DNA of 64,000 nucleotides from Octopus vulgaris. Its lineage: Eukaryota. The position numbers and the translations under genes are program-made. Below the pieces are notes generated by a model. That model did no database searches, was not told where the DNA came from, and saw only the letters and a list, made by a program, of their open reading frames with translations. The stretch spans positions 53,940,001-54,004,000 of the forward strand of contig OX597814.1 in assembly GCA_951406725.2 (NCBI GenBank). The letters run 5' to 3'. Shown piece after piece: positions 1 to 64,000 of the stretch; position 1 is the first letter of the stretch, and each line of letters opens with the position of its first letter.

Positions 1-462
1 GGCTGAACAGTTTCGAAATATAAAGAGAGGTGGCAGGGGACCGATGACAAGCAAACTTTCAACGTCACTTCATCAGCTATTAACTGGAGGCCACAAAGGT
101 ATGAGCATCTTCCGATATCATTGCTCTTTTGAGTGGTGCTGAGCAGTATTGATACCACAAGAGAATATCCTTGTTATTCTGACTGAAACTACAACACGGT
201 TCTCGCCACCGTTATCCTTGGAACCAACACAATAACCAATGTACAAGTGTAACTATTCCAACTGCACAGCAACTAACTTGCTTTGCTATTTGCAGAAGAT
301 ATGGTTTATTTTTGCTGGGTTTTTTTTATTTGTTTTGCTCTCGGCGCTGGTATTTTTTCTCACATGCCTCTACCATATCCACGATGAAACATTTTGTTTT
401 TCTATCTCATATTCGTTGAATTACTGTTTGTGACTCTTCATAAGTATAGTGTTTGCCAAATA

Positions 463-645
463 GGACATTGTCAATCCAGCTACAAACCCATGGCATTCTA
501 CCTGTGTTGGAAGCACTGTACACTGTCATCCTTGTGCCTCCCACAATTCTCTAAAGCCATCATATTTTAGAATCTCTCTCTCATGGTCCCATTCTATCTC
601 ACCTTTCCAAGGTACCATCAACTCAACAATCAAGACTTTGCTTTG
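463..645 (-). mobile_element. Decayed restriction-like endonuclease (RLE) end of an early-branching non-LTR retrotransposon (Hero/R4/NeSL type)
   Basis: Minus strand reads KVLIVELMVPWKGEIEWDHEREILKYDGFRELWEAQG*QCTVLPTQVECHGFVAG. This fits the RLE C-terminal pattern ELTVPWE..AHERK..KY..L....GW.....PVEVGCRGF. One in-frame stop. Confidence 0.65.
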
Positions 646-2070
646 TTATTACGGTAGGGGTGATTCGAAACTTAACTGCTAAGTAGCCGGTCAAACACCA
701 CAGCCGAACCGCAGTAGTTTCATGTGATCTGTCTATTAAATCAGTGGAAAGCTGTTGCGTGATTCAATCTTCTAGAATATTCTTCTTGTTCCCAATAAAA
801 GTGCTGCTTTTTTGGGGGGACCTATACTCTTGTCACATCAGTCGGCCAGGCAGACAACCAAGACAGACAGCTCATATAAATATCAAAGAACATCTGTCGC
901 GTTGAAGATAGCACAATTGTTTTCAAATATGTTGGACAAACCGCATACACCAACGATACATAAACTTTCAGGTCTCTCTAGCCCTGTTCTTTTTTATTGA
1001 CAAGAGACGGAAGTACATCACAAATCGCTCTTAGGAGTAATTGCAACCCGGATACATTCTTATTTTATTTTACAGCATTAAAATATAAAAACTGCACAAT
1101 ACACTATAGTGTTAGGCGTAGGCAACTTCATGAACTTCTGTCACATATAATTAAACAGGATTAAACATGTAGACACAAAGCTTTCATTCAATTATTCACA
1201 CACGTGCACCTTGTATATCCTTCAAATCACACTGAACTATCTTATACGGTATACATATATCTGTTTGAATTTCTGAGATGGGAAATTATTATTACTATAC
1301 ACATATATTCGGATGAGTGTTCCCATTTTGGGTGTAGTTACAACGTTTTGGCCAGTGTAACTCCGGCCTTTTTCAGTTGTCTTTCATATTCGATAACATA
1401 CTCGAAATTTCGAACCAAACCCATTATTAAATTCAGGGTGTAGATTGTTCTCATTCAGATGTACATACAATGGATATTCTGTTATTTGAGATGTAGCATA
1501 TTCATTCTACTTGAACCAGAATATATATACTATTTAGATAACCCAGGGTCTAAATTCATGTTCCTTAGCACTCCCTCCCTCAGACAATCGTATTAGCTTT
1601 GTTTTTGCCCCGGCAAAATTGACTGTCAGCTATCTCAAATCATGCAACATGTTAAGTTGATTGAGAAATATTGTGACAATATCTATTTGTACCAGTTTAA
1701 ATAAACATACGTTATCTAATAGCTCTTTACTACTAGCATTATCTGCTTGAACACGTTTGATTCCAGAAACAAGAAAATATGTACACGTTACCATTTGTCT
1801 TAGGGGAGAAGCCAGTGTCTGTTACCCTTAAGTTTTTTCAGAGCTTTCAAAACTTGTAGAGCGAAATTCTTCTCAAATTGGAGATCGGGCCCAAGTACTT
1901 GTAACAAAGTAGACTCCATCCCAAGGACTAGGCAGTGATGTTAAACACCAAAAGCATTGGCTTACCTCTTCAGGTACAGAGCTGCAATCTCACTGACTTT
2001 TCCAGACTAATCTTTACTCCGTATTAGTAGGTAGGCATCCACTTATTTAAAAAAAAAAAATGATGCTCCT

Positions 2071-2888
2071 TGTAACACTATAGTGTATTGTGCAGGTCGT
2101 GGTCTCACGAGGTGAAACTATCTAATAACGACTCCGTTCAGAAGGCTGGAATAATACATATAATGTGCCAGTGAGGAAAAGAGAAAGAAACACAACCGAA
2201 TAGAATGTTTAAGAGAGTTTTATTGATATTTTAACATGTGTCTGTGTATGCGTCATGTATACAGAATAATAGACAGTCTGTCACGAGAACAAAGTGTGTG
2301 TGTGTGTGTGTGTATAGGTATGGATGTATGCATGTGCGTTAAGTACTTATAAGAACCATAATGAAGGAAACAGTGAGAAAGTCTATAATGAGAAGTTAGA
2401 CGAATATTCATAGACACAAGAATGAGAAATATCAGTTTCGTAGTCAATTGTACACGGCAGTTGAAATACTGTATCAAGAAGTTGTGGCAATGATGCAGAG
2501 CTGGTTGCAGTACATTTCGTACGAAGTTGTGGCTATAATGCTACTGTCTGGGTCACTTGTACAGGAGTTCTCGCAGGTTGTATGTTTGCTGTTAACCATG
2601 GTGAAGTAATTCACAAACAGTGCTGTGTTAGAAGCTGTGCAGTGTTGCTTGAGCTGTGTACGTTAAGATGATGGTGGCGACGAAGAAAGAGATTACCGTA
2701 ATGCTGTTGGACAGGTGTTGTCGTCTGGCTCGCAGGTTGTGTTGTTGCTGTTGGTCCATGGTGAAGTAATTCACGAACAGTACTGTATTGAAACCTGGGC
2801 GTGTTGCTGTTGGACGGATGTTGTCGCTGGAACTAGCTGTGTCTTGTGTGGTCAGTGGCTAGACGTTACAAGGTCTGGAACCGAAGAA
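2071..2888 (-). mobile_element. 5'-truncated LTR (R-U5 part) of family A, same family as 6494-7429 and 63712-64000
   Basis: Reverse complement aligns by eye with ~6765-7330 (e.g. ctgtttgtgaattacttcacc, acaacctgcgaga, gccacaacttcttg, aataaaac..tctctta). Ends in TGTTACA at 2071. Internal ~160-bp-period duplication (2570-2640 vs 2730-2810). The U3/TATA part is missing and the LINE 3' end sits in its place. Confidence 0.75.
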
Positions 2889-3045
2889 TTTATTTACCTA
2901 TAAAGGTATACATAGAGGGGACACCACAAGAGACGAACACTTACATTCTTACAAATGGTTTGGGTTACAATGAAATGGGGAAAATCGGATAAAAGGATGA
3001 AATAAAATTATATACAATTAAAAGTTTATAAAATAATGTTCCGGG

Positions 3046-4978
3046 TTATTTTTCATGGTTAACCCGCCAGTTTTTTTCTCTTTTGGTTTTTTTTCTTTCT
3101 TGCCCGGCTATGCTAGCACGGCCCCATTCATCCTCAGCTTCCTTACTACAGACATCCATATTTTTCCGAACGTAGTTTGCGACAGGTACCTTTTCTTCAA
3201 ACGGATCTTTCTCAACAAATGGAAATTGAAATAACTTACCAACCCGTGTCCGGAGATGAAATGACTTATCCCAATCCCTTTCGCTCGTGTCGTCCATACT
3301 GTTTCTTTCAATTTGGCTGCTATGCAGAAAAAAAGATGCCTTCTTTTCCTTGTTGAAGGAAGAAGGCGGTACGATCTTAATCATGGACTCACTCGAGAGC
3401 CGTACTCTTTCTGCATCTGACATCAGTTATTCAACATAGGCTATCAACTCCCTCAACTCCTCAAAGTGTATGAAGGCGTGCGCGACAGTTTCACTGACGC
3501 GGCCGCACCTCGGGCATGTGGGAGAGGTGTCAAAACCGTGTCTAGACAACCTCTCTCGAACCGGTAAGGTCGATCGGTAGCACAACCAGGCCAAGGCTTT
3601 CTGGAAGTTATCCAGATACCTCGGCCAGAATGTCCTTCAGAACAGGTTGGTCAGTTGCTCCTCATCGAAGCCCAGAGTCTCCCCCAGGACATCGTCGGAC
3701 TTATGCTCTGCCAACCCTTTATAAAAATCCGCAGTGGTAACCTCGCTGCCGGTATTGCTCACCCGAGAGAACAGAGTGAGTGCTTGTCGGCACTCCTTCT
3801 GCCATCCTCCCATCCTAGGTCTCCGCTTGATCCATGTATCTAAGTCCCTGAGGGACTTCAGTTGTGGAAAGAGTTGCTTGGCATGCGGTGACCACACCTG
3901 CTCACCATCCAGATAGCACCAGAGATGTCTCAGCCTCAGCGCGTACATGCACATCATCAGCCAAGGCACCCCCAGTCCAGCCTTTAACGGTTTTTGACAG
4001 CAGATGGAGCGCCTCACAAGTGGCGATTTCCCTTTCCACAAAAAGCGGAAAAGGATCCGTTCCAACTTGGTCAGCCACAAACCGGGGCAAGGCACGACAG
4101 TTAGGCGGTAGGTTATCACCGATGCTATAAACACCTGTGCAACCTCGACCCTTCCTAGTAAAGATAACGTCATCCCAGACCAGGTCTGGGTTATGGCCGT
4201 CATTTTACTCGCCACTTCGCTCCAGTTTTTCTCCACCTGAAGATCTGGTCCAAACCAGATTCCGAGCAATTTAACCGAGCCCTGCGTCCAGCGTCCGACC
4301 ATGCTGTTGAGAGGCATCGACTTGCCGCGCCAGGTGCCGAGTTGCAAGCCGACTGATTTCTCCTAGTTAATTTTTGTCCCTGCCACCTGATAGATCCGTC
4401 GTTATTTGACCAATTCCACATTGGAACGCTCGGATTATCAAGTCTGTATCGATCTGCCAGCCTAAATCGCTTCAGCAAATCGATGAAGCGTGAGTTACAC
4501 TTCCTAACATTCGAGCCTGCGCTATCCAGGCATGTATCCAGAATAGCGTTAAAATCACCTGGCAAAACTATTGTCCTAGATGTCACAAGAAAGTTCTCCA
4601 GGCGTCGATAGAACTCATCCCGTTTGCCTAGCGTGCTGGGCGCGTGGATGCCAACCAACCTGAAGGCCTTACCTCTGTATGTCAGATCCAGAACGACCGA
4701 TTCGCCTTCTGGGTCCACGAAGATCGTACGTGTCTGCAGAGCCAAACTTTTCCGGAGCAAAACTACAACACCTCTACTCCACCACGCTTCTGGCTAGGAG
4801 ACATGATTTTCTCATAGCCATTTAGGAGAGTTTAGAAGGCCTGCAGTTTGTCCAGCCTGGTCTCTGTAGCAACCATAATATCAATTCTATGTGACCCGAG
4901 ATCGTCGAGGAAGCAAGCCTGCTTCTTCTTCGAACCCAGGCTACGGACATTTAAACATGCAATGCATAGCGTAGCCAT
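3046..4978 (-). pseudogene. Tx1 ORF2 pseudogene (endonuclease joined to RT C-terminus; RT core with YADD deleted near 4390)
   Basis: The endonuclease motif WNWSNNDGSI is directly followed, in another frame, by YQVAGTKIN*EKSVGLQLGTWRGK. No QG/YADD motifs are present. Confidence 0.82.
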
Positions 4979-5648
4979 ATCAAACACAAAAAAGAAAGAA
5001 ATTCGAGCTTACCTGCTCATTCATCTTTCGAGGGGGATTATTCTCAGTATTTCTGAGACAAGTCCCGCCCCTCCTTTCTTTCATACAAAAATGGTTCTAC
5101 TGGCGGGTTAAATACTTTAGGCAGTTCTTTCAGTTCTGTTGTCTCTTTTGGATGTCTACTTTTAAGTTTGTTGTATAATTTTCGAGCAATTTTCCCAATG
5201 TTACTGGGCTCATCTTATTGTCGTTGACATATAGGGATGTTTTGTGGTGAGGTCCAGTGACCCCATCCAGGTATTTGTTGTTTTTGTAAACGATTGTCGT
5301 AGTGTCCTCTCTTTCAGGAATATCGATTGTCTCCGACATAAACTTATTTTCTTTCTTTTTTTTCCTTTTCCTTCAGTTCAGGTTTCTTAACTATTTTGGT
5401 TTTTGGAGCCGCCTCCTGTGAATTGGTGGGCGACTCCAATCTCTTGGTTCACTTACGTGACACCGTCTGGAAGTACATATTTTCAGTAGACGGTGTCACA
5501 ACAAACTCTAGCTTCTCGGGGTTTTCCTCACTAATGGAAGCGGTTGGTAGCTGTGTAATGGCCTCCTGGTCCAGAAGCGCTGTCTCTTTACTTTTCCCCT
5601 TGGAGTCATTTTTACTGGTAGAGGCGGTCGTTCGCTGTGTAATGGCCT

Positions 5649-6447
5649 TGTAACGATAAATATGATTAGGTACTCAATATTATGAAATGTCGGAGTCAGC
5701 AGTTGTAACGATAAGTATTTGTTGTTATGACGGCAAGTTGTAAGATGTGAAAGATGGACAATGCATGAAACTTTAAGGAAATATTTATTTACCGTTACGT
5801 TACAATACCTTGCCTCGACGGGCAGGTTATAATAAATTCAAAAGCATTCGAAGTTAAGTTTGTGTTTGTGTCCTCTTCATTGTTTAGTAGTAATTACAGA
5901 GAGAGAGAGAATGATGTTGTAAGAGAACAGAATTAGAGCTAGTGAAAGTTGCAGGGTTGTGGGACGTTGCTGACAGTAAATTTCATTTCTCTCGCTGACC
6001 GGGTCTTTAGTAGCTGCATTCCTTGTGATCATGATTCTAGCAGTCCGTTCTCTAACTAATTGAGTCGTCACTAGCCGCCTCGCTCAGTTATCGCCAAGTG
6101 ACTACTTGGTTGAGTCGTCACCATGTGACTGGACTCGTTGAGTCGTCACCCACTGATTTTTGCTTGGGGTATTCTTGCTTTTATAACTCTCCAGAAGGAT
6201 AGATATACCATTAAGAACTATAGATTTAGTTGGTGGTTTTGTTATCTCTATTCTAGCTTTTGGTGAAGTAGAAGAGGTTAGAAAGTGGTGAAGACATTAT
6301 TTCGGCCTAGCTAAAGACATCTGGAAAATGTAAAACTGCTGTCAGAGAAAAACCATTGTTCCACTGTGGGAAAAGTTCTGTTGAAGTGTTAACTTAAATT
6401 TGACTATGGTGGATCGAATCCACTTCATGCATGCAAGATCTACTACA
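5649..6447 (-). mobile_element. Solo LTR, family B (799 bp), Gypsy-like 4-bp TSD
   Basis: Termini TGTA...TACA. Perfect TSD GCCT (5645-5648 / 6448-6451). Minus-strand TATAAAA at 6185-6179 and AATAAA at 5789-5784. Three TGAGTCGTCAC motifs at 6061, 6111 and 6139. Confidence 0.85.
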
Positions 6448-6493
6448 GCCTTCTTGGCCAGAAGTGCTGCCTCTTTACTTATCCCCTTGGAGT

Positions 6494-7429
6494 TGTAGCG
6501 TACATTAATGAAATTCTCTCTCTCTCTGACATATATAACATAAATACGGACGTAGCAGATATCGGCTAGACTTCGGCCGTTTGGACCTTGTTGTGTCCAC
6601 TACTCTGATTGGTTGGTATTGGCGCAATGTCTCTTACTCTAATACGCACCAAGGTGCAACCCAACCAATCGCAGCCTTCTGATAAGGTCCCGTGACACAG
6701 TCTTCTAAATCTCCGTTGGAGCCTCCTAGTCCCTATAAAAGCTAGTTACAACAACCGTATTTCGTCACAGCCAGTTCCAACGACAACCACACCAGCAGCT
6801 CACATGCAAACTCAACTTCGTCCAGCAGCATTCAGGACCTCCATCTCTGTCGCCTCCGTCCTCTTTACGACGCCAACAACATCTCTACGTACACAGCAAA
6901 ATCGCTCAGGTTCAACTCCTCACTGTTTGTGAATTACTTCACCGTGGTTTACAGAAAGTACAACCTGCGAGATCTTCCTGTATCAAGTGACCGGCAGCGG
7001 CATAGTAGCCACAACTGCTTACATGACATGTGCTTCAACCAGCTCTGCTTCTACGCCACAACTTCTTGTTACAGAACTATTTGTACCTGGCTATGAACTG
7101 GTGTCTATCATCATGTGTGAACTTCTTCTGGCGTCCTATTATAAATTCTTTCTATGCTCATCTCACACGCATACATCCTTGTTTGTACACACATACACAT
7201 TATGTATGCATGGTGGCCTATTATTATTATTATTATATATGTACTTATGTCACACACACGTTAACACCTAAATAAAACCGTTCTCTTAACATTCTACGGT
7301 TGTGTTGTTTTTTTTTTCCTTCTGGCACTCATACTCATTTATCTATATTGCTTTTATTGTAAGTGACCATGCAGTGTATTAAAAGGAGTCATTCATTCGT
7401 CACCTCTACTTTCGCACAGTTGTTCTACA
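6494..7429 (+). mobile_element. Solo LTR, family A (936 bp), 4-bp TSD
   Basis: Termini TGTAG...CTACA. TSD GAGT (6490-6493) / GGGT (7430-7433), one mismatch. CCAAT boxes, TATAAAA at 6734-6740, AATAAA at 7271-7276. Homologous copies at 2071-2888 and 63712-64000. Confidence 0.85.
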
Positions 7430-8460
7430 GGGTCATCTTTACTGGTGGATGCAGTCGCTCGCTGTGTAACAGCCTCCTCGACCAGAAATACCGCCTCTTT
7501 ACTTTTCCCCTTGGGTTCGTCTTTACTGGTAGAGGTGGTCTCCCACTGTGTCACAACCTCCATGGCTGGGGGGACCGTCTCTTTGTTTTTCTCTTCTTCT
7601 TCCTCCTCTGCTTCCTTGTCTTTTTTTGTTTGTTTTTTTTTTTTTGGTGGGGCATTTTGACCTCAGGTGCCCTTTTATTCCACATTGAAAGCATTTGGAT
7701 CTTCTCCCCTCCACATGGACTGTCAGTATTGACTCCTCTATGTGTATCGTTTCAGGTAGACCTTCCAAATCCAGATTTCTCACTTGTGCCAGGATCCCCA
7801 TTTTGACCCCGCCAATTCTGTGGGGCGTCTCTGGAGATCTGAATAATATTTATTTTGTCCTCTCTCTTGTAGAGGAGTGTGGCAACAATCCATGCTACCT
7901 CCACCTCTCATGGGGATGTTCGTAACCCTTATCCGAGACATTCTGCATCCCAAATATAGAGACAGTAGCATGACGTTGCCACATAGCAAAGTTCAAGTTG
8001 AGAATTCTCTTGCCTTCTCAATTGATTTGAACCTTGCTTCGATGGTCGCGTACCTTGTGCCTCGGGCTAGGTATTTTATTTTGTTCATCACCGGCCCAAG
8101 ACACCTTTCATCTGTGCTTTCCTCCAAATATTCCAGCATCTTCTTTTCCACATCATATATTTTATATATAATGGTCTTCTCCTTCATCTTGTTTCTTATT
8201 TCACTTGGGGGTGTTATCTTACTTTCACCGTTTTCTTTGGTGATCATACCATATTATGCTCGTATATCCTCCATCTTTAAAGTAATTGTTTCAAGTCCGC
8301 CAACAGCAGCAGCAAAATTCATTTTTCTTTTTTTTTTTTGTCCTTCTTCAGAAGACATTTTTAATATTTTTAAATAAAAATATTTGAAAATTTCACAATT
8401 TTTCTGAACAGGAATGCAGTTCAAAATTAACCGCAAGTGGTAAACACAATTTTTATATCC

Positions 8461-9641
8461 TTCCCCTTTTTATGTGAGAAGCAACTGATTTCATTTTAGA
8501 AACAAAGCCTTTCACTTTTCCAGTCATGGCTGCAGCTCCAACTGATGTAATGTTGATCAAATTAGTCAATGGAATATTTTTATCATTAAAATACTGCATT
8601 ACTTCATTGATCTTCTCCATTAGTAGTTTCAGACAAACTCTTAATGAATAACATTTCTTCCCTTATACCATCTTCATGGATGAATCTGATATAGACCAGA
8701 GGATAGCTTGGTTATGAATTGTGCTATAATCAACCTGGATAGAAAAATTTGTTTTTTAGAGAATTTCTGCAATCTTCTCTTATCTATACAAAATTAGACA
8801 TTTCATCCTGTCTTCTTGTAATTGTACTCAGAGTAGATGCAGCATCTTCTCCCAGAACCTCATTTACACAAGTTATCATAGCAGGCTTGACAAGTTTCTC
8901 ACCACAAATCTGCAACCTTGGCAATAATTTCAGAGACCAAATAGCTTGGTTTGAGTGTCTTAGCTTTTTCAGTATTTATCTTCTTTACAAAGTCAGGTAG
9001 TTTGATTGGCTGTATTTTCTTTTTATTCTCAAAATATTCCCTACCTTTAACAACAGATGATGGATGCCTTAATTTCTGGTGCTGCTACAGCTTAACTTTC
9101 TTCATGGAATGATTTGTCATGATGGCATCACACTCAAGACAGATTTTGAGTCTACAGATACAAAACCAAACATGATAAAATCTTCTTTGGAGTTCCTCAG
9201 TTTTACCTTTTTAGCAGTTGATTCAGACATTATTACAACTGATCTTTAAAAAAAATAAAAATAATAAATACTTTATTTCTATAAATTAAAAGTATTAAAT
9301 TTATTATTAAGCAATATTGTGTAGTGATCTATTAAAAATATCAAATTTATTGTGAAACTGTCGTGATTGTAAAATTTAAATTATGTAATTCTTGATTGTA
9401 ATATATTATTGATTATATATTATACATTATTGATTATGGAATAATTATTGAATTTTATTTTATTATTTATTATTCTGTCTTCATATAACTTCTTATTAAC
9501 TAACAGTGTCTTTATTATCGAACAATATTGTGTAGATCTGAAATGGCTTCAATTTTTTTTATGGTTACAAATTCTCTGGGGACCACTATAAAATTTCTGG
9601 GCACCACTGGTGGGTCGCAGGAACGACGTTGGGAATCATTG
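8461..9641 (-). mobile_element. Buster/Charlie-type hAT DNA transposon, 5' half (ZBED5/FAM200-like transposase pseudogene from ATG 9230)
   Basis: Frameshifted translation MSESTAKKVKLRNSKEDFIMFGFVS..CLEC..MKKVKL..HPS, SYLVSEIIAK..GEKLVKPAM, FSIQVD.ST..YIRFI..EEMLF, GAAAMTGKVKGFVSKMK. The terminus CAATGATTCCCAAC at 9641 is flanked by the 8-mer GTTTAAAC (nnnTAnnn, Buster-type target). Confidence 0.85.
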
Positions 9642-10299
9642 GTTTAAACTATGCTTCAACAAAAACTAGTCAATCAAATTTACATAACAGGACAATTGCT
9701 GATGAAGTGCACAAATTAAATCACTTGCAATATATTACACATTTTTCCCTCCCGATAATCTTAAATGTAGTTTAATGTAATACCACCTATTAAATATACA
9801 ATATTGGCATTGCTGTAAAAAGTAAACAAAATTATTACATCACAGGTTTTAAATAAATTTCTCTCTGAGTAGAAAAAGAGGGATCTATTTGGTAAAAGTT
9901 CTAGCAGAAACTAGTGAAGTCGAACCCACTCTTTCTATCCATAAAGATTTTTAAAAAAACTGTTGTGTAATCTCTTAGCTTACTTTCTTTCCATGACGAA
10001 ATAAAAATTTTATGGTTAATAAAACATTTACTTAATGTTATATGGCATAGCATAACTACATCTGAATTTAAAGTATCTACTGTCGATGTATGAATAAATT
10101 ACATGAGTAAATGTCAGTTAAGAAGCTTATTATTTTTATGGGAAAAAAGTCATCACTTGGTTGGTGCTGAGTAAGTGAAAAAATTGGAAATCAATAATAA
10201 AATATTTTCTAAAATGCTGCATATTTCGTTGAAAATAAATTACTTCTAAAACCGGTGAGAAAAGTAGACGCACTGAAGTATTGTTCTGTCTAAAAGCCA

Positions 10300-10713
10300 G
10301 AGCGAACCAGCCATAGTATTTTGAAATGTTGACGTGTACATAAATAAAAACAACACCGCTGCCTCCGTTCATTGGCCAGTTGTGTAATCTCGTCTCGACG
10401 TTGATTTTAAAAATAAATATTTTAAACACAACTAAATGGTTTTAATTAATAACAATTCATACGGTTATGTAATTTAAATATCTGTCGAAAATTGAAGAAT
10501 TATTTGAAAATATTTGTCATTAAATATAATCTCAGGGCTGCGCTAACGCGAAGTCAGTTGCGAAGCTGGTAGCGTATGACGTATGTAAGATCTTTCATGC
10601 TCTCCTGATACCGTGGTCGGATTTAACGATTCAGTTTCTCGTCTGAGTTCTATTAGGGTTTGGTTATTTCCAACTATTTCATATGGTCTTTTAACGGGAA
10701 CACTTGTTAAACC
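10300..10713 (+). promoter_or_regulatory. SEC61A promoter / 5' UTR region (CpG-retaining) with CRE/UPRE-like and CCAAT motifs
   Basis: TGACGTGT at 10330-10337, ATTGG at 10371-10375 and TGACGTA at 10577-10583. Locally many CpGs. Kozak-like AAACCATGG at 10714. Exact TSS unknown. Confidence 0.55.
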
Positions 10714-25392
<14,679 letters not shown>

Positions 25393-28300
25393 GTTTATTT
25401 CCAATTTGAGTGACAGAAGAAATGAAAGCTTACAACTTTATTCTGTTTATTTTGTCTTCACACACAAACACATTCATACTTTGGAAACTATTATTGTCAG
25501 CTTGTGGGCACAGTTTAGACATGGCCATTTGCTTATCCAAGTTGTTAGCTGACTGGCTAATAATTACATTCTCACCTGTGCTTTATTAAGCTTTTTGTTT
25601 TGAAGTAGGTGAGTATGCTGAGCCTTGCCAGTTGCTACAGCTTGACTTCTGTGTATGTGTGTGCATGTGTGCACACCCATCTTTGGATGACGCTCACTCC
25701 TGAATCTTCTGCAACATTTACCTCCCAAATGTCATATCAAAACTCTGGCCATTTCTAGGTTTTACTAGCCTACTTTCTTCACGATCCTAATAACATAAGG
25801 ATAGGGGCAAAATACATAAACATGTTGGAAACCCTGCAAACTAACCAAACCACTTCTAAAACTTCAGTCTTGTACATTCTTCAATGTCTTTGACCATACA
25901 TATATCAGGAGTTGCCTAATAGAACTAAATGGTAAACAAGAAACTAGGAAAAAAATTTTTATTTAAAAAAATAATAATCAAAATAAATAAGAAAATCCTG
26001 AAAGACTTTAGTTAAAAAAAAAAAAAAACAGGAAAGACAAAAAAATCTGAAACTGTTCTTTTGTTTTGTTTCCATACTGAGGTCTGTTTCTTGAATTGTA
26101 TTTGAGACAAGTTATATTTTTGTTTTAAATTTTGTTAATATTTAGTATTTCAAGGATCAACCTAATCAAGCCAAATAAGCTTGCAAGTATTCTCTAGAAA
26201 TCATTGTTTGTCAAGTAGTTTAATGCAGCCTGGAAAGTTTAGCCAAGATCTTTTAGCTTATCTCAGCAAATAATCATTGAGGACAATGTGTGCAATATCA
26301 ACACACTACTTCCACTCACTCTAGACCTGGTTGGTCATGTAAATATACAACTTACTCAACTAACCAAATTAACTGAAAAGCTTTAAGAATATTCTAATAT
26401 ATTATCTTCCTACATCTCATTTCTGGTTCTAATGAATATATCTGCTGAGTGTATTTCCCCTTACAAAAATTATTTTTAGTTTAACATTCCACTCCAACAC
26501 TACACATAAATGGTCCAAGTTGACTCCTAACAACTCTTCTTTGGAATGGGTATTGGATATTAACTGGATTGTAAACATTGCAAAAAATCAATGAATTTTA
26601 CTTTTATTTTCACAGATGTATCATAGCACCAGAAAAGGAGTAAAGTATTGTCTAGAGTTTTAAGTCTTTTACCAAATTTGCATGTTTCATTCATATTATT
26701 TCCTAGAACTTTGACAGCCAATAATTGGTTTATTACATGTTCATTAAGAATTTCTTTAATGACATAAAAACGGTTAGGTTAGAATCATCCCACATAATTT
26801 TAACAGTACACTTAAGACCATTGAATAAGTGTACTCGTCTTAAATTAATTTCACCAGATTCTTTCCTTACATTTTTCTCTCTAAAACTCCATTTGAAGTA
26901 AATTCTGTAACTCACTGTTCACAAGCTGCTATTAACAAACAACAATGTATGCCTTTTTCAAATACAATTGCCTCTACATTGAATCTTCTTATATAAACCC
27001 TACTCTCTGTTTGTTGCTGTTCGCAGATATTACATTTTGATAAAAAAAAATATCCTTCAATATGATATGGTGCTCTATTTGTCTTCTTCAAGATGTTCAG
27101 AGTCCTGTCTCTCCCAACTGCTCTCTGTAAGTGTTGCTGATGAACTGGTAAATAAATATAAAATAAATATGAAAGATGTGTTTGGGGAACAAGTTTCCTG
27201 TGTGGTCAAAAGTTGGTTTCTCTTTATTTTATTTTTTACAGATGACCCCTAAACAGCTCCCTGGTTCTTTTCATAATTTAAGATATCTATTTTTTGCCAA
27301 ATAATGACAAGATTGAGCTGCTGAACACAACTGAAAATATTGTCTTCTCAGACTTTGCTGCATTCATTGATTTGTTTTATTGAGTCAAAGTGCATTACTT
27401 TGCTTAGTTCACATTGAGTAAATTGATAGTAAATTTGATGGCCGTGTGGTTATTTTCTGTTGGAAAACATGTTGAGGAGTGGAATGTATTTACTTATGGT
27501 GATTTCTGTATTATTACTAGTTATTCTATATTATTACTGAAAACTGGGACTTTCTGTTATACATAGATTACCTTGCTTGGAAACAGGTGAGGGTTGATGA
27601 CAGAAAAGCATCTTGCTAGAAATCTACCTCAATGAATTTCGTCTAAACCATGCAAGCATGGAATAAGTGGATGTTAACGATTATATATAGTGTGGTTACA
27701 AACAATTCTCTCTAGGTTTACTTTTAACTCTATTCAGCTTTGTAGAAGTGAAAGTTTTTATGTGTGAATGAGACATCTTTACTGCCTGAAACTTGATTTA
27801 ATAAATTTGAAATTTAATAAGAAACTGTGTTTAATGGTTTGTGCTGTTATACATTTGCATAGTAAACTATTACATAACTAAATACAGTAGTATAACTCAA
27901 GGTAAAATAGTTGTGGGGGAAAAAAGAGTATGTTCTTCCTGACTCCTCTAGGAGTAACATGGTGCAGCATTGTTAAAGACTTTTCTTGTGGAATATACTT
28001 AGGTTTAAGAATTTTGAATTAAAGTATTTAATACACTTTAGCAAGATTGTATTTCAAGCAACACTTCAACAGTTATCTTTTTATTGAGTACTTTATTTGT
28101 AAAGTGTTAATAAAAGTTTGGCAAAAAACAATTTTGATCAAGTATGTCCTTTAGTATCTCATACTTTCTTGTAATTTCTTTTTAATTAGGTGTTGGTAAT
28201 CCAAATTATTCTAAAATAAAGAACACGTAAAACACTCAGCACACTATAAGTAGTTGGCATTAGGAAGGGCATCCAGCCATAGATACCATGCCACAACAGA

Positions 28301-31300
28301 CAATTGGAGTCTGAACAGCTCCATATCAAACTATCCAACCCATAGAAAGCAGACATTAAATAGTGGAAGACATTTGACATGTCACTTGTTTTTACCAACT
28401 TACACTTGAATATTTGAAATTTCTAATCTTGTTGAGTATCTTTCAAAACAGCAGTTAAAATTTTAATTGCAAAGACTGATTTATTTAATAAATTAACTTA
28501 ATTTTCTAGAAATACATCATGACTGTTTTGTTTTTGGCTATAATTTTATCTTTAAAACTTAGTTGGTACAAATATTTTTGAGAGCATTAAGTGCACTGCT
28601 CTTTTGATCATTGATTCTGAGGAAGATATGATTAGTATTAAGAACATTTATTGGAAATGGTATAATGTGAAGTAACAAATCAGATCTTTATTTGAAAGAT
28701 TTCTCCATTTTCATGTGGTGTGTTAGACATAGATTAAATTAACAGGAGTAACTTGCATTGAGTAGCTATATCAATGAAAATTATTCTCTAATTTCCAAGT
28801 CTTCAGAACAGAAACTTTGAGAATTCATTTTATAACTAATATCAAGTGGATTGTATGAGAAAGGAAAGATTGTTGCAATCTTTTGCAACAACAAAATATA
28901 CATAATTGTAACAATATATGGTTTGTAAAATAATTCATTGTCATAACAAACTCTTCCACTTAAAAAGGTGAATACTACAGATAACTAAAAATGTTTTGCT
29001 ACCTTCCTGAACATCTTCATACCAAAATTTAGTTAGACATTTTGTGAAAACAAAAACATTCACTTTTCGATACAGTAGGCTATTGTTTCTCTGAAATATA
29101 TACATTCTTGCTTATACAAATTTTAATGGTTCAATTTTATAAAGGTTGTTCAGTGTTGTATAAAATAGCAATAAAAGTCAGACCTTACATGAGGTTGGCT
29201 CAAGGACATTTTTTTTTCCCACATTCTTGAAGCTGGCTCATACCCCTTGATAGTGCAGTTGACATACCTGTATTTCAGGAAAAAGATTTCACTGTTGCCG
29301 AGTTCCATTTAATTGTATTGAGAAATTCATCGGCTAAAGAAATGAGATACTGCAGTAATACAAAGAGTTAATTTGAATGCCTTTACTTGACCTAGTTATT
29401 TCATACGATTACATCTTTTTTAGTGACAATCTTCCTAAACTCAACGTGTCACTCGTTAAAAAGAAAATGTATACACTAGGAGAGTTAGGGTAAACCTCTC
29501 TTATATAAATATATTACATATATTTATATACACACACACACTAAAGAGAAATTAGCAGCTTCCTCAGATTCCATTTTTCTCATAGCGCTTTTCAAACCAG
29601 GAAGAACTTACAGAATGTGGATAAATTTCCGTAAAGTATTTATATTTTATATATAGAAACATTTTTTAAAAAATAGTCCAAATAAGTATATTTAATCCTT
29701 AACAAAACAGAGAACTTTAAATATTTTGCAACCAAATAATCCCCAACAGGTCTACATTTGTGATGTTTCCGAATTTCGTCTTGGTTGTAAAATTAACATT
29801 TTTTAAAACCTAGTGTTATATGGAAGAAAAAATTATATACAAGCACATAAATGTAACAATGAGTGGATATTTGTAAAACAATTTCTTAATTGTTCCACTA
29901 AAAGATGAATGCAACTGATAAGTACTGTAAAAATGTTATGCTAACTTACTGTACGTCTTCATTGTAAAATTCAATTAGAAAATTATTAAAATAAGAGCAT
30001 ATTAATAATTTAACCCCATATATTCAAATAGTCGAAATTTAATAAAAAAAATTGTAAGATTTACGTAATGAATGAATTTTTTTATTTTTATATATTAATG
30101 GTTTTTTGATTGGGAGATTTACAGTTTTAAATTTCGAAGTTCAATTACTCTCTTCACGTTGAGGCGGGGGGGGGGTCATGCAACTGTCTGGTGGGGAAAC
30201 AAATCTTGAATCAATGAAAAGAGAATTTGTAGTGAGTAGATAGATATGTCAGTGGAAATTGTTAGCATCGTTATTTAAATCTCTATTCTCTAATTTTTTT
30301 CCAATGCTGACATGCAAAGGCAAAGTTTTGGTAAATTTTTCGTAGAGTTTTAAATGAACGAGAAAACTTTCGTAGAGTTTTGAATGAAACATTAAGAATT
30401 TTTTAAATCAAGTAATATTTTTTTATAGAAACACGGTATTAAATTCCATTGGCGGGGTATTCACTGCTCCTGGAAAGAAATCTTCAAGGAACTTGTGACA
30501 TTCATTACAATTTTACTTCTAATAATCGCATGACACACGAGACGTCGTCATCAGCCGTGGAGATAAAAGCAGAGTTCGCTGAATTCAAACCGTACAAAAA
30601 CGGATATAGAGAACGAAACCAATAATTTCAAACATATTTCTGTCAAACAGCAGATGTATTTAAGCTCTAAGTGACATATTGCAGCAAAGAAATACATATA
30701 ATAAAGAAAAATCCTTAATTTTAACTTGATCCGGCCATAGGTAATAGCGAAATTCGTAACTGTCTTCAGACACCAAATTATCACATGAAAACGTAGAGTT
30801 AGGTAACTGTCATAAAACAACATTATAGGGAAAATGTTGATTTTTTTTTTTTTTTTTTTTTGGTTATTAAGAATAATGAAATTATTTTCTCGACATCAAA
30901 GATACATTTTTGCAAATAGATAATAAAATAGATATTAGAGAAAACAATTGTTCTTGCGTTTCCGAGAAACTTGTTTGATATAAAAGCATTGTGACCTAAG
31001 TGGGGGAAACAAGTGTTTCGACCATTCCCTTCCTATACGAAAGAGCCGCTATTAGCACTCGTGTGTGATGTCATGAGTTTGTCATGGTGAATGTTAATAT
31101 TCCTCTGACGACAATAACAGGAGTGGCTGGTTATACTTAATTTGACAACTACATCCGTCTTGTCAGTCGCCGAGTTCTAAAATGGATTTAACTGAGGCAA
31201 CGAACGAGCCTCTGTATACGGACTTTCGACCTGCTAGAAATAGCAGCTAGATCTCCCTGACGTTCTGAAAAGTGGATAATATAATCCTCGATACAATGTC

Positions 31301-32090
31301 TGGAAATAAGAATGGAGATGGCAAAAACGCCTCTTATAGATTTGTTTAATCAGGACTACCCAGAGCAAAATAACAACCGTGAGGTAAACCACCTGCAAAT
31401 CAACTACTTTTAAATGTGCTATGCTATTGGATAATGAGTATCGATAATAGGGGCTGTAGGTTGACCGTTCATATCCAGTCGTTGAATCTGGGCTATATCT
31501 ATGACCAATATGCCTAATATCCAATGGCTTAGCACCCCAAGCTGCAAGAAATGGAAGCAATACATAGTTAACAAATGTTTGTAGGTTGCTCGACTGCGAC
31601 AAGTTCCACTACAATTGTCTGCAGGAGCTTTGGTGACTGTACTAGAGTGATTATGCTAAATGATCACCACTACAGTTACCAGAACGATTTGGTGTCTAAT
31701 TCGATACAAATTTTCTTTACAAAGAAATCACTAAACTCCAAAAATTAACTCCGTGAATTAAACTAACTGGTGATACTTTCAACATTAACAGTTACTAACC
31801 TGCATGTCAAAAAAAAATTGAAACTATTAAATATACAATGAGTTCGAAGTATAAATTTTGAACTGTCTTTGAAAAGCAGCTGGTAGCATATTTAGACTGG
31901 TAATCTACTGCCTCAAGAGTTGACATTTTGTGCCTTGTCGTCAGCAATGTTCTAATTCTTGAGAATCTAATATATTCAGTTGGGATAAGGCATATTTTAG
32001 TGAGACACTTCAGGGCTACAAACAACGAATGCTTGTTTGTATTATAGGGATCAAATCTACAAAAAAAAAAGAATATTTTGTCATTGGGAT

Positions 32091-32468
32091 ACTTTTTACT
32101 CTTTTACTTGTTTCAGTCATTTGACTGGCCATGCTGGAGCACCACCTTTTAGTCGAGCAAATCGACCCCGGGACTTATTCTTTGTAAGCCCAGTACATAT
32201 TCTATCGGTCTATTTTGTCGAACCGCTAAGTTACGTGGACGTAAACACCAGCATCGGTTGTCAAGCGATGTTGGGGGGACAAACACATACACATATATAT
32301 ATATACATATATACGACGGGCTTCTTTCAGTTTCCGTCTACCAAATCCACTCACAAGGCTTTGGTCGGCCCGAGGCTATAGTAGAAGACACTTGCCCAAG
32401 GTGCCACGCAGTGGGACTGAACTCGGAAACATGTGGTTGGTAAGCAAGCTACTTACCACACAGCCACT
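32091..32468 (-). mobile_element. Full-length tRNA-derived SINE (CORE-like domain), well preserved
   Basis: Reverse: A box TGGCTGTGTGG, B-box-like GAGTTCAGTCC, accttgggcaagtgtctt core and (TA)n linker; tail gactgaaacaagtaaaagagtaaaa. Related copies at 37922-38475(+), 41592-41876(+), 42770-42906(-), 47165-47330(+), 57475-57590(-). Confidence 0.85.
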
Positions 32469-33369
32469 TCTGTCTTCCCATGTAATGGAACAATCTCTCT
32501 GTTGGGCTCATTCATCTTTTGGCAGGTCTTATTTTATCCTACTTGGAGTTGCTAGTTTAGTAGCTGTCTAAACTGGCACCCGCATTATGTTATCATGGTG
32601 AGAAAGATTGCCAGATGTGGCTAAGTTAAGAACAGCATGTTTGGAGTAAGAGGAAGGACCATGTCGAATGTGGGGACAAAAGCTAGACTGCATCAGAAGT
32701 TAACCATCTCAGTGGGCAGCAACCACAAAAGGAAATGATAAGAGTAAATAAAACCCTTAACTCTTCCTCGAATACCATGGACTCTCTAGTGCTGGTAACA
32801 AAATGCACCCATTACAGCCTTTAAAATAGCTGGAGATAGAAAAAGTGTCAATGAAACCATGCCAAAAAGGTAATGTGTGAGTGAAGCAAAGATTCCATGA
32901 ACTATATAGTTGGCTACCCATCTAGAAGAGCAGTAATTCCAAATAGGAGCCAACTGATAACCTATCCAAACTATACCAAAACGGAAAAACAGATGATACA
33001 CATATAGATTCGGTCATATTATATATGTATGTAAGTGTGTGTATTTCTTTCTCTCTCATATATAAGCTTAATTATTCTCTCATGCACTCTGATCCATATC
33101 ACTACCAAAAATATGCCTACTTCACTAATCCCAGCACTGTTACTCATCCAGAATTTGTACACGTGTTCCTTGGATATGGGGTGTTTGGCAGAAGATCCCT
33201 TTGACCTTATCTCTTGCACACAACTCATCTATGTCCCTCTACTCTAACATCTCTACAACCTCTTCAGATCTAGCATTCATTGATGATGACATCCATGATA
33301 ATTTGCACCTGGTTAGGGATAGGAGAGTATACATACACATACACACATATGAGCTGTGGCCATGCTAGG

Positions 33370-35100
33370 GCACCACCATATGGTGTTGCTACATAATTTT
33401 ACTTCACAAATGCTTTTTAGGTATTGACTTTTGGTTCATGAGGAAGCTTGATGCCACTGCCCTCATCTGCACCTCCTGCCGTGAAGTTGGCCCATCTGGG
33501 ACACTTGACAGTAAGAGGTCCAGCTTTGTTTTGAAGACACCTATGTCCACCCCATGCAGGTCTCTCAGGTCCTTTGGGAGGATATCGAAGAGCTGAGGTC
33601 CTCTGAAGCTAAGGTTCTTGCAGTAGCTTGTCTTATACCTTGATGGCAAATTTGGAGTCCTTGGCACTATGCAGTGGCACCCAGTTCTAGTATTTGTGTA
33701 ACTCTTGAATCCAAAGTTTGGGACAAGTCCCTCCAGGATCTTCCAGGTATATATTATGGCATATCTTTCTCACCTACGCTCTAAGGAATACAGTCTTTCC
33801 CAGTAGCTTATATGCTGCATAGAGGCTATCTTCTTCGTGTTGCTTCGTTGGATTGCCACAAGTTCTGAGATTAACTTGACACTGGTTGGTGACCATAGCT
33901 GAAAGCAATAGTCAAAGTGGCTTAGGACAAGTGTCCTCCAGAGGACCATCATGGTTTCCTGATCTCTTGTTCTAAAAGTTCTAAGAATCCATCTGATCAG
34001 CCGCCTGTATTTCATTGCCAATTTTGCAACATGCACATGGAAGGATGCATCATTACTCATGTAAATGCCCAGGTCTCACACTGACTGTACCTCTGGGATT
34101 GCAATCCCTCCAGGTCCAGTGTATTTAATGGGTTTTGCATGCTGATAGCACAAGTCTTGAAACTTTTCAGCATTAAACTGCACGCTATTCTTTTCAGCCC
34201 ACTTGTATATTTCATCCAGCTCACATTGTCTTCAGAGTTCTGTATTACCTGTGAGACTTTTATATAATCTGCATAACTTGTGATCGTGGCTCTCTGTGAG
34301 GCTGAGAGCATGTCTGAGATGGCCATTATGAACAGTAGTGTTCCCAAAACAGTGCCTTGTGGAAAACCGTGTCATTGGAGGTGGCCCCACTGGCTACTAC
34401 CACCTAACTTCTAGAAAGTCATGAAGCTATTCTCCCATTTTTCCAGCTATGCAGAGATCACACAGTTTGTGCCATTTCTCAGGCCATCTGACATTGGGCA
34501 GATTGAAGTCTCCCATAAGAAGTACACTTAAGTGTTGTTCTAATGTAACTAGAACTTCTATTTTTGTAAGGCGGCCTTCAAACTTGCCTACATGATTTGG
34601 AGCACTGGGAGGGCAATATGTAGCACATATAACTACATCAAGTTGTCGTATATGTACAATTAGTGTGTCACATACTGAATTTGAGTGTATCAAAAGGACC
34701 TGGGGTGTGAGGTCTTTGCGGATGTACATAGCAACTCCACCATGAGTCCTTTCTTTCCTGTCAGATGTGTTTCCATAAGTGCTATGGATAAAGCTTGATT
34801 GTATGCAACAAGGTCTCTCAGGAAAGGAATTTCTGTCCTGTTACTAAGTGTTAACAGTCCTCTAATGTTCAGTAAGAGCACAGATGTGATGTCTGTGTTG
34901 TTGCCAATAGTGCCCACCTTGGGTCTATTTGCTGTGGTGGTCTTGTGTATTGGGGATAGTCCCATCTGTGAGATTGATGTAGCCTGGTCAGCTGCTGTAC
35001 AATCTTTTGTGCCATGCACAAAAAAGATTGTTGTTCAGCAGCTGCCCTTTCAACATGTTGATATATATTTCCACTGGCTTTGTCCAAACAATGAAAGAAA
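33370..35100 (-). mobile_element. CR1-group LINE remnant (APE endonuclease plus RT C-terminus, internally deleted)
   Basis: LLLNIRGL..METHL, GGVAMYIRK, ATYCPPS, LLMGDFNLPNVRW, then GFPQGTVLGTLLF, SYADYIK, WILRTFRTRD..LWRTLVLSHFDYCFQLWSP, YSLERR, SFRGPQLFDILPK..FKTKLD. Many frameshifts. Confidence 0.88.
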
Positions 35101-35294
35101 CAAGTAGAGAAATGAGATAGGCAACATAAAGAACATTCCCTTCATCAGTTGTCCCGTTTTATTTACTCTGTGTTTCGAAGGTAGGGACAAGATGCAACTT
35201 CGTTAAGACAGTCCTTCTTGCAAAGCAAATTAAATAAAATTTGGGACTTTTTGCAGAGGGTTATTGTAGCAACAAAAACAGGACAGTAAGAACA

Positions 35295-35700
35295 AAACAT
35301 GCTTCACCATCCCATATCTTACTGGGTCTACCTCTTCTACAGGTTCTTTCTACAGTTAGGGAGAGGCACTTCCTCACACAGCTGTCTTCATTCATACATA
35401 ACACAGCCATACCAGCATAGTTGCCTCTCTTGCACACCACATTTGATGCTTCTTATGCCCAAATTTTCTCTCAGGGTGCTTACACTCTGTCATGTATACA
35501 CACTGACATTACACATCCAGCAGATCATACTAGCTTCATTTCTTTCAAGCCTATGCATGTCTTCAGCCTTCATGGCCCATGTTTCACTGCCATGTAGCAT
35601 GGCAGTTCACACACATGCATCATACAGGCTACCTTTCATCCTGAGCGAGAGGCCTTTAGTTGCCAGAAGAGGTAGGAGCTCCCTGAACTTTGCCCAGGCT
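35295..35700 (-). mobile_element. RTE-clade LINE 3' coding fragment
   Basis: 35549-35700 is clearly homologous to 22011-22160. Reads [52 protein letters not shown]. Confidence 0.8.
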
Positions 35701-35740
35701 ATATATATATATATATATATATATGGGAACGACCGGTTGA

Positions 35741-35998
35741 TCTTCTGATTTGGTCCTATCTAACTATCATCTGTTCTCCAACATAGAAAAACACTTGGCT
35801 GAGAACCAGTATCATAGTGATGATGACATGATATCTGCTGATGATGACTTTTTTGACCAACAAGATGAAAGCTTCTTCAGCAATGTGATCCAACCACTGC
35901 AACACTGATAGAAGTGTATGGATCGCAAGTGGGGTTAAGTTGAAAAATAAACCTCATTTGGGCACATTCCATGAGAGTATCTTGGTCAACGGACCCTT
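35741..35998 (+). mobile_element. Tc1/mariner transposase C-terminal remnant
   Basis: SSDLVLSNYHLFSNIEKHLAENQYHSDDDMISA..FF..Q..SFFSNVIQPLQH**KCMDRKWG*VEK* matches the mariner pattern YSPDLAPSDFHLF...RW.KC...GDYVEK. Confidence 0.8.
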
Positions 35999-36308
35999 AT
36001 AAACCCTTCAAGGCAGTACCCCAGCATGGTCACAGTCTAATGACTGAAACAAGTGAAAGACAGAAGATAAAGAGTTACAACTAGATGAGATTAAACTATA
36101 TTCTGTAATACATTTAGTCTGGCACTGTTTAAGCTATTGTCAATATCATAGAATCTCTAAATAGAAAAATTTTATCTTCTTAAGTTGCATTAACTTTACT
36201 GAAGCTTCTGCCATTGGAAACAAACAATAGGTTCAATGAAGCTGATGTCATTTTAAAAGATCATATACAAGATGCACGAAAAGAATTGAATTCAGAGGCA
36301 TAAAAAGA

Positions 36309-36314
36309 TTTATT
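36309..36314 (-). terminator. Candidate PRPF4 polyadenylation signal AATAAA (alternative at 36401-36396)
   Basis: tttatt on the + strand, ~355 nt past the stop codon. Which signal is used cannot be determined from sequence. Confidence 0.45.
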
Positions 36315-36667
36315 TTGACAAGCATTTATATATAATTTTTTATAGAAATTTTTATATACTCTTTTAAATGATGATGATTCAATGGGCTTCACATTTTTAT
36401 TTTATCTGTTTTCATTTTGTTGTTAGAAGTGTATGAACAGTTCTGGGTATGGAGAAGATAATCAGTGATCAAGGCATTTGGACTGTCATAGTCAATGAGA
36501 CAATACTAGACTGTCAGAAATGATAATATTTGAGTAAAACACAAGGACTATCATTTTTTTTCTAAGAAATAGAACTGATGGTAATTGATATTAATAGTCA
36601 TTCACAATAGAATGGCTCTCATAGAATATTATATTATCTGACATTCAGTCAAAGACCAGGTAATTTA

Positions 36668-39652
36668 TCAAAGACTCCCAAGCATTTCAGAGGCCCACAA
36701 CTTAAATGTCCGATCATAGGAAGAGGAAGCCATATATTTGAGATCTGGTGAGATGTCAAATCCCATGATTTTGCCTTCATGACCAGCAAGTGTTTTCATA
36801 GGTGACCATGTAGGGTGGGTCCATATCTAAAAACATAAAAATGAAACAAAAACAGAAATTAATCATTCAGTATATTTACAGATATAATTAGGTACATTAT
36901 AAATGATGATGGATGACATTTGGACATTTCATATCATGTTGCGAAATGTTATTGATACTCAAAAGGTTGAGGATTTCTAAACGAAATACAAACAAAATAT
37001 ACTTCATTCTAGAAGACTGAACAACACCTTAGAACTAAGTAGGTTCTGGCTCTTTACAGGACACAAATATTAACCATAAAGGAATACAACTTCTATAATT
37101 TATATCTGAACATACAGGATTATTTCTGGGACAAACTGGTCACTCACTAGAAAAAGCCACACACACACACACTCTCTCTCTCTCTCTCTCTAGCATCTAA
37201 CCCTCTATTGAATTGGCACTTCTTTTATTGGTTCTAATTATAGTTCCACTCATTTTGCATAATACATTACCACTAGATGGATAATTTTCTATTGCAATGA
37301 TATCTACTTTGAACTTATCTTCAATAAAGCCTAATATACTCACTCCACCTTTGTTCATAAATCTCATTTTCTCAAATCCAAGATCTCTCAACTTGGAACA
37401 ATTTAAATTTAACATTAACATTCACAAGATCATCCAGACACTCCCAATAGGAGGGCTTAAAGTGACTGTGGACATTGTAATTTAAAAAATTAAAAATCAT
37501 CTAGAGGTTTCTTTTGACTTTAGAAATTAAATAGGAAGATTCAACATTGAAAAGAAACTATTTTGTACCATAAGCTCAACCTCCATATATGCCATACCAC
37601 ATACAGCTTTTTGCAATGATAGTTCAGCAATATCAAAACTTCCTCTCTCACAAAGTTTTTTTTTTTCTCACTCAATATACCTCATCAAGATGTAACCTGT
37701 AGAATGAAACCAAACTAAATAAGACTAAATCAAACAGTTCCACCATTCTGGTAAAGATATAAATTGAAACCACTGACCTTAGATGTATTGTCATATGAAG
37801 AAGTTACCAGGTAGTGACCATGGTCAGCTGTAAGTAAATATATAAAAGTCAATCACAAACAAAGGTCATGTAAAATATTTTTAAAACGTTAAGCAATTAA
37901 GATAAATATTATTATTAGCAAAGGCGTGGCTGTGTGGCACCTTGGCCAAGTATCTTCTGCTATAGCCTTGGGTTGACTAAAGCCATGTGAATGGATCTGG
38001 TAGATGGAAACTAAAAGATGTCCACTGTGTGTGTGTAACTATATGGGTCATTGTATTTGCGTTTGTCTCCCACCACCACATGATAACCAGTGTTGACTTC
38101 TTTATGCCCCCATAACTTAGTGGTTCAGCAAAAAGAGTAAGTACCATGCTTAACCCTTTCGTTACTGTATTTATTTTGAGATGCTCTGTGTTTCTTTCAA
38201 TTACTTTAAATATAACAAAGAATTTAGTAAAATAACTTAGTTATCATTAAGTTAGTGTTAGGAACATAAATTGTGACTAAAGTTTGGTGGAAGATTTTAA
38301 TTCAAAACTTATGAAAACAAGACATTTATACTCAGAACCAAAGCCAGTTTCAGCTGGGTTGGTATCGAAAGGGTTAAACAAAAGATAAATACTGAGACTG
38401 ATTTGTTCAACTGATCCCTTCAAAGTGGTGCTCCATCATGGCCACAGTCCATGAAGCAAGTAAAAGTCAAAAGATAATCACTGCTACCAACATGAATTTT
38501 AGTAGCACTGTCACCCCTGTCAATGTTAGATTGTCCAGGTTTCAAATCCCAGCATGTACACTGAGTCCTGATCCCAGTTATGATTCCAAACTAAAACCAT
38601 TTCATTTATAATGTTAATTTTTTTAAGGAAAGGTAAAGTGAAAAGGTGGCAGAAGCATTAGCATGCTGGGCAAAATGCTTAACGGTATTTCACCTGTCTT
38701 TATGTTACGAGTTCAAATTCTACCAAGGTTGACTTTTCCTTTGATCTTTTCGGGGTTGATAAAATAAGTACCAGTTAAACAATGGGGTAGATGCTATTTA
38801 CTTACCTTCTCCTCCAAAACTGCTGGCCTTGTGCCAAAATTTGAAACTACTATTTTTAGGAAAGGTACAAATATCATAACTATTTATTATCCTTCAACTA
38901 TAAATCTGGCGAGAAAAGCCAATGTTATATTAAAAAGAAACATAGTATAAAGTCAATACTAACACAGGTATTAATTATTTAAAGATGAAATGAAATGCAT
39001 GATCTTTTAAATTCTACTAAACAGGTCACAGAATACCCACATTTTCAACTATGAGCTTTCCACATCAAAGAGATTCTGTCTTTCTCAAAAAAGCATAACT
39101 CCAATATACGAGATGCATGTCAACATTATCATTGACATCCAAATAATAATAATAATAATCCTTTCTACTATAGACCTGAAATTTTGCAGGATAGGGTTGG
39201 GGTGCTGGTCAATTACATCAACCCCAGTTCTGGCAGAGTTAACCTTGGTGAAATTTGAAATCAGATCATAGAATTGGATGAAATGCTGCTAAACATTTTG
39301 TTTGGTATGCCAAAGATTCTGCCAGCTCATTGCCTAAATAATAATAATAATAATAATAAAAATGTCACCCTTTTCAAGTCTAACCAGGCTCATGAGCCCG
39401 ATTTCCTGGTTTCTGTGGCCTATGTGTTTCCCCCAGCTGGACGGGACGCCAGTCCACCGCAGTGTTACTCAAGAAACAGGAAGAGAGAGTGAGAGAAAGT
39501 TGTAGCGCAAGAGTACAACAGGGGTCACTACCACCCCCTGCTGGAGCCTCGTGGAGCTTTTAAGTGTTTTTGCTCAATAAACACACACAACGCCCAGTCT
39601 GGGAATCGAAACCGCGAGTCCGCTGCCCTAACCACTGGGCCATTGCGCCTCC

Positions 39653-39696
<44 letters not shown>

Positions 39697-40416
39697 CAAG
39701 TTCAAATTTTTCCACAAGGGCAGCAATTTTGGGGGAGGAGATGAGTTGATTACGTCGACCCCAGTGTTCAGCTAGTACTTATTTTACTGACCCTGAAAGG
39801 ATGAAAGGCAAAGTCAACCTCAGCAGAATTTGAACTCAGAACAAAAAGATGGATGAAATGCTGATAAGCATTTTGGCCAGCTTGTCACCCTAATAACAAT
39901 AACAATAATTATAATAATAATAATAATGGTTTCAAAAATTTGGCACAAAGCCAGCAATTGTAAGGGAGAAGGTATGTCAATTATATCAAAGCCAGTGCTC
40001 AAGTGGTACTTATTTTATCGACCCCAAAAGGATGAAAGGCAAAGTCAACCCTGGTAGAATTTGAACTCAGAGCATAAAGTCAGGAAAAATGTTGCTAAAC
40101 ATTTTGTCTGGCATGGTAACAATTCTGCTGGCTCATTGCCTTATTAATAATAATAATAATAATAAGCCTTTCTACTATAGGCACAAGGCCTGAAATTTTT
40201 TTTTGGGGGGGGGAATAGTCAATTACATTGACCCGTGTTTCACTGGTACTTAATTTATTGATCCTGAAAGGATGAAAGGCAAAGTCAACCTCGGCAGAAT
40301 TTGAACTCAGAACCTATAGACAAATGAAATACCACTAAGCATTTCACCTAGCCTGCTAACAATTCTGCCAGCTCACCACCTTAACAACAACAACGACGAC
40401 GATGATGATGATGATG

Positions 40417-40459
<43 letters not shown>

Positions 40460-42335
40460 TAATAATAATAATAATTAATAATAATAATAATAATAATAAA
40501 AATTAAAATAAATGATAAAGATGATAACAGTAAGAGGCATAAAGAAACAACAGTGGAAATAGCTACACTAACTGCTTACTTACGTTGGAATTTCACATGT
40601 GAAACAAGGTTGGTGTGAGCAGGAATGGTGTAGACACATTTGTGTTGACGGATATCCCATAATCTAGCTGTGTTGTCTTCACTGCCAGTTGCAATGTGAT
40701 ACCTAGTGATAAACATAATAGAACAGAAACAATGATAAACTCAGCATATAGCTTTATTTGTGTCTAATGACTTAATTCATGTACAAAACACATTTCCTTT
40801 TCTAAACTACATCTTTACAATACAGCCATACAATAAGTCGTTCCAATACATCAATACAGTGTCTTATAAAAAAGATATAGTACTCACCCATCACTGTTGA
40901 AATCAATATCTAACACAGATTTAAGATGTCCTTCAAGAAACATTACACATCGACCAGTCCGAAGATCCCAAACTCTTCCAAAGGCATCAAGTCCTCTGAG
41001 AATAAATAGATGGAGAAACATATATATAGAAACAGAAATATATATATATACACACATACACACACAAATCATCATCATCATCATTGTTTAACGTCCACCT
41101 TCCATGCTGGCATGAGTGGGACAGTGTTATAGGAGCCAGCCAGGCAGAACCCTGCACCAGACTTCTTTGACTGTATTGGCAGGATTTTCACAGCTGGATG
41201 CCCTTCCTAACACTAACCACTTTACAGTATGGACTGGATGCTTTTTAAGTCGCACCTTCAATGACAGGGTCACCAAGTACTTTGCAAGACAAAAACAAGT
41301 CTTTTCAGAGGAGAGTGGGCTGATCATTAGTAAATCATAAATCCAAAAGAGAAGCACACTCTAAGTTATAGAGCAATAGAGTATTTAGATAAAGATAATT
41401 ATGACCAGCTTATGGGTTTTGTGTCCATAAAGTGCTTAGCTTTACAATGTTTTATCAGACCCTAATGGCTTGGTCAGACAAGACATTGTAAAGCTAAGCA
41501 GTTTATAGATACAAAACCCTGTGTAGCCCTATAAACTGGCCATAACTATCTTTATCTAAATTATATATATATATACATATATATATAATTAGGTGGAGAC
41601 ATGGCTGAGTGGTAAGAAACTTGCTTCCCAACTACATGGTTCTGGGTTCAGTTCCACTGCATGACACCTTAGACAAGTGTCCTCTACTATAGCCTTGGGC
41701 CAACAAGAGCCTTATGAGTGGATTTGGCAGACGGAAACTGAAAGAAGTCCGCCGTGTATATATATATAAATATATTTATGCATGTCGGTATTTGTCCCCA
41801 CCACCATCACTTGACAACTGATGTTGTTGTGTTTATGTCTCCATAACTTAGCAGTTCAACAAAAGAGACCAAAAGAATGCATATTTGCATATTGACTGCT
41901 TAAAACTATAAAATACGTGTTGCTTGTTTTTTTTTTTGTCATTGAGGTGCTAAAAATAACATGCACCCCTACAATTTATTAACTTTTTTTTGTTTTTATG
42001 CATAATTGTATGAAGTCCCATGTATAGAATACAAATTTGCAAAAATTGTCTGGAAATTCCAAAAAATATATATAACATTATGAGGGGTTTATATGGCATT
42101 CTTAAAGCCTTGGGCAGAGGTAAAGCACATGGACTGCACCCCCTTTGGGTTTTTTGGAGGGTGCTTTTTCTACAGAATCTCATTTTTTTTACTGCAGAGA
42201 TTCTGAACCTGCAAAAAAAAATCAGCATTTCAAAATTTTTATTTTCCCCTCAATGTCTTTCAGAAATCTTTTTGGCGAAATATGTAGAAAAATACAGACG
42301 CTATGCCTGCATGAAGCCACTACAAATATTTTGTA

Positions 42336-42386
<51 letters not shown>

Positions 42387-45300
42387 AACTCACATACATA
42401 AATACATGTTTTTTTTTACTTTTCCTTATCATTTCACTAGCACCATCCTTTTTTAGGGAAGAGGTGTAGAGACAAAACTTTTTTCTCAGTCTACTTTGTT
42501 TTATCGACCCTGTCTGCATGGCAAAATACAAAAAGAAAAATACTGACAGAATGAAAAAATTAAATTGATCAGAGAGATTCTTCAGGTATTAGGGGCCCTG
42601 AAGCTTAAGCTGCATTAGTCTTATAGATCTGCCACTGGGTTGTGAGTATGATTCCAGCACTACCCTGAGTGTTATGCTCTTGAGGAAGACATTTTATTTC
42701 ACACTGCTTTAGTTCATTCAGCTGTAGAAGCAAGCTGTGTCATTATTCATGACCAAAGGGGGTCTTTTTACATGATGGACTTCTTTCAGTTTTTGTCTAC
42801 CAAATTCACTTACAAGACTTAGGCCAGTCTGAGGCTATAGTAGAAGACACTTGCCCACAGTGCCATGTGGTTGGGAAGCAAGTTTCTTACCACAGAACCA
42901 CACCTGTGCCTTTTTTAAAAATATGTATATTTTTTTAGAGGTGATCTTACTTCCAAGGTTGTAATGTCCACAAAGACATTAATATCAAATATTATATTTC
43001 CATCATCGTTTAACATCCGTTTCCATGCTAGCATGAGTTGGACAGCTTGACTGGGTCTGGGAGGCCAGGAGGCTGCACCAGGCAATGAGTGTAGTTAGGA
43101 AGGGCATCCATGGTAATATATATACTAAAATAAGTTTATATAACATATTAAATTTCTATAATCATACATGTACAGAAAATCTTCCTACAGCGTGGTTAAT
43201 GCCATTGTCACCTGACTGGCTCCCATGCTAGTGGCATGTAAAAAGCACCATCCAAGCGTCGTCGATGCCAGTACCGCCTGACTGGCCCTCATGCCAGTGG
43301 CACGTAAAAAGCACCCACTACACTCTCAGAGTGGCTAGCATTAGGAAAGGCATCCAGCTGTAGAAACTTTGCCAGATCAGACTGGAGCCTGGTGCAGCCT
43401 TCTGGCTTGCTAGTTCTCAGTCAAACCGTCAAACCCATGCCATGTTAAACGATGATGATGACGATGTGATATTACATAATTTCATACAACATCCTTCCAT
43501 TTTGTCTGCTGAGACCATGAGGTGGTCCAAATTACAGGAAATTGAGAGAATGTAAGAATTTTCTGGCTTACTACATAAACAATAAACTTGAACAACCCCT
43601 CTTCATTATATACATCTGTTAATAGATAAGAACTGCAACAGCAATAATAATAACATTTATTATGCTGCTCATGCAAAAATTATATTTATAGCATATCATT
43701 TATGATTTTAATTATTATACAAATAAATGATTTTCATCCTTACATAAGTCAAAGTTATTTTTATATTGTATTGTAATTCTACTATTGTAGACTAGCTTGC
43801 ACCAATTTCATCTAACTTAAAAACAATATTCATTTCTTTTATCCCTTGTCATTATACAAACATTTCCCCACCCAAATCACCCAAGTATTAAACATTATGC
43901 AAAGTGCTTTCTGAATAAGCTTGCACAGAAGCTATTGTCATTCAAATATCTTCAACAATTACTAAACTTAAAAAGCAAAAGCAACAAGACTAACCTCACA
44001 CAACCAGCCTGCTTGTCAGGTGCAGTTTTCTTTTTCTTCTGTTTTCTTACAAATTAAAAATACTGCCCATCCTTATTGAAAACTCAACCCCTACCACCAT
44101 CTAATTGTTCTTAACCCTTCCTAGTCGGGTAACACTTTCAAATATCGTTTATATGATAGGATGTTACACCAATGCATTAGAAAAAAATTCAAATATCATT
44201 ATTATCTTGTAAAATATATTCATACTGTTCCTATACCGTATTTCTCAATTCACTGGTGACAAAAAGACTGCATTGAAGCAGGGTTTAATACAAAAATATA
44301 ATACTGATTAAAAAACTGTGCTGTTTATAACTCTGGTTTATTAAGTGGACATTCACAAGATTGCGCATATAATTTTTTTTATCAGTAAAATGATACAGAA
44401 GATAGAAAAAAATAAGAAATCAATCAACAACACAATTTGAAATAAAGAGTTACACTAATGTGATGATTGTGGTTGGAAGGTAATGAAGACACAACAGCTT
44501 CTGATCTGGCAATAGTCTTCTAATTTCTATTCTGAGATGTTTTTGAGAAGTATTTTCTAGTTTTCTTTTTAGATCCCCCTCTATAAGCACCATACATACG
44601 AAGTGATGGTGCTGTAGCTTATTCTGTGAACATATAGAATAGTCAAAATGAAAAAACAAGAGGTCAATGACAGACGTTTCTTGAAGCATCATTTCTCCCT
44701 GCTACCATATTGAACACATCAAACCACATCTCCCCTTTGTTTGAAAAGTGGTGATTTAAAACTTCTTTTAGTTATGGTAGTAAAGTTCCTTCCCGAGTCA
44801 TATAGACTCATAGGGCCGGTTTCCTGGTTTCCATGGTATATATATATTCCCCAGTGGATGGGACACCAGTCTGTCATAGGATTACTCATTTTTGTCAGCT
44901 GAGTGGACTGGAATACACACACCTCCACTTTACAACAGTAGAGACAAGACTGCACAATTCTTGCTGATACCTTCTCTCACTGTTTCCAAAAAGCAGTCAA
45001 AAGGAAGAATCATCAACTTACCTTTTAAAAAAACTGTTGTGAATAAACAATCTGCCAGACAAATGGAAGATTAAAAAATTACTTACAATTCCAGGGATAC
45101 TGTCTCACTCTGTACTTGTTAAAGCATACTCTTAAGGAATCAACCACACTCAGGCCTTATTATGTCTTTATGCATTATAAACACCCAACTTATACTCACT
45201 ACTAATCTAAAAGATCTCCTCTTATCTGATATACATCAGAGTATTGTTGTTAAAAAAAGAAAAAGAAAACAAACTAACTCACTTGTATATTCCAAAGCAG

Positions 45301-47612
45301 TAGCTTTATTAAAAAGCAATTCACTCATATCTTGTAATTACAGGAACACTGTTTTGAAAGAAAACTCTCACACTCAACACTAACTAGATAGAGCATCAAT
45401 CTTGAAAAAAAAATTCATTACCACCTGCTTATTAGAAAAGAAATCTAAAGAAGCTTCTTGCATTTAGTATTTCTGAAAACATGGACTTAAATAAACTTGC
45501 ACACTCACCCTGTACTCGCTAGAGCACCATCTTTCTGGAAAGCAATGCAATAGACAGGTTTACTGTGTCCTTCTTGATGAAGAATTTCTTCCTGTACTTC
45601 CAGATCCCAGAGTCGCCAAGAATTGTCAAAACTACAATATTAAAGACATTAATAAACTGTAATAACAGCAATAATAAACATTTATCATCATTGCTATCCT
45701 CTATCTATTTTGTCTACTGCTCAGACTGTGAGCCAATCTCCAGTGTTCTGTGCTATTTTACCTATCAGACCTACAACTCCAACATCTGCATAAAAGCCTC
45801 TTGTATCACTAACCATTACCATCAGCTTGCATATATTTTGAGCTACATCATACATATCATAAATTTACCAGGGAATTTGTGTATTCTTATGGAGACAGGC
45901 TGCTTGGAGAATTATTCACTAATCAAAATAGGAAGAAGAGTAAGCTAAAATGTTAATAAGAGAAGATTATGGTAGTTAAAAGGAGCTTAGCATTGTCCTG
46001 GATATATGTTAAGAGCAGTACTATTTCAATAAGAGAAAACATTTTTATTTATACCATATATTTTGTGAACAATAGTTTCCAATGAACCATTAGTTCACTT
46101 TTTTCAGATAGAAAGAGTGATAAGGTAGTGCCATGCAACTCATGCAAAATAAAGACCACAAGTAGTTTATTTTTGTCTAAATGCACTGCTTTATTGGTAT
46201 TCTGTATGAAAATTATGGTGGGAGATACTTTCCTAAAGTACTATATAGTGGAGTTGAACATAAGACTGTCATTTACTTGTGATATATAAAAAAAAAATAA
46301 AATCTCAGTTTATAAAGAATGTAACTGACCAACAGGTTCCAAGGAATCTTCCAGAAGGGTGATAAGCCAGTCTAGACACTCGGTATGGGGCATGGCCTTC
46401 AATATCAGCTACTGGTTCATCACTAAATGAAACATAGAAAAATGCTATCAACGATTAATTATTGTTAGGTGGCATCAGGTACTAAGTCATTAAATAGATA
46501 TAGATTCCAGGAGTGTTGAAGTGATTGAGTTATTTCACAGTGTAAAACAGGTTACATGCAAATATTTAGTGATGACACTTCAATAAAATATTGAAAAATG
46601 ATATTTGCTTCAAAATTAAAAAAATAATGTTCTACAAAACCAAACACTTCAGTACACTTTAGTTTTCAGGATAATGATTTACAGAACTAAAAAAATTTGA
46701 ATACTTACTTTTCTGCCAGAGTTTGATTGGTTAGAACTAATATGAGCTACATAACAATACTTAACAATGTAAAGTGAAGAAGTCAAAAGTGCAACCTGCC
46801 TACTTTTTTTAGGATTTTGTCTGACTTTTGAACCAAATTAAAAATATTTAAAATATCATGTAGTGCATAGACAGTGTAGATAATAAATACCCATAAACAA
46901 ATACTACCTTATAAGGTTCCAGAGTTTTACTGTGCCATCTTGTCCACAAGAAGCCAGACAGCAAGATGCATCATCCATAGTAAGAGTTGCTTGAGGATGG
47001 AACACAATTGCTCCTACATTACAGTTATGGCCTGTAAATAAACAGAGTGACAAATTGACAAAATAATAACAAGCATCATTGTTCTATAGTTGTATTCTTC
47101 TTTGTAACACTTTACAATCATTTTTCAGATTTGTAAAAGACAGAAGCAGCTAACAGGAAAAGACCTGGCTGTGTCATAAGAAGTTTACTTCCCAACCACA
47201 TGGTTTCAGGTTCAGTCCCACTGTGTAGCACCATGGATGTCTTCTGCTATAATCACAGGCTGACCAAAGCCTTGTGATTGGATGTGGTAAACAGGAACTG
47301 AAAGAAGCCTGTCATATGTGTTTGTGGATGTGTGTACCTGTGTGCATGTGTGTATGTGCATATGTGTGTGTGTTACTATCTTTTTTCCTTGACATCATGT
47401 GATAGTTATGAGTGCCATCATCATACATACAGTGTCCTTTGTTTCCAATTTTCCTTGGAAACATGCCTGGTCATGGGGAAATATTACCTTACTTGGAAAT
47501 AGGTGAGGGTTGGCAACAAGAAGAACGCCCAGCTCTGGAAAATCCACTTCAACATATCCTCTGGCCCATGAAAGCATCAGAAAGTGGTTGTCAAAATGAT
47601 GATGGTTTATGA

Positions 47613-47643
<31 letters not shown>

Positions 47644-50600
47644 ATACACTTAGAATCTACAAACCTCGGAGAGTACGGATCAAACTGCAGTCAGGGACAG
47701 ACCAAAGTTTACATAAACCAGACCTGAATAATAGATAAGAAATTAAATAGCCAAAATCAAAAAAGATAATTCAAAGAAAATCAATACTAAATCAAATGAT
47801 AATGTTTACAGTTACTCATCATCAGTAATTAATAAAATCTTTATTTTTATTATGTCACAACTTAGACAGAGTTGTCAGTATTTAGCGAACCCCTGTAAAG
47901 TAGAACTGCACTGCTAAGCTCATTTCTTGATTTTGGAAAAAATGAAGTTAACAGCTTGCCTGTTCACATTAAGTTCAACTTCTGACTGGTTAGCAATAGG
48001 ACATTTAACTACAAAATTTCTAGCAAACAATATCTAAATTTATAAACATGATGATATGGTAAACATAAATGCAACACAGAAATAAAAAATGAAAATCTTT
48101 ACTGCCACTGAAGAGGAATTTTGTCTACTTACCAAGATGCCACAGCAAGCATAGATGAATCTGGACTAAACTGACAGAATGAAAGAGGGCGGTTATCTCC
48201 TATCTGACTGCATTCATTAGACACAGACTACAAGATATTGAGACAAAAAGGAAATTATGACAACACAATACAAGATGAGAGAGAATAATAATTCTATAAT
48301 CATATAGCAATATTACTTAGCATAATTCGAGAAATTTTATTTGTGACTCTCAGACCCAAGCCCCTTACTCTCCATCCAGATTCCTGAGCAAAAAAGGTAC
48401 ATAGTTGCATACACAGCTCAAGAATAACAATTGCAGGCAAACTAATGGGCAAAATCACAAAAAACAGTTTATGCCTGCATATGGGTAAACACTTCATCTG
48501 AAGAATAAATAATTTCCTTAGCTGCAAAGTGTCTAGGCCCTGCTTGTTTACCAGATGAAGTGCTGGGTTCATCATATGCTCATATCATTGCAAAAAACTC
48601 ATTTTTTACAATTAAAAACAAAAGTAGACAACAACCATGGGAGACAGCATTAACAATAAATCATAAACAGACTTGACTCAAAGCTGCAAAGTGATTGTTT
48701 GACTATTTTTATTATTGTATCTTCTTTTTCTGTGAGTGTTGTTCATTACAGCTTTAACGGGAATCTGCTGGAGATTACATTTAAGCTATTCCCACTATAA
48801 TGAGTTCATGGCATGATAGGGTTAACCAGTGAAACTAAAGAATGACCATGGTTTTGCAAAAGTCCTTGTGAATTACAGTTAAGTTTGTTGCGAGGTCTTT
48901 TATGTGGAAACAGACCTCATTGGTGCTGGTGGCACATAAAAATTACTCAGTCCACTCTGTAAGGTAGTTGGTGTTAGGAAGGGCATCTAACCATAAAAGC
49001 CATGCCAAAATAGACAATGTAGCTTGCTGCAATCTTCTTCCTAGCCAGCTCCAGTCAAACCATCCTATCCAAGCCAAGCATGGAAAACATGTTAAATGAT
49101 GATGATGATGATGATGAAGGGGGAAGTAGAAGATAGTTTAGGTTAATTTGAAGTTTGAAAAATTGGATGATACTGAATGGAATTAAACATATGGGCATAT
49201 GAAGTTTTGTATGGTGTAAACCTTTGCCAGAAAGTTTATATATAACACATGGTACAAAGTTTGGGTAAGACACAAAGTGTGGATTTTGTAAGAAATTCAA
49301 TAGATTTTATCTGGTAAGGAAATGTTTTAGATTCAGATGATATAGCTTTAATTTTGCATAATTTTCTAAAGATTGAAAGTATTTGTTTTGCATAGATCAA
49401 GGGTTTTATAACCACATTGGTCACTTTGAAGATGTGATAATGAAGATACTGTAAGAGCTGATTGTCATTGATTACATTTGTTATTTTAAAACTGTAGATT
49501 GGGAGTAAGAGAAATGGAGTAATAATTAGCAAGACCAGAAAGATCTCTTTTAAGGGCATGGAATATACAATTGCTTGCTTCCATTGTTCTAATTCTGATG
49601 GCAAAGAGAAAGGGAAGGTTAAATAATATGAGTAGAATAGGAAATTTGAATCACATTTCATGCTTTTGAGAATACCAGCTCAGACACTCTCCAAACCTAG
49701 AAATTTTGCAAATGAAAAAGAATATTTAGTTGAAATATTATTGGTATTTATTTGATCAACCTTAGAGAGAGACATAAGACAAAACTGATTCTGAAATGGT
49801 TTGATTTTAAAACTATGAAATATTCAGATACAGCTCTTTGTGTTAATTTCAAAACAATAATACTGATATTATAAGTAGTACTAGTAGTGATGTTATGTGT
49901 TATTATTTTTAGCTAATATTAATGATAAATACTTGTTTTCCAATTTAAAGTGAATGTCCTGAACACAATAAATAATACTGTTAAGAAAAACACTGCTCTC
50001 AAAGCCACCTAATTTGCTTTAACAACACAAAATCATCAACAGATAAAATACCTATTCACTTATGATTCATCTTCTAAAAAGAAATTTTCATTTCTACAAT
50101 AATTCGTGTATAAAAACAAAAATACTTTATTCCAGTTAAAATTTTTTAAAATTCATTATTAGTGAGAGAAGCAACGTTAGCTCAAAATAGAAATCTGTGT
50201 ATTGTACTTAAAGTAAATACACTGTTCAGAGCCTTATGAACTGCGGTATTCATCTCGAGAAAGCATCTTTTGCTTGACAGTGTTAAAAAACTCAGAATAT
50301 TTCAAAAGTAGATGAAAATCATCCAACACTGCTAAATACATATTTATGCTTCTTCAAGTTTCCTCAGTAGTAAGTAACCAGTATGCAGATGCTAGTGGTT
50401 TATTACTATTAATGAAGCCCCAAGAAGCAGAAATCTGTATTTAGCAATGTCACCACCACTGCTGGATGGTTTTTGGTTGCTACTGATATATTTCAAAGTT
50501 TTTTGCACTATATGTCTACAGGAGACACTTTTTGAGATGAATACTACAGCTTATAAGGCTTTCAAAAATGTGTCTATTTTAAGTGCGGTACACAGATTGC

Positions 50601-53600
50601 TAAGAAAATTATAATTATAAATCATCATCATTGTTGATTATAATCTTTATAAATAAAAGTGAAATTCTATCTGTCCATCTGGAACCCTTGCATCTCAGTC
50701 TACATTCGCTCTACATAGACATACCTTTTTGCAATCAGAATGATCCTGGGATTGAAAATCTGACCTTGGTTCTTAAACATCCAGCATTGGGATCTGCTGT
50801 AAGAGCATTTGGACTGCTATATATATATAGCAGGTAAAGTAACCGTAAGAGGTTTCAAACGGTTTACAAGAGTCACCTCCCTTAGCAATAATAATAACCA
50901 CGACATTCTGTATCAGAAAATTTTTTTTATTTAATACCAGAACTTTGTGACATTTACCTCTATTACCTACAATAATAAATGCAACATTCTGTCTGTCAAC
51001 CAAGAATGTTGTTCATCCTGCTGCTTTATAGTGATCTCAAAATGTCACAGCAATACAAAATTCTCCAAATTGATACCCTGTGAAATAAATCTGAGATGGT
51101 AGGATACCAATAAATGTTTCATTATTATTGCTATCTTTAGTTTTGGGCCAAAGGCCCAATTAGCCCTCTGCAGGAGCTAGCCTAAAAGTTCACATGGAGT
51201 GCTGCTTTTAAGCTAGTTATGAAATATAACAAAAAGTATAACAATATGAAAGCATAAACAATTAAGAAAATTAATAAGTACCCGAATTCTTTTATGAAGA
51301 TCATGTAATTTAGCATCTCTTTGTGCTTTGGGCATGTTTTTGGACTCTTTTTGAAGTTTGATGCGTGATTTTGCTCTGAAAAAAATAATTTAGAAAGAGA
51401 AATTCATGAAATGAAAGCATGTAACCAAAAGATTTCAAATAACTTTATATTTGTTTGTTATGGATTGAACAGACCTTCAAATTTAAGATATATGTATACA
51501 GAGCTATACAGCTAGGTACATTGTTTTAAAGAAAAGTTATTCATCATAGCATGGGAAGTCACAAAATGCTGTATGCAGCCTGTGAAGTGTAGGCTGAACA
51601 AGTTTGGAATATGAATAATTGAAATTACCAGTTTGAAGATGATTATTTCCTCTAATACTTTATGAAATGGGGATATAGTACCATGGGTCATATTGTTTAA
51701 CCAAAAGATGTACTGTCTTACTTAGGAATGCATTCTGCAAAAGGGAATGAGACTGAAAGTCATGAACTAATGCCAGCCACTCCATTCAGTATCATCCAAA
51801 ATGAACTGGACGCTTTTTTGTGGCACTGACACCAGCGAGACAAAGACCACTTGACTGGGAGAGGGAGTAAAATAAGTTATCTTCTCAAGTCATGCCAACG
51901 CGTAAGGACTGGTTTCCCAATTTCCATGGTGTATAAATTCCTCACCTGAACAGGACGCCAGTCCATGCAGGATTACTCATTTTTGCCAGCTGAGGGGACT
52001 GGAGTAACATGAAATGAGATGTTTTATTCAAGAACACAATGCATCGCCCTGTTCAGGAATCAAAACCACAATCTCACAATTACCAACAAAGGTAGTAGCT
52101 CTCTGAACTTTGCCCAGCCAGTTCTTATTCTAACAATATTTTCAGAGTATCCTCTACCATTGCTAACATGATCAACTAGCTATTTACTACTTCTAAGGAT
52201 CCCACTGGACTATTTGAAGAAGTCTAGTTCCTGTATATTCTTCGTATTTATTGTACCTGCACATCTGCCACATGCAAAGACTACTTTCTCTGTTAACTTT
52301 CCTGTAATACCATTGCACCTCTTATGTGTCCATAGCTTGCACTGAAAACAGCATAATGGAATTTCTACCTACACTTTTTCTATATATTGAGCAGGGCCAT
52401 CTCCCTGAAGGTATTAGCAATTTGTCTGTTTTCTTACTTACTAGGACTTTGGTCTTTGCTAACTTAATTCTAAATTCCTTTGATTCCAGACCCTGCTTGC
52501 ACATCTGAAATTTCTTCTCTAACTCTTGTAGGGATTCAGCTAAAAGAACAAGGTCATCAACATTGAAGTGCTCTTAAGAGTAACCAGTTTAAAATTCCTC
52601 TGTTATGGACTGGAGGACTATGATAACCAAGAGGGAGCTGAGAATCAATTTTTGGCAAACTCCTACCTGTACACTAAATTCGTTGTTATACTTATGGCTG
52701 ACTTTCACCCTACTGACAGCATCCCCGTACATGGTTTGCATGGCTTTTACAAACTACTCATCTATTCCTAGCTTTTGCATTGACTGTTAGTTAAAGGATA
52801 GAGGACTCTGTCAAAGGCTTTCTCTATGTCAACAAACGCCAAGTACAGAGGCTTAATTTTTGCTAAATGCTTCTCCTGCAGTTGCCTAACTAGAAGGATA
52901 GCATCAGTAGTGCTTCTTTTCAATCTCTGTATTGAACTCTCACAAGTCATCCAAGATCTTTTATTTCTGGATACTCTATTTAACTGCTTGGTTCATCTCA
53001 CACACTGAAATACTAGTCTTGTTAAATAGTTCAGCTCAAATGACAAAGAGCTGAGTGACATGACACAGCAAGTATGCTAAACTCACAAAGCTACAACAAA
53101 ATTGGTATATTTCTCCTTTCTTTTTGTAGAGCATTTGACTTCTTTTATACACTTGTAGAATTCAGCTGAACTTGTAGAAGCCAGCTGCTTTAAACAATCT
53201 TCAAAATCAATTATTGTCATGTATACTAAATGTTGATACACACAGTGAATGTAAACACAAACAGAATGTAGTCACTAAATGTTAATACAAATCAAATGTA
53301 GGCTATACACTAAATGTTGATTCAAGCTGTGGTCACACAGATCAAAGAATCACCTTGTAAAGTATCAATCCAAAACAAAGCTGCCACTAATTCATCCCAC
53401 ATCTTCAGAGACAATGACAAGTGACTGAGACTTCTGTCAATTTGCTGCGCTTAAGAAGACATGCCAAGCTACGTAAAATAGTGAAACTGAGGTAGTGACT
53501 AGTGCTGGTGACATGTTAAAGGCACCCATGCTGGTGACACATAAAAGACACTCTGTACACTCTGTAGAGTGGTTGGCATTAGGAAGGGCATCGGGCATCC

Positions 53601-56600
53601 AGCTGTAGAAACCAAGCCAGAGCAGACTGGAGCCTGATGCAGCTCTCCGGCTTACCAGGTCCAGGCAAACTGTCTAATTCATACTGGCATGGAAAACAGA
53701 TGCTAAATGGTAATGATGATGATGAAAATGATAAAAGCTACAACTGCAAAAGATTCTTTATCACCAGAGACTTTCATTTTACTTTAAAAACAAAACAAAA
53801 AGAAGCAAGATTTTAGTTTATCTCTAATTGTGTGAGTACAAAACACAAAAATATTTTTCATTTCACAAATTTTCAAAATCATTCTCCTAGCAAACTTACC
53901 AAAATTTTTGTTTTTTTTCTCCAAAGTTTGTTAAATAACTTTAAATATTGCTTTTTTTTCAGTACATATTTTCTTCTTTTTCGTTAAGTAGAAGTATTCA
54001 AATTACTTGAAAGCAATTGGTTTGTACAATGTTCAACCATTGCTACTGTTTTATGACACCTTTTATGATTTTTAAAAATAGATATTGCTCATTTATAGAT
54101 ATATGTCTCAAACAGTCATAAGCAATTTGGTATTTCTTACCAGTTCTTCCACAGATATCCCATTTTTGGATATTTATCAAAACTTAACTGTTCTATTGGG
54201 CAAGTTCACTTTCTTCTATTGAGTTTACTTTTAGACTATTTCTGTGTTCCAACTTTTAAAATTTTTTTCCTATTTGTTGCCATTATAACAAACCTGGTAG
54301 ACATTATTTCTTTCCTTTTAGTGAAGTCTCACAGCACAATAGCCCTTCAAGTTATGACAGAGACATACAAGATCCTTTATCTTTAGATAACATATCTAGT
54401 CCAAGTAAAGCTCATGTAACTAAAGGGTTGAGTCACATGATACAACATGTCAAACTACATAACAAGAGGGATATTATAGCTTTTATTATACAGTTTATTG
54501 TTACATTATATGAAAGTTGTCAAATTAAGAACCAGTAATATTATGGCTATGATTAAATAAATAATATTCCTTCTATGCAAGTGTATCTAAGGAGATAAAA
54601 CCCTAAAAAACAGAAGCAGTCACAAGTGGTTTCATAATATATAAAACAACAAATTCCACAATTTGACTTACCTTGGAATAGAATAAAGTGCTAACCAATA
54701 TCGAGATTCTTTTAGTGTGTCTGAGCCTTCATGATACCAGGTAATATTTTCCTACATAAACATAAGAACAAATATTTAAAAAATCATTATTTGCACCATG
54801 CACAGTGAGATCAGGAATGATTATTTACAAATATACTCTTAACGCATCTAGCCACATTCAGATAGAAAATATACAAATTGCTGTAGTGTACATCATAGGA
54901 GAATGACTTTTTTCTTTTACAATAATAGTGTATGCAACATACTCAGCTCATTGGTACATGGGTTTCAACATGTGTTGGCTGACGTAAAACAGTACTTATT
55001 CTGCAATGACATTCACTACAGCAATCAGAATATTTAATTTTTGAACCAGCCTAGACATATAAATATCAAAAAGAACAGAGTAAAATGTTTGAAATTATAT
55101 ATATATTGTTCATGGCTAGTACGAGTTGGTCAATTTAGTTATTTGCCTGCAAATATCTGCAGTTAATAATTTTACAGAAAACAGATACTTTGTAATATTA
55201 AATATCTCGGTCTGAAATGGAAAAGCACCCATTTCTCATTGAGGTTGTTTAGGGCAGTGTTAAGAGGACATGAAAATGGTTATAGCAAGGTTTGAATTCA
55301 GAACCCTGTCAGCACTAAATATATCACTTTAGCATTAATATAACAGTCAGGTCTGAATTTTGAAATAGTGTGTCCAAAACAAAAGTAAGATGTGTCCAGT
55401 GAAGACAAATTATTTTCAGTAGTTGTCCACATATTGCAAAGTGAAGAAAGATGGCATCAATTGGAAACAGTTATGTCAGAGAACATGGAATCAAAGAATG
55501 AAGCAGTTAAAATGAGATAAAAACAGGATAAATAACTGGTTGATAACTTGGAAAGATATAAGAAAAAATTGAGTGAAGTGGTCAGAGTAGAAATGACAAA
55601 TGGCTAAAAGTCATCAGGTTAGAAGTAAAGAGAGAGACAGACAGAGAGAGTGTATGAAGGGAAATCAAAACTTAACAGCGAAATAGTGAATCACAACAAA
55701 TGTAAACTAAGATCCAGAGAAGTCCAATATTAACAGAATTTTGATGACTAAACTTTCACAATTCCTACATCAGAAAAAGGTAAGGAGAAAACAATAACTG
55801 AAAAGATAATGCACATTATTCAGAATCTACATACTATAAAATAGAATGATGTAATCATTTTTGAAAACTCTACCTCTTCTCTTTTCTTCTTTTTTTCTTC
55901 TTGTTCAATTTTCTTTTTTTTTATAGTGTCTTCTCCAATCTGAGCTAACAACTGCCTCAAACGTTCTCGACGATCAGCAGGACCTTCTCCAAAGAGACCT
56001 AAAGAACAAAATCGAACAGAGTTAATAAATAAAAATCCAAGAAAAAAATGCTTAAATAAAAAGAACAGCATGAATAATCTTTAACACATATACAATATAA
56101 ACACATTGTTGAGAATGCTCCACCGTCCCATTCACTGATCTCGGTAGCTTTATAAAGGAGCATGGACAGTGTTTTTTTCCTGACTAAAATGGGGGGAAAA
56201 AAAGCTGCCAAAGGAAGACAGCTATGCAAGTTTCATCATCAACAGTACAAATGAACTTAAGTATCCAAAGCAGGTAGGCAATTTTAAAGGCAGAGTCACA
56301 TGCTCTCACAGACTCTCTAAGAATGGATATGCAGATAAAAATGATTTGTAACAACTCCACACTGATGATGGACAGACACAAGACTGAAAAGATTGGAGTA
56401 AAAAGTGTAAATATATAGACTGTTCCTTAATGGTATCCAACACTTGTGTATAGGAGAATAGATTGAAACCTGTGCAGCAGTGTGCATATGTGTATAAGGG
56501 AAAACAAAAACAGTTAAAGTAAATAACAAAGTAAATATATTTCATTTAAGACTTACATATAGGCTCCCCGAGCTGCCTTAAAGTAGCTTTTACTTCAGTG

Positions 56601-59600
56601 TCATCAGTGGATACTTGGATCTGTCGAGCCTGCATTAGAGATTCAGAGAGACAAATCAAAAGTAATGTGCAAATTGTTGTGTAAAAGAGTTATTACTAAA
56701 CATTAACAAATCATCATCATGATTTTTACATCTGATTTTCCATTGTGGTATGGCTTAGAGAAAACCAAAGTGCCATGAAAAAAGCATTGGTATGGGTGCT
56801 GGTGCCATGTAAAAAGCACTGGTCCTGGTTCCACATAAAAAGCACAGTGACACATCATAAAAAGCACCCAGTACTCTCAGTAAAGTGGCTGGCATGAAGA
56901 AAAGCATCCAGCCTTAGAAACCAAGCCAAAACAGACTATGGAACCTGGTGTTGCTCATAGCCTTGCCAGCTACTGTCATGCTATCCAACCCATGCCAGCA
57001 TGGAAAACAGACATTAAATGTTGATGATGATATTGAGGCAGATTTTCTAAACCAGACACCACCTGTCATCAACAAGTAAGATATTTTTCATTCCACTGGT
57101 CATCAAATGCCCAATGAACAATGGGACTTTTGTTTACCGGAGAATTTAAATAATGTTACTGTTTTTTGTTTTTGTTGTTTTTTCTCCGACACACTAACAA
57201 GGACATGCAGATGTGTATGTTTGCATCTCCTTCAAATTGCATGACAGTTGTAAATGATTGTCAGTCATACAATGCCAGTCATTTCCAATATTTTGCAAGA
57301 TCATGTTTGGACATGAAAAAATTACCTTGTTTGGAAATAGGTGATGGTTAGTGACAGGAATGACATCTGACCATAGAAAATCCACTCCAATAAACTCCAT
57401 AGACACACATGTGGAAACAACAAGCTTCCTTGACGTTTTTATCTATGTCTATCTACCAATTTCACTTACAAAATGTTGATTGATCTGAGGCTATTATCGA
57501 AGACACTTGCCCAAGATACCACAGAGAGGGACTGAACCTGAAACCATGTAGTTGTGAAGCAGACTTCATAATCACACAGCCATGGCTGCACCTATATATA
57601 AAAGTCACCCTTCCCCTGTAAATATGAAGCTCTGTACCTATATAAGAAAGTATGTTTTTCAAGGCCATTAGCAGCAAAAGCAAAATGTTTTCAGCTATTG
57701 ACTGAGACTGAATCATGGATTTGACTCATCTGGAACTAAACACCCAATCTAGTTATGTCTGAAGTATGTTCTTTTGTTTTTAACTGATGATTTTATTATA
57801 ATCATCATCAACATTTAACATCTGCTTTCCATGCTGGCATGGTTTGGATGGTCTGATTAAAAACCGGTAAGCCAGGGAGCTGCACCAGGTTCCAATCTAA
57901 TTTGACAAGTTTCTATGGATGGATGCCCTTCCTAACTCCAAATAGATATGAAGTAAATTAATCTAATAATGACCTTGTCATTTTGAACAATGCAATTAAA
58001 TCATTGATGGTTAGAGATCAGCTTCCATTAGCAAAGGACAGCATTCTACAAGTGCAAAAAACCCCTCTGATAAGAGTATACTCAGGATGATATTGTTGGA
58101 TGAGTAAGAAGTAATTCATGTGATACAGTCTGTCTAATGATAAGGAAGCAGCACTATCAGGATCCTGGATTCAATCTCACTGAATAGCATCTTGGGTAAG
58201 TGTTAGTTACCATATCACCAGGTCAACACAAGCCTTGTAATTGAAGTTAGGTGGACAGAAAATGTTGAGAAGTTTGTTATAGAGATTGTACCAGTAATTC
58301 AATGACTCTGCCCGAGTATTACATTAAGGGTACATGTCTGTGGAATGTTCAGCCACTTACATGCTAATTCATTCAACAAGTAGGTCAGTCAATCAAACAA
58401 CCGAATATTTATAACTTATGGACATCCATTTGCTTTGCTAATAGCCATGCAGCAGCAGTGACAGCACCACATCATCTTCATCATCCTCCTTCTCCCACTC
58501 CTTTAACATCTGTTTTCCATCCTGAAGAGCTATACTGGGTTCCAATCTGGTTTGGCATGGTTTCTGTGACTGGATGCCCTTCCTAATGCCAACCACTTTA
58601 CAGTGTGCGCTGGGTACTTTTAACGTGGCACTGCACAAGCGCTTTTATGTGGCCCCAGCATGAGTGCTTTTTACATGGTACATATATATTTATAATATCA
58701 GGTTGCCTCTATGTAGTCACTTGAGCTACTACAAACAGCAGCCAAATTCCCCTCAAACTACACTCTACTGCTTAAAAACTGAAAAGGACACATAGGATAG
58801 TTGTAATATATTACTCACAAAAAAGATGGAATAGTCAAGCTGGAATATATTTGATGGCAGGATGTCTAATAAGTGCTAAAGGGCAACAACATATCAGTAT
58901 ATTTATTTTTTGTACTCATTTAAATGGCTGACACCTTTCATTCACAATATCTTCATAGACTAACAAAAAGAGAACTAACTGCACCCATGAAACTTAGAAA
59001 GAATCAACAGAGTTTTTGTTAGGAATGCGCTAAAAGTGTATAATGAAAATTTGCATTTCAATTAAATAATAAAAAATCTGTTTCTATCTAATACCACAAT
59101 GATTTTTCTGTCAGCAGTTAAAGCCCTTTTGTTGCATATACATTATTAATATCTTTGAGAAGAAGATGAATATGACAATCTCATTCCCATCTCTGGAGTC
59201 TGATTTTTGTGCCAAAACAAGAAATTTTAATCACAAGAACTAGATAACTCTACATGATATCACAAAGAACTACATGCATTTATAGGATATCGAACTACAT
59301 GCATTTATAGGATATCATAAATACTTAATGATATCTTCATATTACAAAGACCTAGATGTCACTGATCTTTATGTAACTGACTGACACTAGGTAATATCTT
59401 AACATAAATGCATAAGTTCATAGTACCTTGAAGAATTTCATCATCTGCAAGAAAGAATGATCAACACAGACAAATAAAAGAGTTGATTTTAGAAAGGCTC
59501 AAATCAAGTCACCCACCCTTTTCCTGCGTTCAAATTCTGCTAGTAATTCTGCTTGGCTTTCACTTTGCTCATCATCAATTTCAAACACTGCTCCTGAAAT

Positions 59601-59898
59601 GGAAACAATTGTTTTTTTTTTTAAATACAACAAACACTTGCTGTACATATGTTTTAAAAATTTTTCCGCATCATACTGAGAATACAATTAGTACTTCAAA
59701 GGTAAAACAAAATTTGAGAAGTATTGAAAAGTGCAAACCATCTGATATGTTAATATTTCCAGCAGCTATTCCAGCTTCTATAGCACTGGAGGTTTTACGG
59801 TGTGAATCATTGTCAGTATTCTGATGTTCTTCAAGACTCCCATAATGCAATCCTTTATCTTTCTTATAATAAGACACTTCATTTTCATCATCAGACAT
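36668..59898 (-). CDS. PRPF4: U4/U6 small nuclear ribonucleoprotein Prp4 (WD40 repeat; 512 aa, 15 coding exons)
   Basis: Exons 59898-59739, 59593-59517, 56629-56557, 55998-55874, 54751-54672, 51375-51282, 48227-48133, 47723-47665, 47031-46908, 46422-46330, 45631-45509, 40995-40888, 40702-40584, 37827-37778, 36826-36668. All GT-AG with consistent phases; total 1539 nt. Signature peptides [52 protein letters not shown] (PRP4/SFM motif), [70 protein letters not shown]. Confidence 0.97.
38154..38373. mobile_element. piggyBac-type MITE (220 bp) nested in a SINE
   Basis: TTAA duplications at 38150-38153 and 38374-38377. TIRs CCCTTTCGTTAC / GTATCGAAAGGG (11/12 match). SINE sequence resumes on both sides. 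Confidence 0.85.
38645..38855 (+). mobile_element. Deu/Nin-domain tRNA-SINE, (ATT)-type tail
   Basis: ggcagaagcattagcatgctgggcaaaatgctt..gagttcaaattc..ctttcggggttgataaaataagtaccag..gccttgtgccaaaatttgaaac. Confidence 0.8.
39140..40500 (-). mobile_element. Head-to-tail cluster of five SINEs separated by (AAT)n tracts
   Basis: Deu/Nin-SINEs at ~39159-39333, 39700-39890, 39928-40142 and 40166-40382. A different tRNA-SINE lies at 39362-39652 (reverse ggaggcgcaaTGGCCCAGTGGttagg..GGTTTCGATTCCcag). (AAT)n at 39653-39692 and 40420-40500. Confidence 0.85.
41383..41561. repeat. Long imperfect palindrome (foldback MITE-like element)
   Basis: Arms tttagataaagata..gcttagctttacaatgt..gacc and ggtc..acattgtaaagctaagc..tatctttatctaaa around a 10-nt loop. 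Confidence 0.85.
42338..42386. repeat. (TA)n(CA)n microsatellite; others at 2294-2313 (GT), 35699-35724 (TA), 47613-47641 (GT)
   Basis: Direct reading. Confidence 0.95.
42590..42637 (-). mobile_element. Probable hAT-type non-autonomous element terminus
   Basis: Reverse CAGTGGCAGAT..taagactaatgcagcttaagcttcagggcccc resembles hAT/Tip100 MITE ends. The other end was not located. Confidence 0.4.
52085..52960 (-). mobile_element. RTE-clade LINE reverse transcriptase fragment
   Basis: [86 protein letters not shown]. Homologous to 22140-22740. Confidence 0.85.
59267..59316. repeat. Perfect 25-bp tandem duplication
   Basis: gaactacatgcatttataggatatc occurs twice (59267-59291 and 59292-59316). Confidence 0.9.
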
Positions 59899-60094
59899 GG
59901 TTGGCTACTTCTGAAAAGTGAAAACAAAAAAAAATAAGTTAAAAGAAGAGAGAACAAAAGAAATATACAGTGGAGATGATTTAACTAAAACAATATCAAA
60001 ATGTTTTTTTTGACCTGGTCATTATTTTATAAGATGCCTCATTGATTTCACAGAGCATACTATATTAGAGGTACTTAATTTATTAACCTCAATG

Positions 60095-60327
60095 AGGGCG
60101 GCGAGCTGGCAGAAACGTTAGCATGCTGGATGAAATGCTTAGTGGTATTTCGTCTGTCTTTACGTTCTGAGTTAAAATTCCGCCAAGGTCGACTTTGCCT
60201 TTCATCCTTTCGGGGTCGATGAATATAGTACCAATTTCGCACTGGGGTTGATGTAATTGACTTAATCCCTTTGTCTGTCCTTGTTTGTCCCCTCTATGTT
60301 TAGCCCCTTGTGGGCAATAAAGAAATA
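60095..60327 (+). mobile_element. Full-length Deu/Nin-domain tRNA-SINE with Tx1-like tail and perfect 15-bp TSD
   Basis: TSD TTATTAACCTCAATG at 60080-60094 and 60328-60342. ggcggcgagctggcagaaacgttagc head; gtcgactttgcctttcatcctttcggggtcgat core; tail tgtcccctctatgtttagccccttgtgggcaataaagaaata. Confidence 0.9.
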
Positions 60328-62494
60328 TTATTAACCTCAATGGGAATTGCTCCAGTTCACTCAGCTGTAAAACTATGAGAAAAACTAGTTAAAGCAGATG
60401 TAAAACTAATTTTTAAAACATTTAATATGACCTAATCCAAATGAGCAACAGTTAACTATAAAGTTCTATCAGTAATAGAGAGTGTGACTAGCTAAGCACA
60501 TAGGGTAACAGATAATCACCCATAAATTCAATGGTTTGTGTCTTATCTTAGGTAACACGTTTTTTCTACGACTAGGCATTTGACTCTTAAATGGTCCAGT
60601 TCAGCTAGTAGAAAATAGATATCATAGGATAGGAATAATTCATTGCTCCAAGCAGTGACAGCATTGTTGATTTGATGAATGATTTGTTAGCTAGTAGCAC
60701 CAAGTTTAATTCTGCCTGTTAGAAAGATACCTGTATAAACTAGCATCTCATCCAAATAGAGGAAGCTTTATTTCCCATTTGCTTAAGGTTACAAAAACTG
60801 TAGTATGTATCACGTAATATGGATCATTGTGATTTGGAAATGGATTAGCTTTATACCAGTAATAGCAAGTGTATATATGTGCAGTGACTAATTATACATC
60901 ACATGAATCATTATTCAGTTTCTTCTAGACAGTGGTTCACAAATCCCATCTCTTTCATGGAATTAAGATTTTACCACTATTTAGAATGAAAGAGATACAC
61001 CTTAAAATCTTGATACAAACTCATACTATGATGATGAATGGCTAGATTCTTTTTCAACAAAGTGCACAACATTATCTTGCAACTCTATCAAAAGAAAATG
61101 ATGTTGAACAATTTTCCAAGAGTATTTCTTCACAAGATAATAAAATTAATCGAAAGTTACTATACTTAAATAGATTGCCCTTAACATATAGAAGTTAAGC
61201 TTGCTTGGAACAGTGTGATACCAACTTAGTGTAAATTAATCTAAATTAATTCACACAAAGTTGATGACAAGCAGCAAAGCATGAAATTACAATTGACATC
61301 ACCGCCATGTACAAGCTACAGAAATAGAGAAAGAGGCGGGGAAAAGAAGACTATAGAGCGTTCATATTGCTAAACAACTGGTTAAGCTTGATTGAGCAGA
61401 CCTACGAACCAAAGGCAATCCAGTGGTAACCATCCCGTCCTTTTTCGAACAGATTGAGTGACATGTAAATGTTCCCTAACTGGCACATTCATGTCTTTTT
61501 CCAGGCTACAATTAGCAGTATAAGTAAAACAACAAACCTAGTCGAAGTACTAGGCTAGAAGGGAATTTTTTGACACTGGTCCTGTGAGTACAAAATATTA
61601 ATTTCTTACACAAGCACAAAACTAGATTCGTGCGATAGAGATAATCGACTGAGTCGACACTAGTATATGACAGGTACTCATTTTATTGGCCCCCAGAAGA
61701 ATGAAAGCCAGTTAGATCAACTTCAATGTTATTTGAATTCACGCCGTACAGGGGAAGTAGTTTAATGGTGTAGAACTAGCATTCTACACCATTCTTGCGA
61801 AAAGGAAATTTTAAAAAGTCAGTTGTCAGGTAAAACATTCAAACCCTATATCCTAGAATAAATCTGACAGGGAGGGGCGATAAGGTTCAATGTTGTTTAC
61901 TAATTATAACAATTCATATATTATCAGTTCCTTTGAAGAAAAAAGTTTTGGCTTGTTCGTGTTTCTAGCGTTACGTTGTTTTTCATTATTATTATTACTA
62001 ACATTGTAAATTTTGGTCTTGAATTAATTCATTTTTCGAAGCGTTACTACAAACCCTCGAGGTTTTCTACCATCTCTCATACTGAATTTTTTAAAAATCA
62101 AATTTGTGTATGTGTACTTGAGTAGAATTCCTCAACGTTATCTTTTGATCAAAACTTTTAAAGAATCGATTTCTGATATCTTTTAATCTCAAATAAAACG
62201 AATATAAATTGAAGAGATTATTGGTTGTCTATGTCAGCAAGAAACAATAAACTACGTTGCTGGGTATCGACTAAAAGCGAACGTTTTGAATAAGATCCCT
62301 TAATCGGAAAAAAGTCGCAATTCGTTTCACGTTTTTTGATTATTGTATAGTTAACCGTTATTTATTTTCTTACTATACACAAATTCACTTTTGTTGAGTA
62401 GAACATTTAATCGACTGAAAGGATCTTATAATACTAATGCTAATATTTATTCCATAGAGTTTCATACTTTTGGATCCGGAGGAACAAAACTTAC

Positions 62495-62745
62495 CAGGCT
62501 AAAATTGAACAGAGGTCTTGATTTAAATGCTATAAAAGAACACGTCATGGGAAACTAAATAGACTATTTAGGTGAAGACCGCGATGACAAAGAATAGAAA
62601 GAACAATTAATTATTTGAAAATTAAATGTAACCAAGGAAAATTTAGCATTGTATTACATACCAGCAATGGTATCTTACAAGTAAATAAATATAAAGACAC
62701 CATGCAGTCATTAGAATACTTCCGGTAAAGGTCACATCCGGTGTT
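62495..62745 (-). promoter_or_regulatory. Probable PRPF4 promoter and non-coding first exon(s)
   Basis: The ATG exon begins at an acceptor (ttttcag|, 59910), so an upstream exon is needed. Strong donor CTG|GTAAGT at 62494, with a second CTG|GTATGT at 62661. Tandem ETS-type motifs ACTTCCGGT (62718-62726) and ACATCCGGT (62734-62742). TGACGTGT at 62547-62540. CpG-retaining. Confidence 0.6.
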
Positions 62746-62979
62746 ATATGTCATAGTTTATTTGTTTATTGTGAAAATTTCTACATTATTTATTGTGTGT
62801 TTAAATAACAAGCAATTTTTGCGATGAAATTTGAATAAAAAATTCTAATAGCAGAACTTTTTAAAGTTGTTGATCAAATTCTTATAATGACTACAGAAAA
62901 TCGACCAACGTAGATTATTCTGTTTTTGTGTTATATCAAGAGTTTATAGTCTTTTAAACAAATTTTATTTGTATCGTCT

Positions 62980-63711
62980 GGATGAAGGGGCTGCGTTCCC
63001 AGTCTTCTCAGACATTCTGAAACTGGTGAGATGAATGTAGTTAATGTTCTTCAACATTAAAGTGGGCGTAGTGATAAGTGTGAACATATGGGTGATGAGT
63101 AGAGGAGAATCTAATATGTTGAAGTGGCATGATAACAGCCAACTCTATCAGAGATAGAGGCCGCAGCGTAGAAAAGACCAGAGATAGTGTGTTGGTGAAT
63201 AACTTAAAGCCAGCCAGTGTAGTGAATCCCTACTTCAAGACGCTTTGCTTATGAAGTCTGGGATGTCTACGTGTAGAAGCAAAACAGCCCCATATGTGGG
63301 AGCAGTACTTCACTGGGTATTAAAGGGTTTTCTAGAGGGTTGGTAGTAGTTGTGAGATGTAATGTTTTATGACATTAAAGACAAAGGCCACTCTTTGAAA
63401 TACAATTTTAAGTGATGTTTGGGGTACTGTCATATTGAATTTTTTCATGTTTATAGTAATTGTTTCTTTGTGATGCTGAAGGAGACATGATTGGTGTGAC
63501 CATTTCAGAATATTTTCAAAGTTCTGCTTAAGGACTCAGCTCAAGGTTGGTATAAGGTTGCATACAGATGACACTTGGATGTGGAAGAATAAAAGTGGTA
63601 TTATCTCCAGAGATGACCTGTGAATTGATGTATGGGAAGAAGAATGTGGGGAGCAAAATTGAACCAAATTTGATAGTGTAGATCTGAGAGAATTCCATCA
63701 GTATATACCAT
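62980..63711 (-). mobile_element. Highly decayed CR1-like LINE RT C-terminal fragment
   Basis: Reverse reads PTL*KTL.P..KYCSHIWG, resembling LYK..IRP.LEYCSHIW, and SLFYAAASISD. Heavily frameshifted. Confidence 0.5.
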
Positions 63712-64000
63712 TATAGCATACGCTCAGTGAAATTCTCTCTCTCTCTCTGTTATATATAACATAAATACAGACATAGCAGATAACAGCTAACCTTCGGCCG
63801 TTTGGACCCTGTTATGTCTACTACTCTGATTGGTTGGTATTGGCGCAATTTGTCTCTTGCTCTATTACGCGCCAAAGTGCAACCCAATCAATTGCAACCT
63901 TCTGATAAGGTCCTGTGACACAGTCTTCTAAATTCTCCGTTGGAGCCTCCTAGTTACTATAAAAGTTAGATCAACAAACCGTATTTCGTCTTTGGTTCTA
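63712..64000 (+). mobile_element. LTR family A, 5' (U3) part, runs off the window end
   Basis: Colinear with 6494-6765 (gaaattctctctctctct, cttcggccgtttggacc, ctactctgattggttggtattggcgcaat, ccttctgataaggtcc.gtgacacagtcttctaaa). TATAAAA at 63958-63964. Confidence 0.88.

What the first reader, a model, noticed from the sequence alone, without database searches (positions are those of the whole stretch)
2889..2935. Tx1 LINE and a Deu/Nin tRNA-SINE subfamily share a 3' tail with a conserved stem-loop: candidate Tx1-SINE partnership (LINE side)
Seen: the LINE 3' end (minus) is gtctcttgtgg-TGTCCCCTCTATGT-at-ACCT-ttat-AGGT-a-AATAAA. The SINE at 60095-60327 ends gtccttgtt-TGTCCCCTCTATGT-tta-GCCC-c-ttgt-GGGC-AATAAA. 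That is 14 identical nt, then a hairpin whose stem sequence differs but still pairs, with a TTRT loop, directly before AATAAA. Established: SINEs copy the 3' tail of 'stringent' partner LINEs (L2, CR1, RTE), whereas mammalian L1 needs only poly(A); to my knowledge tail-sharing SINE partners of Tx1-type elements are rarely reported. Inference: this Tx1 family recognises its RNA through a 3' stem-loop and mobilises this SINE subfamily.
Basis: partly seen in the sequence, partly recalled or inferred. Interest (0 to 1): 0.8.

Follow-up and report, generated by a model that had tools for sequence, protein, structure and literature searches.

The report
Octopus SINE borrows Tx1 LINE tail
A very abundant short repeat (SINE) in this genome, likely an octopus's, ends in the same 3' sequence as a whole radiation of target-specific L1-group (likely Tx1) retrotransposons; that shared end is predicted to fold into a stem-loop which the LINE enzyme likely recognises to copy the SINE, although the LINE copy in this window is probably not the SINE's own partner.

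Summary
The tail belongs to the LINE, not to a fused SINE piece. It follows 116 of 140 ORF2 ends of a radiation of L1-group elements (ORF2 56-65% identical among three intact families), and subfamilies differ in insertion target. A profile built from LINE tails alone scores the window SINE's tail at 51.5 bits, and 0 of 111 sister SINEs with other tails. The SINE end occurs 86,814 times exactly. The 14-mer and AATAAAGA are predicted to pair with each other below a top helix whose sequence differs between subfamilies. Neither element carries poly(A); both have ~15-bp target-site duplications. Corrections: this copy's subfamily inserts into a solo-LTR promoter that the SINE does not use, and its tail ranks 77-84 of 104 against the SINE. 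The TTRT loop is not conserved, Deu/Nin is unsupported, and Tx1 rests on similarity and target specificity, not on a tree. No exact donor was found. Nine literature searches found a Tx1-SINE pair inferred from targets only (SINEU) and tail-sharing L1-clade pairs only in plants and algae. Repbase, Dfam and SINEBase were not seen.

The parts
2888..2935 (-). LINE 3' tail: pyrimidine-rich run, 14-mer (2923-2910), top helix ACCT/AGGT (2907-2896), AATAAA (2894-2889); this copy lacks 4 nt of the usual AATAAAGAAAT end
   Evidence: 39.4 bits with the LINE tail profile, which included it
2889..4387 (-). 3' part of the LINE: end of RT region, CCHC region, 3' UTR (decayed, with stops and frameshifts)
   Evidence: 88-91% identical to full-length copy L062; zf-RVT in the matching region of L080
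4385..5648 (-). End of ORF1 and the endonuclease part of ORF2; about 1.5 kb of linker and RT core is deleted at about 4385
   Evidence: L062 1160-2393, resuming at 3920; weak Exo_endo_phos hit
7431..8469 (-). 5' UTR remnant and ORF1 N-terminal part of the same LINE (5' end about 180 nt short; no 5' TSD retained)
   Evidence: 80% identical to L062 177-1204
6494..7429 (+). Solo-LTR-like repeat (TGTAG...CTACA ends, 4-bp TSD with one mismatch) inserted in ORF1; same family as the LINE's target
2100..2887 (-). 3' half of the solo-LTR-like target into which the LINE inserted (lower bound approximate)
   Evidence: same site in 14 LINE ends
60095..60326 (+). SINE, full-length monomer with the LINE-type tail (about 60262-60326)
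   Evidence: tail scores 51.5 bits with a LINE-only profile
60080..60094 (+). 5' target-site duplication of the SINE (15 bp)
60328..60342 (+). 3' target-site duplication of the SINE (15 bp, identical)
24354..24580 (+). Second, older copy of the same SINE subfamily with the LINE-type tail
38635..40380 (.). Cluster of sister SINEs with the same head and body but other tails, ending in (ATT)n-like repeats
   Evidence: no sister tail reaches 15 bits with the LINE profile (0 of 111)

Best explanation
A radiation of target-specific L1-group (likely Tx1) LINEs ends in a conserved ~60-nt tail without poly(A), one high-copy SINE subfamily carries the same tail, likely captured from one of these LINEs, and the LINE ORF2 protein likely binds the predicted stem-loop in that tail to reverse-transcribe both. 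Shown: the tail is lineage-wide and on intact copies; both elements end at the same position, lack poly(A) and have ~15-bp TSDs; sister SINEs with the same body have other tails. Predicted: a ~30-nt stem-loop with a near-invariant lower stem (UCU/AGA, an unpaired A or G opposite A, UGU/AUA) and a 4-bp top helix of free sequence. Inferred: capture by template switch (LINE to SINE), stringent recognition, and reverse transcription starting 1-2 nt past GAAAU. The window's LTR-targeting subfamily is probably neither donor nor mobiliser. The best tail matches are L089- and L126-type copies (whole tail) and family C, L025- and L198-type copies (stem-loop). Family C, a (TATC)n-targeting family that is the most abundant one sampled, is my leading guess for the mobiliser.
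For: Tail after 116 of 140 unique ORF2 3' ends (92 of 97 training tails, 24 of 43 others), 0 of 140 reversed controls. Intact families A, B and C carry it; their ORF2s are 56-65% identical. The LINE-only profile scores the window SINE tail at 51.5 bits, 180 of 183 same-class tails and 0 of 111 other-tail copies. There are 86,814 exact copies of the 28-nt SINE end, control 0. Longest A-run at the junction is <=5 in 95 of 97 LINE and 174 of 178 SINE ends. TSD: 15 bp in L062, 15-16 bp in 7 of 10 family A copies, median 15 in 36 of 113 full-length SINEs. A top hairpin forms in 21 of 22 representatives; own arms give -4.0 vs swapped -1.97+/-0.29 kcal/mol, 0 of 20,000 permutations. The three common SINE variants inside the stem-loop are G-C to G-U, U-A to U-G and the unpaired position. 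The SINE burst (median 6.9% from majority, 81 copies) overlaps LINE subfamily ages and older family C copies (91-95% to a young copy). Precedent for stem-loop recognition in L2: PMC4176376 (passages).
Against: No LINE with the SINE's exact hairpin was found: 43 of 298 pattern hits were examined, and the 4 that were LINEs had other hairpins; 104 tails were ranked. No sampled LINE uses the SINE's commonest junction, AGGTAT (75 of 178). On the plain MAFFT alignment RNAalifold gave no structure and covariation was not significant (49 of 500 shuffles). It was significant only on a model-fitted alignment, where the top helix is paired in just 68% of cells. One of three letter-shuffle controls of the arm-swap test also gave p=0.0007, though at only -1.3 kcal/mol. 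Single-tail folding z-scores average -1.3. The lower stem is nearly invariant, so it says little about pairing. TSD length does not separate this SINE from its sisters (9-21 bp in 10 of 34). The 180 of 183 count is not independent of how the tail class was assigned. In zebrafish L2 the loop gives specificity, while here loops vary. No RNA data were examined.
Confidence: 0.7

Rival explanations
1. The tail was captured from this LINE lineage, but its conservation reflects RNA 3'-end processing (a UGUA-like motif plus AAUAAA; role of these motifs recalled) or RNA stability, and ORF2p is relaxed like mammalian L1.
For: AATAAA in 77 of 97 LINE tails; covariation is weak on an unfitted alignment; loops are not conserved.
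Against: No poly(A) at junctions. Young intact family A has lost AATAAA yet keeps the pairing pattern. Only 69 of 178 SINE ends keep AATAAA, and the change keeps a U-G pair.
Confidence: 0.13
2. The window's own LTR-targeting subfamily is the donor and mobiliser of the SINE.
For: It shares the 14-mer exactly, and its age is compatible (mean pairwise 0.134 vs 0.117 for the SINE).
Against: Its tail ranks 77 and 84 of 104 (partly due to a 4-nt loss in this copy) and scores 49 vs 87 and 85 for the best copies. Its target site starts with T or C, while SINE flanks start with A in 174 of 178, T in 2 and C in none.
Confidence: 0.07
3. The tail is a relic of capture and the SINE was amplified by a LINE of another clade (RTE, CR1, Dong-R4).
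For: The SINE's GGTAT/ATAT junction matches no sampled member exactly; TSD lengths overlap those of sister SINEs; other clades were not sampled for their tails.
Against: The SINE ends at the same nucleotide as the LINEs and lacks the simple-repeat ends of its sisters. 5'-truncated copies keep just the tail.
Confidence: 0.08
4. The match is chance, or a SINE fragment fused to this one LINE copy.
For: One LINE locus (L024) does have a SINE inserted downstream, so such cases occur.
Against: The tail follows 116 of 140 ORF2 ends, including intact families only 56-65% identical, with subfamily-specific helices.
Confidence: 0.01

Closest known systems
SINEU / Tx1-Mar in crocodilians (Kojima 2015, PMC4494074; passages and part 3 of 5 read)
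   Same: A SINE is inferred to be mobilised by Tx1-clade elements; those Tx1 families target other transposons, two of them LTR elements.
   Different: That pairing rests on shared targets and U1/U2 heads. SINEU has poly(A), and the paper reports no significant Repbase match for the SINEU-1 3' half (sentence seen cut off). Here the link is a shared structured tail without poly(A), and targets are not clearly shared.
Stringent L1-clade pairs in plants and algae: ZmSINE2/3 with LINE1-1_ZM, SINEX-3_CR with L1-1_CR (Ohshima 2013, PMC3747384; passages and Table 1 read)
   Same: An L1-group LINE shares a 3' hairpin with a SINE; the stem letters vary with compensation while flanking letters are conserved.
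   Different: This is an animal, target-specific lineage. Table 1 lists no Tx1 or animal L1-clade pair. The conserved part here is the lower stem, not the loop.
L2 stringent tails (UnaL2, ZfL2-1, ZfL2-2; Hayashi 2014, PMC4176376; passages)
   Same: A 3' stem-loop is bound by the region between EN and RT and is needed for retrotransposition: the model for how this likely works.
   Different: Different clade; there the loop is the specificity element and tails end in short repeats. Nothing was tested experimentally here.
Target-specific Tx1 families (Tx1L into Tx1D, Keno into U2, Kibi/Koshi into microsatellites; as summarised in PMC4494074)
   Same: Family-specific targets in repeats and microsatellites.
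   Different: Targets here include a solo-LTR promoter, the head of another SINE and (TATC)n, all under one conserved tail.
Tail-swapping SINE superfamilies in molluscs (PMC4824008 passages and section 9; PMC11481361 passages)
   Same: One head and body found with several tails.
   Different: Reported partners are CR1, CR1-Zenon, L2 and Nimb; Tx1 has 0 occurrences in either main text.

Membership tests
L1 group of non-LTR retrotransposons | ORF1 plus ORF2 with APE endonuclease, RT and C-terminal CCHC | tested here: met
   zf-CCHC, Exo_endo_phos, RVT_1 and zf-RVT in L062/L080; intact ORF2 of 1140-1152 aa and an ORF1 knuckle in families A, B, C
L1 group of non-LTR retrotransposons | RT closer to L1 than to other non-LTR clades | tested here: inconclusive
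   Human L1 ORF2p 230 bits vs R2 about 73 bits, but PDB gave no RTE, CR1 or L2 RT for comparison
Tx1 clade | RT phylogeny groups with Tx1L, Keno, Kibi | tested here: inconclusive
   No tree with named references could be built. Family A ORF2 scores 295-320 bits against three vertebrate proteins automatically named TX1/YTX2 vs 230 against human L1
Tx1 clade | Target-sequence preference in many families (PMC4494074) | tested here: met
   Solo-LTR site in 14 ends; another SINE's head in 8 of 10 family A copies at 5' and 3' junctions; (TATC)n-type flank in nearly all of 30 family C ends
Stringent SINE/LINE pair | Homologous 3' tail shared by SINE and LINE | tested here: met
Stringent SINE/LINE pair | Conserved stem-loop with compensatory changes | tested here: inconclusive
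   For. Against:
Stringent SINE/LINE pair | Overlapping activity and same insertion signature | tested here: inconclusive
   Ages overlap, the end position is the same, no poly(A), ~15-bp TSD; but no sampled LINE matches the SINE's AGGTAT junction, and TSD length does not separate sister SINEs
Stringent SINE/LINE pair | ORF2p binds the tail and needs it for retrotransposition | not testable with these tools
   needs binding and cell assays
tRNA-derived SINE | tRNA-related head with A and B boxes | tested here: inconclusive
   Box-like motifs seen by eye at about 60104-60116 and 60166-60177 (box consensus recalled); ARAGORN and Rfam find nothing
Deu/Nin SINE superfamily | Central Deu or Nin domain | tested here: inconclusive
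   The two printed Lottia Nin rows and the MESC alignment show no likeness by eye; motif searches in four papers' supplements were empty; no Deu consensus was available

The most novel reading that the evidence does not exclude
An animal Tx1 radiation keeps the ancestral stringent mode of the L1 group. One RNA stem-loop fixes where reverse transcription starts without poly(A), while the target is switched freely between subfamilies, partly by pairing of read-through RNA just past the stem-loop with the cut DNA. A SINE with 86,000+ copies exploits this, and its GGTAT junctions come from dimeric masters reading into the next unit.
Probability: 0.3. Interest if true: 0.8.

Novelty: new variant of a known kind. 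Interest (0 to 1): 0.6.

Why it matters
Stringent tail recognition in the L1 group has been argued from plants and green algae and used to propose that mammalian poly(A) recognition is derived (PMC3747384, Figure 9 legend). A tail-sharing pair in an animal Tx1-type lineage would supply the missing animal case. It is directly testable: three families have intact ORF1 and ORF2, different targets and different top helices, so tail, endonuclease and target can be swapped. It also assigns a likely engine to one of the most abundant repeats of this genome. The general principle is known, and the pair may already sit unremarked in repeat libraries.

Tried and rejected
Exact donor: a pattern for the shared 22-nt core with non-SINE upstream letters gave 298 hits. 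100 were listed and 43 distinct ones examined: 4 were family A-related LINEs with other hairpins, and the rest were deleted or 5'-truncated SINEs. Searches seeded on L030, L025, L198, L126 and L309 found more subfamilies but none with the SINE's hairpin. Regex tail calling was unreliable (86 of 106, 101 of 129 and 99 of 140, with miscalls such as L024, L194, L200, L209), so the count reported is the profile count; L200 and L209 were left out of training. RNAalifold found no consensus and the unfitted pair count was not significant. The first arm-swap test chose the split per sequence and was replaced by a fixed split with controls. TSD length did not discriminate between partners. An RT tree was prepared but not built, because no L1-proper reference was in hand. 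The Atlas gave only generic EN-RT clusters. ARAGORN and Rfam were blank for the SINE head. Supplement searches for the body domain were empty, and some files could not be read. 'TX1' in PMC4176376 names protein mutants, not the clade. Earlier scan findings: none. No RNA reads were obtained, so the RNA 3' end is open.

Full report
Observation. The two ends are as described. The 14-mer occurs exactly twice in the window, at 2923-2910 (-) and 60286-60299 (+), and five times with up to two mismatches against 0.32 expected. The SINE spans 60095-60326 between identical 15-bp duplications. The genome has 2.8 Gb. The nearest named protein relatives are from Argonauta and Acanthosepion, so the host is likely an octopus (inference).

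The window LINE. Compared with the full-length copy L062 (5.3 kb, 15-bp TSD), the window copy covers 8469-7431, 5648-4385 and 4387-2889. It lacks about 180 nt at the 5' end and about 1.5 kb of linker and RT, and it has a solo-LTR-like repeat at 6494-7429 inside ORF1. Relatives carry an ORF1 zinc knuckle and ORF2 with endonuclease, RT and zf-RVT. Three families have intact ORF2: A (1140-1150 aa), B (1148 aa) and C (1152 aa). They are 56-65% identical to each other. Family A ORF2 scores 230 bits against human L1 ORF2p and about 73 against R2, and 295-320 bits against three vertebrate proteins automatically named TX1/YTX2. This favours Tx1 but is not a phylogeny; no L1-proper reference was available for a tree.

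The tail belongs to the LINE lineage. From 227 loci with an ORF2 C-terminus, 140 unique ends remained. A profile built from 97 LINE tails hits 116 of the 140 at 15 bits or more (92 of the 97 training tails, 24 of the 43 others) and 0 of 140 reversed controls. Of the 24 misses, several show a divergent tail by eye and others are cut or interrupted. The loci were gathered by searches seeded on known copies, so they are not a random sample.

The SINE. The last 28 nt occur 86,814 times exactly, tandem units included, with 0 control hits. Among 294 unique copies of the SINE body in the fetched loci, 183 have this tail, 61 and 24 have two other tails and 26 are unclassified. The LINE-only profile scores 180 of 183 and 0 of 111; the window SINE scores 51.5 bits. 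The class was assigned by tail motifs, so the independent facts are the score from a SINE-free profile and the blank for sisters. Because the tail is old and varied in the LINEs but uniform in a SINE 6.9% from its majority (81 copies), and the body exists with other tails, transfer was likely from LINE to SINE.

Structure. Folding one tail per subfamily mostly gives the same shape: UCU pairs with AGA, an A or G faces an A unpaired, UGU pairs with AUA, and a 4-bp helix of free sequence caps it. So the 14-mer and AATAAAGA are likely two arms of one element. Top helices include ACCT/AGGT, TGCC/GGCA, GGCC/GGCC, GATT/AATC, GATC/GATC, AGCC/GGCT, TGTCA/TGACA and, in the SINE, GCCC/GGGC. With a fixed split, 21 of 22 form a hairpin, and own arms give -4.0 against -1.97+/-0.29 kcal/mol for swapped arms (0 of 20,000). 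Upstream controls give p 0.30 and 0.98; letter shuffles give p 0.06, 0.32 and 0.0007 at -0.8 to -1.3 kcal/mol. In 166 ungapped SINE tails four sites vary commonly. One lies outside the stem, one is the unpaired position, and two turn G-C into G-U and U-A into U-G; the last changes AATAAA to AGTAAA in 95 of 166. Against: RNAalifold finds nothing on the MAFFT alignment, and pair counts there are not significant (49 of 500). On a model-fitted alignment of 38 rows, SINE copies and weak hits included, three of five measures beat all 500 shuffles, but such an alignment leans to the structure and the top helix is paired in 68% of cells. Single-tail z-scores average -1.3. The structure is probable, not proven.

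Insertion signature. The longest A-run at the junction is five or less in 95 of 97 LINE and 174 of 178 SINE ends. TSDs are 15-16 bp in 7 of 10 family A copies and in the two non-tandem family B copies. They are 10-26 bp with median 15 in 36 of 113 full-length SINEs; sister SINEs give 9-21 bp in 10 of 34, so length does not discriminate. LINE targets differ by subfamily. Fourteen ends, the window's among them, lie at one site about 25-35 nt after the TATA box of a ~1-kb repeat with TGTAG...CTACA ends and 4-bp TSDs (exact in 5 of 7 delimited copies), which reads as a solo LTR. Family A inserts into the head of a different SINE, family B forms head-to-tail arrays, and family C inserts into (TATC)n. 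Further flank classes begin TAGT, TCAGAAG, ACGCCCG and ATC. SINE flanks begin with A in 174 of 178, most often AGGTAT (75) or ATATAT (25). Thirty-six of 112 full-length SINEs run on into a second unit starting at the SINE's internal GGTATTTCG, 34 of them without an upstream head, and 12 of 36 TSDs begin with (A)GGTA on both sides. This fits either an endonuclease preference or pairing of read-through RNA with the target; I could not separate them.

Which LINE is the partner. Against 178 SINE tails, the window copy ranks 77 of 104 over the last 36 nt and 84 of 104 over 62 nt, partly because it lacks 4 terminal nt. L089 and L126 lead over 62 nt; older family C, L025 and L198-type copies lead over 36 nt. 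No LINE with the SINE's exact hairpin was found among 43 of 298 pattern hits examined. Age does not exclude the window subfamily (0.134 vs 0.117 pairwise); target and tail argue against it. Family C has 4,272 first-look candidates, many intact ORFs and incidental copies 91-95% identical to a young one, so it was likely active during the SINE burst. Its junction (ATATCT) matches only part of the SINE's.

Mechanism. Most likely ORF2p binds the stem-loop, as shown for zebrafish L2 (PMC4176376, passages), and starts reverse transcription just past it, so no poly(A) is copied. The endonuclease, perhaps helped by read-through RNA, sets the target. The SINE gained the tail by template switch and is copied in trans. 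Shared tail, end position, TSDs and targets are shown; folding is predicted; binding, stringency and trans-mobilisation are inferred. No RNA data were examined.

What is known. Table 1 of PMC3747384 (passages and table read) lists no Tx1 pair; its L1-clade pairs are from maize/sorghum and Chlamydomonas. PMC3472496 (one passage) places Tx1 in the L1 clade. PMC4494074 (passages and part 3 of 5) infers SINEU mobilisation by Tx1-Mar from targets and heads. PMC11481361, PMC4824008, PMC5786205 and PMC3531059 have no Tx1 in the main text (passages or named sections), nor does the PMC5786205 supplement. PMC4758252, PMC5804259 and PMC5753468 (passages) add no such pair. PMC13282606 (parts 1-2 of 3) counts 13 recently active L1-Tx1 families in O. 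vulgaris and a SINE/LINE expansion at distance 0.065, close to this SINE's age, but names no partners in the text read; its supplement and library were not seen. The claim that a tail-sharing Tx1 pair is not in print rests on searches and 105 of open-access text only. Repbase, Dfam, SINEBase, Ohshima and Okada 1994 and Kojima and Fujiwara 2004 were not seen, and unread supplement files may bear on the SINE's identity. The Deu/Nin label is unconfirmed.

Verdict. A real tail-sharing SINE/LINE partnership at lineage level, apparently new for an animal L1/Tx1-type element and testable with intact young copies; a new variant of a known kind. Interest 0.6.

Noticed in passing
L171-L180 (e.g. G000:C9:14300700-14308700): Young intact 5.4-kb LINE family inserted at one fixed site inside the tRNA-like head of a different SINE family, with a 15-16-bp TSD: a LINE that targets a SINE.
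   Followed up: partly
L181-L189 (e.g. G000:C5:29177200-29185200): Young intact family forming head-to-tail arrays at 5.27-kb spacing; the sequence after its 3' end is its own 5' end.
   Followed up: partly
L309, L316-L345, L376-L383: Very abundant young family (6.2 kb, ORF2 1152 aa, many intact) specific for (TATC)n microsatellites.
   Followed up: partly
window 6494-7429 (+) and about 2100-2887 (-): Solo-LTR-like repeat (1,590 first-look candidates) used as target about 30 nt after its TATA box by several LINE subfamilies. L009 and L012 sit next to what looks like its 5' terminus on the other strand. The empty site contains GTATTTCGTCT, also present in the SINE head, in a different register.
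   Followed up: partly
L035, L367-L370 and others: Tandem arrays of the SINE body plus tail with a 184-bp period.
   Followed up: partly
window 38635-40380 and 22743-22815: Sister SINEs with two other tails ending in (ATT)n-like repeats; their LINE partners were not sought.
   Followed up: no
window 33404-34840 (-): Fragments of another LINE with an Exo_endo_phos_2 domain; clade not determined.
   Followed up: no
window about 8470-9000 (-): Decayed coding-like sequence abutting the LINE's truncated 5' end; by eye like a DNA transposase fragment (recalled, untested).
   Followed up: no
window 5649-6444: Further inserted sequence inside the LINE's ORF1, not identified.
   Followed up: no
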